A stretch of 64,000 bases of DNA, taken from positions 512,001-576,000 of the forward strand of contig JAVJNR010000004.1 in assembly GCA_040217195.1 (NCBI GenBank), read 5' to 3'. The stretch comes from Leptospiraceae bacterium (lineage in GTDB: Bacteria > Spirochaetota > Leptospiria > Leptospirales > Leptonemataceae). The stretch's first letter is position 1. The number at the start of each line of letters is the position of its first letter. Below the pieces are notes generated by a model. The model was not told the origin of the DNA. It saw only the letters and a program-made list of their open reading frames with translations, and did no database searches. Shown here piece by piece: positions 1-64,000 of this stretch. Position numbers and translations under genes: made by a program.

Positions 1-844
1 TCAAGTATTCTTCCATTTCGTATATGCCCATGTCTGTGCGATATACGATTACACTGTTATTCTGATCCAGCTCGGCTCTGGCCAATTCTTCCAGACCCTT
101 GAAGTCTTTAAAATCTTCCGGGCGAAAGAACATTTCATCAATTCGATTCAGCAGCTTTCGAGTATAGGTGGAAAAATCAATCTCATCCCATCGACCATTG
201 GACTTGATTCTACGCTCATCTTCACGCAGAAAATCGATTTTGCTCATTACATCTTTGTGCAATGCCCGGGGAAGACCGGCCACGTCCTGATATTCCAGAC
301 CCAGGCCATCGATAATACCTTCCACTCTAATGAGAGGAACAATGGCACGATAAACCGGTGCATCTCCTTTTCGCAAATGCATATGATTTAGCAGTATCCA
401 TATAGCCAGTACTGTATCCAGGTCCGGATCATTCGCCCAGATAGTCCATTTCTTGTCTGCCAGGTTTAGACCTTTTCGCACAAGCACCAGTGCCTGTTCG
501 CATGTAGCAAGTGTAAATGATCGCTCCACTCCATCATGATGATCCAGGTTATACACCTGCCTTTCATGATCCATGAACGGTTCGCTTTGAGCGGCGCCAT
601 CCAGGTAGATGGTGCGCTCCCGGGCCTTTCGCGCTGTAGCACCGGATACGCTCTTTCCGCGCACGATTCTAACGCTGATATTGGGAGCTTCAAGACAGGA
701 AAGTACCTTACCTTCCTCCAGTTCTTTCACCGAGTAACGGTCTGGTAGCTTACTCAATTCAGAAGAAAACTCTTCAGATTCACCGATATCCTTGTTCCCG
801 GAGGAATTGGAGAAACCGGCAAGCTTTTTTAATAGCTCCAGCAT
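1..844 (-). CDS. Partial ORF (runs off window start); DHH-motif putative phosphoesterase-like protein
   Basis: Not in ORF track. Manual translation from ATG 844 (or 856) is open to position 2: MLELLKKLAG...IYLDGAAQSEPFMDHERQVYNLDHHDGVERSFTLATCEQ...IWANDPDLDTVLAIWILLNH. Confidence 0.6.
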   Translation of the reverse strand, partial: MLELLKKLAGFSNSSGNKDIGESEEFSSELSKLPDRYSVKELEEGKVLSCLEAPNISVRIVRGKSVSGATARKARERTIYLDGAAQSEPFMDHERQVYNLDHHDGVERSFTLATCEQALVLVRKGLNLADKKWTIWANDPDLDTVLAIWILLNHMHLRKGDAPVYRAIVPLIRVEGIIDGLGLEYQDVAGLPRALHKDVMSKIDFLREDERRIKSNGRWDEIDFSTYTRKLLNRIDEMFFRPEDFKDFKGLEELARAELDQNNSVIVYRTDMGIYEMEEYL

Positions 845-930
845 TGCAGCCCCCATTGAATGAGGCACCGTCTGCTGATGCAATTGTCTTTTGAAGAATT
901 TCGGTCTGCCTCATGGGCCTGGATTCAGCC

Positions 931-2028
931 TTACAGATGCAGATCCAGAAATTGTCCTGGCTTCCAGTGTATAACTTCTAGATTCTCCGGGGCCATTCCC
1001 CGGGCCACAAGGTGCTTTAGGTATAGCGAGCTTTCTCGTGGTAGATCATCGCCCAGTTCGAATGTGCCCCAGTGAACTGGTACCATTCGCGTAGCCTGAA
1101 GATCTGCGCTGGCCTGGAGAGCTTCCAGCGCATCAATGTGGGCCGCCTTCATGAACCAGCGTGGCTTAAATGCACCAACTGGCATGATTGCCAGATCCAG
1201 ACTTTCCGGCCTGCTTCGCCTGATGTCTTTAAAGTGAGGCGAATAGGCTGTATCACCGGCAAAGAATATGTTTCGTTTTCCTACCTTGATCCAGTAGCCG
1301 CCCCAGTGGTATTGCATTGTATCGTTAATGCCCATGCGACTCCAATGCTGGGCCGGCATATACTGAATATTGAATGGGCCTATTTGATTGGTATCCCACC
1401 ATTCCTGGATAACCGAATTGAGTCCCTCTTCCGAGGCCCATAACCTCATTCCAGAAGGCAGAAAGACCAGGGTATCATCATTTTTCCTGGCCAATGATAC
1501 CAGAGTTGGTAGATCCAGATGATCTCGGTGAGCATGGCTGACCAGGGCTGCATCCACTGCAGGAATTTTATCTACAGCCAGTGGTAGCTCGGTCATCCTG
1601 GGACGGGTCAATACATCGCCAAAGACAGGATCAAGGATTAGATGATAGGTCCGATGATCAACTGTAGCTGCAATCCAGGTAGTTGCATGCCCGAGCCAGA
1701 TAATTCGAACAATACCATTGGGCGGATAAAAATCATCCCGTTTGAGAAAACTAACTTCTGGGGGTCCGGAGGGAATGGAATCCACTGAGGGCGGCTCCAA
1801 CTCACCGAACCATTTCCAGTACAGTACCGTGGAAAGCCCCTTGGACAATATATCTGAATCATCATAAAGATTTTGATAACGACCATCTCTGTAGTTCGGG
1901 GAGCTCTGGCGTTCCGGATCCAGGGTATAACAGGCAAAAAGCGGAAAACCAAGCAGTACTGTGCAGAGCATAAAAAGCGGAAATACCCGGCAGTTCCCGG
2001 GAAGTCTGTTTTTTCCGGTCTTTTGCAT
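931..2028 (-). CDS. MBL-fold metallo-hydrolase (NAPE-PLD/RomA-like), probably lipoprotein
   Basis: WLGHAT, LDPVF, SHAHRDHLD, PAQHWS, FAGDT, PVHWGTF motifs; true start probably near Met20. Confidence 0.9.
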   Translation of the reverse strand: MQKTGKNRLPGNCRVFPLFMLCTVLLGFPLFACYTLDPERQSSPNYRDGRYQNLYDDSDILSKGLSTVLYWKWFGELEPPSVDSIPSGPPEVSFLKRDDFYPPNGIVRIIWLGHATTWIAATVDHRTYHLILDPVFGDVLTRPRMTELPLAVDKIPAVDAALVSHAHRDHLDLPTLVSLARKNDDTLVFLPSGMRLWASEEGLNSVIQEWWDTNQIGPFNIQYMPAQHWSRMGINDTMQYHWGGYWIKVGKRNIFFAGDTAYSPHFKDIRRSRPESLDLAIMPVGAFKPRWFMKAAHIDALEALQASADLQATRMVPVHWGTFELGDDLPRESSLYLKHLVARGMAPENLEVIHWKPGQFLDLHL

Positions 2029-2153
2029 GAGCTAAAAGAAACGAACCTCCAGATGCTTTCGTCGGTCAAAATAAAAGGAGAGACCCAAAAAATTCATTTA
2101 CAATCATAGTGTGCTTAGGCGATACTTTTCGCACTAATGGTTTGGAGGATCAA

Positions 2154-2588
2154 ATGCTAAAGAGACAATCCAGCTTGCTGAGAGTTGTTTGTGCGCTCTT
2201 CTTTTTCGCAGCGACAACCGGAGTGATGGCTTCACCCGTAGGGACTTGGAAGACCATCGATGACGAAACCGGAAAAGCCAAGAGTTATGTTCAAGTGTAT
2301 GAGTATCAGGGGAAATACTATGGAAAGGTTGTAAAATTGATCAACCCTTCTGAGCCTAACCCGAAATGCGATAAGTGTACTGGAGCTTATAAGGACAAGC
2401 CCATTGTTGGTATGACCATCATGTGGGGACTATCGAAAGAGGGTAATGAATACTCAGGAGGACAGATCCTGGATCCAGCAAAAGGCAAAGTTTACAATTG
2501 CAAAATCTGGGTTGAAGGGAGTGCTCTAAAGGTTCGTGGATATATCGGACCATTCTTTCGCACTCAAACCTGGTATAAAGTTAACTAA
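2154..2588 (+). CDS. DUF2147 family secreted protein
   Basis: Signal peptide; GTWKTIDDETG, CDKC, GQILDPAKGKVY, LKVRGYIG; GGAGG SD before ATG 2154. Confidence 0.9.
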   Translation: MLKRQSSLLRVVCALFFFAATTGVMASPVGTWKTIDDETGKAKSYVQVYEYQGKYYGKVVKLINPSEPNPKCDKCTGAYKDKPIVGMTIMWGLSKEGNEYSGGQILDPAKGKVYNCKIWVEGSALKVRGYIGPFFRTQTWYKVN

Positions 2589-2600
2589 AAACTCTCCAGG

Positions 2601-2630
2601 AAGGCAGGGCTTCGGTCCTGCCTTTTTCTT
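2601..2630 (+). terminator. Rho-independent terminator
   Basis: AAGGCAGGGC-TTCG-GTCCTGCCTT then T-rich tail. Confidence 0.85.
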
Positions 2631-2633
2631 TCC

Positions 2634-3023
2634 TTGAAATCCCACCGTTCCACTCAATCTACTTCGCCTTACTACCTGTACATTATTCGGACCACTTCGA
2701 ACACTCTTTACACCGGAATTACAACTGATCTGCAACGCAGATGGAATGAACACTGCGGATTAAAAACCGGAAGCAAATACCTGAAAGCTATCAAGCCTGC
2801 AGAACTAGTTGCTGCCTGGGAGATTAGTTCCAATGGAGCCCAGAACCTTTCCCTTCGATCTGTAGCCAGCAAATTGGAGCATAAACTAAAGGGGCTCAAT
2901 CGCAACGATAAACTGTTGCTAATCCGCCGGCCTTCCAGCATCAAAAGGTTTGACGAATGCCAGAACTGTGAATGTAAATCTATACATGCAGCCAGGCGAC
3001 GGGCCATCCAGACCATCCGATAA
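2634..3023 (+). CDS. GIY-YIG nuclease family protein (UPF0213/YhbQ-like)
   Basis: YYLYIIRT..NTLYTGITTDLQRRWNEH..G..GSKY; LEHKLKGL. Confidence 0.85.
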   Translation: MKSHRSTQSTSPYYLYIIRTTSNTLYTGITTDLQRRWNEHCGLKTGSKYLKAIKPAELVAAWEISSNGAQNLSLRSVASKLEHKLKGLNRNDKLLLIRRPSSIKRFDECQNCECKSIHAARRRAIQTIR

Positions 3024-3804
3024 CTCTTCTTCTGTTTTTGATCTTCCGGACATTGCACTGAGCGAAGTCGATTTTCTAGAATATCTGTTTCGTAGAGCCA
3101 GAGAACTGGACGCACTGGAACCTATTTTTCCAGGCATGGTATTCTATAATGTTCCGGCCTATTTAATGAAAAATCTATGGCCTGAAAAATTGGAGCAATG
3201 GAAAAAAGATCCGGAATTAATGGGCTTTGCTGCCAACGAATCAGGCTGGAAAGGCAAACTGGATAACCTGCAATCCAGGTTTAATACATTCAATCGAAAG
3301 GTCACCCTGCATAAGAACTTTGTGATGCATGGAAGGTACAGCATCGCACTTTGTGCGGCGATAGATGAGCAAGAGTTAAACACATCTGAAGTAGCCCTTT
3401 GCTGGATTTCACTGCAAGATCCGGAGATTGAGCTAATAAAAAGGGACGACCCGGCAAGCACCTTTGCCTATGCGAACCAGACTTTCAGCCACTACCGCAT
3501 GGAAGGGCAAATCAACTTGAAAAAGGACGATTTCAAACTAATCCCTGCATCCAGTTACAGACGATTTGGACCAGTTTTCATGATGCGAGAAGTGACCGGT
3601 CTGGGAGCCATTGCCCTGGGCCTACTTGCAGCCAATGGAATTCAACTGGAAGCCCGGCAGTATATTCAGCAGGCGGGCACCAATCGCCAGAATGGTCGAC
3701 CCAGAAAGGAGGATTTGCTTCTGGCTCGACAATACATTTCCCGCCTCTGCCAGGAAGTTTCCAGCAGACATGCACTCTGGGATCGAATGAATTCCCTGCC
3801 CTGA
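2986..3804 (+). CDS. Hypothetical protein
   Basis: Long ORF filling the gap between the GIY-YIG gene and a convergent gene; start uncertain (2950 or 2986). Confidence 0.6.
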   Translation: MQPGDGPSRPSDNSSSVFDLPDIALSEVDFLEYLFRRARELDALEPIFPGMVFYNVPAYLMKNLWPEKLEQWKKDPELMGFAANESGWKGKLDNLQSRFNTFNRKVTLHKNFVMHGRYSIALCAAIDEQELNTSEVALCWISLQDPEIELIKRDDPASTFAYANQTFSHYRMEGQINLKKDDFKLIPASSYRRFGPVFMMREVTGLGAIALGLLAANGIQLEARQYIQQAGTNRQNGRPRKEDLLLARQYISRLCQEVSSRHALWDRMNSLP

Positions 3805-3805
3805 A

Positions 3806-4462
3806 TTATTTGCGAGAGGCGCGAGCAATCTCAGAGATTGCATCGGATTCTAGAATATGAGTTCCCGGTTCGGTTTGCATGGCCATGCAACGAGCCACAT
3901 CCCTGGCCTGAATGCCACGGTACTTTCGCACCGGCCCAATTAGAAAAGGATTCAATACCCCGGCGGCCAGGGCCCCCAGGGATTCACCGGCACGGCTTTC
4001 CTTTCTGGGGCCCAGCAGCAAGCTGGGACGATAGATATGTAATGAAGAAAGGCCCAGACTCTGCAGATCCATTTCTAGTTTGCCCTTCACTCGATTGTAA
4101 TAGATGGAACTTCTATCGTTTGAACCCAGGGCTGTAATTACATGAAACGGTAGATCCTTTTTAACACATTTCCGGGCCAGATTCATTGGATAATGATAAT
4201 CCACCTGCTCGAAAGCTTCCCGACTACCGGCCTTCTTCATTGTAGTACCAAGACAGCAATAGACCGGACCCTGAAAATCTGGATACGACTCCTCGTTTTG
4301 GAAATCTATTGTCTGATACTGAATCCTGGAATTTGCAGAGGAATGCTCTTTACCGGAATCCCGAATCAGAGCCAGTACCGAATTCACATCCGATCTCTGG
4401 GCCAGCTCATTTAATAGAAATCGACCCACCAGGCCGGTACTTCCCGCTACATATACTTTCAT
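3806..4462 (-). CDS. NAD(P)-binding Rossmann oxidoreductase (TIP30/YraR-like)
   Basis: AGSTGLVG, CCLGTTMKKAGS, YNRVKG, YRPSLLLG. Confidence 0.9.
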   Translation of the reverse strand: MKVYVAGSTGLVGRFLLNELAQRSDVNSVLALIRDSGKEHSSANSRIQYQTIDFQNEESYPDFQGPVYCCLGTTMKKAGSREAFEQVDYHYPMNLARKCVKKDLPFHVITALGSNDRSSIYYNRVKGKLEMDLQSLGLSSLHIYRPSLLLGPRKESRAGESLGALAAGVLNPFLIGPVRKYRGIQARDVARCMAMQTEPGTHILESDAISEIARASRK

Positions 4463-4971
4463 TCATCCACCCTGCAAAGTCTCTGGATCAGTTCCCGGTG
4501 CTCGGGGAACTCAGATGCAAGAATATTCCTTTGTGCCAATTCGAAGTCTTCAAAATCAAAACCAGGGCTTACAGTACATCCTACCAGCGAATAGCCCAGA
4601 TCATTTGTTTCGGGGTCCGGTTCTGATGCAAACCAGGCTCCGGCTGGCACAACGGCCTGAAAAACACTCCTTCGCACATCGCTTCCCAGTCGATGACAAT
4701 GATAGCTTCCATCTGAAAGAATCTGATGAACCAGCAACGGATCGCCATAATAGAAATGCCACATTTCATCGCTTCTGATTCTATGGAATGCTGAGAATTC
4801 GCCGGCCGGAATTAGAAAATATATCCCAGTGCAGGATTGCCTGGGCCCATGGGCACCAATCAGAGAGCCTGGCACTTCCAGTTCGCTACGGTAGGTTTCT
4901 GCAAAATAGCCTCCCTCTGGATGAGGCTGCAGATTCAGGCTTTCTACAATTTCTTTAAGCTTTGCAGGCAT
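4459..4971 (-). CDS. Cupin DUF985 family protein
   Basis: LQPHPEGGYF, SAFHRIRSDEMWHFY.G, GCTVSPGFDFEDFEL. Confidence 0.92.
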   Translation of the reverse strand: MPAKLKEIVESLNLQPHPEGGYFAETYRSELEVPGSLIGAHGPRQSCTGIYFLIPAGEFSAFHRIRSDEMWHFYYGDPLLVHQILSDGSYHCHRLGSDVRRSVFQAVVPAGAWFASEPDPETNDLGYSLVGCTVSPGFDFEDFELAQRNILASEFPEHRELIQRLCRVDE

Positions 4972-5078
4972 GTAAAATCGCTTCAGATTTGATTGGTTAC
5001 TGAAATCAATGCAAGGTGGCCCGGATTCAATCGCTGGTATGGGGCGAATTGAAAAAACAGGCCCAGAGCCTTGCCGAT

Positions 5079-5687
5079 TCAGGTCTTTATGATGCCATTC
5101 AGTACCAGGTCAGTTAACAGGGCCACATCTTCCGGAAACTTAAGGTTTCCTTCCCTGAACCCTACCGCAATGCCGATGGCAATGGCTCGTAGAACAAAGG
5201 CCATCTTCTCTGGTTCCCGACGGCGGAAATCGCCGCTAATAATCCCGGCCTCATAGGCCGCTGCGATGGGCTGCACAGCTCCCTGTCCGGCTTTCTCAAA
5301 ATCTTCTACAATATCAACTCCGGACTCTCTTACTAGCTCGGAACGTTTGGTGATCAGTAAATCGAAATAGGTATGATTGCCGCCATAGAATTCGAAGAAT
5401 GCGATGGCCGCCGCCTTCAATCGATCTACCGGATTGGCTTCCTGCAGGCCACTCAGGGCTCGATCATAGCCTTCGTTGAGCTGCTGTAGCCCGCGGGTGA
5501 GCAAAGCAAGGTAAATCTCCGCTTTGTTCTTGTAATACAGATAAAGTGCAGGCCTGGATAGAGATACGGTGGCTGCAATATCTTCCATCGTGATCTCCTC
5601 ATAACCTTTCTGGGAGATCAATTGGCGGGCAGATTCCAGAATCTCCTGCTTTTTACGGATTCGGCTCTTTCGTTCCTTTACGGCCAT
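5079..5687 (-). CDS. TetR/AcrR family transcriptional regulator
   Basis: N-terminal HTH: GYEEITMEDIAATVSLSRPALYLYYKNK. Confidence 0.92.
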   Translation of the reverse strand: MAVKERKSRIRKKQEILESARQLISQKGYEEITMEDIAATVSLSRPALYLYYKNKAEIYLALLTRGLQQLNEGYDRALSGLQEANPVDRLKAAAIAFFEFYGGNHTYFDLLITKRSELVRESGVDIVEDFEKAGQGAVQPIAAAYEAGIISGDFRRREPEKMAFVLRAIAIGIAVGFREGNLKFPEDVALLTDLVLNGIIKT

Positions 5688-5726
5688 GGCGAGAATTGCA
5701 ATTTAATTACGAACTGCCTGTACAGC

Positions 5727-5757
5727 AAGAAGAAAGCCCTGGCGGAAACCAGGGCTA
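5727..5757 (-). terminator. Terminator after YceI-like gene
   Basis: Stem AGCCCTGG/CCAGGGCT followed by TTCTTCTT on the minus strand. Confidence 0.65.
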
Positions 5758-5789
5758 TTAGATCCTTCATCAGGACAAACTGTATAACA

Positions 5790-6416
5790 CTACTTACAGT
5801 CTGCGTTCAGGGAGGTCTTAAGCTTTATGTTCACATCCGGCCAGAGTTTGCTTACTTTATCCGGTCCTGTATGAAGGGCCTTGCAAACCTCATTCAGAGC
5901 CGCCAGAGGTCCGGAAGCGTCCCAGTTTCCCACATCCATGGTTCCGGTAAGGACAACACTTCGGCCATCCACAGAAAGCTCCACAGGAACTTCCCTGGAC
6001 TCGCCGTTCATGGAAAGCATGATTGTACCTGTATTCCCATCGATGGACTTCACGGATCCTTCCATTTTCTGGTCTTTCATTTTTCCAAAAAAGTGCTCTT
6101 TGATCTTCGCATCCCGTCCATCGTTTCCGGAATCAACGCTGGCTGTATCGATAGTGAATGTTGCATTTTTGAACACATCTAGCTGGCTGGATGCATTTTC
6201 AGTTCCCTGAATCTGGAAAGTATTGAATCCTCCGTCCACGCCAGCCTTTTCTGTAAATTTGTAAGCTGTCCAATGAACAGATGTGTTTTCAGCGTTGTAG
6301 GTAAAAGTGCAATCGTCGGTAAGCGGACCGCTCTGGTCATCCTGCTCGGGTGAGCAGTAGCTCAACATCCCTGCTGAAAGAAGCAAAGCTATACCCGAAA
6401 TAATGGTTCGTTTCAT
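5790..6416 (-). CDS. YceI-like lipid/polyisoprenoid-binding lipoprotein
   Basis: Lipobox LSYC; IDTASVDSGNDGRDAKI signature. Confidence 0.85.
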   Translation of the reverse strand: MKRTIISGIALLLSAGMLSYCSPEQDDQSGPLTDDCTFTYNAENTSVHWTAYKFTEKAGVDGGFNTFQIQGTENASSQLDVFKNATFTIDTASVDSGNDGRDAKIKEHFFGKMKDQKMEGSVKSIDGNTGTIMLSMNGESREVPVELSVDGRSVVLTGTMDVGNWDASGPLAALNEVCKALHTGPDKVSKLWPDVNIKLKTSLNADCK

Positions 6417-6438
6417 ATAATCCTCCAGATCAATTTTT

Positions 6439-6894
6439 CTATAATGAGTCAGCTACCTTTTCCTGACATTCTTCGCAGTATCCGTAGACCTCGAAAATGT
6501 GCGTCACTGGCTTAAAGTGGGCCTTATCCATCTGCTGCTTAAAGGCTCCGGAAACATCGCAGTGCTCCAGACAGAAGCTCTTATTGCAAGAAAGGCATAT
6601 TGCATGATGGTGATGATGCCTTCCCTGAAACTCGAACCGAGCAGATTCCCGGCTCTGGAGATTGATCTGGCCCACCAGCCCGGCCTCCGTAAGAGTGGAA
6701 AGGTTTCGGTACACAGTATCCAGGCTCACATGGGGATGCCTTTCTTTAATGGCAGCATGTATCTCCTGAACAGTAAGAGGACCTTCGCTTTCAATCACAG
6801 TTTCCAGGATTTCGATCCTCTGCGGAGTTAGCTTGTAGCCCAGATCTTTGATCTTCTGTAGCGAAAAGGCCAGTTGTGTTTGATGAGCGCTCAT
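6439..6894 (-). CDS. zur: Fur family regulator, probably Zur
   Basis: LTPQR, TVYRNL, HHHHHAICLSC, GYCEEC; adjacent to a ZnuABC-like operon. Confidence 0.8.
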   Translation of the reverse strand: MSAHQTQLAFSLQKIKDLGYKLTPQRIEILETVIESEGPLTVQEIHAAIKERHPHVSLDTVYRNLSTLTEAGLVGQINLQSRESARFEFQGRHHHHHAICLSCNKSFCLEHCDVSGAFKQQMDKAHFKPVTHIFEVYGYCEECQEKVADSL

Positions 6895-6971
6895 CCTAAT
6901 ATGAAGAATTTACAAAGTTTCCAGGCTGACAATGGTTTTTTCCGTGAAGTTCCTGCAATAAGGTCCGCCGC

Positions 6972-7841
6972 TTACTGCGTGGATGAGCCTTCCAGGCGCC
7001 ATAGTCGCCAGAGAAAGGAAAAAAGGGCACAAAGACCAATGAAGAATACAGCCACATGAGTCATGGGAAGATCTAGATAGGAAGCGAAATAGAAACCTGC
7101 TACAGATGATAGCAAAGCCAGAGCCGGGCTAATTAAAAGCAATTGTACAGGACTTCGACTGATTTCTCTGGCTGCCATGGCCGGTAGAACCAGATATCCA
7201 AAAGTAAATACCAGGCCTGCAATTCTCAGGGACAATCCAATAACCAAACCCACCCAGAGCAAAGATAGAAGTTCAATGCGAAAGGCGCGGATCCGCAGGG
7301 ATCGCGCAAAGTCCGGGTCCAGGATGGACAGGAAGATTTTATGGCGAAACATTAGCAACAGAAAGATGGTCAATGCCAGCAGGGCCCCGAAAAGCAGTAT
7401 TTCCCGATTCTGGGATCCCAGCAATCCGGCAGAAAGGATTTGTTCCACTTCGGTCAGTCCGAACGGCGCGCGAGAAACGATTAGAATGGACAGTGCACTG
7501 CTCACCAGAAAAACCCATCCATTGACAGACTCCAGGGTCAGTCGCAGTCCCATTCGCCCGGCCAGAAGTGGAGCCAGAATCGATGCACCCGCTGCGAATA
7601 TTGCAGCACCGGCTTCCAGAATCCAGAAAAAAGGCGGGTCCTCTCGAACCAGGGAAAGTCCGGCTGCAATCCACAGGGCCACGGCCACGCCCACGGTTGA
7701 AGCCTGAGCCACTGATGCACCCAGAAAAATCTGGTCCCGCAGTACAACTACAATGCCACAAAGAGCCAGCAACATTGCTACCAGCCATCCTGTTGTGTAG
7801 GTCTGCCAGAACAGATCCCAGGTTTGAAAAAAGGCATCCAT
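6972..7841 (-). CDS. znuB: Zn/Mn ABC transporter permease (ABC-3 family)
   Basis: Multi-TM; DPDFARSLRI loop; LVLPAMAA. Confidence 0.85.
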   Translation of the reverse strand: MDAFFQTWDLFWQTYTTGWLVAMLLALCGIVVVLRDQIFLGASVAQASTVGVAVALWIAAGLSLVREDPPFFWILEAGAAIFAAGASILAPLLAGRMGLRLTLESVNGWVFLVSSALSILIVSRAPFGLTEVEQILSAGLLGSQNREILLFGALLALTIFLLLMFRHKIFLSILDPDFARSLRIRAFRIELLSLLWVGLVIGLSLRIAGLVFTFGYLVLPAMAAREISRSPVQLLLISPALALLSSVAGFYFASYLDLPMTHVAVFFIGLCALFSFLWRLWRLEGSSTQ

Positions 7842-8566
7842 TATCGCATTTCCTTTTCCGGGTTAAAGAATCCATTTCTAAATTCCAATCTTCCCAGTCC
7901 TGATAAGGATTCCAGATAATGATCTTCGTGACTTACAATCAGTATTGTCTTGCCTTCCTCTTTGTTTAATCTGTCCAGCTCTTCATAAAAGCGCGAAGCG
8001 GAGGCACGATCCAGACCGCTGGATGGTTCGTCCACAAGCAACAGCTGAGGCTCCACCAACAGAGTGCGCGCAAGGATGGCTCGCCGTTGCTGTCCACCGG
8101 ACAGATTCCAGAAATTTACCTTTAGAATATCTTCAAGACCCAGACGCTCAACGATCGCTGTCTCTCTGGACGGCTTATCCTGGAATTGATTTTGATTATG
8201 GCCGGACTTGTTTCGTCGCAGGAAGCCAGCCCAATCCATCCGAAAGGATTTGCGAGAAGAGTGCAGTGCATCTCGCCCCATGGATATAAAATCCTGTACC
8301 CTGAGATTTACAGATGGATGGATGCCCACGGATTGAGGAATGTACCCGATACCCGGATTGGATTTCCAGGCTAGTTCCCCATCCACAGCTGAAATAAGGC
8401 CAAGGATTGTCTTGAGTAACGTTGACTTTCCGCATCCATTAGGACCATGGATAACCCAGAATTCTCCGGACCTCAAAACCCAATCTATTGAAGCTACAGG
8501 CTTTCCGTAACCTATGCGAAGGTCATGGAGCTCCAGAATTACATCTTTCCCGGCGATTTCTGTCAA
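7841..8566 (-). CDS. znuC: Zn/Mn ABC transporter ATPase
   Basis: GPNGCGKST, IGYIPQ, LSGGQQRR, LLVDEP, VSH. Confidence 0.88.
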   Translation of the reverse strand: MTEIAGKDVILELHDLRIGYGKPVASIDWVLRSGEFWVIHGPNGCGKSTLLKTILGLISAVDGELAWKSNPGIGYIPQSVGIHPSVNLRVQDFISMGRDALHSSRKSFRMDWAGFLRRNKSGHNQNQFQDKPSRETAIVERLGLEDILKVNFWNLSGGQQRRAILARTLLVEPQLLLVDEPSSGLDRASASRFYEELDRLNKEEGKTILIVSHEDHYLESLSGLGRLEFRNGFFNPEKEMR

Positions 8567-9708
8567 TTGGCTCCGCCGAAAACCAGAGTGTTTACATTGT
8601 AGTCCACAAAATCCAGATAGCGACTGGTTCCGGGTCGGGAATCCCCCTGATTGGCCATGGGTAGGATGCTGGCTCCGGTCTTCTCTGCCAGAAAGGATGC
8701 ATACCTGGGATTATAATAAGCTGCAGATAAGATATAAGAAGCTCCTGTACTCTTCATTCGCTGCGCCAGTTGGGATAGATGATTTGTGGTAGGATCCACA
8801 CCCGCAATGGATTCCATATAACCAATAATTTCAAGTCCAAACACATTGGCCAGATAACTCCAGGTAGCCTGATGATCTCCCACGAATTTTCTGGATTGCA
8901 CAGCATGGATACGAGCCAACCAGCCTCCCAGATCTGCTTCCTGTCCGTTCTTCTTCAAGAAATTAATGAAGCCCGAATAGCCGGATTTGTGCAATAGTAG
9001 CGCCAGGCGATCCAGTTTTCCCCTGTACTGCTCGGTGAGCCTGGTCCCAAATAATCTGGTACACAATTCCTTTTCGAAGACTCGGTACTTTGCATCATAG
9101 TAGGATGCGTAAGCTGGATCGATCTGCTTGAATCTATCCCGAATCAGTCCGGCCACCAGCAGGCCAGCCGATGGATCGGATAAGTAATGAGGGCTGCCGC
9201 TGGGATGTACGTCTCCCATGCTGCGATCCACCTGTCCTGTGGGTCGGTCGCGAGGGACAATAACCCGGGATGCATCTATGAAACCTGGCGCACCATAGTT
9301 TATCTTGGGATTTCTGGCCTGCTTCAAAAGAACAGGAGCCCAACCCAGTTCCAATTCCATGCCCACCTGGATAAAAACGTCCGCTTGATTCAAGTCTCGA
9401 ATGAAGCTGGGCCTGGGATCTACGAAATGAGGGTCCTGAGTACCGCGAGCCAGGGATTGAACCTGTATGCGATTTCCTCCCACTTCTTTTGCAAGCATGG
9501 CTAATTCGGGCACCGTTGTTTGAACTTTCAGTAGTCCATCCGCCAAAGCCGGAGTAGCAAAAATCAATGCAATGGCCAGGATGCACCTGCGAAAAAGAAA
9601 TCCAAACTTTCTGTTCGGTTCGTCTACAGTCCTGACTGAAACCCTATTTCGCAAGGAGCTGGTGCCAGTACCGAAAAAGCCTGATCTGTATTGCTGATTT
9701 ATTTCCAT
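8563..9708 (-). CDS. znuA: Zn/Mn ABC transporter substrate-binding protein (ZnuA/TroA family)
   Basis: QDPHFVDPRPS, GMELELGW, MGDVHPSGSPHYLSDP; start uncertain. Confidence 0.88.
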   Translation of the reverse strand: MEINQQYRSGFFGTGTSSLRNRVSVRTVDEPNRKFGFLFRRCILAIALIFATPALADGLLKVQTTVPELAMLAKEVGGNRIQVQSLARGTQDPHFVDPRPSFIRDLNQADVFIQVGMELELGWAPVLLKQARNPKINYGAPGFIDASRVIVPRDRPTGQVDRSMGDVHPSGSPHYLSDPSAGLLVAGLIRDRFKQIDPAYASYYDAKYRVFEKELCTRLFGTRLTEQYRGKLDRLALLLHKSGYSGFINFLKKNGQEADLGGWLARIHAVQSRKFVGDHQATWSYLANVFGLEIIGYMESIAGVDPTTNHLSQLAQRMKSTGASYILSAAYYNPRYASFLAEKTGASILPMANQGDSRPGTSRYLDFVDYNVNTLVFGGAN

Positions 9709-9810
9709 GGTTCTTCTCCTGAGCTTTTAAATCCTGTGTCTGCTGACCTGCGAATGAGAACTCCAGAGCTCACTCCTATCCTTACTTACCTTTTGCCGTT
9801 TTCTATTTAA

Positions 9811-11583
9811 TTAAAATTTATGAGCTGGATGATGCCCGATCAAAAACTCGGCCCCGAGCCAAACCGACCAGGCCGCTCTACCTTTATCCTGCAGAATAAA
9901 CTCCACCGGATAATTCGGTAGAGAACTGTTTAATTCATTGAGAGAAATCTGCAATACCTTCCTGTCCCGAAGATGATCCGCCCATTCCTGATTAAACTGT
10001 AAGCGAAATCGAGTGTACTCGGTGGGCTGGTACACCAGAAGCGGGGAAACTCGAACGCGAGTATCTCTGTAAGGATCCCTGTCTCGTCCGTATAGGTCTT
10101 TGCCTTCCAGCCAATCGCCGCCATCCACGCGACTTTCGCCGGAACCACTGGCAAATTCGTATCGAAGTCCAACAGACCAGGTCCGCTCAAAGCCAAAGAG
10201 CAACTGCGAGTAGTATCCCCAGTCATGAAGGGTTTCTTCTGGATTGCCAATTCGGATCATTGCTTCCAGGGCCTGCCTGGACTCCTCTTCTGAAAGAGTC
10301 GAAAAATCCCGATTGCCGATGAGCACTTCAATGGCCAGACCAAAGTTCCCTTGATCCGTAGAAAGTATACTATCGTTGGCCAGGTTCGCCAGATTTGTAG
10401 ACGTGAATACTTCGCGCTCATCATAGGGCTCAAAAAACTCTCCACCCAGAAGAGCATAGGTGTTGGCCAGTCTGCCATTGTCCGGTTTTTTCTGAACGCG
10501 ATATTCCCTTCGCATGAATTCCGTTTGCCAGACTACGTATGGAATGCCCCGATTCTTAAGTGATTTCCATTTAACGTAGAAATCCGCCCCGTAAATCAAG
10601 GTATGCCCATCCGGGCCTGTAGCATTGGGTCCGGCCATTCCGGAAAGTCCAAGACGAGCTGTAATTGTATCTGTCAGATTTACAGAGTTTACCCAGCGCA
10701 GAAGATAGGCCAGTTCCGAGGAGCTATGCGCTTGTCGGGAAATTGTATCATAGCCACCGATGGGCATTTCCTCATCGCCTCCGTGAACATGGCCGCCTTC
10801 TTCACTGGCTCCCAGGAAACTCTTCATGAACTCCCCATCTGCATTCTGAGCACCAAAATGCAGTTCCGAAAACCAGGATACAGGAAGCAACCAGGCAAGA
10901 CGCAGTCCTGGACCATTCAAGCCATGCTCGCCCATGATCCTTGAATGGATGGCCGGCGCATCCATAAAAGCCCAGCTATGAGGGTGCTGCGGATTGAGAA
11001 TTCCAAATTCAGTGTAGAACTGTCCGGCCTCCAGCTGAAGGCCGTAAGGCAACGCCTGGGAGGTTATAAAAGCTTCTTCCAGTTCTGCGCCATGGGAAAG
11101 GTTAACATGGGCTTCTGCAGAGAAGTAAGGATCCACAGCGGCCGAGAAAGATAGCTCAAGACTGGTAACGGAAAATCCTCGCCTGGAGGGATCATGCAAT
11201 CCGCTTTGCAGCGTGGCAAGAGAATCATTTTCCAGATTGGAGGCCCCCAGAGCAAAGTCTCCGATCAAAGATATGTCAATGTAGCGCACATCTGGAGGTC
11301 CAGAAAATAGACTGGCCGGTGCATCGCTTTTGGCCGGCAGTGCCTCGTCTCGGGAATCTCCGGAAAGATCCGTCGGAGAGGTCTCCTCCAGCGCTTCTTC
11401 CAGGGATTGGCCCTCCTCCTCAGCTATGAGGTTTCCTGGAGCAATAAGCAGGGCCAGTATGAGCATGAAGCTCAACAATGCACTGCAAAGTCTGCCTCTG
11501 ATAGTCCAGGCGCTCCTACAGTTACCATTTTCCATGAATTCTGAGCATCGATTGAATATACATTTATAGAAGAACGTATGCAT
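9811..11583 (-). CDS. Outer-membrane beta-barrel, putative zinc-regulated uptake protein
   Basis: ELSFSAAVDPYF, FGILNPQHPHSWAFMDAP, GGHVHGG, RFRLQFN, C-terminal GHHPAHKF; first gene of the metal operon; true start may be Met17 or Met40. Confidence 0.72.
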   Translation of the reverse strand: MHTFFYKCIFNRCSEFMENGNCRSAWTIRGRLCSALLSFMLILALLIAPGNLIAEEEGQSLEEALEETSPTDLSGDSRDEALPAKSDAPASLFSGPPDVRYIDISLIGDFALGASNLENDSLATLQSGLHDPSRRGFSVTSLELSFSAAVDPYFSAEAHVNLSHGAELEEAFITSQALPYGLQLEAGQFYTEFGILNPQHPHSWAFMDAPAIHSRIMGEHGLNGPGLRLAWLLPVSWFSELHFGAQNADGEFMKSFLGASEEGGHVHGGDEEMPIGGYDTISRQAHSSSELAYLLRWVNSVNLTDTITARLGLSGMAGPNATGPDGHTLIYGADFYVKWKSLKNRGIPYVVWQTEFMRREYRVQKKPDNGRLANTYALLGGEFFEPYDEREVFTSTNLANLANDSILSTDQGNFGLAIEVLIGNRDFSTLSEEESRQALEAMIRIGNPEETLHDWGYYSQLLFGFERTWSVGLRYEFASGSGESRVDGGDWLEGKDLYGRDRDPYRDTRVRVSPLLVYQPTEYTRFRLQFNQEWADHLRDRKVLQISLNELNSSLPNYPVEFILQDKGRAAWSVWLGAEFLIGHHPAHKF

Positions 11584-11617
11584 TCCGGGTAAACCCTCCG
11601 GGCCGGGGCCAGGCTGT

Positions 11618-11670
11618 AAATAAGAAATTTCCTATTTTGAGTTGACACCAGTTAGGAATCTTCCTATTTG
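11618..11670. promoter_or_regulatory. Two palindromic operators (TAGGAA-N2-TTCCTA) flanking a TTGACA -35; candidate Zur boxes
   Basis: AAATAAGAAATTTCCTATTT (11618-11637), TTGACA (11642-11647), TAGGAATCTTCCTA (11653-11666). Confidence 0.6.
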
Positions 11671-11732
11671 CGGGCAAGCCTTTTTATCAAAGGCCGTGCA
11701 ACAAGAATTCAAAAACCAAAAGAGAGGAATCG

Positions 11733-12377
11733 ATGAAGAAACTATTAATACTTGTTTCGGGCCTTTCTGTGGCGCTGGCCCAGTGCACACAGGACACAGA
11801 AAATAACACTGCCCTGGCCCTGGCGGCCCTATCCCTGGCCGCGCCAAACTGCACCGTAAATGGGACTCAGTTCTATGCAGACGGAGAGGTAGATTGTTCC
11901 AGCGGGACTTCAGCAGTGGCTACCGGGACAGTATTTCTGGCGGCGGCCCAGAGCCATGGAGATGTACTATCTGTTGAACTAACAATAGATGTAGGAGCTT
12001 CCAGCGGCGATAAAGTGGTCATTCGAGGCCATGGCAGTGGAAGAAATGCAACCAGCGCTGCCTTTTTACAGATAGACACAGATACAAACACCGATGCCGG
12101 CGGAGCAGACAATTCCGCCGGAAGCACAACCGGGGTGGCTCAGAACGGAGATGGCACCTATTGTGTAGAATTCCATAGCGAAGCAGAGGTCCATACCATA
12201 TACGAGAAGTCTGCCTGTGCTACCAAAGCCACCACATCGGCGCATTGGGACTCAGAAGGTAACAATGGAAACTCGGTAACTACCGGTGCACCTGCAGGGA
12301 GTAACTGGGGAATCACCCTTGTCAATTCCAGCATAAGCGGCTTAACGGTGAACTCGGACGAAATCTTTACGGACTGA
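11733..12377 (+). CDS. Spirochaetal lipoprotein of unknown function, divergent from the metal-uptake operon
   Basis: MKKLL...LAQC lipobox, Ala/Leu tether, Cys pairs, CVEFHSEAEVH; GAGG SD. Confidence 0.8.
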   Translation: MKKLLILVSGLSVALAQCTQDTENNTALALAALSLAAPNCTVNGTQFYADGEVDCSSGTSAVATGTVFLAAAQSHGDVLSVELTIDVGASSGDKVVIRGHGSGRNATSAAFLQIDTDTNTDAGGADNSAGSTTGVAQNGDGTYCVEFHSEAEVHTIYEKSACATKATTSAHWDSEGNNGNSVTTGAPAGSNWGITLVNSSISGLTVNSDEIFTD

Positions 12378-12398
12378 CTTTCTTCCGTCTCAGGAAAT

Positions 12399-12428
12399 GC
12401 GGGTCTTCGGACCCGCCTGCTTCTTTTG
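12399..12428 (+). terminator. Terminator-like hairpin
   Basis: GCGGGTC-TTCG-GACCCGC then CTGCTTCTTTT. Confidence 0.65.
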
Positions 12429-12514
12429 CAGTGCAGCATACAGCAGAAAAACTATGACTGTCTGTCAGTGTTTTCGCTTTACAAAGCTCCCACCGAGATC
12501 CAGTTTCGCGGTTA

Positions 12515-13165
12515 ATGATCCGGATCATATACTTTGTAGCTCTTGCATTCTTTAGCATCCTGTATGTTGTACTTTCGCCTGCTTCTCCTTTTCCAGGAAG
12601 TATGTTCTTAAAGACACTGCCTATCTGGATGGTGGCCGCACATGTATTTCTCACTCTAAAAGACCGAAAAGGCCGACTGCTCTTTCTGGGAGTGTTGCTG
12701 GGATCGGCCGGGGATATGGCTCTGGCTACCCAGTATTCTCAGAGTTTTATTATTGGTCTGGGATTCTTCTTGATTGGACATATCTTCTATATATCCAGCT
12801 TTGCTCATCAATGGGAGTTCCAACCCTGGAAGATCATTCCTGCGGCCTTCGTTATGGCTCTCTCCATTGGACTGAGCATTGCACTGACTCCCCATTTGAA
12901 CGGACTCACCATTCCGGTGTACGCATACGTCTTTGTAATTACTTTGATGGTCATATTTGCAATTTTTCGCAATCCTCCCAGCCCGGCCGTCTGGATTGGA
13001 GGCGTCCTATTCCTGCTATCCGATGCAATTATTGCGGTGAAGGAATTCATGAAACTGGATGTACCTCATGAATCGATTCTAATTATGGCCAGCTACTATA
13101 TGGCTCAAATACTGATTGGAGAAGGAAGTATCCAGGACAGCCGTCAGGAAGCTAAAGGCAGGTAA
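12515..13165 (+). CDS. YhhN/TMEM86 lysoplasmalogenase-like membrane protein
   Basis: LKTLP, GSAGDMAL, GLGFFLIGHIFY, FLLSDAIIA, YYMAQ. Confidence 0.9.
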   Translation: MIRIIYFVALAFFSILYVVLSPASPFPGSMFLKTLPIWMVAAHVFLTLKDRKGRLLFLGVLLGSAGDMALATQYSQSFIIGLGFFLIGHIFYISSFAHQWEFQPWKIIPAAFVMALSIGLSIALTPHLNGLTIPVYAYVFVITLMVIFAIFRNPPSPAVWIGGVLFLLSDAIIAVKEFMKLDVPHESILIMASYYMAQILIGEGSIQDSRQEAKGR

Positions 13166-13297
13166 TTCCGTTACCCGGTAAGGACCTGGTAAGCCCGGCT
13201 TAGATAGTCAGATGGAAAGCCCGGCAGAGAAATACAGCTTCCTGGTAGCTTTTTAAGGTACAGGACAGTATAAGACGGCCGTTCAAGACTCCGATTT

Positions 13298-13834
13298 TTA
13301 CGGTTTCTTTAGCTCCACGGGACCTTCCCCATCCAGTTCTATTAGATCTTTCTGGCCTGAATGGGTCCAATAAAGCTGAGCCGTACGTACCCTGGGGAAA
13401 AATTCACTATAGCCCAGGGTTACGGATCCAGGCAAAGATTTGCAGAAAGCAAAGTACTCTACATGGATCTGCTTTCCTTCCTTTCCTTCAATGGGTTCCC
13501 GCCGGATTTCTTCCACACTTAACTCGCATCCATGCTCAGCGGGAAATTGAAGCATTTCTGAGGCCTTATCCATTAATATCTTATCCAGTTCTTCAGCAGA
13601 GGTAGGGCCTTCCTGCTTGTCCTGCTCGGCGCTACCCATAAGATCACTTTCGTAGGCAATCCATTCTAGAGCAGCCTCCGGACCATTCTGGGGAACATAG
13701 ATGAGCCTGGCTTTGCCCTGGACCACTTTTTCAGGATCGGTCTTTTCAGTGCAGCCAACCAGGAAAAGGGCCACAAGGATTAAACAAAGCCTGGACAGGA
13801 CAGAAATTCTGGAGAGGATGGGGAGTGCTAACAT
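13298..13834 (-). CDS. Lipoprotein, ZrgA/DUF2796-like
   Basis: Lipobox LVGC after ATG 13834; DLMG, LQFPAEHGCEL, VEYFAFC, FFPRV pattern resembles ZrgA. Confidence 0.5.
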   Translation of the reverse strand: MLALPILSRISVLSRLCLILVALFLVGCTEKTDPEKVVQGKARLIYVPQNGPEAALEWIAYESDLMGSAEQDKQEGPTSAEELDKILMDKASEMLQFPAEHGCELSVEEIRREPIEGKEGKQIHVEYFAFCKSLPGSVTLGYSEFFPRVRTAQLYWTHSGQKDLIELDGEGPVELKKP

Positions 13835-14014
13835 GGATGGCTTCAAGGAAATCTGCAGGCCAGCAGATTCGCAATGAAAAAAGCTTTTCTTTGAGGAAAT
13901 CCAGAAGTGAGATGTGGACTGACTGCCGGGAATGGTCCGTTCTGGAAAGACCATTCCTGAGTCAAACCCAGGAAGACGTGTAAAACGAAACGCAACAAAT
14001 AAGAAAGTAAAACC

Positions 14015-14872
14015 ATGAAAAAAGATTATCACATTGAATTTTCTATAAGCGACATACCCAGCCTGCCCACCGGATGCATTATTCGGCGGATGGGAAACGG
14101 AAAGGATCAACAGGGTAGATTCATTAAACCTTCAGACGATGGACAGGCGATGGTAGTGGTAGATGTAATCGATCCTACCAACCATGAATTTCTCACAGAA
14201 GGGGGGATCATCCGGCCAGAGGAAGGGGATGCACTTTACAGACATGAACATAACTTCGAGGATAGTGAAAAGGCAGAAGCCGCTCTACAGATCCTTAAAG
14301 CCTGGCCTCTTTTTCGCGATGAGGAAAAATTGCAGCCTGCCATCCTAGAATTCGTAAAAAATGCATTCAGTCCGGAAGAAATCGTAGGATTGAAGAAGGA
14401 CGACAATCTAAAGCCATTGTTTGTCACCATTCAGCATAAGTTCCAGATTGGACGTCACACTCCAAAAGTGGACTGGGAGAAAGTAAGATGGCAACAATTC
14501 CAGGATGGCCTGGATGGATTGTATGATGGAAAGCATTTAACCTATGTAGCCTTTATTCCATCGGACCAAAACCATGATCCCAAATTCTTCAGCATAGGAA
14601 CCAAACCTCACGTTGAAACGGTTAAACAATTGGAGCGAGAGGAGTTTTACTTTAAGCCCACAAATGGGGGGCATATTAAAGTAATCAGCGCTACAAATGA
14701 AACCCCCAAGCGATTTCTGGTGGATGCTGGATCCAATGAGTACGGAGCAGGGGTTAAATCCTCAATCTCCACAGCAGAGTTGATCTGCGACATGCTGGAC
14801 AAAGAACATCCAGGAGCGGAATACAACCCAGTTAAAGGACGGGATGCCTACGGAGTTCAGCAAAGCTTCTAA
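14015..14872 (+). CDS. Conserved hypothetical protein
   Basis: 285-aa globular ORF; no motif recognised. Confidence 0.8.
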   Translation: MKKDYHIEFSISDIPSLPTGCIIRRMGNGKDQQGRFIKPSDDGQAMVVVDVIDPTNHEFLTEGGIIRPEEGDALYRHEHNFEDSEKAEAALQILKAWPLFRDEEKLQPAILEFVKNAFSPEEIVGLKKDDNLKPLFVTIQHKFQIGRHTPKVDWEKVRWQQFQDGLDGLYDGKHLTYVAFIPSDQNHDPKFFSIGTKPHVETVKQLEREEFYFKPTNGGHIKVISATNETPKRFLVDAGSNEYGAGVKSSISTAELICDMLDKEHPGAEYNPVKGRDAYGVQQSF

Positions 14873-14948
14873 GCCCTGCAACGCCTGGAGTGCCATACAG
14901 GCCCACTTGCTTAAATGCAGGGGCCTGTAGTTGCGGTGTTAAGAGCTT

Positions 14949-15482
14949 CTAACGATACTCAAATAGAATGCTTTCTGGAATGGGTGCCTCTCCCAGAGGT
15001 CCTATTTCAATTCCTTCTGGTTTTACGGTATTCGGAAAACTATAAATCAGAATCCTTTGAACTCCGGAGCCAGCTGGAATCTTTTCTGTTTCTTTCACCG
15101 GGCTTTCCGTTCCATCGTTATTCAGCACCCGGAATGGATCCTGGGAAGTACTTCCTTGTTTCAAAATCACCTTCGTATGGTCCCAGGTGATCACAGAGCC
15201 GGTCTGATTACTCAGATTGAGATGTACCCAGACAAAACGATGACTTTCCTTTTCCGGTCCGTATCGATATTCGCCCTCAAAGTATTCATCTGGTCCCAGG
15301 TTGATTCTGGTGATCTGAGCCATCCAATTTGGATCCTGCTTCAGGATTTGCCAGGCGCCACCTCCTCCGCAGTGCAGCAGGAGCATGGAAATTAGTATTA
15401 ATACTGATCTGACTATTCTGGATCTATGCATCCAAGCACTGAACAGTCCGCTTGTTACGACTTGATTACATTTATGATACAT
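14949..15482 (-). CDS. Putative lipoprotein (DUF4352-like Ig fold)
   Basis: LLLHC lipobox; FVWVHLNLSNQT...IPAGSGVQRILIYSFP; start uncertain. Confidence 0.6.
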   Translation of the reverse strand: MYHKCNQVVTSGLFSAWMHRSRIVRSVLILISMLLLHCGGGGAWQILKQDPNWMAQITRINLGPDEYFEGEYRYGPEKESHRFVWVHLNLSNQTGSVITWDHTKVILKQGSTSQDPFRVLNNDGTESPVKETEKIPAGSGVQRILIYSFPNTVKPEGIEIGPLGEAPIPESILFEYR

Positions 15483-15967
15483 GGATCCGAAGTGTCATTT
15501 GAGTGCATTCTGCAATCCGATTTCCAGGGGGTGTCGAATCCCCGCAGAGTCAGTCAAGAGCTCACCGGCATCGTGAGTACATACTACTTCAGGTGTAGTG
15601 AGAAGCGCGGATTCCTTAATTGATTCCAGCTCAACGCCTCTGCTTCACCGAATTTTCGCACATTACCATTCCGAATGCGGAAAGGTGCAGCATTCCAGTT
15701 GCTTATTTTAAGGGCATATTGATCCTTACAGAGTCCAATTCCTGACTCGGAGCAGCGGGCCCGGTCCAGGGAGGTTGTCACGCTCCGGCACGCTAATTGC
15801 AAGTAAAACGATATATCGGATAGAAGGCCGCAGATTGAACTCTAAACCCTGCGGTATATCCAGGGGATGGTGATAAAAAAATAGACCATTCCACGTTCAT
15901 CCGCCCGGCGGATGCAGGAAAACCACAGGCCTTATAGGCCACCGGAAAGAACGGAAGGCAGGACAAG

Positions 15968-17752
15968 ATGATCGATGTAAAGTACGGAAAGCGCAAAGTG
16001 GTAAACTACCGCGGCGCTCGCATGGTGGTAGGCGGCCTTACAGCCAAAAACAAGATCGATATTCTTCTATATATTAGTCGTGAGTTTGCTCAAATCAATA
16101 GCCAGAGCGAACTCTATGACCGCGTACTCACACTATGCGAAGAGATTTTTGAGGTTGATAATATTCATCTCAGACTCTGGAGCCCGGTTCAGGAAAAGCT
16201 GATGCCAGTAAAGTTCATGGCAGAATCCGACCCTCCGGCCAGGCCTCTCGATTCCGGAGAAGGATTCAGCGGCACCGTCTTTACGCACCGTAAATCCATG
16301 CTTGAAGAAGACCTTTCCCGGCATCCGGAGATGATCGACCAGGGTGAGAAAACCAGATGCGTAGTCTGCGTACCCGTCATGTACAGAGATCAGGCTCTTG
16401 GCACTCTTTCCATTGAGAAGCATATCCCTTATTTCTATCGCATGGATGACCTGGAGATTCTAGAAGCCATGGCTTCCCAGCTGGGTCTGGCGCTGAATGA
16501 AGTGGAGCTGGTAGAAGGCCTCATGGAAGCGCGAAACCGAATTGATAGCGACCTTCGAATGGGCCGGAACGTCCAGAGCCATATTATCCCTCGCAGGATT
16601 GATCCCTGGAACGGAGTCCATTTCTACTATCATTATGAACCGATGGTAGAAGTTAGTGGAGACTACTTCAATGTAATCCGTCAGGGAAATACTATGACTG
16701 CAATCATCGCTGATGTTTCCGGTCATGGAGTACCGGCTGCTCTGGTTACCATGGCCCTGCATCATCATTTCCAGCAACTGGCCACCATTAACATTAGTTT
16801 GCCTGAACTGGTGGAAGAGCTGAACAGACAGATTCAGCCCAACCTGCCGGACGGCACTTATTTCACGGCTCAAATTGTAAGAATCTACCAGGATCACAGT
16901 TTCTCCTTTGTAAATGCAGGTCATCATAAGTTGCTGCATTTTGATTACAATACCGAGACCTATGAGGGATTGGACAGCACCGGTATTCCGTTAGGAATCG
17001 CTCGAGTCAGTCGCGAAGAGTACATTGAAAAAAAAGGCCAATTACGACCCGGAGATTTTCTGGTGCTTCTAACGGACGGTTTCGCCGAGCAGAGAAATGA
17101 GGCCGGTGAGCCTGCCGGAGTACAGCGAGTAGCATCCTGGATTCAGGAAGAAAAGAGCCGACTCATGGAAAGGGAACGTGTGGCCATGGCCGATATGCTG
17201 GGGCCATCCTTCCTGGTTCGCTTTGAGGAGTTTACCGGCCAGCGTCCTGCAGAAGATGATTTTGCAATGCTAATTCTTCAAAGCTCTCCTTTTTATGCAT
17301 CCAGCGCAGCCATTCATGAAAAGGCCAGACGAGCACCGAGCTCCGAGGAAAGCCTGAACCTGGCTCTGGAAGCCTATGAAGAAGAACCAAGCTACTTGAA
17401 GAATCTGCTGCTGCTTTCCAAATTAACTTATATGAACAAGGATCTGCATGAATCCGGTCGCTATTTAAGAGAATACATTCACTCAAGCGGTGAGGCCAGC
17501 GCGCAGATCCACTGTATGCTGGGTAACGTTCTGTACCAGACCGGTGAATTCAATGAGGCCAAAGTAAGCTACAAAAGATCTCTTGCAGTAAACCCCGGAT
17601 TCGCCGAGGCTGCCATCATGCTTTCAAGGGTTTACATGCGTGAGGATCGTCCGGCAAGAGCTCAGGATGTACTTCGCATAGCGCATCAATGTTCGCCAGG
17701 GGATGAAAAGATCCGTACTGCCATCAAGAAACTGGATGGAGTAGCTCTTTAA
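15968..17752 (+). CDS. GAF + PP2C/SpoIIE (RsbU-like) phosphatase with C-terminal TPRs
   Basis: GAF (GEGFSGTV, VCVPV, DDLEIL); SGDYF, IADVSGHGVPAA, LTDG, EDD; TPR tail. Confidence 0.92.
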   Translation: MIDVKYGKRKVVNYRGARMVVGGLTAKNKIDILLYISREFAQINSQSELYDRVLTLCEEIFEVDNIHLRLWSPVQEKLMPVKFMAESDPPARPLDSGEGFSGTVFTHRKSMLEEDLSRHPEMIDQGEKTRCVVCVPVMYRDQALGTLSIEKHIPYFYRMDDLEILEAMASQLGLALNEVELVEGLMEARNRIDSDLRMGRNVQSHIIPRRIDPWNGVHFYYHYEPMVEVSGDYFNVIRQGNTMTAIIADVSGHGVPAALVTMALHHHFQQLATINISLPELVEELNRQIQPNLPDGTYFTAQIVRIYQDHSFSFVNAGHHKLLHFDYNTETYEGLDSTGIPLGIARVSREEYIEKKGQLRPGDFLVLLTDGFAEQRNEAGEPAGVQRVASWIQEEKSRLMERERVAMADMLGPSFLVRFEEFTGQRPAEDDFAMLILQSSPFYASSAAIHEKARRAPSSEESLNLALEAYEEEPSYLKNLLLLSKLTYMNKDLHESGRYLREYIHSSGEASAQIHCMLGNVLYQTGEFNEAKVSYKRSLAVNPGFAEAAIMLSRVYMREDRPARAQDVLRIAHQCSPGDEKIRTAIKKLDGVAL

Positions 17753-17780
17753 GCCCTGGCAAAATCGGGACAAAATAAAT

Positions 17781-19118
17781 ATGATACGACTTCTGAAATT
17801 CACGACTCTATTTCTACTCGGTTCAAGCGCCCTGGTGGCAGAAGACATGTCCGATGCCACGCTACGAAACGAAACGAACCTTCTATGGATGTGCATTGCA
17901 GCCTTCCTGGTTTTTTTCATGCAGGCCGGATTTGCATTCGTTGAAGCTGGCTTTACCCGAGCCAAGAATGCAGTGAATATTCTGATGAAGAACGTATCGG
18001 ATTTTTCCGTAGGTGGATTGGCTTTCTTTCTATTTGGTTTTGGAATCATGTTTGGCCCACACATTCTGGAAGGCTTTGGATTCGGCTCCCCGATTCCGTT
18101 CAGCTATTTTGAAAGCACAGATGGCAAGCCAGATCCTAATAGCTTTGGCTTCTTTCTATTTCAGATGGTATTCTGCGGAACCGCAGCCACTATCAGTTCC
18201 GGGGCCATGGCCGAGAGAACCAAATTTCATGCCTATTTGTTCTATTCGCTTCTTGCATCCGGCTTCGTATATCCCATCTTCGGGAGCATGGCCTGGAGTA
18301 ACCTGTTTAATTCAGACACGGAAGGGCTGCTGGTTAAGATGGGTTTCATCGATTTCGCAGGATCCACTGTTGTGCATTCGGTGGGAGCCTGGCTGGGTCT
18401 GGCAGGAACCATCGTTCTTGGTCCTCGCCTGGGCAAATACAGAAAAGATGGAAAGATCATTCCAATATTTGGTCATAACATGAGTATGGCTGCCCTGGGT
18501 ATGTTCATTCTCTGGTTTGGCTGGTATGGATTTAATCCTGGTTCCACAGTTGCTGTGGACGGCGGCGCTTTTGCCTTTGTCGCAGTGACCACAACCCTGG
18601 CCGCCTGTGCCGGGGCCCTGGGTTCAATGTTTCTTTCCTGGGCACTCTTTAAAAGACCCGATATAAGCATGGTAATCAATGGCGCTCTGGCCGGACTGGT
18701 GGCTATTACCGCCCCCTGCTACGATGTGGATCCCCTGGCATCTCTTGCCATTGGTTTTATAGCAGGTCTTGTTGTTGTGGGTGGCGTCATCCTACTGGAC
18801 CATATGCATATAGATGATCCGGTGGGCGCTGTTTCCGTGCATGGTTTTGCCGGTGTCTGGGGCACACTGTCTGTGGGACTGTTCGCGCATCCGGCCTACG
18901 GTTCCGGATCCAGAGGTCTGTTCTACGGCGGCGACTGGGGACTTCTGGGCGTTCAGGCAGCCGGCGTAGGCATCGCCTTTGTATGGGCCCTGGGAATGGG
19001 ACTTCTAATTGCATTTCTCCTTAAGTATACGATTGGACTACGAGTGTCTGAAGAAGAAGAAATTGAAGGCCTGGATATTCTGGAGCATGGAAACGAAGCC
19101 TACCCGGAGCAGGTCTAA
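17781..19118 (+). CDS. amtB: Ammonium transporter
   Basis: FFMQAGFAFVEAG, SGAMAER, DFAGSTVVH, WFGWYGFN, DDPVGAVSVHG (both pore His present). Confidence 0.97.
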   Translation: MIRLLKFTTLFLLGSSALVAEDMSDATLRNETNLLWMCIAAFLVFFMQAGFAFVEAGFTRAKNAVNILMKNVSDFSVGGLAFFLFGFGIMFGPHILEGFGFGSPIPFSYFESTDGKPDPNSFGFFLFQMVFCGTAATISSGAMAERTKFHAYLFYSLLASGFVYPIFGSMAWSNLFNSDTEGLLVKMGFIDFAGSTVVHSVGAWLGLAGTIVLGPRLGKYRKDGKIIPIFGHNMSMAALGMFILWFGWYGFNPGSTVAVDGGAFAFVAVTTTLAACAGALGSMFLSWALFKRPDISMVINGALAGLVAITAPCYDVDPLASLAIGFIAGLVVVGGVILLDHMHIDDPVGAVSVHGFAGVWGTLSVGLFAHPAYGSGSRGLFYGGDWGLLGVQAAGVGIAFVWALGMGLLIAFLLKYTIGLRVSEEEEIEGLDILEHGNEAYPEQV

Positions 19119-19144
19119 AGATTCAATTTAGAAACCTCCAGAGA

Positions 19145-19180
19145 AGCGAGTCCTGCCTGTTCGGTGGGGCTCGTTTTTTT
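19145..19180 (+). terminator. Rho-independent terminator
   Basis: AGCGAGTCCTGCC...GGTGGGGCTCG followed by T7. Confidence 0.75.
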
Positions 19181-19302
19181 AGCCCGTAGAATTCAAAGCT
19201 TCATACTGAGCGAACTGTATACCGGAATTGTGTATGATCCGACTCAATGCTGAGCCCGGCGAAAGACGGAAATGAAAGATCTCTGATTTCGCGCCCGGCA
19301 TC

Positions 19303-20544
19303 CTATCCCAGAACATCGCCATTGCTTTCTGCACCATCCCCTTCTGGTATTTCAGGCAACTCAAAGTCCATAAACAAATAGACATTGTCGCGAACCGGGC
19401 AGGAAAAGGTAAGAGTTTCTTTCTTGGTCTCAGTGTCTCTGTAAGGAGTGGAAATAATTCCCCGACCATAGTGTTTCATTCGCACGAGGTTGTGCAGGAA
19501 ATAGGGACGCCAGCTCCAATTCATTCTGCGAAATTCCGATCGCAGGGTAAATTCACCGTTTTCATCCCGCTCAAAGTTGGAAGACAATTGATCACCCCGA
19601 TCATCACAGGCATAAATACGATAGCATTTAGGAGGAAGTCCGGACAGTACTCCGCGAAGCACATCATCGGCCATATCAGGATTGACGTTTCCATTTCCAT
19701 TCAATTTGATTTTCATTGAGGCCAGAAGCTCAGAAAGAAGACGATTCATGACTGATTCAATGGTCATCACATTTCTGTTTCTATTCCAGTTTCGATGCAC
19801 CACGGTCTGTAGCACCTGGCGAAGACTATCCTTGAATTGATTTGGCTCTCGAAATCCAGCTTCAGCCGGAGCAAAAAAGTAGCCCTGGACAAATTCGGCA
19901 CCGCTTTCTATAGCACTTTCCAGCTCTCGCTCGGATTCCACGCCTTCAAATAGTACGCTTATGCCAAAATCTCGGGCAAAACTGGCAATATACTCGATCA
20001 AAGAACGATATTCTGGCCTCTGAGAAATTCGCTTCACAAGAGCCATATCCACTTTCACGATATCTGGCTGAAGATGGATCAGTCGATCCATGAAGTTGAA
20101 GTTGAAGTCGTCTACAGCAATTCTGCAACCGGCAGCTCGGTACCGGGCAACCATATCGAATAGTTCATCAAGATCTCCCTGAAATTCATCTTCAGTTATC
20201 TCAATCACTACTCGATTGCCCGAAACTCCCAGGTCATCGAGCATATCCAGAGTTGGCAAACTTTGATGGGATCTGTACTTCCACATCCAGGATGGCTTGA
20301 TATTTACAAATAATTTCTGGTGCGGTGCAATAGAATCTATTGTGCGGAAGGCAGCTTTGCGAATATCTCTGCTGATCTCAATCCGCTCAGCGAGGTCAGA
20401 GTTCTCATCATGAAAGAACGGACCCAGGCTCTGTACAGTACCATCATCCAGGCGAAGCCGACCGAGCACCTCATAACCATAGATACTTCCATCGGCCACA
20501 GACAGGACAGGTTGATAATAAGGGAGTATATCCCCGGGCCTCAT
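19303..20544 (-). CDS. EAL domain protein with YkuI-like C-terminal domain
   Basis: YYQPV, YEVLGR, LFVNI, IEITE, IAVDDF, KVD, EGVE, QGYFF; NWSWRPYF in C-terminal domain; likely start 20544. Confidence 0.9.
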   Translation of the reverse strand: MRPGDILPYYQPVLSVADGSIYGYEVLGRLRLDDGTVQSLGPFFHDENSDLAERIEISRDIRKAAFRTIDSIAPHQKLFVNIKPSWMWKYRSHQSLPTLDMLDDLGVSGNRVVIEITEDEFQGDLDELFDMVARYRAAGCRIAVDDFNFNFMDRLIHLQPDIVKVDMALVKRISQRPEYRSLIEYIASFARDFGISVLFEGVESERELESAIESGAEFVQGYFFAPAEAGFREPNQFKDSLRQVLQTVVHRNWNRNRNVMTIESVMNRLLSELLASMKIKLNGNGNVNPDMADDVLRGVLSGLPPKCYRIYACDDRGDQLSSNFERDENGEFTLRSEFRRMNWSWRPYFLHNLVRMKHYGRGIISTPYRDTETKKETLTFSCPVRDNVYLFMDFELPEIPEGDGAESNGDVLG

Positions 20545-20812
20545 ACTTCCAGATTTTTTTACTCCCATCAAGGGGCAAGATATATATATCATCGAGCATG
20601 AGTGAATTCCCAATCAGGCTGCTCTTGCGGATCTCAGAAAGGCACTCTCGAATCATAAAAGATCAAATTTCATTTCTGATCGCATTCAAAAAAGGTTTGC
20701 GGACATCAACCATGAGCTGCGATCCTGAACCTGCCCCGGGATGACTGAAACATCACTGTCATTTCTCATGGTGGTAAAACAAAGCTGTAAGCAGCAACGC
20801 TTCGGAGAGTTT

Positions 20813-22318
20813 ATGCAAGATTCAAATAACAAAGGAAAGCTACTTCGCCCGGGCGCATTTAGCTGGGTAATGTACGATTGGGCTAATTCTGCGTTCTATA
20901 CAACTGTTGTAGCGGGATTCTTTCCTGCCTTCTTTGATGACTACTGGAGTGCTGGAATGGACTCGGCCACCAGCACTGCGATTTTGGGCTACACCATTGC
21001 CATCGCTTCGGCCATCGTTGCTTTGCTGGCCCCGGTGCTGGGAAGCTTCGCAGATAAAGGTTCACGCAAGAAAAGATTTCTATTCATATTCACAACCCTC
21101 GGGGTGCTCATGACTGCCGGGCTCTATACGGTGGACAAAGGAGATTGGGCCCTGGCTGCAACTCTCTATGTCATTGGCTTCATCGGAGTGCTGGGCTCAG
21201 TGGTGTTTTATGATTCACTGATTGTTTCTGTGAGTGATAGCTCAACTGTGGATAAGCTTTCTGGTCTTGGTTTTTCTGTAGGTTACCTGGGTGGGGGCTT
21301 ACTCTTCCTTGTGAACGTTCTGATGTTTCTTAATCCGCAGTGGTTCGGTTTCGTAGATGAGAAAATCACAGACATTGCAGGCGCAATAGCAGCTACTGAT
21401 CAGAACTTTGCCGCTGTGCAAACGATGGTGGCCGGACTGCCGGAGCAATTCGGAAGTATCAAAGAAGCATTTGCCGGAGTCGCCAATCCGACTGCTGAGC
21501 AGCAGGCCACACTCTATGCAATGATTACTGATCCTGTAGGCGAAGCCAAAGTTATGGCTATCAAAATCTCATTTCTCATGGTAGCTATCTGGTGGGCTGT
21601 TTTCTCCATCCCAATTTTCTTAAACGTTCCTGAACCTGGAACTGGAGAGAAAGTCGCTTTTAAGGAGGCATTCGTGGGTGGCTTCAAGCAATTGGGAGAA
21701 ACCTTTAACGAAATCAGAAAGTATAAGATAGTTCTGGTATTTCTTCTGGCATACTGGTTCTACATCGATGGCGTGGATACAATCATTACCATGGCCGTGA
21801 AATATGGTAAATCCATTGGTTTCGAAACAGGAGATTTGATCGCTGCATTACTTCTGGTTCAATTCATTGGTTTCCCATTCGCCTGGATATTCGGTTGGCT
21901 GGGTCAGAAATTTGGAAGCAAGCGATTGCTCTTTGTTGGGATATTTGCCTATCTATTAATTACTATTCTGGGTGCGAATCTAAGCGTGGAACCCTGGGTT
22001 GTATTCGGTATAAAAATCCCTTCTTTCTATTTGCTGGCCGGAATGGTAGGTATGGTTCAGGGCGGTATTCAGGCATTGAGTCGATCCTACTATGCCAAGA
22101 TTATTCCTGCAGACAAGGCCGGTGAGTTCTTTGGGTTCTATAACATGCTGGGGAAATTTGCCTCCATAATCGGCCCCCTCCTGATGGGATCAGTTGGTCT
22201 GGCCATGGGTGATGTTCGGTATGGAATCCTTTCAGTTAGTATTCTATTCTTGATTGGAGGCGGACTACTCTACTGGGTCAGCATCATTGAAAAGCAGAAT
22301 AAAAAACTGGGTATTTAG
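20813..22318 (+). CDS. MFS transporter, UMF1/Atg22-like family
   Basis: YDWANSAF, GYLGG, FYIDGV, QALSRS, EFFGFY. Confidence 0.92.
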   Translation: MQDSNNKGKLLRPGAFSWVMYDWANSAFYTTVVAGFFPAFFDDYWSAGMDSATSTAILGYTIAIASAIVALLAPVLGSFADKGSRKKRFLFIFTTLGVLMTAGLYTVDKGDWALAATLYVIGFIGVLGSVVFYDSLIVSVSDSSTVDKLSGLGFSVGYLGGGLLFLVNVLMFLNPQWFGFVDEKITDIAGAIAATDQNFAAVQTMVAGLPEQFGSIKEAFAGVANPTAEQQATLYAMITDPVGEAKVMAIKISFLMVAIWWAVFSIPIFLNVPEPGTGEKVAFKEAFVGGFKQLGETFNEIRKYKIVLVFLLAYWFYIDGVDTIITMAVKYGKSIGFETGDLIAALLLVQFIGFPFAWIFGWLGQKFGSKRLLFVGIFAYLLITILGANLSVEPWVVFGIKIPSFYLLAGMVGMVQGGIQALSRSYYAKIIPADKAGEFFGFYNMLGKFASIIGPLLMGSVGLAMGDVRYGILSVSILFLIGGGLLYWVSIIEKQNKKLGI

Positions 22319-22527
22319 GACTGGTATCTGGGCTTCCATGTTGAAGCCCAGTAGCTCAATCCGGGACTCTGACTCAGGGTCCCGGTGGAGTTACTGTGAA
22401 CTTTCTGGCTACCAGGCGCTCTGAAAAGAAGCTCTTTCGCAACACCTGGTAGAATATCCAGATCCTCCCCGACAAATCAAGTAGTAGAATTGGTTGCATC
22501 CAGTGAGCCCTGATTCAGGGATAATCT

Positions 22528-24348
22528 GTGCTATCCGGAATCAAAGAATTCTTCTATTTCTCATCTGAAACCAGCCGCTGGAAACCCTATACTGGACTGG
22601 CTGCGATCCTGGGCATTTTGCACCTGATGAAGCTGGCCTTTTCCCTGGATGGGCAGCTACATCCGGATGAAGCCTACTACTGGGCCTGGTCCCAGATGCC
22701 TGCACTTTCCTATTATGATCAGGGACCGGGTATCGCTTATTATATCTGGCTCTGGACGGCTCTTCTGGGCGATCATTACATAACTCTAAAGCTTGCAGCG
22801 CTCTTTGCTAGCTTTGTCACCATCTACATGTTCTGCCTTGCCGGACTGGAATTGGGCTTTCGCCGATGGCAGCCTGTATTCACTGGAACCATACTTTTTT
22901 TCATTCCTGGCATTCTTGGTGGAAATCATCTAATCATGCATGATTCCATGATGATATTATCCTGGTCAGGTGCACTCTGGATGGCACTACGAGCAATCCG
23001 TTTGCGAAGCAGTGGATCTCTTCTGGGTCTCTTCCTCTTTCTGGGATTGGGCGGACTGTCCAAATACACGATGTTTCTTTTTGCCATCGGATTGATTCTC
23101 TGGCTCATCTTACATCCGAGGTTCAAAGAATTCTGGATCAGGCCAGCCAGCTGGGCCGGGCTAGTTCTGGCCGGTTTGATCATCAGCCCGATCGTTATCT
23201 GGAACTATCAAAATCACTGGGATGGAGTGGGCGCTATCATCCATCTTCGCAGTTCCGGTGGTGTGGACGGCGGCGGCTCCACAACAGCTTATCTGGCCGG
23301 CCAATTCCTGATGTTTTCTCCGATCTGGTTGATTCTCCTAATTGCCCTATCATCGTTGCTGTCCTTTCGCAGGCTCAGGGGTGTATGGAATAAATTCGGT
23401 CCCGGCCATAACAGTGCATCAGAGCTCAAGACCCGGTCGGAAACAACTGAGAAATCCGAGCCCAACCTGCCGGCCCGCCTATCTCCAGAATCCGAGGAAA
23501 CCAGAGCCTCCAGGCATCTGCTCTGGATCATGACTGGAATTCCCTTTCTATTCTTCGCGTTCCTTTCCGGTAGTCGAGAAATTCAGGCGAACTGGGTTTT
23601 TCCAGCGTACGGATCGGCTATCCTGTTGATTGTACATTATCTTTTCCCTGTAGTTTCAAGCCGAACCTTTCGGTTACTTCGCGGTCTATTTCATTTTGGA
23701 TGGTTACCTGTCCTATTGCTGGATTTGTTCTTTCTGTTTTCCATTCCACTGTCTGTCTATCTTCCCATTGAGACCTATCTCGTACCAGGGTATCGCACCC
23801 TGGGATTCAAAGAAGTAATTCAAGGAGTGGAAGATGTTCAGAAGAAGCATCCTACTGCAGCGCTTGTAGCAAATCGGTATCAGGATGCTTCCATTGGCTG
23901 GTTTTACAATAAGGATCAAACATTTGTGCCTTCTATAAACATCATGCAGCGAAATCAATTTAGCTACTGGCCGGGCCTGGAAGAAGGTCAGGACTATCTG
24001 TTCTATCATATCCAGGAGAACACTTGCGAGAAATCGGTAGCCTTTCTGGGAGTGATACTACCCACTTTTTTCGAGGAAGTAATCGAGTACCCGGAACAGG
24101 AAGTGGTGCGAAACAGAAGGGTAATCAAACGTTACCAGGTCTGGTATGCCCGGGACTTCAAAAACCCCTGGGATCAGGGCGTATTTGAATACCTGAAGGA
24201 TGAAGCCATTTACCAGAACATGGTAGGTCTACGGGTACCCAGGCCCGGACAAGTTGTGGACGTAAATGATGCATTCCAGAAGTTCTCCGAACTGTGGATG
24301 CGAATCTATATGTCCAGAAAAGGAAAGCAGAATTGTTCCTATTATTGA
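22528..24348 (+). CDS. GT-C fold glycosyltransferase (ArnT/PMT-like)
   Basis: LHPDEAYYWAWS, SYYDQGPG, GLGGLSKYT, QANW; multi-TM. Confidence 0.88.
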   Translation: MLSGIKEFFYFSSETSRWKPYTGLAAILGILHLMKLAFSLDGQLHPDEAYYWAWSQMPALSYYDQGPGIAYYIWLWTALLGDHYITLKLAALFASFVTIYMFCLAGLELGFRRWQPVFTGTILFFIPGILGGNHLIMHDSMMILSWSGALWMALRAIRLRSSGSLLGLFLFLGLGGLSKYTMFLFAIGLILWLILHPRFKEFWIRPASWAGLVLAGLIISPIVIWNYQNHWDGVGAIIHLRSSGGVDGGGSTTAYLAGQFLMFSPIWLILLIALSSLLSFRRLRGVWNKFGPGHNSASELKTRSETTEKSEPNLPARLSPESEETRASRHLLWIMTGIPFLFFAFLSGSREIQANWVFPAYGSAILLIVHYLFPVVSSRTFRLLRGLFHFGWLPVLLLDLFFLFSIPLSVYLPIETYLVPGYRTLGFKEVIQGVEDVQKKHPTAALVANRYQDASIGWFYNKDQTFVPSINIMQRNQFSYWPGLEEGQDYLFYHIQENTCEKSVAFLGVILPTFFEEVIEYPEQEVVRNRRVIKRYQVWYARDFKNPWDQGVFEYLKDEAIYQNMVGLRVPRPGQVVDVNDAFQKFSELWMRIYMSRKGKQNCSYY

Positions 24349-24399
24349 GATTGAAGCTCCTATCCTCCAGAGAACTTCAGTCGAATCCGGACAGGCCAA

Positions 24400-24991
24400 A
24401 ATGAAAATCTTCGCAAAGTCTACATCCATAAATCAATCGAACTCAGGCAGATTCGCATTCCTTGCAAAATCATACAGAGCAGAACTGCAATCCGGACCTT
24501 CGAAAGCCAATTCTCCGTCTACCAGAAGATCTGCCAGAAGCCATTCAGGAATCCTGCTGCTTCTGGCTTTCGCTTCTCTATTGATCAGTTGTTCCCGGGA
24601 AAGCTACAATCTGGGACAGAGCGATTATTATAAATTCCATCTGGAAGCAGGAAAAGCCATGTGTGCCAAAATGCAGGAATGCTATGCTCCTTTCCTGCGA
24701 ACACTGCGCCCGGAATATCAAAGACAGGTTAATCGAGAAACCTGCCTGCAGGCCCTGAACAAAGATCTACGGGCCAAAATAGAAATCCATACTCCGGAAA
24801 TGCAGCAGCTATCCAGGGCATGCTACGGACAGTTGCTTCAAAGGAATTGCAAGGAATTCCTGGTTGGCACTGTATTCATCCCGGCCTGCCAGGAGTTAAT
24901 GGAACAGACGTCCGCCGAGTTTCAGAAACATCCTGCATTGATTCGAAAGCTTCTTACAGAAAGCCAATACGGCGATGCAAATGGGAAATAG
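24400..24991 (+). CDS. Cys-rich putative lipoprotein
   Basis: LLISC lipobox followed by six spaced Cys; start uncertain. Confidence 0.6.
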
Positions 24992-25011
24992 CCAACCGGA
25001 AAGGAGCCTGG

Positions 25012-26016
25012 ATGTACCTTTTTTCGTATAGCAAGCTCTTTCTCGTTCCTTTGAGTGTTCTTTTCTTTCTTCTATTTCTGGGGACGGCAGGTTATCATTT
25101 TATCGAAGGATGGAGTTTACTGGATTCCATCTACATGACCTTGATTACTCTAACGACTGTGGGCTTTGGAGAAACACATCCTCTAACTCCAAAAGGACAG
25201 GTGTTTACAATCTTTCTACTGATGGGTGGAGTATTAATGTATGCTTTCGCCATCAACGACTTTGTGCATCACTTACTGAATCATAACTTCAAAGACTTTA
25301 CCCAGAAATTGAAAATGCAAAAATACATCAGCAATCTAAAGGATCATTTCATCATCGTGGGCGGCGGCCGAATGGCCTGTGTTGTGGGCGCAAACCTGGA
25401 GCATTACAAGGAGCCATTTGTATTCATTGAGCAATCCGACACCGCCACCCTGTTCCAGGAAAGACCGGACTGGCCGCATATTTTGAAAGATGCATTACTG
25501 GATGAAACCCTGGATGAGGCGGGCGTGGAACGAGCCAGAGGTCTGGCCTGCTGCCTGCCCACAGATGCAGATAACCTGTTTGTTGTACTGAGTGCTCGGA
25601 AAATGAATCCTCAATTGCAAATTCATACTCGCATTCAATATGAATCTTCGCGAAAGAAAATGCTGCAGGCCGGGGCCGATCATGTTATTTCGCCGAATAC
25701 ACTTGGAGGCCTGCAGGTAGCCAGGTCATTTGTTCACCCGGACATCGAAAGCTTCCTTTCCGTTTTTCGAGATACAGGGATGTATGAATTCGATATGAAA
25801 ATCGAGCGAATCCAGGAAGGGTCGGCTCGCCAGGGACTACCTCTCCGAGAAGCGAAATACCGCGAAGAAAGATATCTTGTAATTGGGATTAAAAAAGCTG
25901 GGGGGCGAATGGTATTTGCTCCACCGGCCACCTATGTGCTAAAGCACGGGGATGAGGTCTTTCTCCTGGGGGCCGAGCCCGATTCAACTGAGCCTCCTAA
26001 ACCAGGGAATTCGTAA
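25012..26016 (+). CDS. Potassium channel, 2TM + RCK (TrkA-N/TrkA-C)
   Basis: TLTTVGFG filter, IVGGGRMA, DADNLFVVLSAR, AGADHVISP; GGAG SD before ATG 25012. Confidence 0.92.
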   Translation: MYLFSYSKLFLVPLSVLFFLLFLGTAGYHFIEGWSLLDSIYMTLITLTTVGFGETHPLTPKGQVFTIFLLMGGVLMYAFAINDFVHHLLNHNFKDFTQKLKMQKYISNLKDHFIIVGGGRMACVVGANLEHYKEPFVFIEQSDTATLFQERPDWPHILKDALLDETLDEAGVERARGLACCLPTDADNLFVVLSARKMNPQLQIHTRIQYESSRKKMLQAGADHVISPNTLGGLQVARSFVHPDIESFLSVFRDTGMYEFDMKIERIQEGSARQGLPLREAKYREERYLVIGIKKAGGRMVFAPPATYVLKHGDEVFLLGAEPDSTEPPKPGNS

Positions 26017-26074
26017 ACGACGATTCCCGGCTGAGGCGGGCCCGATCCCTCCAGGAAATAGACAGGAGAGAAAG

Positions 26075-26266
26075 TCAGGCCAAAAAGTCGGCCAATTGGT
26101 CGGTCTTTTGAGCGCCCACCTTCTGTTCTGCATTCATTCCAATCATCTTTCCATTCAGATCCATGGTTTTATCCAGGGCCATCTGTTGGATTTGATTCAT
26201 GGTTTCCGCCGCTCGAGCCACCTGCTGCATGGCCTGAGCTGCACCTGAGTTACCGCTTACTTGCAT
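26075..26266 (-). CDS. Small protein (63 aa), weakly YjfB/motility-protein-like
   Basis: GGAGG SD before ATG 26266; Gln/Met/Ala-rich helix; sigma28-like promoter upstream. Confidence 0.65.
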   Translation of the reverse strand: MQVSGNSGAAQAMQQVARAAETMNQIQQMALDKTMDLNGKMIGMNAEQKVGAQKTDQLADFLA

Positions 26267-26396
26267 ATAAGCCTCCTGTTTCTTCCATCGGGAATGGAGG
26301 GACCGTACTTTACGCTCTCGTAGCATTTTTTCCGGTATAAAACCGTACCGGGATCAGACATTCAGGCCAGCTCCTGACAGATGACTGTTATGGCAT

Positions 26397-29102
26397 TCAA
26401 TTAGATCCTTGCTCCACCGCAGCAATGGCCGAGGCCAATCGCGCCACGGACACTCTAAAAGGGGAACAGCTAACATAATTCAAACCCAGACCATGAAAGA
26501 ACTTAATGGATGTTGGATCGCCACCATGCTCACCACAAACTCCCAGCTTAATAGCCGAACGAGTGCTTCTTCCTTTCTCCACTGCCATGCGAACCATGGC
26601 ACCTACGCCATCCTGATCAATGGATTGAAACGGATTTCGATCATAGATATTCAAGCGAAGGTATTCTCTAATGTAGGATTCAGCATCATCTCTGGAAAAG
26701 CCAAGAGTCATCTGAGTCAAATCGTTGGTCCCAAAACTGAAGAACTCCGCCTCCGCAGCAATTTCATCCGCGGTGGCAGCGGCTCTGGGAACCTCAATCA
26801 TGGTTCCAATCATGTATTCTACTTTTGTACCCTTTTCCTGAAAGACCTTCTGGGCTGTATCCTGGATAATCTTCTTTTGCATGGTTAGCTCATTGACCTT
26901 TCCCACAAGAGGTACCATGATTTCCGGACTCACATGAATTCCAGCAGATTGTGCTTCGCAGGCCGCTTCCAGAACGGCCCTAACCTGCATCTCCGTAATC
27001 TCCGGATAGGTTATTCCCAACCTGCAGCCGCGATGTCCCAGCATAGGATTCTGCTCATGCAAATCTTCGGCCCGACGTTTGATTAGATCCACATCAATAT
27101 TCAATGCAGAGGCAAGCTTCTTAAAATCAGCCTCTTCCCTGGGCAGAAATTCATGCAATGGAGGGTCCAGCAATCGGATAGTAACCGGAAAGCCATCCAT
27201 TGCTTCAAAGATTCCTCGAAAATCTTCCTTTTGATAGGGCAGGATTTTCGCCAGTGCTTGCTTTCGCTGTTCTACTGTGGAAGCAAGAATCATCTCCTGC
27301 ATGGCCAGAATTCGATCACCCTCAAAGAACATGTGTTCCGTGCGACAGAGCCCAATGCCTTCTGCACCGAACATCCGGGCCACGCGAGCATCCTTTGGAG
27401 TGTCCGCATTTGTGCGAATGCTCATTCGGCGGCTTTTATCGGCCCAGTCCATCATGCGTTTGAAGTTAGATGCGATTTCCGATTTTTCTGCATCTATTTC
27501 ACCGGCCAGAGCTTGCTGAATCTCGCTTTCCCTGGTTTTCATCAATCCAAGAATGACTTCGCCGGTGCCTCCATCTATGGAAAGCTCATCTTCTTCGCTT
27601 AATTCAATGGACTTGTTGTCCTGAGTGACGATGGTCATTATTCCTTTCTTTTCATCCACCCGCAGAGCGGAACATCCAACAATACAGGGCTTATTCATAC
27701 CTCGAGCTACCACCGCTGCATGGGATGTCATCCCTCCTCTGGAGGTTAGAATCCCTTCTGCCGCTTCCATTCCGGAAATGTCCTCCGGTGATGTCTCCGT
27801 TCGCACCAGAATACACTTCTTTCCTGCAGCTTTATGCTGGTGAGCCTTTTCGGAGCTAAATACTATCAGGCCGGAGGCAGCACCGGGGCCGGCATTCAAT
27901 CCCTTGCCCACGATTCTTCCCTGGGCTATGGCCTGAGACTTTTCTGCAGGGTCAAAGACCTGTGCCAGAAGAGAAGGCACAGATTCTGGATCAAGTCGAG
28001 TAATGGCTTTCTCTGGTTTTAGAACTCCTTCATCTACCATGTCGCATGCAATTTTGAGTGCAGCAAAACCGGTTCGCTTTCCGTTCCGGGTCTGTAAGAT
28101 GTATAACTTGCCCTGCTGTATGGTAAATTCAATATCCTGCATGTCCTGAAAGTGCCCTTCCAGTTTCTGCTGTATATCGATGAGCTGATCATAGACCTGG
28201 CGCTGATCTTTCTCCAGCTGAGCGATGGGCTGAGGAGTACGAATTCCAGCTACCACATCTTCGCCCTGGGCATTCATTAGATATTCTCCGTAGAACTTCT
28301 TTTCTCCGGTGGACGGATTACGGGTAAAGGCTACGCCTGTGCCCGAATCATCGCCCATATTTCCAAATACCATGGACTGTACGTTAACCGCCGTTCCCAG
28401 AGAATCCGGAATGGCATGCATGCGACGATAGTAGATGGCTCGTTCATTGTTCCAGGAATGGAATACAGCTTCTATGGCCTTTTCCAGTTGCTCCCAGGGA
28501 TCATCCGGGAAATCTGCGCCGGTTTCTTTTTTCACCAGCTTCCTGTACTCTTCTATGAGCTCCCTTAAGGCGCTGGCATCCAGCTCTGTATCCACGGCTG
28601 CGCCAGCCTTCTCTTTGTGTTCTTCCAGGATTTCTTCAAACAACTCATGTTTGATCCCCATTACAACATTTCCAAACATCTGGATAAAGCGACGATGGGA
28701 GTCCTCCACGAATCGGTCATTGCCTGTTTCCAGAGCCAGACCCTTCTTGGTTTCTTCATTCAGCCCCAGATTCAAGATTGTATCCATCATTCCTGGCATA
28801 CTGATTGGTGCTCCAGATCGCACCGATACCAGCAAAGGTTTATCGCCACTTCCAAAGTTGCGGCCGGTTTCCTTATTTACCTCTGACAATTTGGTTCGGA
28901 CTTCATCCATCAGCCCGTCTGGAAGTTTGCGAATTTCCGAATATTCATTGCAAACGGATGTGGGAATCACAAGGCCGGGAGGAACTGGAACTCCCAGAGC
29001 GGCCATTTTACACAGGTTCGCTCCTTTACCTCCCAGAGCGGACTTATCCGGTGAATTAACGTCGGTGCGTCCCTCTCCAAAAAAGAATACCCGTTTGCTC
29101 AT
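26397..29102 (-). CDS. ppdK: Pyruvate, phosphate dikinase
   Basis: LGGKGANL, SVRSGA, GGMTSHAAVVAR, GLCRTEHMF, SFGTNDLTQ, CGEHGGDP. Confidence 0.98.
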   Translation of the reverse strand: MSKRVFFFGEGRTDVNSPDKSALGGKGANLCKMAALGVPVPPGLVIPTSVCNEYSEIRKLPDGLMDEVRTKLSEVNKETGRNFGSGDKPLLVSVRSGAPISMPGMMDTILNLGLNEETKKGLALETGNDRFVEDSHRRFIQMFGNVVMGIKHELFEEILEEHKEKAGAAVDTELDASALRELIEEYRKLVKKETGADFPDDPWEQLEKAIEAVFHSWNNERAIYYRRMHAIPDSLGTAVNVQSMVFGNMGDDSGTGVAFTRNPSTGEKKFYGEYLMNAQGEDVVAGIRTPQPIAQLEKDQRQVYDQLIDIQQKLEGHFQDMQDIEFTIQQGKLYILQTRNGKRTGFAALKIACDMVDEGVLKPEKAITRLDPESVPSLLAQVFDPAEKSQAIAQGRIVGKGLNAGPGAASGLIVFSSEKAHQHKAAGKKCILVRTETSPEDISGMEAAEGILTSRGGMTSHAAVVARGMNKPCIVGCSALRVDEKKGIMTIVTQDNKSIELSEEDELSIDGGTGEVILGLMKTRESEIQQALAGEIDAEKSEIASNFKRMMDWADKSRRMSIRTNADTPKDARVARMFGAEGIGLCRTEHMFFEGDRILAMQEMILASTVEQRKQALAKILPYQKEDFRGIFEAMDGFPVTIRLLDPPLHEFLPREEADFKKLASALNIDVDLIKRRAEDLHEQNPMLGHRGCRLGITYPEITEMQVRAVLEAACEAQSAGIHVSPEIMVPLVGKVNELTMQKKIIQDTAQKVFQEKGTKVEYMIGTMIEVPRAAATADEIAAEAEFFSFGTNDLTQMTLGFSRDDAESYIREYLRLNIYDRNPFQSIDQDGVGAMVRMAVEKGRSTRSAIKLGVCGEHGGDPTSIKFFHGLGLNYVSCSPFRVSVARLASAIAAVEQGSN

Positions 29103-29461
29103 ATGTGCCCCCTTAGGCCACCTGCGGTGGCTTTCTATCTTAATATTCCTGACGGCTTCCAGGAGTGGAGCCGCCCTTTACAACAGTAAAGTGATCCGCT
29201 TTTTCCTGGATTCGGACATTTTTATTTTTCCGAATTTTAGATCCGTGAGTCTGCCTGCAGTGCCTGGGGATCAGGTAAACCGAAGGCTCTCAGAAGCATT
29301 TTTTGTATCACTTTCCCAAATCGAGCAATCATATTTCCGATATTTAGATACATAGTTGGATCGATTTTTTTCCAGTTGAAAGCCCCATACTTTGGCGGCG
29401 GAGAATGAAACACTGGAAAAACAATTGACCGCCCCGGTGATAAAAGGTTTTGAAAGACAGG

Positions 29462-29791
29462 ATGATCCGCGCCGAGAAAAAAGAAGATACCATTATTCTC
29501 CATGTTCTGGAGCCCCGAGTGGATATGGTTGTGGCCCGAAAGTTCAGAGAAGGACTGACACAGCATATTCAGGATCGTCCACAGAAGATTGTATTGAACC
29601 TGGCAGATACAGAGTATTTTGATAGTTCCGCTCTGGGTGCCCTGGTTGCCTTCATGAAGGATGTCCGGGCCTATGGCGGCCGGCTTATTCTATGCAACCT
29701 TTCGCGTTCCCTGCTGGCTCTGCTAAAGCTTTCCAAACTGGATATGCTTTTTGAGATTTCCGAGTCCCTGGACAGTGCATTGAGCTCCTGA
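29462..29791 (+). CDS. STAS anti-sigma-factor antagonist
   Basis: LNLADTEYFDSSALGALV phospho-Ser motif. Confidence 0.92.
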   Translation: MIRAEKKEDTIILHVLEPRVDMVVARKFREGLTQHIQDRPQKIVLNLADTEYFDSSALGALVAFMKDVRAYGGRLILCNLSRSLLALLKLSKLDMLFEISESLDSALSS

Positions 29792-29874
29792 TCCAGAGGA
29801 TAAAGCTACATTCCATTGCCATTGTTCGCCCTCCATTCGTCAATTTCGCCCCTTTGAGGGTCGATGAATAATCA

Positions 29875-31227
29875 GTGACCGGTTTGCCTCAAGCCTGGAC
29901 CAGTTTTGGATCCGGAACCTCCCAGAGTATGCACCAGATCCACCAGGAGATGGAGGGCACTCTGGTGGATATGATGCGTCAGATTTACGGAAATGAGCGC
30001 ATGGTTCCCACTCAGTTTACCATTATTGGATCCGATGTGAACCAGATCCGGCATCTATTCTTTCATCTAAGAGCAGAAAATCGTAAAATTGATGTAAGCT
30101 ACGGAATCGAAGTCTTCCAGGGAAGCATTGCAGATGTGGATGATGACCATGTACTCATCCGGATTCCCAGGTTCGAAGAAGGTCCTCAAAGAAGAATCCG
30201 TATTAGATTCGATGCGCTAAACATATTTTATCAATTCGAAGTCATTATAGAAGAAATCAACGGCGAGCTGGTATGGATTCGAATGCCAGACAGTATTCAA
30301 TCCGCCACCCGCAGAAAATACAGACGGGTGTATCCGGACGATGTATTCCTTAGATTCCTTTTTCAGTACCGCCCCATTTTTGGTAAAAGAGGTATTGGAC
30401 AGATTGTAGAAGATAGATACTCCTTTGTAGTTCAGGAATTGCGCAAAGATTTCCCGGATATGGCCCTGATTTTAAGGATGATAGCCGAAGAGTTAAACAG
30501 CATTTCCCAGTTCTTCGAGTTAAAGTTCTATAAAAAGGGTGAGAAGAAGAATCTGATGGAGCAGATTGTCACCTCCCAGGAAAGCACTCTTTACATTCGC
30601 GATACAGATAGATTGGACAACTATTTCAGGAAATTGAACCTGTACGGACTGACCAATTACGAACGTGAATTCAAAAATATGCTCAACGTAATGTCCGAGG
30701 AAGAGGCAAGAAAGTCCTTCGAGGAGTTGCAGCAAAAGGAACTACGTAGCCATCTATATAACTATGTATGCTCTCCAATCACAGTCTTTGACAAGGTTGT
30801 TGGGCACATTTATCTCTATACAACGGTTCTGGAGAAGCATCAAATCAGCACAGACGATGCCACACGAATCGACATTCTGGCCACACTGCTTAGTTATGCA
30901 ATGTCCAGAACAGCCGTTGCGCGAACCTATTATACAGAGCCCATGGCTCGGTTGAGCAACATTTCTATTGCAGGCCTTTTATTTGAAATTAAGAACTCCG
31001 TCCTATTCGAATATCTGATCGACCATGATTCCTTGAGAGTATTGCTTCCTCTTAAGAATGACATTCTGGAAATGGAAGGCGATATTACCCGACTCTTCCC
31101 CTCGGAGAACGGCTATCTAATAGGGGTTCGATTTACAGATGCAGGACCAGATGACTTCAAACGCCTGGAGCAGTATATCTTTCAAAAAACCCGGGCTCGC
31201 CACGAAGCAGGATTCCATTCTACTTAG
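29875..31227 (+). CDS. DUF1577-like protein with PilZ-type elements
   Basis: RRKYRRV, NISIAGL, GVRF; central GAF-like YVCSPI..VVGHI. Confidence 0.75.
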   Translation: MTGLPQAWTSFGSGTSQSMHQIHQEMEGTLVDMMRQIYGNERMVPTQFTIIGSDVNQIRHLFFHLRAENRKIDVSYGIEVFQGSIADVDDDHVLIRIPRFEEGPQRRIRIRFDALNIFYQFEVIIEEINGELVWIRMPDSIQSATRRKYRRVYPDDVFLRFLFQYRPIFGKRGIGQIVEDRYSFVVQELRKDFPDMALILRMIAEELNSISQFFELKFYKKGEKKNLMEQIVTSQESTLYIRDTDRLDNYFRKLNLYGLTNYEREFKNMLNVMSEEEARKSFEELQQKELRSHLYNYVCSPITVFDKVVGHIYLYTTVLEKHQISTDDATRIDILATLLSYAMSRTAVARTYYTEPMARLSNISIAGLLFEIKNSVLFEYLIDHDSLRVLLPLKNDILEMEGDITRLFPSENGYLIGVRFTDAGPDDFKRLEQYIFQKTRARHEAGFHST

Positions 31228-31431
31228 AGGGTAGCTTTCAGTTCCTGTTCCGTGGATCTTCATGCTTAGATATGTTTCGGCCATTTTGCTGCGTGTTCAG
31301 GCCAGACCTAAATCCAGGCGTTTACGGGCCTGATAAGCCCTTTCATACTGCCTGCCCGGTTCCCCCCGCGGTTTTTTGATCCTTTTTGATCCTTTTTTTC
31401 CCCCGGTTTCCTTCTTTTTCAGTTTTCCCAC

Positions 31432-31461
31432 TTGACTGACCGGCTGGCCAGTCAGTATAAT
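31432..31461 (+). promoter_or_regulatory. Sigma70 promoter with overlapping palindromic operator
   Basis: TTGACT-N18-TATAAT; ACTGACCGGC-TG-GCCAGTCAGT (31435-31456). Confidence 0.75.
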
Positions 31462-31507
31462 AATCTCAGATTCTCCCGAAGCGGGCAGAAATGGAGGAGT
31501 CATAGAA

Positions 31508-32353
31508 ATGGAAAAAGATATTCAGAGTGTATGGAAGTCCTATAGCGGAAAAGTGGCCTGGCCCACAGCCATCCTGGCTTTTCTTTGCCTGGGAACCTTT
31601 ACCGGCATGAGCGCCGGGTACGCCCTTGGCTTTGTGCCTTTATGGGCTGCCATACTGACCAACACGATTGTAGGATACGTGGTATTCACTCCACTGCATG
31701 AGGCCAGTCATTCCAACATTGGAACCAGAAAAGGAAGCTTCAAGTGGCTGGATAGTTTCATTGGCTGGATCAGTGGAGCTGTACTCTTTGCTCCTTTCGT
31801 AGCGTTTAAGGTGCTGCATTTACGTCATCACAGCAACACTAACAATCCAGATGCGGACCCGGATCATTGGATGGCCACCTCAAACCCGCTCTTGCTGGTA
31901 CTTCGTGGTCTGACTATTATGCCCAGATACTACTATCATTTCTTTACCTATCCTGACAAACAGGCCCGCGATAAAATGCCTGCTACATTTTTGGGGATTA
32001 TTGCCCTGGCATTGATCTATTTCGCCTGGGCATTCTTTACCAGTGCCTGGCATCCTTTACTTCTCTGGGTGATTCCAGCCATGCTGTCCTTTATGGTACT
32101 TGCCATCGTCTTTGACTGGCTTCCTCATTACCCGCACAGGTCCAGAGATAGGTTTCATAATACAAGGGTGATTCCAGGCAGGATCTTAAATGGAATGCTT
32201 CTGGGACAGAACTACCATTTAATTCATCATCTTTATCCAACTGTGCCTTTCTACTCTTACAGGCCGGTGTTCGAACAAAGCAGGGAGTTTCTAGAGAAAA
32301 AAGGAGCTCCCATAGGGTGGAAGACCGGAAGTGCAATCTGGCAGGAAGCCTAG
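31508..32353 (+). CDS. Membrane fatty-acid desaturase / carotenoid hydroxylase-like
   Basis: His boxes HEASH, HLRHH, HLIHH; DPDH; FDWLPH. Confidence 0.9.
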   Translation: MEKDIQSVWKSYSGKVAWPTAILAFLCLGTFTGMSAGYALGFVPLWAAILTNTIVGYVVFTPLHEASHSNIGTRKGSFKWLDSFIGWISGAVLFAPFVAFKVLHLRHHSNTNNPDADPDHWMATSNPLLLVLRGLTIMPRYYYHFFTYPDKQARDKMPATFLGIIALALIYFAWAFFTSAWHPLLLWVIPAMLSFMVLAIVFDWLPHYPHRSRDRFHNTRVIPGRILNGMLLGQNYHLIHHLYPTVPFYSYRPVFEQSREFLEKKGAPIGWKTGSAIWQEA

Positions 32354-32468
32354 ATTGCTATCGTCCTTTTGTCTCTCAAGCCCTGCGGCCTGGCCAGGGC
32401 GATGCAAAATTGAACGTCTGGTAACCTTCTAGCCCCATTGCTTCGCACAGCGCCTGATGCATGAGTAC

Positions 32469-32497
32469 AAAAAAAAGGGGACCTTTTCAGGTCCCCT
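32469..32497 (-). terminator. Rho-independent terminator (minus strand)
   Basis: AGGGGACCT-GAAA-AGGTCCCCT followed by a T run. Confidence 0.85.
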
Positions 32498-32795
32498 ACG
32501 GAGTTACACGAATGACATTATACTATTCGGGAAAGGTTTGAATTCCACTTAGTACTTTTCTATTCTTCACCCCTATTCCATTATCACAAACTCCAAAAGA
32601 GCCGGATGCGCTCCATCATCCAGGGAAACGGCTCGGTAATGGTATCAGTAAGGCTCATTATGTCGCAACAAAAGGTAACGATTCGCGATCTCTGCCTTTC
32701 GCATGAATTCATCCGGATCTTTTTGCAGGTCCGGGTCAGAGATGGCTGGATTGAATACGGAATGAAAGAAGAAAACTGCAGGGAGTCCGAGTGAA

Positions 32796-33263
32796 TCAGA
32801 CCGGCTCATTCATGCAGATATTTACTTCAATTAGACCAAAAGGTGAGTATAGATTAAGGCCGAGAGTAACCCCATCGGACAGACTCAGATCCTGTTTTCG
32901 CAGATCCACAACCCGGGGAACGGTTACATCCAGATCTTTGTCATTGTTTAGAAAAACGTTCAATGCATTACCGGTAATCATGTTTCCCACTTCGCCGATT
33001 ACATCTTTGTATTCCTTCTCTATGGCCTTGCTTTCTACATTGGGCATCAATTTTTGAACAATCTTTCTCACAGTATCCATATTCATGGAATATACAACTG
33101 TACCGGTTACTTCTCCAGTTATGCCCATCACGATGGCCACTTCATAGCCCGGAGCCGGAGTCTTTTTAATGGTGGTTTTTCCCCGTACAAGTTCCGTCTG
33201 CAGCATCTGGCGAAATACCAGCGCTGCAGCTTCAAGAAATGGATTTACTAGTTCGGCTTTCAC
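32796..33263 (-). CDS. cheX: Chemotaxis phosphatase CheX
   Basis: ELVNPFLEAA, GITGEVTG, IGEVGNMITGNA. Confidence 0.93.
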   Translation of the reverse strand: MKAELVNPFLEAAALVFRQMLQTELVRGKTTIKKTPAPGYEVAIVMGITGEVTGTVVYSMNMDTVRKIVQKLMPNVESKAIEKEYKDVIGEVGNMITGNALNVFLNNDKDLDVTVPRVVDLRKQDLSLSDGVTLGLNLYSPFGLIEVNICMNEPV

Positions 33264-34447
33264 TACTGTTGCAACGGAACTTGCTGCTCATTTTCTGAGA
33301 CCAGTTCCTGATACCGGAAATCACCCCTCTGGGCTTCGGTGCGAATCATATAACGATACACTTCCTGTCTTGCCCGGGATCCGGTTTCATTTTCCACGCT
33401 TTCTCTTTGAGTCTCGGTTGGAGTGCTGGAATTGACATTGAGAATTTCAACGTAGACCGTGGCCTCCCCATCCTGATAGGGACCATAAAAGCGTCCGGCC
33501 CCTTTATAGCCGGTCAAATCGCGGAAGAATTCGCCAGTAGCCAGATTGGCCGCTTTGTCTTCGCCGGTTCGAATCTGAGACAGTGCTTCCAGCGGAATGT
33601 TTTGCATTGTCTGGGCCTGAATGCCTGTAATTTGAGAAACGGATTGTAAGCCATCCTCTGGCTTTAGCTTTCCGAGGTTCTCTTTTGCCTGCGCCAGCAT
33701 TGATCGTTTTTTGCTGGTTCGAACTCGATCCATGACCTGCCCTCTCACTTTTTCCAGGGGTTCCAGATCAGGATTTTCCTGTTTCCAGTTCTTATATTCC
33801 TTTTCTAGATCTTCATCATTGATTTGCACCTGACTGTCAAAGGAAGCCAGCAGACTGGTTTGCGTATAACGAATCATTCTAAAGCTTACTGTGGTAGCTC
33901 GGGCTCTGGTGGCTGCATCGATTAGAGCCGGAGATGGTTCCATGGCAAGTATGGCCGAGCTGACACGGCGAGCGCTGGCTTCACGACTGCGAAGCTTTAC
34001 GGAGCCCTGCTGCACAATCTCTCTGTAGAAGTCCTGTACCGTACGCTTGTCTGCTTCAATTAAGACTTCCTGAGTCTGGTAGGCCTGACGCGCCATCTCC
34101 ACCAGCTCCTTCTCAATATCTTCATCCGGAACATCCAGTCCGAGACGCTTCGATATGCGTGGCAGAACATACAATTCCTGAAGAGTGCTTTCAAGACAGC
34201 CGTTTAGAAATATATCCGGCACTTCTCCGAACTGGGCAAAGCGCTGTTTGCAGGCTCGATAAGCAAAAGCGTAGTTTTCTTCGGAGATATCCTGGCCATC
34301 ATAGGAGCCGTATTTGGTCTGACCGGCGAATATCCCCAGGATTTCATCCATGGGCTGGCTGGAAAAAGTCACTCCCATCATCAGTACAAGAAAGATTACA
34401 ATGATACCGGCACCCAGGCGTTTGGCATATTCGATGATGTTTTTCAC
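33263..34447 (-). CDS. SurA N-terminal / PpiD-like membrane-anchored chaperone
   Basis: N-terminal TM; YDGQDIS, LGLDVPDEDI, PLEKVRGQV; no intact parvulin motif seen. Confidence 0.6.
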   Translation of the reverse strand: MKNIIEYAKRLGAGIIVIFLVLMMGVTFSSQPMDEILGIFAGQTKYGSYDGQDISEENYAFAYRACKQRFAQFGEVPDIFLNGCLESTLQELYVLPRISKRLGLDVPDEDIEKELVEMARQAYQTQEVLIEADKRTVQDFYREIVQQGSVKLRSREASARRVSSAILAMEPSPALIDAATRARATTVSFRMIRYTQTSLLASFDSQVQINDEDLEKEYKNWKQENPDLEPLEKVRGQVMDRVRTSKKRSMLAQAKENLGKLKPEDGLQSVSQITGIQAQTMQNIPLEALSQIRTGEDKAANLATGEFFRDLTGYKGAGRFYGPYQDGEATVYVEILNVNSSTPTETQRESVENETGSRARQEVYRYMIRTEAQRGDFRYQELVSENEQQVPLQQ

Positions 34448-34564
34448 GGGGCGATTTTGTCCCCCCCAGGCCTGCTGACCAGTCTAAAACGACCACAAAT
34501 CAAGTCTTGAACAGGCAAAAGAACCGTGCAGGGTTTCCGCGCAACGGCCGATATTTTCCAGGAG

Positions 34565-35236
34565 ATGTATTACCTTGCCATCACATTTATCTTCATTGGA
34601 CTGGGTTGCCTGCTATACCTTTTTGTGGTGCGAAGCTTCCAGGGAGTTCAGGCATCCAGCAGTTCCGAGCAAGGTAGCCCTGACCCGGAAAGGCGAGACG
34701 AGCGAGCCTCTGAGCTCCAACAGTACGGCTTCCAGGAAGCCGTGTCCGAGCCGCTGCCTCATGCGGCCAGCCGAGACCCCCGGCATGCCGGGTACAGTCC
34801 TGCCAGAGCATCTGAACAGCCCTGGATGGGAGCTCCGCCAATCCATGAGCCGGCCGGAAGCCCGGCCTGGTCCCGAAGCCAATCCCACTCCAGAACCGTC
34901 TCATCCAGCCCATCTCGCAATAGCCGCTTTGAAGGGATTCTTTTTCTGGATGAGTCCGGTCAGGCTGTGAGCGCCGCCGAACACTGGCAGCAGGTATCTC
35001 CCGATCTATTTAGCAAACTGAAACGAATGGGGCCCTGTCAGCTGCAGTATTCGGACCGTATGTTTCTGATCCATAGTGAAAGTATCCGACTTCAATACCG
35101 GGTAGACGATCTGACCCGGATTTTGTTTCTGGACAGTGGATTTGCCTTTATACCGGAACGCGGAGGTCCTTCTCCGTTGATTCTGACTAGAGAGGTGGAT
35201 CGATTTAAAAACTTTCTCAGAGACAATAGTTTGTAA
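34565..35236 (+). CDS. Hypothetical membrane-anchored protein
   Basis: AGGAG SD, N-terminal TM, low-complexity linker, globular C-terminus. Confidence 0.7.
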   Translation: MYYLAITFIFIGLGCLLYLFVVRSFQGVQASSSSEQGSPDPERRDERASELQQYGFQEAVSEPLPHAASRDPRHAGYSPARASEQPWMGAPPIHEPAGSPAWSRSQSHSRTVSSSPSRNSRFEGILFLDESGQAVSAAEHWQQVSPDLFSKLKRMGPCQLQYSDRMFLIHSESIRLQYRVDDLTRILFLDSGFAFIPERGGPSPLILTREVDRFKNFLRDNSL

Positions 35237-36330
35237 TGCTCAAAATGCCCGAACCCATGTCCCGGCGAAAGAAGAGCCGAGGACGAACCTGGATCTGGTT
35301 AATCCCTCTTTCCCTGTTAATTGCTGGCGGTGTCTTCTATGGACAGGACGTAATTCGCTTCTTTCAGGTCCGATTCGCTTCGGACAGCCTCCTTCGATTG
35401 CAGGGTAGGACCGATGCCTACCTGGCTTCCTATGCAAGATATTCGCAAATGGAACCTCCAGTTTCCACGGATGATCCCGGAGAAAATCCATATTTCAAGC
35501 TGCAGGATGCACTTTATCAGCAGATCGATGAGAACCGAAGAATCATCGAAATTATTGCCCGCACCGAAGAGGATCTGGGAACCATGGCTGCCTGGAGAGG
35601 GCGGTATGAGCTGTATGAACTGCTATTGCGAATCCAGTTGGATAGCCGAAACCTGATCGAATTTTCCGGTCGTGGTTATTTACCTCCGTTGCGACCCAGC
35701 CTTCTGGAGGAACGATCCATTCAGAGTATAGGATTCCAGCTTTCCCGATACATGCGCCGGGCCCTGGCCTATGATGCAGATGCCAGATATAAATCTCTGG
35801 CCCACTTTGGAGTGGCCCTGGGCGATCTAATGTATTTCGGTCGCACCGACCCTGCCATCCTCCAGCATTTGCATCAGGTGAATCCATCGGAATTACCCCC
35901 CGAGCTAAAGCGGGAATGGATGTGGGTAGCTACAGGACTTTACGCTCTTCTGGGAGATCATGAGAAGCTACAGGAAGTTCTGAATCCGCCAGCAGAAGAA
36001 GCCAGTGCCCTGGATCCCCAGGCCGATATGCCGGCCGTAGATATGGCTGAGGGCTTCCTGGAGCCCTATCAGAAGCAACTACTGCTCGGATATGCCAGGT
36101 TCCAATCCAGGAATTATATGCAGGCCCTGTATTCGGTGAGGCAGGTAAAATATGATGCATCGGTGCCCAACTTCTACAGAGCAGAAGCCGCCCGAATGGA
36201 AGGTGAAATCAATGCAAAACAGAACGGTCCCTACTTCGCAATTCCATACTTGCAAGAAGCCCTTCGAATTTCAGGCGATGATCCATTTTTACAGGATAGA
36301 TTATCTGCATTCATGCCGAAAAATAGGTAG
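35236..36330 (+). CDS. Membrane-anchored helical/TPR-like protein
   Basis: N-terminal TM; TPR-like C-terminus; start overlaps the upstream stop. Confidence 0.7.
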   Translation: MLKMPEPMSRRKKSRGRTWIWLIPLSLLIAGGVFYGQDVIRFFQVRFASDSLLRLQGRTDAYLASYARYSQMEPPVSTDDPGENPYFKLQDALYQQIDENRRIIEIIARTEEDLGTMAAWRGRYELYELLLRIQLDSRNLIEFSGRGYLPPLRPSLLEERSIQSIGFQLSRYMRRALAYDADARYKSLAHFGVALGDLMYFGRTDPAILQHLHQVNPSELPPELKREWMWVATGLYALLGDHEKLQEVLNPPAEEASALDPQADMPAVDMAEGFLEPYQKQLLLGYARFQSRNYMQALYSVRQVKYDASVPNFYRAEAARMEGEINAKQNGPYFAIPYLQEALRISGDDPFLQDRLSAFMPKNR

Positions 36331-36415
36331 CTACGGCGATTAGTTGACACGGTTGCTGACTACCGGAGACCGGTAATTTGATCTTCTTGTACCCTGGCAA
36401 ATTTGGATAAATTAT

Positions 36416-37438
36416 ATGCTGCTTGATAACCTATACGGACTTTTTTCCAACGATATGGGAATTGACCTGGGAACGGCCAATACCCTGGTTTATGTAAAAG
36501 GACAGGGTATTGTCCTTTCTGAACCCTCAGTGGTGGCTGTTCAGTCATCCACTGGCAAGGTTCTGGCCGTGGGCCACGAGGCCAAACGGATGCTGGGCCG
36601 AACTCCCGGCGACATCGTTGCCATTCGGCCCATGAAGGATGGCGTGATCGCTGACTTCGAAACAGTGGAAAAAATGATCCGCTATTTCATTCAGAAGGTA
36701 CACAAGACCACCACACTTGTTAAACCTAGAATGGTAATCGGAGTACCTTCCGGTATTACGGAAGTGGAAAAACGGGCTGTCCGTGAATCCGCAGAACAGG
36801 CCGGAGCTAGAGAAATCTTTCTAATTGAAGAGGCCCTGGCAGCAGCGATCGGGGCAAACGTACCGATCCATGAGCCAGCAGGAACAATGATTGTGGATAT
36901 CGGGGGCGGTACCACTGAAATCGCTGTCATCTCCCTGGGCGGCATGGTCATCGCTGATTCTATCCGAATCGGTGGAGATGAATTCGATGAAGCTGTCATC
37001 CGGCATCTGAGAACCCAGTATAACCTGGTTATCGGGGAACGGATGGCTGAAGATGTTAAGCTTACCATCGGTAATGCCTACCCGGAGAAAAAACAGGAAG
37101 TTATGGAGCTCAGAGGACGGGATGCAATTTCCGGCCTGCCCCGAACCCTGGAAATCGATTCCAATGAAATGCGCAAGGCTCTGAAAGAGCCCATAGATGC
37201 CATTCTGGAGGCAGTGAAGAATTCCCTGGAAAGGACACCACCGGAACTGGCTGCAGACATTGTAGAACGAGGAATTGTAATGACCGGAGGCGGTTGCCTT
37301 CTGAAGGGTCTGGACAAATTCCTGAGCAAGGAAACCGGAGTTCCGGTATTTCGAGCCGAAAACCCGCTGATTTGTGTAGCCCTGGGAACTGGTCGCTACC
37401 TGGATGAGCTGAAGAATATTCGATCCGGAATGAAATAA
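36416..37438 (+). CDS. mreB: Rod shape-determining protein MreB
   Basis: [27 protein letters not shown]. Confidence 0.98.
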
Positions 37439-37441
37439 TCC

Positions 37442-38563
37442 ATGCTGTGGGAGATCCTCTGGAGAAAAAAGATTACCTTCAGCCTGGGGTTCTGCGTTTT
37501 ATTTTCTTTAACCTGTATCCTCTGGCAGCGTAACCCCTTTGCTGCCGGAGCCGCTTTATTCGGAAAACTGGCCGATGAAATAGGCGGAGCTATCAATTCT
37601 GGACTTTCCCTGCCGGGGGAGCTCTGGGTCCGGGTAGATCAATACCAGGACCTTCAAGAAAAATACGATCAGGCCCAGAAGCGCCTGGAAGAATACCGTC
37701 TGGAAAAAGATAAGTTCGATGCACTTCACAGGGAGAATCAAAAGCTTCGAGAAGCACTTGAATTCCCTGCGATGGAAGGCATGAAAGAACTTACAGCTGA
37801 GGTAATTGGAGTTCGTTTAAATTCCATCAGCCCCAGGATACTGATCCGTGTAGGTCGCAAGGACGGAGTTCGTCCCTTTATGCCGGTGATCTGCAAGGCC
37901 CACGATGAAAATAAGAATCTAATTCGGGCCGTAGTTGGTATAGTTGCCATTGCAGGGGATTCCACTTCCATAGTGCAGCCATTAATTCATCCGGGATTCA
38001 AAATGGGTGTTCGCATGCCTCATACCGATCAGTGGGCCATTTTCTCCGGTAATAGCGGCTCTGTAACTCGCGGATTACTCACCTATCTAAGTTCTGATTC
38101 CTATGAGCACCGAACAGTATTCAAAGACCCCAGTGTTGAAATTCTAAAAACCCCGGTGTATACTAGCGGCCAGGGCGGTCTATTTCCGCCTGACATCCCG
38201 GTGGGCATTATTACAGGCGAAGGCAATCCGGACGGTGAGTTTCGCACGGCCATGGTTAAGCCCTATGCGCCCATAGACAGACTGGATACAGTTGTTGTAC
38301 TACTGAGGACCCCATCCAACTGGGCGGATCAATTTGAACGTGAAAAAATCGAAGATAACCTGGTGACCGAGTTCGGACCGCCTGTATTCCCGGATCTTCC
38401 CGAGGTTGAGCGAAAGCTAAAGCAGCAGGAAGAGGAGCGAAAGCGTAGAGCTCAGCAGCAGGAGCAGACACAGGAAAACAACGAGGAAGAGACTGCGGAA
38501 CCTCAGGGTCCCGGTCCTCGTCGTCGCCTGGAAAATCTGAATATCCCGGGGGCCGGGCAGTAA
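37442..38563 (+). CDS. mreC: Rod shape-determining protein MreC
   Basis: TM + coiled coil, ENQKLREAL, TSGQGGLFPPDIPVG; synteny. Confidence 0.93.
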   Translation: MLWEILWRKKITFSLGFCVLFSLTCILWQRNPFAAGAALFGKLADEIGGAINSGLSLPGELWVRVDQYQDLQEKYDQAQKRLEEYRLEKDKFDALHRENQKLREALEFPAMEGMKELTAEVIGVRLNSISPRILIRVGRKDGVRPFMPVICKAHDENKNLIRAVVGIVAIAGDSTSIVQPLIHPGFKMGVRMPHTDQWAIFSGNSGSVTRGLLTYLSSDSYEHRTVFKDPSVEILKTPVYTSGQGGLFPPDIPVGIITGEGNPDGEFRTAMVKPYAPIDRLDTVVVLLRTPSNWADQFEREKIEDNLVTEFGPPVFPDLPEVERKLKQQEEERKRRAQQQEQTQENNEEETAEPQGPGPRRRLENLNIPGAGQ

Positions 38564-38564
38564 T

Positions 38565-39092
38565 ATGTTTCTTGAAGCTACCGTTGTTGCAGTAGGCTTA
38601 ATCGTTTCTTATTTCCTTAAAGGGATAAACTTTCTAAGCCTTAACTTTGAATTTCTTAATACAGGGGCCATCTATCCGGATTTCCTCCTCATTTTTGTCA
38701 TCTTCTTCAGCATTCGCAAAGGAGACTTCACGGGAATCTGGATTGGTTTTTTTGCCGGACTGCTGGAAGACTCCCAGCTTCTAGCATTTGATGAAGGGGC
38801 CCGGGAATTTGTTTCCATCATCGGAGTGCATTCCCTGGTTTACTGTCTGGCCGGTTACACCATTGGTAGACTCAACCGGTTACTGGACCGGGACAGCATT
38901 GCTTCTATTCTTGTTCTTGTATTTGCCACAACCTTCATTGTGCGAATTGCTATCTGGCTGATCATGGGAATTGTGGATCAATTTTCGGCAGCCTATCCAT
39001 TACTGGGACCGGCTGTATACACGGCCATAATTGCACCGGTATGGTTCTGGATTCTCACTACTGTTTACCGTCTGGATTCTGCTAATCGATGA
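38565..39092 (+). CDS. mreD: Rod shape-determining protein MreD
   Basis: PDFLLI, GFFAGLLED; synteny. Confidence 0.92.
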   Translation: MFLEATVVAVGLIVSYFLKGINFLSLNFEFLNTGAIYPDFLLIFVIFFSIRKGDFTGIWIGFFAGLLEDSQLLAFDEGAREFVSIIGVHSLVYCLAGYTIGRLNRLLDRDSIASILVLVFATTFIVRIAIWLIMGIVDQFSAAYPLLGPAVYTAIIAPVWFWILTTVYRLDSANR

Positions 39093-41014
39093 GTACTCGT
39101 TCCTCCACAGAATTTCGCCTGGAACGGCGATTCCACGTCAGGATCTATTTTTTTACGGCCCTGGTGCTTGTTCTATCTGTGATCTGTGTAATTCAGCTGG
39201 GTAACCTGCAGGTACTCCATGGGGCAGAAAACCATGTACTGTCTCGAAAATTCGTAAGCAAACAGGAATTCAAGGAAGCTCCCAGAGGATTCATATACGA
39301 TCGAAACATGGACCTGGAGAAACCTCTGGTTCAGAACATTCTATACATCGACTTTAACATGTATCCCGGGCGCTTTAAAACCAGAGAGGAAGGAGTGGCC
39401 TTCCTGAAGAAATTCTGCGCTATCATGGGTTATCCTCTTTCTCAGTACGCAGATATTCTGGAACCTGCAAAATGGAAGGAGCTCTCAAAAAAGAATGAAG
39501 AGGTAACCCTGGTCCATCGTTTGAGCCGAGCCCAGCAGGTTCGCCTGGCCAGTCTGCAACTGGAAGGCAACAAGACTCAGTTTGTTACCAGATTTCTGCG
39601 CTACTACACAATGGGGCCGGCCCTGGCGCACGTTACCGGCTATACGGGCGCCCCATCCAGAAGAGAGATTAAAGCAGGCCAGGCCCTTTCCTATCAGACC
39701 CTGGGTAAGGCGGGCGTGGAAGACTTCTATGATAGTGACCTTCGCGGAAAAGATGGAGTCCTGGTGCGGAACAAGGTCCTGGATAGCGAAGAGACCATTG
39801 AACGAAGCCAGCAGGGAAATCACCTGGTCTTAAATATAGATCGAGATGTACAGGCTGCAGCATATAAAGCTTTGATCAACAGCGGCAAGCGAGGAGCGGC
39901 TATTGCCATTCGACCGGCCACTGGAGAGGTAGTTGCTCTGGTTTCGGCTCCCACGTATGATCCTAATATCCTATCCAGCGGCACCGGTGATCTTCGAACC
40001 GAGCATATTCGCAAGGTCCGATTGTACAATGGATTTCTCAATCTTGCCATTCAAACTAAATTCCCTCCTGCATCCACTTTTAAGCCTCTGGTAGCTCTGG
40101 CCGGACTGGAATCTTTTCCAGGCGATTTTGTAAGCAAGAATACCAAGTTTCACTGCCCCGGGCGCTGGACCCTGGAGAGCTCTGTGGCCGGAGTTCCTGA
40201 TAGCGTTTACTATTGTCATAGAGCGTCCGGCCATGGCATGAACAACATGATTGGAGCCATCGCTCATAGCTGCAACGTGTACTTTTACCGTCTGGGCTAT
40301 AAGATTGGCCCAACACCTATCATTGAATTTTCCAAGGCCCTGGGGCTGGACAAAAAGTCTGGTATCGATTTGCCCGGCGAATCTCAAGGATTCGTGCCAG
40401 ATCAGAAATGGAAACAGATCACCTGGTCCAGTCGTTGGTACGATGGAGATACCATCAACCTTTCCATTGGCCAGGGCTTTCTACAGACCACGCCCATCGC
40501 GCTGGCCGTAATGTATTCAGCCATTCTAAACGGCGGCAAAGTTCTTCGCCCTCATGTTCTTAGAGAAGTTAGAGATTCCTACAATGGCAGAGTGGTTCGA
40601 AAGATTCGCCCAGAAAAACTGGCCGAGGTTCCACTATCCAGGTCCCATGTGGAGATCATAGAAAAAGGGATGCGAGCGGTGATTACGGCGGGGACGGCCA
40701 GCTATTTAAATCGCCGGGACATGGTACCCGTGGCAGGAAAAACAGGTACAGCACAAACCAGGAGTGAACGTAAAGGCCGAGACCACGCCTGGTTTGTGGG
40801 TTTCGCTCCTTACGGAGCGCCTGTTGAAGAACAGCTTGTTGTGGTAGTCTTTGTCGAGTACGGTATTGCAGGTTCCTACTCTGCTGCACCGGTGGCCATG
40901 AGCATGTTTGAAGCGGCCTATCCGAACTGGGACAGACCACTTCCTGAAGACCCAGCCAAAGAAATGGCGCTGCATCCAGAGCACGAACCAGACGCACAAC
41001 CCCAGGTGCAATAG
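39089..41014 (+). CDS. mrdA: Penicillin-binding protein 2
   Basis: APRGFIYDRN, STFK, SCN, KTGTAQ, HAWF. Confidence 0.95.
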   Translation: MSTRSSTEFRLERRFHVRIYFFTALVLVLSVICVIQLGNLQVLHGAENHVLSRKFVSKQEFKEAPRGFIYDRNMDLEKPLVQNILYIDFNMYPGRFKTREEGVAFLKKFCAIMGYPLSQYADILEPAKWKELSKKNEEVTLVHRLSRAQQVRLASLQLEGNKTQFVTRFLRYYTMGPALAHVTGYTGAPSRREIKAGQALSYQTLGKAGVEDFYDSDLRGKDGVLVRNKVLDSEETIERSQQGNHLVLNIDRDVQAAAYKALINSGKRGAAIAIRPATGEVVALVSAPTYDPNILSSGTGDLRTEHIRKVRLYNGFLNLAIQTKFPPASTFKPLVALAGLESFPGDFVSKNTKFHCPGRWTLESSVAGVPDSVYYCHRASGHGMNNMIGAIAHSCNVYFYRLGYKIGPTPIIEFSKALGLDKKSGIDLPGESQGFVPDQKWKQITWSSRWYDGDTINLSIGQGFLQTTPIALAVMYSAILNGGKVLRPHVLREVRDSYNGRVVRKIRPEKLAEVPLSRSHVEIIEKGMRAVITAGTASYLNRRDMVPVAGKTGTAQTRSERKGRDHAWFVGFAPYGAPVEEQLVVVVFVEYGIAGSYSAAPVAMSMFEAAYPNWDRPLPEDPAKEMALHPEHEPDAQPQVQ

Positions 41015-41036
41015 AGCGTTAGACTAGAGATATCGA

Positions 41037-42569
41037 ATGTTCAGTAAATATCGCATAGATTTCGTACTTCTCTTTTCCGTCCTGTTTGCAGCCGGAGCCG
41101 GGATCTTCGTGCTTTATACTCAGGAAACAGACCCCGATGCCTCCTTTCCCTCCTGGGTAAAGCAAAGTATGTTTCTAGCACTGGGTCTGGTTTTGATGCT
41201 GGCTCTGCGAAAAACGAACTACCAGGTCATTGGCGGTGTGGCCCTTCCTCTGTACGGAATTGCTATATTTCTTCTATTGATTACGCTTATCCCTTTTATT
41301 GGATCCGAGCATAAAGGGGCGCGAAGCTGGATTCGCTTTGGCCCTGTTGGTTTTCAGACATCTGAAATTGCCAAGATTGCAACCATCATATTGCTGGCCA
41401 AATACCTGGAGTTGAAAGAAAGGGAACTGGAGCACATCTATTCACTCTTGATCCCTTTTGGCATAGCAGTGCTTCCCATGCTCCTTATCGTCGTCCAGCC
41501 AGACTTTGGAGGTGCGTTTGTCATCGCCCCCATTTTGCTTTCCATGTTGTACATGGCAGGCGCGGATATCTATCACATTGGATCCATTGTAATCTTTTTC
41601 GCTGTTTCCATTTTTGTACCCCTGTATATAGAATACCATAATATCATGCTTGTGGATTCAGTCATTACCCGGGTTAGCGAATTGGGTAAAGATTCTCTGT
41701 TACCGGCAGTGCGAATTCTAAAATCGGATATATGGGCTTTCCTGGAAAAGGCGAAGATCCCGGAAGGGATTACAGGTAGCGACCGGGAATATCTGGGAAA
41801 TATACTCACAAACCAGAGTCTGTTCATTGATTTGCAGGATGCAGCCGAAAGTATTCGAATTGAAGAAGGCGGAATGCTGCTTCGCCTTCTGGATAACGAC
41901 ATTCTATTACTTGTTGTAGCCCTGCTCTGCACGTTTCTGGCGCTCGGGCTTTTCATCTGGAGAATGACCCAGGGCATTAGTTTCAAACATCTGCGAAAGT
42001 ATTACATTCCTCTGGGAGTGATCGGCATTTCTATCCTTTCCGCTCTGGCCATACACTGGACCTTTTCATTTAAATACCATCAAGTAGTTCGCGTAACAGC
42101 GTTTATCAATCCAGACCGTTTTCCCAGGGGACATGCCTATCAGATCAGGGCCTCCAAAGCAGCCATTGGTTCCGGAGAATGGACTGGCCAGGGAATGTTT
42201 GAAGGCGAAATGACCATCGGCGATACTCCGGTGGTGCCAGAAGCGCATACAGACTTTATCTTTACCGCCTGGGCAGAGAGAACTGGTTTTCTGGGCAGTG
42301 TTATTCTATTGCTCATTTTAGCATCTATACCACTGAGAGCATTGCAGATGTCCTATGAGGCCCGGGATCGCTTTGGTTCCCTGCTTGCAGCAGGCCTGGG
42401 ATTCATGTTTTTTTACCATATCTTTTTTAATGTGGGGATTGCACTGGGACTGTTACCGGTTACGGGCCTACCTCTAAGCTTTGTTAGCTACGGGGGCTCC
42501 CATCTAATCACTTGTTTGATGGCTGCGGGCATTCTATTCAGTATCTTCCGCAGAAAATACGTAAACTGA
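41037..42569 (+). CDS. rodA: SEDS peptidoglycan glycosyltransferase RodA
   Basis: GARSWI, QTSEIAK, QPDFG, PEAHTDFIF, PVTGLPLSFVSYGGS. Confidence 0.95.
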   Translation: MFSKYRIDFVLLFSVLFAAGAGIFVLYTQETDPDASFPSWVKQSMFLALGLVLMLALRKTNYQVIGGVALPLYGIAIFLLLITLIPFIGSEHKGARSWIRFGPVGFQTSEIAKIATIILLAKYLELKERELEHIYSLLIPFGIAVLPMLLIVVQPDFGGAFVIAPILLSMLYMAGADIYHIGSIVIFFAVSIFVPLYIEYHNIMLVDSVITRVSELGKDSLLPAVRILKSDIWAFLEKAKIPEGITGSDREYLGNILTNQSLFIDLQDAAESIRIEEGGMLLRLLDNDILLLVVALLCTFLALGLFIWRMTQGISFKHLRKYYIPLGVIGISILSALAIHWTFSFKYHQVVRVTAFINPDRFPRGHAYQIRASKAAIGSGEWTGQGMFEGEMTIGDTPVVPEAHTDFIFTAWAERTGFLGSVILLLILASIPLRALQMSYEARDRFGSLLAAGLGFMFFYHIFFNVGIALGLLPVTGLPLSFVSYGGSHLITCLMAAGILFSIFRRKYVN

Positions 42570-42596
42570 TTACCATCTCTCCGATAATAGGAGCAG

Positions 42597-43337
42597 ATGG
42601 TGAGCAAGAATAAAACGCAGATCGAAAATGGCCTGGCTCATGCCAGGAAGCTTCAGAATCAACTTCTGGAAATGGACTCCCATATTCAGAAAGGCAATGA
42701 AATCTTAAGAACCGTGCAGGAAAATGCGGCTGAGTTTCTACATACCTTTGAAGGTCCGGCCTATCTAAAATCCAGGCTACAGCGCTTCCTTTCCATCTCG
42801 AACAAGCTCTTGGAACAAGAAAAACAGCAATCCGTGCTGCATTCATCCCTTCGACGACAACTTGAAAAATTTTTGGACCCGGACCTTCTAATGTACTACA
42901 GCCCTGCAGTGAGTCGTAGATTGATATCTGCCTTTGGATCCAGATCGGAGTATTCGCCTGTAGCTCCCCGCCCGGATGAACATAGATGCTTTAGACTGGG
43001 AGACTTCTTCTTCGTAACCAGAGCAGAACCCTTAATGCGAATATCATCGGCAAGGCTGCGAAAGACCGGTCAGAAGCTTCCGCGCAGGGTGCGCACAACC
43101 GAGCATGGTACACTTTCTTTGTTTCCGGGACATCCAGATCATTATCATTCGGATGGACCTTCTTCTTTGATAGTTCTGCAAGGGGAAAAAAAGCTGGGAG
43201 TCTGGGTGGATGAGGAACTGACCCCAATCAACATTGAACCTTATGTAGAAGAAATGGAAGTGAGCCGGCGGGCGCCCTACCCGGTTCGAGGAAGGTTTCG
43301 TAAGCGCGGTCAGCAGTACTATCTTCTGGAGCCTTGA
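42597..43337 (+). CDS. Hypothetical protein; N-terminal coiled coil, possible CheW-like C-terminus
   Basis: AGGAG SD; LIVLQGEKKLGVWVDE resembles a CheW strand motif. Confidence 0.55.
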   Translation: MVSKNKTQIENGLAHARKLQNQLLEMDSHIQKGNEILRTVQENAAEFLHTFEGPAYLKSRLQRFLSISNKLLEQEKQQSVLHSSLRRQLEKFLDPDLLMYYSPAVSRRLISAFGSRSEYSPVAPRPDEHRCFRLGDFFFVTRAEPLMRISSARLRKTGQKLPRRVRTTEHGTLSLFPGHPDHYHSDGPSSLIVLQGEKKLGVWVDEELTPINIEPYVEEMEVSRRAPYPVRGRFRKRGQQYYLLEP

Positions 43338-43467
43338 TACGGCCCTGGCGCTCTCGTAACACCCTCGAGTATTCAGTATTCTACAACAATGGAGGAATCG
43401 GAGTGAACATTGGATTGGAATTCCGGTGCTCTCGAGTTACGGAGCCATAGCTCCAGAAAAAAATGGA

Positions 43468-43487
43468 AAGCGGGGCCCGAAGGCCCC
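43468..43487 (-). terminator. Terminator-like hairpin after MarR gene
   Basis: GGGGCC-TTCG-GGCCCC then GCTTT on the minus strand. Confidence 0.6.
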
Positions 43488-43492
43488 AACTA

Positions 43493-43927
43493 TCAACCGG
43501 CAATCCGGGTTAGAAACTCGTTAAATTCGGTTACATCTTTGGAAAATTGCGAAACACGCGTTTTTCCCCATTCTCGGGCAAGATTGCTCAGCAGACGGTT
43601 TTCATTGTCCAGCAGGCTATCGCCCAGAGTTTTACCTTTCTTTGTAATGGTCAGACGCTTTACACGACGGTCTTCATTATCTGGAGCACTGGTAACCAGT
43701 CCTGCATTCTGAAGGGCTCGAACAGCCTGACTCATAGTCATAGGATCCCTACGGAGCATTTTCCCAAGCTCACCTTGCGAAATACCCTGTTGTTGATCTA
43801 CATGGATTAGGATGGACAGAGCAAGTGTAGATAGTTTTTCTTTTTTGCTCATGCCGTCCCGGATAATGTCCATGGCGCCGCGAAAGGCCGTACCCATCGA
43901 CAACACCAAATCATTAGAAGCACTCAT
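43493..43927 (-). CDS. MarR family regulator
   Basis: ISQGELG, LQNAGLV, DRRVKRLTITKKG. Confidence 0.92.
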   Translation of the reverse strand: MSASNDLVLSMGTAFRGAMDIIRDGMSKKEKLSTLALSILIHVDQQQGISQGELGKMLRRDPMTMSQAVRALQNAGLVTSAPDNEDRRVKRLTITKKGKTLGDSLLDNENRLLSNLAREWGKTRVSQFSKDVTEFNEFLTRIAG

Positions 43928-44089
43928 GTTTCGCAGGAAGAAGCAAAAACCGGGGCTCGTCAATTACAAAATTTATTTTACAAAATTTTCTGAACTTTTT
44001 TAATTCGGGCCCGTCGGGCCCTCTTCACAACTCTGTAACAGAATAGATAGCAAATTCCAACCTTTTGGTAGTTTATACCTTAGAACATG

Positions 44090-45256
44090 CTAACGTTCAC
44101 TGGACGAGATACTCTTCTCGCTTTCGTTCCAGCCCGGGGGAGCTTCTTCAAGCTCCTGCATCCGGCCAAGGAAGCACTTCCATTCCATGTCACACTGATT
44201 GTAAATATCCTGAAAGTATGTTGTCCCGGAATTATAGGCGAGGTAGGACAGAAAATGAGCATTGTTGTAATCTCTTTCGCTCAAAGCCTGCGCATCCAGA
44301 TATTGAAAACCGTGATCCCGGATCCGGGCACGCATACTATCAATTATTTCCCTCTTGCGCTCCAACTTTTCAGCGTCGGAACCATCTCCGGAGTATAGTT
44401 TTTCCAGATCCAGGGCTGTCCGGCGCATCAAATCCCTGAATGCAATTCGTTCCTGTTTGATTGCATTCAGTCGCACCATCCTGGAACCGTCTGTATCCCG
44501 GGACTGGATATATGCCCTGGAGCCCTCCTCCTCCACAAAGGAGGCCAGGGATTCGTTGAAACTCACCGATCCTGGAATCCACACTGTGGCATGCACAGCC
44601 TCATGAATGACCAGCCGGATCAATCCATAGTTGGAATAAGCAAGTTGAGATGAAAGTAAGGGATCATCAAACCAGCCCAGAGTAGAGTAACCGGCCACGT
44701 CCTGAACCACAACATCCAGACCCTGCTGCTCCAGGTTCCGTCCATGGGCTTCTGCCTCTTCTCGAGAAAAGAAACCCAGGTAGGGTACCGAGCCAACTAT
44801 GGGAAACCAGTAGGTATGGGCTTCAAGAGCCAGAGCCCGGGCAGCCACCACATTGTACGCAGCTGCATCCCGGCTTATCCGGGAGAAGTACTGAAAGGAT
44901 TCCCCGGTATTCAGAAACAGCTCCGACCGGGCAAAGGATTGGACTTCAAGAACCAGTTCCAGCTTCTTTCGGGTCTCCGAGTCCAGGTCAGGATCGGCCA
45001 GAACCTCGGAAATGGGCCGACGATTGCAGAGAATGTCCAGCTGACCGGAAGCTGCATTCCAGAGATAGAAGGGTGAGCCGGTGACACAGGAGGAAAAGCT
45101 GCCCAGAAGCAGCAAAGAACTCAGAAAAAGGCCAGCAAAGCCCCAGAAGAGCCACCGAAGGCACTTTTTTGCCTGGATTGGAGACCCTTTTGACAGTGAA
45201 TTCGACCGAGTTCCGGCTACCTGGCCCCTTCTTTCCATTGACAATGCATCCCCCAC
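44090..45256 (-). CDS. Putative zinc aminopeptidase (DUF2265-like)
   Basis: [29 protein letters not shown] (HExxH), FNESLA. Confidence 0.88.
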
Positions 45257-45320
45257 CGAAAAAATAGGATATCAAGATAAATTGATGCCTTTTGCAGGCA
45301 CAACTCAACAGGGGTATTAC

Positions 45321-46487
45321 ATGTCATTGAAAAATTTTCAATTCACGTCCGAATCCGTATCGGAAGGTCACCCGGATAAGGTATCAGACCAGATTTCCGA
45401 CGCTATCCTGGACGCGTACCTGGCTGGAGATCCGAAAAGCCGTGTTGCTTGCGAGACTCTGACCACTACAGATTTCATCTGCGTTGCTGGCGAAGTAACT
45501 TCCAAGACCAATGTAGATGTGGAAAAGATTGCCCGGGAAGTAACCCGCGATATCGGCTATACACACGACGATATTGGCTTTAACAGCGCAACAGCCGAAG
45601 TTCTGGTAAAACTGCATGCTCAGTCTCCAGACATTTCCCAGGGTGTATCGGAAGGTGAAGGACTTCACCTGGACCAGGGAGCTGGCGACCAGGGACTGAT
45701 GTTCGGCTTTGCCTGTAAGGAAACTCCCAGCCTGATGCCTATGCCAATTGATCTGTCCCATAAACTGGTTCAGTATCTGGCCGAGCTACGGCACAACGGA
45801 ACTATCAAAGAAGTTCTACCGGACTCTAAAAGTCAGGTAACCATCGACTACCGAGATGGTAAGCCTCATCAGGTAAATACGGTAGTTATCTCTACTCAGC
45901 ACCTGGCGGACCTGGAGCACAAAAAACTGGAAGAAATGATGATCGAACTGGTCATCAAGAAGGTTATCCCCGCAGAAATGCTGACTAAAGATACCAAGTA
46001 TCTGATTAATCCCACCGGCCGATTTGTAATCGGTGGCCCCCACGGAGATTGTGGGCTAACAGGACGAAAGATCATCGTAGACACCTACGGCGGATATGGA
46101 CGTCACGGTGGTGGCGCTTTCTCGGGCAAAGACCCATCCAAAGTGGACCGCTCCGCAGCTTACATGGCCCGCTACGCAGCCAAGAATGTAGTGGCCGCAG
46201 GTCTGGCTGAGCGATGTGAAGTGCAGCTTTCCTATGCTATTGGATATCCGGAGCCTACTTCCGTTCTGGTGGACACCTTCGGTACAGGTACCATGGACGA
46301 TGATAAGATCGCGCAGAAAGTAAGAGACGCTTTTGATTTTCGACCCGGCGGCATTGTGAAGGAGCTGGAGCTTCTGGATCCTAAAGGTAGAACCTACCTG
46401 GATACAGCGGCCTATGGTCACTTCGGACGGGAAGGTAAAACCTTTACCTGGGAAAAAACTGACCGAGTGGATGCGCTGAAAGGTTAA
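45321..46487 (+). CDS. metK: S-adenosylmethionine synthetase
   Basis: [39 protein letters not shown]. Confidence 0.98.
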
Positions 46488-46542
46488 TTCACGATTCAGA
46501 ACCCTGGATTTCGGTGTCTCTGTGGGACGAGAAATCCAGAAA

Positions 46543-46586
46543 AGAGCGCTCTTCTGCCAAAACGGTAGGGAGCGCTTTTTTGTTTT
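46543..46586 (+). terminator. Rho-independent terminator
   Basis: AGAGCGCTCTTCTGCC/GGTAGGGAGCGCTTT followed by a T tract. Confidence 0.8.
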
Positions 46587-46669
46587 GGACGCCAAAAGGG
46601 CCTCAGGAAGCTTAGCTATTGTATCCTGGTATCGCCTCCGGGATTAGTTCAGTCACAGGTATTCTAACA

Positions 46670-47605
46670 TTGGAAAAGAAAGCGACCAGAGATGGATATG
46701 GCCAGGCTCTAAAGGAGCTGGGAGAACAGAGAAAGGATGTTGTTGTTCTGGATGCGGACCTATCTGGTTCTACTAAAACCAACGTATTTGCCAAAGCCTT
46801 TCCAGAGAGATTCTATAACGTAGGCGTTGCAGAACAAAATCTGGTAGGAATGGCTGCAGGATTCGCATTAAGTGGTCTGATTCCTTTCGCATCCAGTTTT
46901 GCCATGTTTCTGGCCGGTAGAGCCTGGGAAATTGTTAGAAACTCCGTGGCCTACCCGGGCCTGAATGTAAAGCTGGTTGCCTCCCATGCAGGTATAACTG
47001 TAGGCGAGGACGGCGCAAGCCATCAGATAATCGAAGATATTGCACTGATGCGCGCCATTCCAGAAATGCAGGTATTCGTTCCGTCCGACTATAATGAAAC
47101 GATTGCTATCATCAAAGCTGTTGTGGAATTCAAAGGTCCCTGCTATGTGCGATGCGGACGAGCCGCAGTACCTCTTATTGAGCGAAAGGCCGATTATGCC
47201 TTTGAGCCCGGAAGAGGAGAACTTCGCAGAGACGGAAAGGATATCACAATCGTTGCCTGCGGTGTAATGGTGCAGGAAGCAGAAGAAGCGGCAGCACTTC
47301 TTGAAAAATCCGGTATCGATGCAGCTGTGATCAACATGGCATCTATTAAACCCCTGGATGAAGAGCTTCTTATTAAATATGCTAAAAAAACCGGGCTTGT
47401 AATTACCGCAGAGGAGCACAATATCCTTGGTGGCCTGGGCTCTGCAGTGGCAGAAACTCTATCGGAGAAGCATCCAGTTTCGGTGCATCGAATTGGCATC
47501 AAAGATAAGTTTGGTCAGAGTGGCGAAGCAGGCAAGTTAATGGATTATTATGAGCTTCGCGCAAAGAATATCGAATCGTTGGCCAAAAAACTTCTAAATA
47601 AATAG
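46670..47605 (+). CDS. Transketolase C-terminal subunit (split transketolase)
   Basis: [36 protein letters not shown]; probable TTG start. Confidence 0.92.
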
Positions 47606-47697
47606 ACTCCTGAAATATGTATACCGGAGGACTACTCCGAGTTATTGGTCGGAAAACCTGGAAGCTTACGTGACAGGTGATTCAAATAGACCGAAAT

Positions 47698-49539
47698 TCA
47701 CTTATCTTTGACTACGAAGTTATCATCTTCCAGACGAAACTCCATTCGATCGTTTCGATAATTTTCAAAGGTGCCACGGGCTTCATAAATGGCTTCTGTT
47801 TCTCCGGCTCCCATATAGGTCATCCGATCCAGAGGCCAGTAATTGCCCTGAAACTCCTGGAAAATCGTATAGGCCATCTCCTCGGTACGCTCCAGATTCT
47901 CCTCTTCGCGTCCGGCGATGGCACTGTGACATTCAACCCTTAAGAAGTATCTCTGATGGCGATCGATGCGGGACAGTACAGCGGCCACCACCTCCTCTCC
48001 ACGGGAATTGATAACACCTTCTTCATCGAAGTAATTTCTGTTCGGGAATCTGGCTACAAGCTCTACTCCACCCTCTTTGATGGGACGCAGAACGACTCCG
48101 GTGGTAATTGTGCTGCCTTCATAGGTACGAATAACTCCAGCTCCATTTCTTATACTGAGCACAGGTACGATGGTTTCATAGGATTCCAGTTCTCGCCCCT
48201 GATATCCGGTGCCATCCCACAGAATACTGGAAGGTAGTAGACCTTTTCCTTCGAAAGCCATAAACACTTCTTTGAGCTCCGGATGGGATTCAGATACAAT
48301 GACCAGAGACAGGGTCCAATCTTCCACAGGCACCGGACCGGAAAACGATGTCTCCATAGTCAATTCGTCATCGATAAAGTCCGAGTCCGGAGTGAAGGTG
48401 CTGCTGGATACAGAAAGTGAAGGTCTGGTACCGGATTGGTCTAGATAGAACTCAAACTCCGGCGATATTACACGACGACCGCCACGATCCATTACCACTC
48501 TGGCTCTATAGTAACCTTCCGAAAGATCATTGCTACCTTTCCAGGTGAATCTTGCAGGAATCCGTGAGCTGCCCCCTTCGCGAAAAACAACGTCTCCACC
48601 GGAATCGAGAATTTGAAATTCATAACCGCTCACGGACAATCCACCGCTTACTGATACAGTTTCCAGACCAAGGGTTGGTCCCTGAGGAGAATAGTAGCGA
48701 TTTCCTCGAAGCACAATGTCGGGGGCCCCGGCCGTTACATAGAGTCCATGCTCCTCTACCCTGCGAACATTTCCCGCTGCATCACGAACTATCAACCGGT
48801 AGCCATAATTTCCAGGATCCACAGCGGAGCCGCCCGGTTCTCTTCCGTTCCAGGAAATGGATGCGGGCAACCTGTCTTCCCATTCCCTTTGCTCAATTAT
48901 ATCTCCCTGCGGGGTCAGTATCTGCCCGGTGAATCGATAACCGGAACCGGCCGGCGATCGCTGTATTATAGTCATTTCCCCCCTGGGCTGAAGAATGCTT
49001 CCATCCGAGGCAATGGGGCGCACAAGCACAGGAGCCGTGGCGGCCAGGGTCACCCGTGGCTTGTCTGTACTCACACGAACTCTGTAGTCTTGATTGATAT
49101 AACCGCCGGACTTGAATTCTCCCTGAAGGGAAAGCCTGTAGTTGCCATCCCTCACCGGTTTTCCGTCCCGTCCCCGGCCATTCCAGTAGATGCGGGACGG
49201 CAGCACCGGCGACTGAAGGTCATATTTTCCTGGCAGAAATAGATTCCCCACCCCTCTGGATGGCCGAATCTTCCGCCGGTCCGCATTGATCTGTCGAACT
49301 ATAGTGCCATCCGAATCCCGAATTGTAAGTACCCAATCACTGGTATATAGAGGGGATTCACTGGACCGTACATTTATCCAGACATAGTCCTGAAAACCAT
49401 CGCCATCGGGAGAGAATTCTGCGTAACTGAGAGAAACATCCACCCTGGGTGCAGCCGGCAATGCGGTTACAGCCAGGAGAATGAGTCCCAGGGCCCGGCC
49501 CTTAATTGATTTGAAACCGGATGACTCTGTACTTCTCAT
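47698..49539 (-). CDS. Secreted protein with repeated FlgD/Ig-like modules and OmpA-like C-terminal domain
   Basis: FSPDGDG / FTPDSD and four W(N/K/D)G modules; VECHS...ENLERTEEMA...GAGETEA...NDRMEF. Confidence 0.75.
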   Translation of the reverse strand: MRSTESSGFKSIKGRALGLILLAVTALPAAPRVDVSLSYAEFSPDGDGFQDYVWINVRSSESPLYTSDWVLTIRDSDGTIVRQINADRRKIRPSRGVGNLFLPGKYDLQSPVLPSRIYWNGRGRDGKPVRDGNYRLSLQGEFKSGGYINQDYRVRVSTDKPRVTLAATAPVLVRPIASDGSILQPRGEMTIIQRSPAGSGYRFTGQILTPQGDIIEQREWEDRLPASISWNGREPGGSAVDPGNYGYRLIVRDAAGNVRRVEEHGLYVTAGAPDIVLRGNRYYSPQGPTLGLETVSVSGGLSVSGYEFQILDSGGDVVFREGGSSRIPARFTWKGSNDLSEGYYRARVVMDRGGRRVISPEFEFYLDQSGTRPSLSVSSSTFTPDSDFIDDELTMETSFSGPVPVEDWTLSLVIVSESHPELKEVFMAFEGKGLLPSSILWDGTGYQGRELESYETIVPVLSIRNGAGVIRTYEGSTITTGVVLRPIKEGGVELVARFPNRNYFDEEGVINSRGEEVVAAVLSRIDRHQRYFLRVECHSAIAGREEENLERTEEMAYTIFQEFQGNYWPLDRMTYMGAGETEAIYEARGTFENYRNDRMEFRLEDDNFVVKDK

Positions 49540-49600
49540 AATAATGCTGTCCCTGCGCTCAAGGATTGGGCGGCCCTAGATGCTGTAAAGCGATTGTGAT

Positions 49601-50878
49601 ATGGAAGCAACCAGGCCATTTATACAAACAGATATTCGAATTCTCGAAGATTATTCCCTCCCCGAATCGCAGAATCGTGCGCAATTATCCGGGGCTGCTG
49701 CGGGCAGTCCGCAACTTGCGGGCAAACTTCCATCCACGGATGAGAAGGTAGTAGTGGCCATGTCCGGAGGCGTGGACAGTGCAGTAGCCGCTCTTGCCTT
49801 GATGCAGGATGGCTACCAGGTCACCGGAGTAAACCTTAGAGTGTGGGAATATGAAGAGTCCTGCGATCCGCGTAAAAAATCATGCTGTAGCCCGGAGGAT
49901 ATTCGGGATGCCCGGGATGTGGGACTGCAGCTGGAAATGCCTTTTTACGTCATTCGAATGGAAGAGGTATTTAACGAAAAGGTCATGGATCGATTCGTAA
50001 AGGATTATGCTTCGGGTCGCACGCCCAATCCCTGCGTGGAATGCAATACCTTTGTTAAGTTTGGATCGTTATTTGAACAGGCCAGCGCTCTGGGTATAGA
50101 CTGGATAGCCACAGGCCACTATGCTCGTACCTTTCGCACAGCGGAGGGTCGATGGGCCATTCGAGAAGGAGTGGATGAAAAAAAGAACCAGGCCTACTAT
50201 TTATATGGCCTGGACCAATCTGCCATCGAGCATACAATTTTTCCACTTGGAGATAGAATCAAGCCAGATGTTCGAGCCTTTGCCAGTGAAGCCGGGCTTT
50301 CCATTGCAGAAAAGGAAGAGTCCCAGGAAATCTGCTTTGTGCCGGATAATGATTATCGCAATTTCCTGCGAAAAAGAGGATTGAGTTTCCAGCAAGGATA
50401 CTTCAAAGATACATCCGGGCGAATCCTGGGAAAGCATAAAGGCAAAGAAAACTTCACGGTAGGGCAACGCAGGGGACTGGGAATTTCCTGGAAAGAGCCC
50501 CTGTATGTGATTTCAATTGAGGAAAACGGAGATGTAATTCTGGGACCGGTATCGGAAACCAGAAGTCACCATTTTGTTGTAGAACAGATTAATTTCCAGG
50601 GCCTGAATCCGGAAAGATTCTTCAAAGATTATTCGAATCAGGACCTGGAAGTAAGAGTGCAGGTGCGCTACAGATCAGCGCCAGTGAAGGCCAGAATACG
50701 TTATCTGGATCAAAGGAATGAACTTGCAGCCAATGGTCAGCCTGTGGGTCATCGAATTTCTGTAGAATGCCTGGAAGATGTATTCAGCATCACTCCAGGG
50801 CAGAGCGCCGTAATCTATCCATCCCGGGAAAGTGCAATCTCAGACATAGTTCTGGCAGGCGGAATAATCGCACGTTAA
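49601..50878 (+). CDS. mnmA: tRNA 2-thiouridylase MnmA
   Basis: AMSGGVDS, TPNPCVECN, ATGHYA, ESQEICF, FTVGQRRG, TPGQSAV. Confidence 0.97.
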   Translation: MEATRPFIQTDIRILEDYSLPESQNRAQLSGAAAGSPQLAGKLPSTDEKVVVAMSGGVDSAVAALALMQDGYQVTGVNLRVWEYEESCDPRKKSCCSPEDIRDARDVGLQLEMPFYVIRMEEVFNEKVMDRFVKDYASGRTPNPCVECNTFVKFGSLFEQASALGIDWIATGHYARTFRTAEGRWAIREGVDEKKNQAYYLYGLDQSAIEHTIFPLGDRIKPDVRAFASEAGLSIAEKEESQEICFVPDNDYRNFLRKRGLSFQQGYFKDTSGRILGKHKGKENFTVGQRRGLGISWKEPLYVISIEENGDVILGPVSETRSHHFVVEQINFQGLNPERFFKDYSNQDLEVRVQVRYRSAPVKARIRYLDQRNELAANGQPVGHRISVECLEDVFSITPGQSAVIYPSRESAISDIVLAGGIIAR

Positions 50879-50923
50879 GCCCAAACACGGAATTAAGGAC
50901 TTTATTCGCTTACCGGTCTAACT

Positions 50924-51544
50924 TTACTTTTGCGCTTCCAGTTCTATTTCCATCAGTCGCGCCACTTCACCATCCATTTCGTTTCCTTTCTGTAATTGCT
51001 TGATTACTCTTCTTCGCCTCTCTTCGGAATGATTCTGACTGAGCTTGGCCTTTCCTTCCAGAAGATCAACCTTCAGGCGAAAGCATCGAACTCCGCTTAG
51101 CATTTTTTCCATGTACGGGTTTTCCCAGTCTATGCTCCAGGCAGATGGATCTAATTCGTATTTGCTTACAGTTGCATCCATTATCTCCTGCATAGAATTC
51201 GAATCTTCCACAGGCTCGAGAACTCCGGATGCATGAATGGCTATATAATTCCAGGTAGGTACCGAGTTGGACTGCTCATACCAGGATGGCGAAATATAGG
51301 CATGGGGTCCCTGAAATACAGCCATGGCCCTTCCAGCGCTCGGATGAGGGTTCGCACCGGCCACATGAAACAATAGCTCCAGTTCAGTTTCAGAAGATTT
51401 TTCTGGGTCCTTTATTATGAAGGGAATATGAGTTATTTCCGGTCCCGACTCCGAGCAAGAAATAAGCATTCCAAAACTATGCGAGCGGATGAATTCCAGC
51501 GCAATGGCTGGATTCTGAATCTTAAAATAAGATGGAATGTACAT
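50924..51544 (-). CDS. PaiB family FMN-binding protein
   Basis: MYIP, HVAGANP, GPHAYISPSWY, VPTWNY, KAKLSQN. Confidence 0.93.
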   Translation of the reverse strand: MYIPSYFKIQNPAIALEFIRSHSFGMLISCSESGPEITHIPFIIKDPEKSSETELELLFHVAGANPHPSAGRAMAVFQGPHAYISPSWYEQSNSVPTWNYIAIHASGVLEPVEDSNSMQEIMDATVSKYELDPSAWSIDWENPYMEKMLSGVRCFRLKVDLLEGKAKLSQNHSEERRRRVIKQLQKGNEMDGEVARLMEIELEAQK

Positions 51545-51762
51545 TATTGTGTTTTCCTGCCGGTTCGATTGTCTGCCCGTTATTCTATGCCTGGAGGCTG
51601 CGACGCTGTGATTACCTGTCAATTATAGATGTAGCCCCGGAGTTTCAAAAATCATTTAGTTTTCGACATGGACTTTTTAGAATGAAAATATGCAACCGGA
51701 TGCGAATTAGACTTCATTGATTTAGACTTCATTAATATGGAACAATTAAGCCTGGATTCGAA

Positions 51763-54300
51763 TTAGACGCCGGGTAGATCCATCTGCTTTAGATCCCTGC
51801 GCTGAAAGTAACCCACAGGTGCAGCATATTCCCAGACCTCGCGAAAAGCATCCAGTAACAGCTGATTATAATAGGCAATACTATAAGGAGGTTGTTTTCG
51901 GGGATCCGTTCCAAAGGATTGAAAGGCTATTTCTTCAGACATATATTTGGAAGCCCCTGGCTGGCCTTTCTCAAGCACAATATACTTCACTTTTTCTCCT
52001 GCCTGAACCTGAATCCCATAGGGCTCCAGTTCACGCAATGCAGCCGGTGCAGGACCATCTACGGCATAATCCTCCAGGCCCTTGCTCACGGTTCGCCTGA
52101 GTAGCAAATCGGTCCAGGGAATGCTTCTGCTGCTTAGCTCTTCTTTGAATTTGTTATAGATTTCTTCCATCTCTGAATGCATGGACTTCAATTCTTCTGC
52201 ACTCCTGCAAAGGGCCATTTTATCCAGAAAAGCCTCCTGAACAGTCTTGATCCAGGAGGGTCTATCCTTCCTTCTAACTGAAATACCACGGATGCGCAAA
52301 CTGCCATCCCGGAATCTACCAAAATAGCGATTCACTACTTCCACTCCAGGCTTTGAGCGGGAAGGTAGAAAAATCACCCAGTCATAGATGCCCTCCACGC
52401 TCATCTCGATTTCAGTGGCTGCTCCAATCTCTTCGCATACCTTCTCCAGTTCCTGCAGTTCGGATGCCTCCCGCTTTTCTTTTGACTCGACGATCTGAGT
52501 CGGACGATTCGAGTCATTGTCCGGAAGTTTGAGAAATAGGCAGTCTGTAATTCCATGAACTACGCTGTAATTCCATTCCTCTGCAATCTCCTTGGCATTG
52601 AGTAACTTATCTCGCCCAAATGCAGTAACCGCCTCATGGCTTTCGATCTTACCAAATTTAGCATTCCTGTAGCCAAGGTATCCGAAGGAGGTCACCAGCA
52701 TCCACTTCAGGCTTGATTGACGATGATCGTACATCTCCTTCTCTTCTTCCAGAGATTTCAGCTTCTGATCTCTTTCAGTCTCAGAATTTACATGCGAATC
52801 ACCTGAGTCCGGAATCCACTTTTTTATTTTCTCTATGGACCGGTTTAACTCTTTAATTCTGAGTTTATAGTGCTTTCTTCGCTTTAGAATGTGAGCCAGA
52901 GCGTCGGATACAATACCGCGTCGCCTTTTGCAGATTCGAAAATTAATCTCCGGAACATGCTCGGTTTCTTCATCGGAACAACAGCGACAGTTGATTGTTT
53001 CAGGAGATACGTTGTGAATACTCATTATTGAAGGATACATCTGGGAAAAATCGATCTGAGCCACGTTCTCCAGAATTCGACCTGCACGTGGAACAAATAC
53101 CAGCCCTCCTTTATCTGCCTCCAGAAGATCCATCACCGTACGTGGCTCCTCCAGGGCACTTTTCTGCCAGGGAACCAGATAGTTTTTCCGTAGAGCCACT
53201 TCACATTCAATGGCCGTTAGCGCAGCCCCGGTGGAAGATCTGGATAATCTTTGCACTGGAATTCGACTCATTCTGGATAGTTCAACAATGCCCATGAGTT
53301 GCGCTTCTTTGTATACGAAGGAATTCGCACTGTCTATGTGCCAGCGCCCAAATAGCGGATAGGAAGGAGCGAGAAAGATCCAGTTTCCATAGGTATTGTA
53401 GCTGGTTCCTTCGGTAACTATCTTTCTGCTGGATCCAGGAGCGACGTCCCGGTCCAGAAACGATGGAATACCATACTTCTGATAGGCCTGAAAGAGCACC
53501 GGAAAAAGCACCTGGTCGCCGTAGGCAGAAAGAATTATATCCGGGTCCAGGGTGTTCAGGTAGTCATTCAATGCTTCCAGTTCCCCGGGTCCTGGAGGCA
53601 CCGGCAAATCCAGACGCCTGCCCTGACATTCCAGCTGGATGCGCTGATCCGGAACATGAAATCTTTTGTGGGCACCTCTGGATAATAATTGCTGATGCGT
53701 AAGTCGATGGCCATAGTTCAGCTGCATTCTTAGTATGCGAACCGAAGGTAGCTGAAAATTCAGATCAAAAATATCATCCAGTGCCTGAATCCACTCCAGA
53801 TTATGAACAACCGGTGCCTGGCCAGCATTTCGCGTACCGGAAGACGCAAAACTGAGGCAGGCCCTCAGTCTACAAAGAGGAAATATTCCCTTTTGCTGCA
53901 TATAGCCAGTGGGAACCTCAAAGTCTGTGTGAAAAAGGTCCATGCGACCGTACATTGCATACAGTCGGTTTCTGATTTTTCGAAGCAAAGAAGGCCTGCT
54001 AATGCGAAGCTCCAGAACATCCACCATACGGTTCTCATAGAAAAGCTTTCTTTGCACATACACTGGATCTGAATGCAGTCCATCCATTTCATGTAATCGT
54101 TGCACCAGTTTCTGAAGTGTCTTTTCCGGGGCTCGGGCATATATAACAGGATTGAAATGATCCCTGCAGAGATAAAACCTTCCCTGTTCATCCAGAATAC
54201 ATAGATAAATCTGATCTTCCAGGTGGTAGATATCGAAAAGCCATCCGCGAACTGCGATCTGCCCTTTTTCGGAAGCGGTTGAGTGAGGGGAGCTATCCAT
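51763..54300 (-). CDS. Family B DNA polymerase, PolB2 (Dpo2-like) subgroup
   Basis: DFSQMYPSIM (motif A), LKWMLVTSFGYLGY (motif B), HGITDC (motif C variant), NRYFG; degenerate exonuclease region; CRCC..IC insert. Confidence 0.88.
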   Translation of the reverse strand: MDSSPHSTASEKGQIAVRGWLFDIYHLEDQIYLCILDEQGRFYLCRDHFNPVIYARAPEKTLQKLVQRLHEMDGLHSDPVYVQRKLFYENRMVDVLELRISRPSLLRKIRNRLYAMYGRMDLFHTDFEVPTGYMQQKGIFPLCRLRACLSFASSGTRNAGQAPVVHNLEWIQALDDIFDLNFQLPSVRILRMQLNYGHRLTHQQLLSRGAHKRFHVPDQRIQLECQGRRLDLPVPPGPGELEALNDYLNTLDPDIILSAYGDQVLFPVLFQAYQKYGIPSFLDRDVAPGSSRKIVTEGTSYNTYGNWIFLAPSYPLFGRWHIDSANSFVYKEAQLMGIVELSRMSRIPVQRLSRSSTGAALTAIECEVALRKNYLVPWQKSALEEPRTVMDLLEADKGGLVFVPRAGRILENVAQIDFSQMYPSIMSIHNVSPETINCRCCSDEETEHVPEINFRICKRRRGIVSDALAHILKRRKHYKLRIKELNRSIEKIKKWIPDSGDSHVNSETERDQKLKSLEEEKEMYDHRQSSLKWMLVTSFGYLGYRNAKFGKIESHEAVTAFGRDKLLNAKEIAEEWNYSVVHGITDCLFLKLPDNDSNRPTQIVESKEKREASELQELEKVCEEIGAATEIEMSVEGIYDWVIFLPSRSKPGVEVVNRYFGRFRDGSLRIRGISVRRKDRPSWIKTVQEAFLDKMALCRSAEELKSMHSEMEEIYNKFKEELSSRSIPWTDLLLRRTVSKGLEDYAVDGPAPAALRELEPYGIQVQAGEKVKYIVLEKGQPGASKYMSEEIAFQSFGTDPRKQPPYSIAYYNQLLLDAFREVWEYAAPVGYFQRRDLKQMDLPGV

Positions 54301-54404
54301 GATTCTTCTTGCCGCAATCTCTCTGCAATCGGAAGGCTTTGACTGCAGACCGGGACAGGGAAGGCCTAAAGACCTAAGTCTTAGTTTTTGCTCTTACGTG
54401 CATT

Positions 54405-54695
54405 TCAGGATCTACCCGCATCGGAAGAAGGGCTTTCTCTCTCTTTTTCCAGAGCTTCTACTCGACGCTGCAGAGAGACTATTTCTTTATGCATTTCAAT
54501 CATCATACACATGGCCATGGAATCAAATGGATTGGGCTGGGCTGCCATGACTCCCACCTGCAACTGTGATCTTGCAGAAATCATTAATGCGTCAAAAGAC
54601 ATCCGATCTTCTTTTCGCAGAGCCTTTCTAAATTTACTGAAACGTTCATAGACACTGTCCACCAGGTTTGAATATGGCTGTAGAGTTCTTCCCAT
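54405..54695 (-). CDS. Small helical PolB2-associated protein
   Basis: MGRT..P...FRKALRKEDR..FD.L...AR signature; AGGAG SD; position between RadA-like and PolB2 genes. Confidence 0.8.
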   Translation of the reverse strand: MGRTLQPYSNLVDSVYERFSKFRKALRKEDRMSFDALMISARSQLQVGVMAAQPNPFDSMAMCMMIEMHKEIVSLQRRVEALEKERESPSSDAGRS

Positions 54696-54718
54696 AAGCT
54701 TCTCCTTTGCAAAAAAGG

Positions 54719-55420
54719 TTACACTGAAACAATCCTGGATCTCTCAATTTCGGATTCTGGCAGTACATCCTTCGCATAAAAAGGAATTGTACGATTTCGC
54801 TGCAAATTCATATCCCTAAGTACAAGTGGTCGGTCTTTTTTACGCTTCTGTTTTTCTCTCGTAGAAGGAAGAGCATCCAGTTGCCATTGATATTCGGTCA
54901 GAGTACTGAATGCAGAAATCGCTCCTCCAAACAGTTTGCTCTTATACGAACCTGTTTCCACAATCAGATAGGGAATGCCCGCCTCATTCCATAAAGAAAG
55001 TACTGAAGCCAGCTTCTTAAGTAAGAATCCAGCCTCTTCCTCCTGCACGTCTCCATCAAAGAACTGCTTACAGGGTGCGAAGATAAAATACAAAGAGGGA
55101 TTAGAGCTTCGCCTTTCTTTATGCCATACAGACCAGAACAGATCCAGGATCTGGTAAGGAGTAAAGGCACGTTGAACCATAATAGATTTTAGCATCTCTT
55201 CGCCAGGAATCTCTCTGCGAAGTGCTTCATCCATAAGCTGGAATGCATTGAATCGAATGGAACAGTCTATATTAAAGATGCGATAACCACTCTGCCAGAG
55301 ATGAACCTGCAATATATGACTGAGCGGGAAAATCGGCGATGCACCGTACAGAAGTGCAGGCGAACGACGATCCCAGAAATGGGTAGACTGAACCGATTCA
55401 ACCAGAAGGTGAGACTCCAT
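54719..55420 (-). CDS. Inactivated RecA/RadA-like P-loop ATPase (ImuA-analogous)
   Basis: Degenerate Walker A (LLYGASP); IDCSIRFNAFQL; IMVQRAFTPYQILD; likely start ATG 55420 rather than 55459. Confidence 0.72.
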   Translation of the reverse strand: MESHLLVESVQSTHFWDRRSPALLYGASPIFPLSHILQVHLWQSGYRIFNIDCSIRFNAFQLMDEALRREIPGEEMLKSIMVQRAFTPYQILDLFWSVWHKERRSSNPSLYFIFAPCKQFFDGDVQEEEAGFLLKKLASVLSLWNEAGIPYLIVETGSYKSKLFGGAISAFSTLTEYQWQLDALPSTREKQKRKKDRPLVLRDMNLQRNRTIPFYAKDVLPESEIERSRIVSV

Positions 55421-55447
55421 ACTGGGAATCTCGACAACATGCCGTCT

Positions 55448-55460
55448 TTTGTAAAGCATA
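55448..55460 (-). promoter_or_regulatory. Candidate LexA (SOS) box
   Basis: TTTG-TAAAG-CATA, one mismatch to the Leptospira TTTG-N5-CAAA box, about 28 bp upstream of the cassette. Confidence 0.55.
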
Positions 55461-55639
55461 TATATGACGGCATATCGGTTTTAATGCTCCGGATCGCCAC
55501 TTCCCCGGAAGAAGCCAGCCGCAACTGTCCAGCCAGGTGCTCTGGCACGATGTGCTAGAGCACAGAATTATGGCACATCGCCCTACCTGGCTTCCTCAAA
55601 TTGAAGTATTCTCGATAGAATGGAGGCTCCTCCGGCCGG

Positions 55640-55893
55640 ATTAGCTCGTAACCGCCTTCCTGATGTGAAGCGAGGGTAGATTATGTCTCATTGAGGCTTC
55701 TAATGCGACAACCGGGAAGATTATGTCCCATTGTGCGGCCCCATCCGACATGGAGCCAGATTATGTCGCATTCGCTGACTCAATTTGAATTCCGGCTACA
55801 TTATGCCTCATCGAGCAGACCCTATGCGAAACAGCAACGAATTATGTCGCATTAGGCGGTCCCATGTATGACAGCGGCAAATCATGTCACAAT
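55640..55893. repeat. Non-coding array with 40-bp period: ATTATGTCGCATT-N9-AATGCGACA-N9
   Basis: 13-mer copies start at 55680, 55720, 55760, 55800, 55841, 55881; degenerate in-phase copy at 55640; out-of-phase copy at 55567. Confidence 0.9.
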
Positions 55894-55897
55894 TGTA

Positions 55898-55906
55898 TGC
55901 TATAAT
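55898..55906 (+). promoter_or_regulatory. Extended -10 promoter element
   Basis: TG-C-TATAAT immediately after the last array copy. Confidence 0.6.
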
Positions 55907-56198
55907 ACTAATACCCTCTCGGACGATTAGCACAATCGTAAGGAACCCTTCGCTCAGGAGGCTTTATCGCAATCCCAAAATACAGCCAGCCCGGACAGGC
56001 CCTGCAATCGAGATCCACGATCGTATCCACAGGTCCCTTAAAAAATCCACCAATCACTACCAGAATGTAGAAACCCTGGCGGGCCTGCACACACTCCGTA
56101 CTACCGCCCGGAAATGCATGAAATTTATTGCATCTTTCAATTGACAACGCCCGATATCAGATTAAAGGTCCTCAAATCTATAGAACCGGTACCCCACC

Positions 56199-56861
56199 AT
56201 GCCCCAGTACATCACCTACGATCTTACCTCTTATGCACACCGAGAATTCCTGCTGGAATATACGAATGCACAGAGACCTGATGTTGAGCTAATCGCTGAT
56301 ATTCTTAGAACCAGCATTTCCACAGGAACGCCACTGGAGCCAGGAGATAAAGTCCAGATCGGATGCTATCTATGCCGAGTCATCGACCGGGGGGATTATC
56401 TGGGACTGGAAGAGCCCTCTTTTCCATCCGATCCTCTGGAATGGGTGGACTCCGTTGATGCCACAGCTCATTATTTAAGGCTGCAAAAGGCTGCTGCAGA
56501 GTCCTGCAATCTGGCAGATGATCTGAGCTTTCCTGCGATCACACATACTGCATTCGTCTGCAGCGCCATCGATTCCGCTGAAGGAATCTTCATGGATCGC
56601 GTAGGACCGGTGTCAGATCAAGACTCAGGCTGGTTTATCGCCTGTTCGGACCAGAACCACGATCACGACTCCAGGGATAACCTCCGGCAAGAATCCCTGT
56701 ATGTACTTTCAATCAAGAAGCCGGTGGTAATTCCTTTCCTGGGTTTTCCGGTAGGCACCACAGCCATGATCAAGCCCGATGAAAGACCTCGCGTACTCTT
56801 ACATGGAGCAATGATACGCCCGGAGCATGATAGCTACCTGGACCGAGCTTCCGAAACATGA
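56199..56861 (+). CDS. Imm33/DUF2185-like protein
   Basis: GDKVQIG, WVDSVD, DQDSGWFIAC, SLYVL, PFLGFPVG. Confidence 0.65.
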   Translation: MPQYITYDLTSYAHREFLLEYTNAQRPDVELIADILRTSISTGTPLEPGDKVQIGCYLCRVIDRGDYLGLEEPSFPSDPLEWVDSVDATAHYLRLQKAAAESCNLADDLSFPAITHTAFVCSAIDSAEGIFMDRVGPVSDQDSGWFIACSDQNHDHDSRDNLRQESLYVLSIKKPVVIPFLGFPVGTTAMIKPDERPRVLLHGAMIRPEHDSYLDRASET

Positions 56862-56914
56862 AGCACTGACAATAGAGCCAGCGCTCCAGCAGGTCCCTAC
56901 CCGGCAAGGGCCAG

Positions 56915-57271
56915 TCATCCACCAGATCGCCGGGAAGGTTTTCCGGACACCACTATGCATTTCTGATGAAAAATCAGATACCAGCGTTCTACCATTTCTA
57001 TCTCCACGTTGCTGAGCCCTCTGGTACCTGCAGGGGACTTGCTCATTGCCACCTGGAAGGCTGCGGCAGGAGAACCTTCATCCAGGGAAACAAAGAACAG
57101 GTAGCCATTCACACAGGCTTCCCCTTCTACGGTTTCCTGCGATAATACCTCTATTTCGCTAAATTTTCCCGATCCAATAAAGGGTCCCTGAGAGTCGAAA
57201 GTAAAGGTGCTGCAAGAAATGGAAGTCAGGGTGGCTAATATTCCGATGAATACTGGAATTCTAGATTTCAT
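56915..57271 (-). CDS. Small lipoprotein (TRL-like)
   Basis: SISC lipobox; VEGEAC...KCIVVSG. Confidence 0.65.
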   Translation of the reverse strand: MKSRIPVFIGILATLTSISCSTFTFDSQGPFIGSGKFSEIEVLSQETVEGEACVNGYLFFVSLDEGSPAAAFQVAMSKSPAGTRGLSNVEIEMVERWYLIFHQKCIVVSGKPSRRSGG

Positions 57272-57582
57272 TTCTCTTCTCCCTCCAGAACAATGCAGGT
57301 AGCCAGGGCACCTTTTTCAGGAGCTGGCTGCAAGCTTACCTTGAAGTTCATTAGATAATCAATGTCCGACTCCACCATGTATTCGCGGATTTCAGAATAC
57401 ATTCCGTCCGGATCCAGAAGATTATCGCATTGCACTTCATATCTTTGCGATGCTTCTGAAGCCTGAAATGGTTCCGAAGACATCTCTACGTAGTGCAATT
57501 TGCCCATGGAATGATAGATACAATTTGGTAAGCCCAGGCCCAGCAGGATCAGGCTTATTCCAGAAAAAACCGACAATCTCAT
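57268..57582 (-). CDS. Small lipoprotein
   Basis: LPNC lipobox; ends TCIVLEGE, like its neighbour; ATGA coupling. Confidence 0.65.
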   Translation of the reverse strand: MRLSVFSGISLILLGLGLPNCIYHSMGKLHYVEMSSEPFQASEASQRYEVQCDNLLDPDGMYSEIREYMVESDIDYLMNFKVSLQPAPEKGALATCIVLEGEEK

Positions 57583-57830
57583 CTTGATTTCACCTCAATC
57601 GCGATGGAGAGAAAAGCAAGGTCGGTTTCCAGGGTGTCAATCCCAATCCAATCTTCCAGGGACTATGCAACCCTCTGGCCCGAGTCAAATTATAATACGG
57701 GACTTCTGGATTCAGAGTTTCGCAAATCCAATCCCCGGATGCGATTCCATTTGCAGTAAGAATCGCCCACTGGTCTGAAATTCAAAACATGCAGCCAGAT
57801 CGAGTCTCATAGTACAGCGATACCGGTCGG

Positions 57831-58784
57831 CTACCGGCTCAGCTCAAAAAACTCCACGATACGCTTTGATGCATCGATTTCCTGGGACACTTTACCTATC
57901 ATGAATTCAAAAAGGTAAGGTCTACCGGATGGCCAGGTATGACCTCCCCCTTCAATTCGAATCAATTCCACAGGTACCGAGCAATTAAAGCGAAGTATTC
58001 GCACCACAGTGTCATCATCCTTTTCGTCGATGGACTCTTTAAGAGCCTGGTTCAAGTCCGGAGGGACGGGGCAGCCATTGGCGCTCAACCAGCGACGAAT
58101 ACTGTCATCTGTGGAGCGGATGGCACCCCTCTTTTTTCCCAGTACTTCTACAAAGCCACCATCATAAGGAACCAGTGGATCATCCGTACCATTTATGACC
58201 AGAAGAGGTACTCCTCTGGGATTGCACCGATCATACAGATAAAAGGAAAGATTGGCAGTTACTGGAGCGATTCCATCCACTCGATCTGGATGTTCGCAGC
58301 CCATACGAAAGGACATGAATCCACCGTTAGAAATACCGGTAAAGAAGGTACGTCGGATACCGTAGTCCGATTTTAGTCGATCCTGGATGGCCAGGAGAAA
58401 CTCAGCGTCATTGAGCTTTTCTGAATGGGCTCTGGACTCGGAGATCTCCCGACCGTCATTCCATTGATTGTCCACTCCAGCCGGATAAACCACAAGAAAG
58501 CCATGCTCGTCCGCCAGTTCATCGAAGGCTCCATAGGTAAGCCCCATCATTTTCCCCGGATCTCCTCCGCCGCCATGCAGAGCAAACAGCACGTCTGGAT
58601 TGGGTTTCAAATTGTCAGGAACGTAAAGCATGTAGCTCCGCTCCAGACCGTCGAAAATGAATTCAAATTCTCTGGTATTTTCCGTTCCCCGATATCTTCG
58701 GCCCCGGCAATCCAGCATTACCGGTAGTAGAATTAGTAGTCCAAGCAATATGGCCCATCGAGTGTGCTTTCTAACGCTGCCCAT
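57831..58784 (-). CDS. Alpha/beta hydrolase esterase (PHB depolymerase/LpqC-like)
   Basis: LHGGGG, VVYPAG, GISNGG nucleophile, GTDDPLVPYDGG, GGGHTWP. Confidence 0.92.
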   Translation of the reverse strand: MGSVRKHTRWAILLGLLILLPVMLDCRGRRYRGTENTREFEFIFDGLERSYMLYVPDNLKPNPDVLFALHGGGGDPGKMMGLTYGAFDELADEHGFLVVYPAGVDNQWNDGREISESRAHSEKLNDAEFLLAIQDRLKSDYGIRRTFFTGISNGGFMSFRMGCEHPDRVDGIAPVTANLSFYLYDRCNPRGVPLLVINGTDDPLVPYDGGFVEVLGKKRGAIRSTDDSIRRWLSANGCPVPPDLNQALKESIDEKDDDTVVRILRFNCSVPVELIRIEGGGHTWPSGRPYLFEFMIGKVSQEIDASKRIVEFFELSR

Positions 58785-58907
58785 GACTCAAGTAGATAGT
58801 CCGATCATACATTTGTAAAGCGCATTCAGGAAAGATCCTTATTCATATTTTTGCCAGATCCGAGAATTGGCTGCAGGCATTGTTTTCCCATCCCGATAAT
58901 TCTGAGG

Positions 58908-60434
58908 ATGACCGGTCCAAGCAAATGGCTACCCTCCAGCCTAGCATTCTTTCTCATTGCCACCGCTTTTTCCACGGTGCTAGTTTATTCAATTCCCGCC
59001 GAGGATCCCTTCGTACCCGCGCTGCCGGAGATTCCTCCACCGCGAGCTCAGAATCAGGATTCTCTTTATCGGGACATGATGCAGAACCGAAAGAAGTATC
59101 CAGAGCAGCAGAATCAAAAGCAGCGATCACAACCTACCTCCGCTTTTGAAGACAACTCCAAACCAGAAGGGCAGCAACAGATCAGATCCAGCCAGGGTGA
59201 AGAAGTCAAGGATACTGAAATAACAAAAAAGCAGAAACAGCCTGTAGCTGAGTCGGCGCCGGAACAGGAACCGACCCGCCAGGCCCAGAAAAAGGAAAGA
59301 ACCTGGGAAAAGCCGAATCAAGTAAACCAGCGAAATGATGAGAAACCAACCGGAAGTACAGAGACAAAGGATAACCCTGAAGCGAATTCGGACCACTCGC
59401 AGCCGAACTTTTTAAACCGGGAAAAGGAACAGGAAGATTTTCAGTCCCAAAAAGAGAACATAGCAAGCCTTCTATCCAGGGATATGCTGGAGAACACCAC
59501 CCGTGCGCTGAAAGGACTGGAAGACCAGCAGCCGAAGAAGAAGAGCAAAGATAGTAAAGAACAAAAGAATGTGGATCATTTGCTTCGCGGAATCGATCCT
59601 GTAATGCCGCGAAACTATAAGTACAATGCACCGGTGTACTATAAAGGGATCTACATGAGCAACTATGTGGCACGCACTCCATCCAGATATGGACCGCTAT
59701 TAAAGCAGGCAAAAGCCACAGGTATAAACACACTGGTTGTGGATGTACAGCCCAGAATACCCCCGGAGAAGTTCATTCAAGAAGCCAGATCCCAGGGTTT
59801 CTATCTGGTAAGTCGGGTGGTAGTTTTTGAAGGAGGCCTGAAGACTTTCCCTGCACCTGAGGCCCATCTCAACAAGGTTCGCAGCGTTGCTGTGGCTTCT
59901 GCCCAGGCCGGATTCATGGAGATTCAGTTAGATTATATTCGCTTCGCGGACAATCTTCATATTAAGGGACTGACCATGAATCAACGATACAGAACCATTG
60001 CCAGCGTGTTGCAGTCCTTCGAACAGAAGTTGCGACCACATGGTGTACGCATCGGTGCAGATATATTTGGCCGGATTCCATTCAACAATAATGATATTAT
60101 TGGCCAGAAGATGGAAGTATTCTCCAGGTACATGGATACTCTATATCCCATGCTGTACCCTTCCCACTTTTATGGAGATCCGTTCTATCAAAAGAATCCC
60201 TATCGCACCATCTATGATGGAAACACCAGGGCTATCAAGCGAGCGGGCACATCCAGGATCATTGCCTACATACAGGGATTTACAATGCTGGTTGGCAAGA
60301 GTGGACTGAGCTATAAAAACTACATAAAAAAGCAGATTGAAGCTTCCAGAGACTCGGGAGGAGCTGGTTTCATTGTCTGGAATCCCAAAAATGATTATCG
60401 AGTTTTTTTCCAGGCGCTCAAAGAAACCAATTGA
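58908..60434 (+). CDS. Putative glycoside hydrolase (DUF4015-like) with long Q/E/K-rich linker
   Basis: YKGIY, INTLVVDV, GFMEIQLDYIRF, ADIFG, PMLYPSHF, YIQGF, WNPKNDY. Confidence 0.85.
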   Translation: MTGPSKWLPSSLAFFLIATAFSTVLVYSIPAEDPFVPALPEIPPPRAQNQDSLYRDMMQNRKKYPEQQNQKQRSQPTSAFEDNSKPEGQQQIRSSQGEEVKDTEITKKQKQPVAESAPEQEPTRQAQKKERTWEKPNQVNQRNDEKPTGSTETKDNPEANSDHSQPNFLNREKEQEDFQSQKENIASLLSRDMLENTTRALKGLEDQQPKKKSKDSKEQKNVDHLLRGIDPVMPRNYKYNAPVYYKGIYMSNYVARTPSRYGPLLKQAKATGINTLVVDVQPRIPPEKFIQEARSQGFYLVSRVVVFEGGLKTFPAPEAHLNKVRSVAVASAQAGFMEIQLDYIRFADNLHIKGLTMNQRYRTIASVLQSFEQKLRPHGVRIGADIFGRIPFNNNDIIGQKMEVFSRYMDTLYPMLYPSHFYGDPFYQKNPYRTIYDGNTRAIKRAGTSRIIAYIQGFTMLVGKSGLSYKNYIKKQIEASRDSGGAGFIVWNPKNDYRVFFQALKETN

Positions 60435-60464
60435 GATAATCCACTGACGTAGCAAGGAGGTACA

Positions 60465-61334
60465 ATGGCCTACAATCGCTACATCACTGGAATCCTGCCG
60501 GACCAGAACTACCGGTTTATTCTTGGAAGCATAACCGACGTAGCTCTGGAAGTAGGACAGGTGCTCCATGCATCTGTGCCAATTACGGCTCTGCTGGGAG
60601 AAAGCATGCTGGCCGCATTCTTTCTGGCCGGCCACAATGAAAAATCCCGCCGATCCGTGGTGGGCATTGATTTGCAATGTAATGGCCCGGTGCGTAAATT
60701 ACTCTCCTTTGCATCTTCCGATGGAATTGTGCGCTCCTTTTGCTCCAGTCCGGATGCAACGTGGGACGGAAATCTATACGATGGCAAGAAAGATGGCCTA
60801 TTTACAGTAAATCGATTTGTGGAAGATAGTCGAAAGATATACTCCTCCAGCGTTGAAATGCATGATCTTCCTCTGGAAAAGAATGTTGAAGAATACCTGG
60901 GTCGATCGGATCAAAAACTGGGCTTCATTCGTATGGAAAGCACAATCGAGAAGGATTTACTTCTGGATGTATCTGGTTTTAGTTTCGAAGCACTGCCGGG
61001 CGCATCGGTGGAAAACTCAGAAGCAGTACTGGAAATGATTCGGAGCACTGCGCCGGCCGACATGGTACATGGATTACTTTCGGACGGTGACGGAGAACGA
61101 AGGGACTTCAGTTTCTCCCTGTCCAGTGTTAAGATTCTAACTACAGGCTCATTTGAATATCGCTGCGATTGCAGCAAAGAAAAGATTGAAAAGGTTCTTC
61201 TGGCAATGGGTCGACAATCGATTGAGGACCTTGTTGCAGAAAATGGTCATGTTGAAGTATTCTGTGAATTTTGCAGGAAACGATATGAATTCCAGCCGTC
61301 CGAAATCTACAATCTTTTCAATGCAGAGGATTGA
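60465..61334 (+). CDS. hslO: Hsp33 redox-regulated chaperone
   Basis: YLGRSDQ; CDCS...CEFC zinc motif; AGGAGG SD. Confidence 0.9.
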   Translation: MAYNRYITGILPDQNYRFILGSITDVALEVGQVLHASVPITALLGESMLAAFFLAGHNEKSRRSVVGIDLQCNGPVRKLLSFASSDGIVRSFCSSPDATWDGNLYDGKKDGLFTVNRFVEDSRKIYSSSVEMHDLPLEKNVEEYLGRSDQKLGFIRMESTIEKDLLLDVSGFSFEALPGASVENSEAVLEMIRSTAPADMVHGLLSDGDGERRDFSFSLSSVKILTTGSFEYRCDCSKEKIEKVLLAMGRQSIEDLVAENGHVEVFCEFCRKRYEFQPSEIYNLFNAED

Positions 61335-61495
61335 TTGGTTCAGAGCTCCCGGTCCAACCTATAAAGACCGATACATAGGCCAGCACTGCCTGCCCGAATT
61401 GCATTGCTTTATTTGGTTGCCAATCTCGCAGATTTACACTGAATTTGATACAGAGGTTGCAAATTTCGCCGATGGCGAATGCATGGAGGGTCACA

Positions 61496-62359
61496 CTGGA
61501 ATATATACCCATCAACTCAATCGATGAGATAGATCCAAGACGAGTCTCTATTCGAGATCTGAATAAGAAGTACATCGATCGTGAAGGTAATCGTTATGCC
61601 ACTCGATTCAATATCAAGACTCGAGAGGTGGAGATTGTTCGTCTTGCCCGAACCATCGAAGAAGCACGTAGACTTCAGATAAAGATTCGAAATCAGAAGT
61701 CCGGCACCAGCCCTGTACCAAGCACTTCCAGTACCGAAGCGATTACCGAGCCCCGGCCGGCGGAAGGAATCGATCCGGGTGATTATTATCACACAGCGGA
61801 TGACATCGGTGGCCATGGAATTGTAGACAAAGATTTGCTGGATGACTGTGTCCAGGAAGTGACCAAGATTCGAGAAAGACAACAGGCCGTTCTGAATTCT
61901 TTGCGAAAGAATCAGATATTTGATCGGGATCAATACGATGGATTTTCCGAAATTACACGAAAAATCGATACCGAATCCTGGCAGGCGGGAGATGAGGCGA
62001 TCAACTATTATAAGGAGTTGTATTCCTATCCTAGACCGGTAACACATTATTTGAACCGACTAAACTCTAAGGATCGACAATGGGTGGAATCCCTGGGCGA
62101 TGAACAGAGCCGCCTGGAGCTAATTAAGAAGTTAGAAATGTACAATGGATTTCATAAAGCCTTCCAGTCCATCTACTCTGTGACCACTGATCTAAAGGGA
62201 ATGCTTGAAGAAATACCAGAAGAGATGCAATCCAAACTCACCGCCAGTCAGACCATGGCTGTGCGCGACGCTTTACCCAGTCTTGAAATCATTCAAGAAA
62301 ACAGTCTGGCCAAAATGGCAGCACTGGATGAATGGCACGAACAAACCCGGGGCAGCTGA
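61496..62359 (+). CDS. Conserved hypothetical protein; probable CTG start
   Basis: GGAGG at 61485-61489, then in-frame CTG at 61496; YIDREGNRYATRFN; helical C-terminus. Confidence 0.7.
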   Translation: MEYIPINSIDEIDPRRVSIRDLNKKYIDREGNRYATRFNIKTREVEIVRLARTIEEARRLQIKIRNQKSGTSPVPSTSSTEAITEPRPAEGIDPGDYYHTADDIGGHGIVDKDLLDDCVQEVTKIRERQQAVLNSLRKNQIFDRDQYDGFSEITRKIDTESWQAGDEAINYYKELYSYPRPVTHYLNRLNSKDRQWVESLGDEQSRLELIKKLEMYNGFHKAFQSIYSVTTDLKGMLEEIPEEMQSKLTASQTMAVRDALPSLEIIQENSLAKMAALDEWHEQTRGS

Positions 62360-62484
62360 TTCAGGAGCCTCTAAAGCCACTTAATAGCCAGGGGTACAAT
62401 CGCTGATATTCCCTAACTAAAAATGAAGTCCGGTGGGAAGCTGTTTCGGTTTGCTATTACATCCCGGGCCAGACGTATTAAGAC

Positions 62485-63081
62485 CTAACGTCCCAGAATA
62501 CGATTTTCAATAGCTGTACATTGTTCAGCGGAAAGTGGCTTGCCATTGAATTGCAAATGAAACTGATCCTGGGCTCTACCTGCATTGCTTGTACGAATGG
62601 TTGCAGTAACGATGTTTATATCGCTAAGGAAGAATAGACGGCTTAGATGTATCAACAGACCGGTTCGTCCGGTGGTTTCAATATAGAATCTTGTTTCCTG
62701 TTTCTCTGTATCGGTATCGAAAACGAGCTCAGGAGGCTTCTCAAAAAAGTAGGATGGATCTGGGATGGAACGATCGTGCTGCTTCAGTAATTTTTCCGGA
62801 TCAATGCGATCGGACATTAGGGTTTCCATCAAGACTCCCAGACTATGATAGATCTCTGCAGAATCCCTTTCTTTGCCTTCGACCGGGCGTAAGAAGAATC
62901 TGTCCTGCGAATATAATTCGCCTTCCTCTTTTAGCGTATCTACGTCTCCGGAATATATATCCAGATCCAGACAGTAAATTGCTGCTGCCAGGCGATACAG
63001 GGTACCCACTCGCACTATTGGGGTTCGAATCTCAAGAAGGGTTTGTTCCGGTCCTACCGGTGTCCAGGAAAAGTTGATCAC
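62485..63081 (-). CDS. Stand-alone tandem ACT protein (GlnD C-terminus-like)
   Basis: RVGTLYRLA..LDI....DRF and GRTGLLIHLS..INIVTATI.T....AQDQF. Confidence 0.75.
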   Translation of the reverse strand: MINFSWTPVGPEQTLLEIRTPIVRVGTLYRLAAAIYCLDLDIYSGDVDTLKEEGELYSQDRFFLRPVEGKERDSAEIYHSLGVLMETLMSDRIDPEKLLKQHDRSIPDPSYFFEKPPELVFDTDTEKQETRFYIETTGRTGLLIHLSRLFFLSDINIVTATIRTSNAGRAQDQFHLQFNGKPLSAEQCTAIENRILGR

Positions 63082-63956
63082 GGCTCTGCTTTATGGGCCA
63101 TCACATCTTTGCACCATCGGCTAAACAGATCCGGATTTATTTCCGCCCCGGGCAGCCGATCATAATTTCTGCCCACATGAATGTCCATATCCTGTTCCAC
63201 CGTAAATCTGTCCGCAAAATCCTGCAATTCTCGACCCAGCAATGGATCCAGATCTCTCCAGGCCATCACCAGCTGACCGTTTTTTAACGCTCCAAAAATG
63301 CGAATTCCTCTGAAGCGAAGCTCCATCTCTGTTCCGTTCTCTTTGCAGAGCCAATCACCCTGCCCGTCCAGTTCCTGGAAAATCTTCCATAGATTCTTGG
63401 CTGATTGCTTCTTTTCTTTCTTGGCCCGACTCTCTTCTTCGATCCGGCCAATGAAGTCTTTGAGTTCATTTAGCTGAACAGTCAGGAAGTCCCCCACCCG
63501 ACGGTCATCCTGCCACCAGGGACGAAAGTCTTTTCCGGCCAGAACACATTCCAGTCCGGCCACCGCATCCTTCCATATTTCGGCCTGTCTGTCCCGTTCC
63601 TCACGATCGACCCATCCGTCATGAGAAATGCTCAGTAGTATTCCTTCTCCGGTGCGGCCCCGGCTAACGCCCTGGTCCTCAATTTCAAATGTGATAACGG
63701 TGGAGGGTTTATCATCGGGCCAATCCTTGCCACGCCAGGAGTATCGAACCAGGTGGTTTTTTTCCTTGGTTACGGCCTTCATCTCCATGTCTTTTCCGTC
63801 CAACTGGGTCACCAGGTTTCTGGACATAATCACACGAGGGGCCCACCATTTTCTCAACTCGGTCTGCGAAGTTAGTACACGAAATACCTGAGCCGGAGTA
63901 GTCATCATCTCCAGATGGTGTTCAATGGCCTCAATTTCATCCGAGTTGCGATTCAT
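63078..63956 (-). CDS. SRPBCC/AHSA1 domain protein with C-terminal extension
   Basis: TPAQVFRVLT...LRKWW, VRYSW, STVITFEI, HDGW. Confidence 0.82.
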   Translation of the reverse strand: MNRNSDEIEAIEHHLEMMTTPAQVFRVLTSQTELRKWWAPRVIMSRNLVTQLDGKDMEMKAVTKEKNHLVRYSWRGKDWPDDKPSTVITFEIEDQGVSRGRTGEGILLSISHDGWVDREERDRQAEIWKDAVAGLECVLAGKDFRPWWQDDRRVGDFLTVQLNELKDFIGRIEEESRAKKEKKQSAKNLWKIFQELDGQGDWLCKENGTEMELRFRGIRIFGALKNGQLVMAWRDLDPLLGRELQDFADRFTVEQDMDIHVGRNYDRLPGAEINPDLFSRWCKDVMAHKAEP

Positions 63957-64000
63957 GGTTTAGTACGGATTCTCCATCCCCCCCATCTATTTTTCAAACA

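Follow-up and report, generated by a model that had tools for sequence, protein, structure and literature searches.

The stretch of DNA considered here (hereafter the window; 64,000 nucleotides from a Leptospiraceae bacterium) harbors on its minus strand three co-oriented genes, which follow one another as iRadA, PPB2, and PolB2. According to the ORF listing, the first two are separated by 23 nt and the last two by 104 nt, and the ORFs lie where a preliminary description of the sequence had placed them (Table 1). The polymerase gene was retrieved from 30 out of 41 related genomes, and the full trio was found at 23 of these 30 loci in a search within 1.5 kb flanks; such a distribution argues against a chance arrangement. 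The remaining 11 genomes gave no match, which, in turn, would imply that the operon is dispensable. No Rfam match was found.

Table 1. Features of the cassette and of its surroundings (positions in the window).
Feature	Position	Strand	Description
PolB2 family-B DNA polymerase	51763..54300	-	845 aa; PF00136, NCBIfam, tree, motifs
QMDLP, candidate non-canonical beta-clamp-binding motif	51772..51786	-	PolB2 residues 839-843
PPB2 (arCOG07300-like) small partner	54405..54695	-	96 aa; ORF, homologues at related loci
iRadA	54719..55420	-	233 aa; predicted catalytically dead RadA/Rad51-fold protein; ORF, profile, AF2 fold
Predicted sigma70 promoter	55427..55455	-	-35 TTTACA, 17 nt, weak -10 GAGATT; read from sequence
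Predicted pair of LexA boxes, offset 15 bp	55441-55456 and 55456-55471	-	recA-trained matrix
Six 40-bp-spaced copies of the order-wide ATTATGTCnCAT motif	55680..55893	+	adjoins the cassette, outside it
TGTCAC-N10-TATAAT, PafBC-type promoter element	55885..55906	+	beside the cassette, faces away

The polymerase matches PF00136 (E 9.6e-33) and, below the model cut-off, NCBIfam NF004416 (E 9.4e-104); the Pol II models reached E 1.9e-12 or weaker. The motifs previously attributed to it were all recovered: motif A is D417FSQMYP, motif B is K532WMLVTSFG, and motif C is H582GITDC (ITD being residues 584-586), with the first Asp of DxD replaced and the second one kept, as is the motif A Asp (D417); a Cys cluster (C438RCC...C457, i.e., CxCC..C) is also present. 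The acidic ExoI, ExoII, and ExoIII motifs of E. coli Pol II are not retained in the alignment, whose ExoI part is loose, and the exonuclease active site, as judged from these sequences, is lost. Among the best 120 of the 914 homologues listed, the motif A Asp is shared by all 120, HxxTD by 114, and CxCC..C by 101; none of the 120 shows GDTD, versus four out of the seven Pol II/phage reference sequences inspected. The insert in the fingers that had also been described does exist, but its length varies among lineages: the window has 49 residues, and the median is 17 across those homologues, 101 out of 120, in which it was measured. Moreover, D283-R284, invariant in nine out of nine aligned polymerases, is a candidate for the conserved D(K/R) loop motif (DK253-254 in S. 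islandicus) that is expected to meet the PPB2 arm in group 1a PolB2 complexes (Timinskas, Timinskas and Venclovas 2025, PMC11791011, cited throughout from excerpts of the article and its supplement).

The PolB phylogeny that had been suggested as a check was run in a quick version (25 sequences with long branches, without PolB1 and PolB3 references). The window polymerase falls within the Leptospirales PolB2 (support 98), sister to a haloarchaeal plasmid PolB2 (support 99), and the true Pol II and phage PolB sequences form a separate clade. Furthermore, the same-genus orthologues MBU45172.1 and MCB1169244.1 are tabled as group 1a PolB2, with an identical HGITDCLFL motif, in the supplement of PMC11791011. 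According to the tree, the motifs, and this table, the polymerase belongs to the PolB2 clade, as had been proposed.

The ORF listing opens the iRadA frame at 55,459, while the start first indicated was 55,420. The latter is the better choice because the frame from the upstream ATG runs into a stop at one same-genus locus (L004) and because the spacing from the promoter to the ATG at 55,420 is identical in the window and in five out of five same-genus loci. The sequence contains RAFTPYQ, whose R-F-T-P-Y-Q residues are invariant in all the 78 aligned homologues, and no Walker A GKT was found in it. Neither Pfam nor NCBIfam gave anything significant, and the hhalign comparison with RecA was not significant either. 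Pfam Rad51/RecA matched none of the 78 members, so that iRadA is assigned from its profile and its fold: the profile of the 78 homologues matches RadA/DMC1 chains only (best E 0.028), and the AF2 model (pLDDT 87.6) resembles RadA/RAD51/DMC1, with a best E of 1.4e-10 and a TMq of about 0.55-0.63. The Rad51 annotation carried by 13-14% of the members of the matching Atlas clusters, themselves unnamed, is a lead only. On the basis of the model, iRadA has a RadA/Rad51 fold devoid of the N-terminal domain and of Walker A, in agreement with the original reading of an ATPase-like protein that lacks GKT and keeps RAFTxYQ.

The small helical partner of the preliminary description corresponds to PPB2, whose 96 residues fit the size of about 90 aa expected in group 1a. 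Its gene is preceded by AAGGAG and has a homologue at 27 of the 30 loci; its N-terminal arm starts with MGRT, a motif defined in PMC11791011, with Arg3 retained and Ser at position 9. No significant match to it was found in Pfam and NCBIfam.

The C-terminal QMDLPG of the polymerase had been likened to the QxxLF type of beta-clamp-binding motif. In the best 120 of the 914 homologues listed, QxxLF occurs within the last 32 residues in 24 sequences (versus 17 of 2725 internal windows) and QxxLP in 28, and the same-genus homologue P0007 has QGDLF in the place of QMDLP. These counts favour a motif at this position in the family. In the bacterial PolB2 mutasome operon, a beta-clamp motif is an optional feature of PolB2 or iRadA and takes the form QxxLF, whereas the window cassette has the non-canonical QxxLP, and the published HMM scored no clamp motif for same-genus orthologues (excerpts of the PMC11791011 supplement). 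QMDLP is plausible as a clamp motif by its position, and would represent a weak variant.

Upstream of iRadA, the predicted sigma70 promoter went undetected by the consensus scan; its -35 hexamer, spacing, and A2/T6 positions are retained in five out of five same-genus loci, one of which has a single -35 change. The transcript is probably leaderless, beginning at the ATG at 55,420. The best single LexA-like box is modest, with 8.0 bits on the recA-trained matrix (rank 120 of 3902). The pair scores 12.2 bits; of the 3896 other upstream regions, two score higher, including that of lexA. In 16 of 23 cassette promoters, the two best matrix sites are spaced by exactly 15 bp, versus 28 of 3896 background regions; this offset was picked after viewing the cassettes, and the 23 promoters include non-independent kin. 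The ten best 15-bp-spaced pairs of the genome include those of lexA and recN; the pair is missing at most recA and lexA promoters of the relatives. In addition, the left half of the best box is the -35 hexamer, and its conservation is therefore in part promoter conservation. The older Leptospira SOS box, TTTG-N5-CAAA, was not found at the cassette, lexA, or recA. A CCGTC-N19-GACGG dyad was rejected as an operator, being unique in the genome and having a broken right arm in one relative; two boxes that overlap are the better reading of it. The tandem LexA-like boxes over the predicted promoter would support SOS control of the cassette; an operator of this kind is not described in the excerpts of PMC11791011.

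The novelty implied for a bacterial cassette did not survive comparison with the literature: the operon order, the beta-clamp motifs, and spirochaete examples of the bacterial iRadA-PPB2-PolB2 operon (group 1a) are already in PMC11791011 and its supplement, and the cassette type is already known for this lineage. Complexes from Leptospira and Leptonema were modelled there with AlphaFold, in one case together with the beta-clamp; the pentamer model (PolB2-iRadA-PPB2x3) of a Leptospira orthologue has an ipTM of 0.87, and its polymerase shares its opening sequence with homologue P0032, which is 45% identical to that of the window. The window cassette shares with the group 1a operon (PMC11791011; Makarova, Krupovic and Koonin 2014, PMC4104785) the gene order, the ITD motif C, the dead exonuclease, the MGRT arm, and the RadA-fold partner; it differs in its lineage-specific inserts and in that no lexA, SRAP, or DUF72-type gene adjoins it, lexA and SRAP being on other contigs. 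Sulfolobus islandicus Dpo2 lacks exonuclease, is active, and extends mismatches (PMC8764526); it is also, according to the excerpts used of PMC8764526 and PMC7390963, the only PolB2 member with biochemistry. Like the window polymerase, it belongs to the PolB2 group, has the first DxD Asp replaced, and lacks proofreading; unlike it, Dpo2 is archaeal, with a PCNA-type clamp and Orc1-type regulation. The analogy with ImuA-ImuB-DnaE2 drawn at the outset can be kept at the functional level, since that system and Pol V (the comparison made for the PolB2 mutasome in the excerpts of PMC11791011) combine a damage-induced polymerase, a RecA-family subunit, and a clamp contact, as the window cassette would; it does not extend to the components, the catalytic subunit being B-family and no Y-family or C-family part being present in the cassette.

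In the genome (93.7% complete), a single dnaE, a single PolB, and a single Y-family gene were found, the last of these typed as Pol IV/DinB; hence no C-family DnaE2, Y-family ImuB, UmuC, or Pol II was found in it. For bacterial PolB2, literature searches retrieved nothing on activity, expression, or mutagenesis. In line with the damage-inducible mutasome first proposed, the cassette is likely turned on by DNA damage via the SOS repressor in order to copy past lesions. We consider it probable that the operon encodes a LexA-repressed, proofreading-free complex predicted to act after DNA damage by extending primer ends that are mismatched or stalled at lesions. LexA cleavage, triggered by RecA, would free the promoter; PolB2, iRadA, and PPB2 would assemble in a 1:1:3 ratio as in the published orthologue models; the C-terminal tail of PolB2 may dock weakly on the beta-clamp; and DinB would insert opposite the lesion, with PolB2 then extending, as Sulfolobus Dpo2 does in vitro.

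A damage-induced complex might instead be mainly non-mutagenic, acting as a gap-filling or fork-restart polymerase or as a scaffold, with iRadA capping RecA filaments or modulating them. This would fit the high fidelity of Dpo2 on undamaged DNA and its poor insertion opposite lesions (PMC8764526, excerpts), the fork elimination or regulation proposed by Makarova 2014 (PMC4104785), and the RAD51-paralog capping complexes found among the fold matches of the iRadA model; the loss of the proofreading motifs from PolB2 and the docking of iRadA on PolB2 in published models (PMC11791011, excerpts) make such a role unlikely. Control by a PafBC-like activator or a ATTATGTCnCAT-binding factor instead of LexA seems to us quite improbable, even if the two elements are found no more than 470 bp upstream of the operon and the repeat motif recurs upstream in five out of five same-genus loci. 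The ATTATGTCnCAT motif has 44 exact copies genome-wide (about 1 expected), with flagellar and ribosomal genes as well as replication and metabolic ones among their neighbours, and is present in 41 out of 41 Leptospirales genomes, for which reasons the array was rejected as a cassette-specific operator; it stands beside many housekeeping genes, and its copy number and distance vary. PafBC control of the cassette was in turn rejected, a sense element at spacing 10 being present in none of the 23 cassette promoters and the window copy facing away. Finally, the reading of the polymerase as Pol II or as a phage replicative enzyme, its neighbours being unrelated, could draw on four Leptospira phage records with close homologues (41-43% identity), but is very hard to sustain and largely refuted by the tree placement and the published PolB2 table. 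In the single phage record inspected, the three-gene cassette is present as well; the window flanks are housekeeping genes; and GDTD, shown by four of the seven references inspected, is absent from the best 120 homologues.

The host family encodes tandem HTH-WYL genes, corresponding to a PafB/PafC-like pair. Their best PDB matches are PafB (7p5x_AY, E 1.1e-6) and PafC (7p5x_AX, E 2.6e-27), and two recognition-helix arginines of PafB/PafC are aligned in the spirochaete pair. Of 22 host-family loci, 20 show the recognition-helix pattern, both Arg being present in 19, versus one loose match in eight second-family loci. The TGTCAC-N10-TAnnnT element is upstream of recA in 18 of 24 promoters and also precedes recC, recJ, rmuC, and ogt; its whole-genome counts are not above those of the reversed-pattern control (14 vs 34). 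The mycobacterial PafBC regulon (consensus tGTCgg(N10)tA(N3)T, PMC8635444) resembles the spirochaete set in the TGTC-N12-TAnnnT geometry and in a recA with both LexA box and element, whereas the spirochaete set has TGTCAC where the mycobacterial one has TGTCGG, its sites are far fewer, and its PafB/PafC-like genes precede a xerC-like gene. Outside Actinobacteria, pafBC genes have been noted in Myxococcus; literature searches did not find a PafBC regulon described in Spirochaetota. These promoters are candidates for a second damage regulon of the mycobacterial type. We lean slightly towards a mycobacteria-like split, in which the LexA tandem operator would gate the PolB2 mutasome and the PafBC pair would activate recA, recC, recJ, rmuC, and ogt by sigma adaptation.

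The cassette represents one more genome for a published family. In free-living Leptospirales it comes with a predicted SOS operator, and in the window genome no other mutasome was found. If the proposed split is true, sigma adaptation would extend well beyond Actinobacteria, with a PafBC regulon in Spirochaetota, and the repair genes bearing the element would provide a list of promoters for testing it.

The three-gene iRadA/PPB2/PolB2 cassette, recorded in the preliminary description as an archaeal-type set in a spirochaete, is real and was correctly identified: the three ORFs are in place (see the table), and every motif named there is present in the sequence. Consecutive ORFs are separated by 23 and 104 nt; no terminator-like site was found between the three genes, and one hairpin is located within the PolB2 gene. 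The closest named relatives (67-75% identity) are Leptospirales MAGs, two of them titled Leptonemataceae. The polymerase is present in 30 of the 41 genomes searched; within 1.5 kb flanks, 27 of these 30 loci harbor PPB2, which bears an MGRT arm, and 23 harbor all three genes. The polymerase gene also occurs in four Leptospira phage records, with the complete set in the one inspected, the Leptospira LE1-like phage record KF114879.1 (locus L146), where the cassette spans 3183-6439. A second copy in the genome G027, found in a chromosomal assembly, groups with it.

Features of the cassette and its upstream region (window coordinates)
Feature	Position	Strand	Remarks
PolB2 ORF	54300-51763	-	845 aa
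PPB2 ORF	54695-54405	-	96 aa, begins MGRT
iRadA ORF	55420-54719	-	233 aa, frame open from 55459
Candidate LexA-type site	55441-55456		8.0 bits only
Intergenic motif (GG)ATTATGTCnCAT(T)	55680-55893		order-wide
TGTCAC-N10-TATAAT	55885-55906	+	last repeat of upstream array, facing away from cassette

The polymerase matches PF00136, and its best NCBIfam model is the archaeal-type 'type B' (E 9.4e-104, below cut-off), the Pol II model giving E 1.9e-12. In a quick tree of 25 rows, which lacks the locus L030, PolB1 and PolB3 and drew a long-branch warning from the tool, it is nested in the Leptospirales homologues (support 98) with a Haloplanus plasmid PolB2 as sister (support 99), while three phage PolBs, E. 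coli Pol II and four Pol II-like host-family proteins fall elsewhere; it thus groups with PolB2, as had been proposed. The signatures KW..V..FG and HGI.D are common to this Haloplanus protein and the window polymerase. The best solved relatives of the latter are Thermococcales PolBs, and in the alignment with them C441 and C457 coincide with a pair of cysteines in the archaeal enzyme, which we take to be its disulfide; for this reason, the CxCC..C cluster, kept in 101 of 120 homologues (the best 120 of 914 listed), is regarded as extending an old feature. That it binds a metal is a guess.

Four host-family genomes (G024, G017, G011 and G016; loci L181-L184) additionally encode a Pol II-like polymerase with QLSLF at its C-terminus; none was found in the genome of the window. 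On the cyanobacterial plasmid NZ_CP097481.1 (L187), a short PolB with the same QLSLF terminus is encoded together with dnaN, dnaX and holA, resembling a plasmid-borne replisome module.

The profile of iRadA, built from 78 of 94 sequences, gave weak matches, solely RadA and DMC1 chains among the matches listed, and the AF2 model (pLDDT 87.6) matches RadA/RAD51/DMC1 at E of about 1e-10. The first strand is followed by a loop of sequence LLYGASPIF, without GKT.

The cassette has the anatomy of the PolB2 system, belongs to that family and is already known. PMC11791011 describes one single archaea-to-bacteria transfer and a fixed bacterial gene order (iRadA-PPB2-PolB2) with lexA enriched, and gives a pentamer model and beta-clamp motifs. 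Spirochaetes are unnamed in its main text; supplementary file 1 holds 419 'spirochaet' matches, including the group-1a rows MBU45172.1 and MCB1169244.1, whose HGITDCLFL is identical to that of the window and whose clamp-motif cells are empty. Supplementary file 2 includes a pentamer modelled for Leptospira (ipTM 0.87) and, for Leptonema, a model that takes in the clamp (ranking score 0.66). The bacterial operon with lexA had already been remarked on in PMC4104785, and PMC8764526 presents Dpo2 as an active mismatch extender without exonuclease. The literature search found no experiment on any bacterial PolB2 member.

The reading of the C-terminal QMDLPG as a clamp-like motif holds for the position more than for the variant. 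In the best 120 of 914 homologues listed, the final 32 residues contain QxxLF 24 times (internal windows, 17/2725), QxxLP 28 times and QxxLW six times, and one same-genus protein has QGDLF at the place of QMDLP (residues 839-843). Owing to this survey and to QGDLF, the tail position appears to carry a clamp-type motif across the family; the Pro variant is a candidate only, and the empty published cells for same-genus orthologues speak against it.

As for regulation, 7/7 genus genomes carry over the recA -35 a perfect match to CTnnACnnnnGTnnAG, the LexA1 consensus of L. interrogans (PMC4756842). Scored with a symmetric matrix trained on 20 distinct recA boxes, the single cassette site ranks 120 of 3902. 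A spacing of exactly 15 bp separates the top two sites in 16/23 cassette promoters versus 28/3896 background regions, and 20/23 promoters reach a pair score of at least 8 at this offset, compared with 0-1 when the offset is 13, 14, 16, 17 or 18; the choice of offset is post hoc, the -35 hexamer makes up the left half, the kin are related, and background maxima at other offsets reach 15.0. Two other regions, those of lexA and of a gene without assignment, score above the window pair (12.2), and recN falls within the top ten pairs. These tandem boxes make it likely that LexA controls the cassette. A second LexA-type HTH protein is encoded at G000:C6:159-788 (G000 being the window's genome). The genome's top-scoring single LexA-like palindrome lies upstream of a 901-aa gene at window 26397-29102 (G000:C1:541190 region) that resembles pyruvate phosphate dikinase.

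The motif (GG)ATTATGTCnCAT(T) has 44 copies in G000 versus about 1 expected, 34 of them outside called ORFs and sometimes in arrays with a 30-40 bp period. It occurs near fliF, fliG, fliO, dnaA, parB, dnaX, nrdJ, lexA, recX, rpsB/D/L and groES, and in 41/41 genomes (reversed control, 0-3); it is probably the site of a global regulator.

Intergenic TGTCAC-Nn-TAnnnT peaks at n=10, where 11 sites occur, against 0-3 at n=5-9 and n=11-18. Repair genes lie downstream of five of the 11 (recA, recC, recJ, rmuC, ogt), a cytosine methylase gene (dcm) downstream of one and a RibD_C protein gene downstream of another; four, the window site included, are without assigned target. For the sites before the repair genes and dcm, the distance from motif start to start codon is often 28 bp (leaderless). 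Looser matches precede sbcD and recX. Among recA promoters, the element is found in 18/24 from the host family and in 0/6 from the second family, and its geometry equals that of the consensus of PafBC, the mycobacterial DNA-damage activator pair, tGTCgg(N10)tA(N3)T (PMC8635444). A tandem WYL pair (G000:C4:338777-340865), preceding a xerC-like gene, has PafB and PafC as best PDB matches, with both base-reading arginines aligned; within 1.5 kb flanks, the recognition-helix pattern occurs in 20/22 host-family loci and, loosely, in 1/8 others. Two results count against the PafBC reading: whole-genome counts in this genome were not above the reversed-pattern control (14 vs 34), and PafC-like HTH matches also occur in 15/16 second-family genomes. 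The literature search found nothing on PafBC in spirochaetes; pafBC is noted in Myxococcus (PMC9705874). A PafBC-type DNA-damage regulon is a candidate for the host family.

In the genome (93.7% complete), a single dnaE was found, along with a single PolB and a single Y-family gene, the last typed as Pol IV; hence, among candidates for inducible mutagenesis the cassette ranks first. DNA damage would induce it through LexA, its proteins would assemble as a pentamer and, after insertion by DinB, the PolB2 complex would extend distorted primer ends, possibly on the clamp. The likeness to Pol V and to ImuABC is functional, lying in this proposed working, and the cassette is a member of neither. 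What the present analysis adds, judged from sequence, would be modest as regards the predicted operator, and the PafBC lead may be the more interesting one.

Follow-up and report, generated by a model that had tools for sequence, protein, structure and literature searches.

XerD is one half of the recombinase that resolves chromosome dimers. A second role, as an unloader of SMC at a few sites of the terminus, is described for two Firmicutes. According to passages of PMC9226527, XerD binds independently of XerC at extra loci in Bacillus and Staphylococcus, FtsK is said to strip it from non-canonical sites, and an XDS combines a XerD arm with the innermost five bases of a second arm across a centre of 5–6 bp. 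Excerpts of four papers describe the XDS of Bacillus subtilis and Staphylococcus aureus as lying in the terminus region (PMC9226527, PMC11840125, PMC11894783, PMC10945525), and in Bacillus SMC is blocked by an XDS array that was built artificially (excerpt of PMC11840125). For Leptospira, a Hi-C map has been published (PMC13342612, excerpt), and six of 12 rows of dif predictions in the supplement to PMC3025954 end in TTATGTCNCAT. In the literature searched, which mostly comprised papers outside subscription access, XerD arms of spirochaetes that stand alone or form arrays are not described.

The window analysed here is a stretch of 64,000 nucleotides from a Leptospiraceae bacterium. Its genome is designated G000, and family (f) and genus labels are likewise codes.

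Array anatomy and the XerD arm of dif

The units of the array begin at positions 55680, 55720, 55760, 55800, 55841 and 55881. On re-reading, the same starts and the predicted spacings of 40, 40, 40, 41 and 40 bp were recovered. The array was reported by a repeat search; Tandem Repeats Finder gave no such report. No open frame extends across it, in line with the non-coding nature that had been proposed. The pattern ATTATGTCNCAT is exact in four array arms and has one mismatch in the arm at 55800, against a genome background of one-mismatch matches of 0.007 per 330 bp.

By comparison of the sequences, the array repeat TTATGTCNCAT is equal to the predicted XerD arm of the dif sites of its host. 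Three 28-mers with dif layout are present in G000, e.g. GCTTCCGATAATGTGGATTATGTCTCAT on contig C5. The polarity of KOPS is reversed at this site (left 37/7, right 0/22), which is 26 kb from the GC-skew maximum. Contig C8 harbours parA, parB and a rep-like gene, and its dif-like site is located 4 kb from the GC-skew maximum of C8. The same dif as on C5 was found opposite dnaA in G030 (2.16 Mb) and G024 (2.15 Mb), each of about 4 Mb. The dif pattern is present in 26 of 31 genomes, and 19 of the 30 fetched sites end in TTATGTCNCAT. The TTATG arm was taken as the XerD arm because of the arm assignment given in the XDS passages of PMC9226527.

All array arms lie on the forward strand and equal the dif XerD arm at 9–10 of 10 positions. 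Arm 1 (55680..55692, ATTATGTCTCATT) has the same sequence as the right-hand arm of the chromosomal dif, matching the dif arm on C5 at 11/11 positions, and its best XerC-arm match at 6–8 bp spacing is 4/11. Arms 2 (55720..55732) and 3 (55760..55772) match at 10/10 positions outside the degenerate one. Arm 4 (55800..55812) matches at 9/10; contigs from runs X1 and X2 carry C>T at 55806 and thereby have the consensus in place of its single mismatch. Arm 5 (55841..55853) again matches at 10/10 and is located 40 bp before a promoter element. A XerC arm was sought beside all five arms at spacers of 6–8 bp, yielding matches of 1–5/11 only. Judged by this anatomy, the array is not a recombination site. 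The original prediction had listed protein-binding sites for a recombinase as one of three models, and this model gained support, since the repeat can be named as the XerD arm of dif.

Position 8 is degenerate in lone arms (G18, T13, A12, C1) and in dif arms (T12, G9, A5, C4; 30 sites), and this degeneracy appears to be the same in both. An A precedes TTATG in 44 lone arms and is lacking in four; it is missing in 12 of the 30 dif sites.

A decayed in-phase unit had been proposed at 55640. The stretch 55640..55679 (forward strand) does align in register; its match to a dif arm is weak (7/11). An extra arm with one mismatch at 55567..55578 (forward strand), 107 bp before the first cassette gene, was absent from the original prediction; the single arm of G003, G004 and G005 corresponds to it in position.

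The 27-base filler between the array arms shows a pairwise identity of 41% compared to 26% in shuffles (0 of 5000 reach 41%), which confirms that the variable segments are partly alike and points to a common ancestral block for the array units. In run X2, a contig covers the array region with the same array units. Six substitutions set it apart between 55680 and 55893. A single one concerns an arm, where it brings back the consensus; two others lie within an inverted element, and one of these two improves the match of that element. Rfam yielded one chance match on the array, below gathering. A blastn comparison of the array with phage and plasmid collections gave no match in either, the 9-mer variable segments being beyond the reach of this method. 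Three loci only were found when IMG/VR was scanned for paired arms.

The second element of each unit had been described as the reverse complement of the core of the first. It is indeed inverted, but it matches the outer portion of the arm, and its phasing is with the arm that follows. The best inverted partial arm (55703..55713, reverse strand) lies 7 bp before arm 2 and has kept the outer eight bases and lost the inner three. Weaker equivalents on the same strand (55663-55673, 55743-55753, 55783-55793 and 55824-55834) have the same 7-bp gap to the next arm. Over the five arms, the match is 5–7/11 at spacer 7, compared to 0–3 at spacers 6 and 8. GACA was observed at the 7-bp gap before 14 of 70 arms (21 same-genus loci) and at most once at any other gap from 0 to 29; the 14 belong to 11 of the 21 same-genus loci, about six of them independent. 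Among other arms in G000, 1 of 40 has GACA at that gap. Each unit had also been read as a hairpin. This does not hold, as the partner is the next arm across 7 bp, not the previous one, and the predicted RNA fold of the array strand is no better than that of shuffles (z -0.53).

Polymerase cassette and terminal promoter

The cassette beside the array is encoded on the reverse strand. Its first gene (54719..55459, 246 aa) is without family match and has relatives in 22 of 30 other genomes. The following gene (54405..54695, 96 aa) is without family match over the cut-off, and the third (51763..54300, 845 aa) encodes a family B DNA polymerase (Pfam DNA_pol_B, 114 bits) that scores below the cut-off of the NCBIfam type B polymerase models. 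An inverted repeat at 55439-55473 lies across the start of the first cassette gene (246 aa); same-genus genomes keep the outer arm of this repeat, which is a possible operator of the cassette.

At the orthologous cassette locus, three exact arms (39 and 27 bp apart) were found in G002, two in G006, one each in G003, G004 and G005, and none in G001. Among 17 cassette-gene matches outside the genus, an exact arm is present only in G011, where it is reversed. These 0–3 copies with other spacings in relatives indicate that neither the 40-bp period nor the link to the polymerase is special. The phasing proposed in the original prediction is likewise at odds with the other arrays, whose periods range from 25 to 73 bp. 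As for the proposed link, the cassette is one of 26 lone-arm loci in G000 and arms lie beside many other genes, so that the cassette is one client among many.

The last copy had been assigned to the -35 position of a promoter. Instead, the element located 10 bp before TATAAT has the layout of a PafBC-type promoter (TGTCAC-N10-TATAAT, 55885..55906, forward strand), which points away from the cassette. The next gene downstream (56199..56861, forward strand) encodes an Imm33-like protein of 220 aa (Pfam Imm33-like, 36.9 bits). An excerpt of PMC8635444 gives the mycobacterial PafBC consensus as tGTCgg(N10)tA(N3)T. The TGTC-type layout has 15 intergenic matches in G000 at spacer 10, compared to 5–9 at spacers 6–9 and 11–15. 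The form TGTC[AG][CG]-N10-TAnnnT precedes recA, recX, rmuC, recJ, ogt and recC, and also dps and a C5 methylase with glycosylase; several such layouts lie exactly 28 bases before the start codon. A WYL pair (L268:777-2862), consisting of a WYL gene followed by an HTH_PafC-WYL-WCX gene, is located directly upstream of xerC. Taken together, a PafBC-type DNA-damage regulon is probable in this spirochaete, and represents a side finding that can be tested separately. At the polymerase locus, the same promoter element was found 42–43 bp behind the single arm in G003 and G004, as the variant TGGCAC further from the arm in G005, and is missing in G002, G006 and G001.

Behind the promoter, a short untranslated stretch (55907-55970) terminates in a putative hairpin. 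A comparable promoter and hairpin are present in G005, and the product of this stretch is not conserved where it was read. At the lexA promoter of G000 (C3:52699), a GTAAC-N4-GTTAC palindrome was observed, with only four intergenic matches of the patterns tried; it is a candidate LexA box of a small regulon.

Lone arms in the genome and in relatives

The pattern ATTATGTCNCAT occurs 44 times in G000, whereas 60 permuted patterns gave 2.2 copies on average and at most 8. Two copies belong to dif sites and 42 are without XerC arm; the lone XerC arm itself is not enriched (14, control mean 10). The 44 copies form 28 loci. ORF calls were crude, so the numbers of loci between divergent (16 of 28) and convergent genes (1; random intergenic points: 717 and 637 of 3000), of copies inside an ORF (9/44) and the distances to starts are approximate. 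Arms form six further runs in G000, with periods of 28, 29–33, 33, 36 and 65–73 bp.

Conservation of the motif in relatives, a check proposed in the original prediction, was observed in 29 of 30 genomes (6–48 copies compared to 0–2 for reversed controls). The exception is G007 (three copies, control three), which keeps dif, XerD and SMC. In the phylum (150 genomes), 36 genomes of f2, f3, f12, f24, f32, f39 and f44 have 5–69 copies, those of f12 only modestly above control, and the other 114 have 0–5. Paired arms 10–40 bases apart were found in 25 of 190 genomes of the class, including 7 of 7 of the genus, and in no controls. A scan of a species collection gave at least 80 matches; among those listed, 32 have spirochaete titles, 38 belong to one Caldithrix-titled assembly and 10 to others.

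Some genomes carry unusual forms of the repeat. Massive satellite-like expansions of the XerD arm with 31–48 bp units were observed in G303, G304 and G312 (L302, L303, L304, L318, L320), with up to 23 arms in one locus and a filler motif of its own per genome. A five-unit array of 41 bp lies directly upstream of a xerC-like gene in G295 (L329:243-420). G073 harbours a dispersed repeat, often at contig ends, one end of which resembles dif (left arm, 6 bp, TTATGTCCACT; L172-L186); it is possibly a mobile element that exploits Xer. This genome was discarded as a test of co-variation with an ACT-ending arm, as its apparent enrichment is this repeat with its own left arm. The family f9, whose dif arm ends in ACT, has no lone copies of that arm; thus, the motif does not co-vary with the dif arm in the one testable lineage.

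Genes next to lone arms in G000 include the second dnaA, dnaX-ebfC-recR, lexA, recX/SpiroCoCo, an HU-like gene, parA of contig C9, and parA and rep of C8, the arm before rep being 52 bp from the skew minimum of C8. Flagellar and division genes are represented by fliF, fliG, flhF, fliO and a POTRA gene after murC, and housekeeping neighbours are groEL, gcvH/P, rpsD/serB, rpsB and rpsL. Many arrays, too, are flanked by housekeeping genes of unrelated kinds (groEL, gcvH/P, rpsD/serB, pth, enolase). We take the POTRA gene to be ftsQ and the HTH_36 gene to be rep. Several junctions recur in different families: fliE|fliF (G000, G107), fliO (G000, G107, G053, G199), the division cluster (G000, G030, G107), SpiroCoCo (G000, G030), a DegT aminotransferase (G000, G014, G030, G183) and parB|rep of chromosome II (G000, G030, G024), with 10 of 12 sites of G053 and 9 of 19 of G014 covered. 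The arm orientation flips at the same junction, e.g. fliE|fliF, which excludes a core promoter element, an idea suggested by the CATAAT end of the reverse strand. No transposase or other dedicated gene was found beside arrays among 70 neighbours scanned, and no arm upstream of xerD in G000.

A DnaA box was considered and rejected: no exact arm is present at the dnaA-dnaN origin, and a second DnaA was not found in f2. G000 itself encodes a second DnaA (L022:1650-2966, contig C5), which is divergent and is preceded by a lone XerD arm. Two DnaA C-terminal domains are present in 15 of 18 f1 relatives and one in all 12 f2 genomes.

XerD probably occupies the lone arms, and we hold this with good confidence. 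G000 encodes SMC, a XerD over the NCBIfam cut-off and a XerC-like protein below it, and only the latter two have the Xer N-terminal binding domain. Among 28 aligned XerD sequences (of 29 hand-picked loci), 16 have the helix RKS(V/A)W, 15 of them from genomes with 6–69 arms, and the 12 others all come from genomes with 0–2 arms; this pattern is clade-wide and the sequences are not independent. The exception among the 16 is G007, with WKF for WRL. Its loss of arms with XerD kept would be explained equally well by the loss of a separate factor. SMC does not track lone arms (4/5 genomes have SMC). Contig C4 also encodes a tyrosine recombinase consisting of a catalytic domain only, with degenerate active-site motifs (L118:1435-2112) and strong matches only within the genus.

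Proposed role and comparison with known systems

We lean, with modest conviction, to the reading that the array consists of stand-alone XerD sites that were amplified by tandem duplication and act on local promoters. One ancestral arm upstream of the polymerase cassette would have multiplied through tandem duplication of a block of about 40 bp, an origin inferred here, after which the filler drifted and the arms were kept. XerD would bind each arm without XerC, making recombination impossible there, and a second XerD might be seated on the inverted partial arm 7 bp away. The array may thus be a local, amplified case of lone arms that are found order-wide in promoter regions and operon junctions, with division, flagellar basal-body, replication and repair genes as putative clients. 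Our best guess for the job of the bound protein is an effect on local transcription, by occlusion, roadblock or insulation; here it could insulate the cassette promoter from the PafBC-type damage promoter, with the number of arms setting the occupancy. Several points count against this reading: the upstream A that lone arms need and 12 of 30 dif sites are missing, the many arrays next to unrelated housekeeping genes, the lack of an arm upstream of xerD in G000, the cases of G007 and f9, and the single exact arm among the 17 cassette-gene matches outside the genus. Stripping of XerD by FtsK as a cell-cycle cue would be speculation. A wider reading, possible but rather doubtful, is that XerD serves in Leptospirales and allied spirochaetes as a global regulator through lone arms at division, flagellar, replication-initiation and repair promoters. 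The dimer-resolution enzyme, perhaps through its removal by FtsK at division, would then time these genes, and tandem arrays would be lineage-specific dials of its occupancy.

The main rival holds that XerD-bound arms serve chromosome architecture, by unloading or blocking SMC, with arrays as stronger barriers and the gene context as incidental. SMC is encoded, and the artificial array of Bacillus (excerpt of PMC11840125) provides a precedent. All nine lone arms of G107 lie 250–680 kb to one side of dif (P 0.00075 for seven merged loci confined to 21% of the chromosome), yet these sites are gene-linked as well (fliO, mraZ, mraW, ftsZ, fliF). Against a role in architecture, the 26 loci of G005 are spread over 91% of the chromosome, its orthologous polymerase locus is about 1.5 Mb from dif, and no clustering was found in G030 and G024 (P 0.31 and 0.34). 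The arms of G030 stay at ftsQ and flgC although dif is 1.3–1.7 Mb away, which speaks for a link to genes rather than to the terminus, and G007 and G037 have SMC without lone arms. Replichore polarity of the arms, assessed by eye, shows opposite trends in G005 and G030. We consider this rival unlikely. Still less probable is a separate transcription factor, such as a cell-cycle or flagellar regulator, that binds ATTATGTCNCAT and whose site dif contains or has recruited. The list of targets does resemble a cell-cycle regulon, the upstream A is strict, and G007 lost the sites and kept XerD. However, the motif agrees with the dif arm at ten specified bases and also in its degenerate position. Both candidates examined for such a factor also fail: the second DnaA, because the 12 motif-bearing f2 genomes each have one copy only, and recombinase L118, because it was matched in only 7 of 30 relatives.

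That the array is a neutral or selfish minisatellite derived from one functional site, its extra copies being idle, seems very improbable. Period and copy number vary freely, and three f53 genomes have 41–192 adjacent pairs with near-identical units. The arms here are nevertheless exact with filler identity down to 41%, and the one substitution in the X2 contig that touches an arm restores the consensus. The decaying tandem repeat of the original prediction therefore stands as to duplication and filler decay and not as to neutrality, given the conserved arms and the order-wide enrichment. We give very little credit to the units being repeated PafBC binding sites for a damage response. Genes for PafB-like and PafC-like WYL proteins are present, their inferred element TGTCAC overlaps the arm, a promoter of this kind terminates the array, and at recX a XerD arm serves as the upstream promoter element. 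However, TA follows TGTCNC at a distance of ten bases in only 3 of 44 arms, which is about chance; at position 8, arms mostly have G or T and the promoter set A; and most neighbours of arms are not repair genes. Least credible of all is transcription of the array and its cleavage into TIGR-like guide RNAs of about 40 nt, a model suggested by the alternation of repeat and 9 nt on paper. The absence of a Nop-domain Tas gene, reported earlier for the window, extends to the whole of G000 (PF01798, genome 94% complete), and the neighbours belong to other families. CCA boxes are present in 1/5 first repeats and 2/5 second regions, without consistent C/D boxes. Together with the lack of a fold and the similarity of the spacers, this speaks against the model; moreover, the period is not conserved, the repeat is explained as a dif arm and the only clear promoter is downstream of the array.

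If the XerD reading is true, gene-linked, chromosome-wide lone arms would extend the second role of XerD to a distant phylum, and possibly to transcription. The motif provides exact, mutable sites (ftsQ, flgC, parB|rep) in genetically tractable Leptospira, which bear on how these bacteria coordinate division, endoflagellar assembly and replication of chromosome II. It would also account for repeat arrays that are otherwise flagged as CRISPR- or TIGR-like in scans.

Comparison with TIGR arrays, as described in an excerpt of PMC12045711, shows two alternating short elements and 9-nt gaps in both cases. The period there is 36 nt, compared to 40 here, where it is not conserved, and the distinct spacers there contrast with the homologous filler here. 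The mycobacterial PafBC promoter (PMC8635444, excerpt) shares the layout TGTC..-N10-TAnnnT with the element at 55885-55906, and a WYL pair is encoded here; the likeness is limited to this terminal element, a predicted promoter, and the host is a spirochaete. FliZ of Escherichia coli, according to an excerpt of PMC3367168, is a precedent for an integrase/XerD-like fold acting as a global promoter-binding regulator of flagellar genes. It is a dedicated protein without recombinase part, and no such extra protein was found in G000.

With dif, the array shares an identical right arm. It fails the layout of dif and pdif (11-bp XerC arm, 6-bp centre, 11-bp XerD arm), and lone arms are many-copied, far from the terminus and without XerC arm and 6-bp centre. 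The XDS are closer: here too, a full XerD arm is located away from dif without XerC arm, a partial inverted second arm offers a possible second XerD seat, and the host encodes XerD and Smc. However, a 5–6 bp centre and innermost bases there are replaced by a 7-bp gap and outer bases here. Whereas XDS occupy the terminus region and their arrays were built artificially, lone arms in Leptospirales are chromosome-wide and follow genes (clustered in G107), and tandem arrays are natural. The array thus appears to differ from the known XerC-independent XerD sites in its geometry, its gene-linked spread and its natural tandem arrangement.
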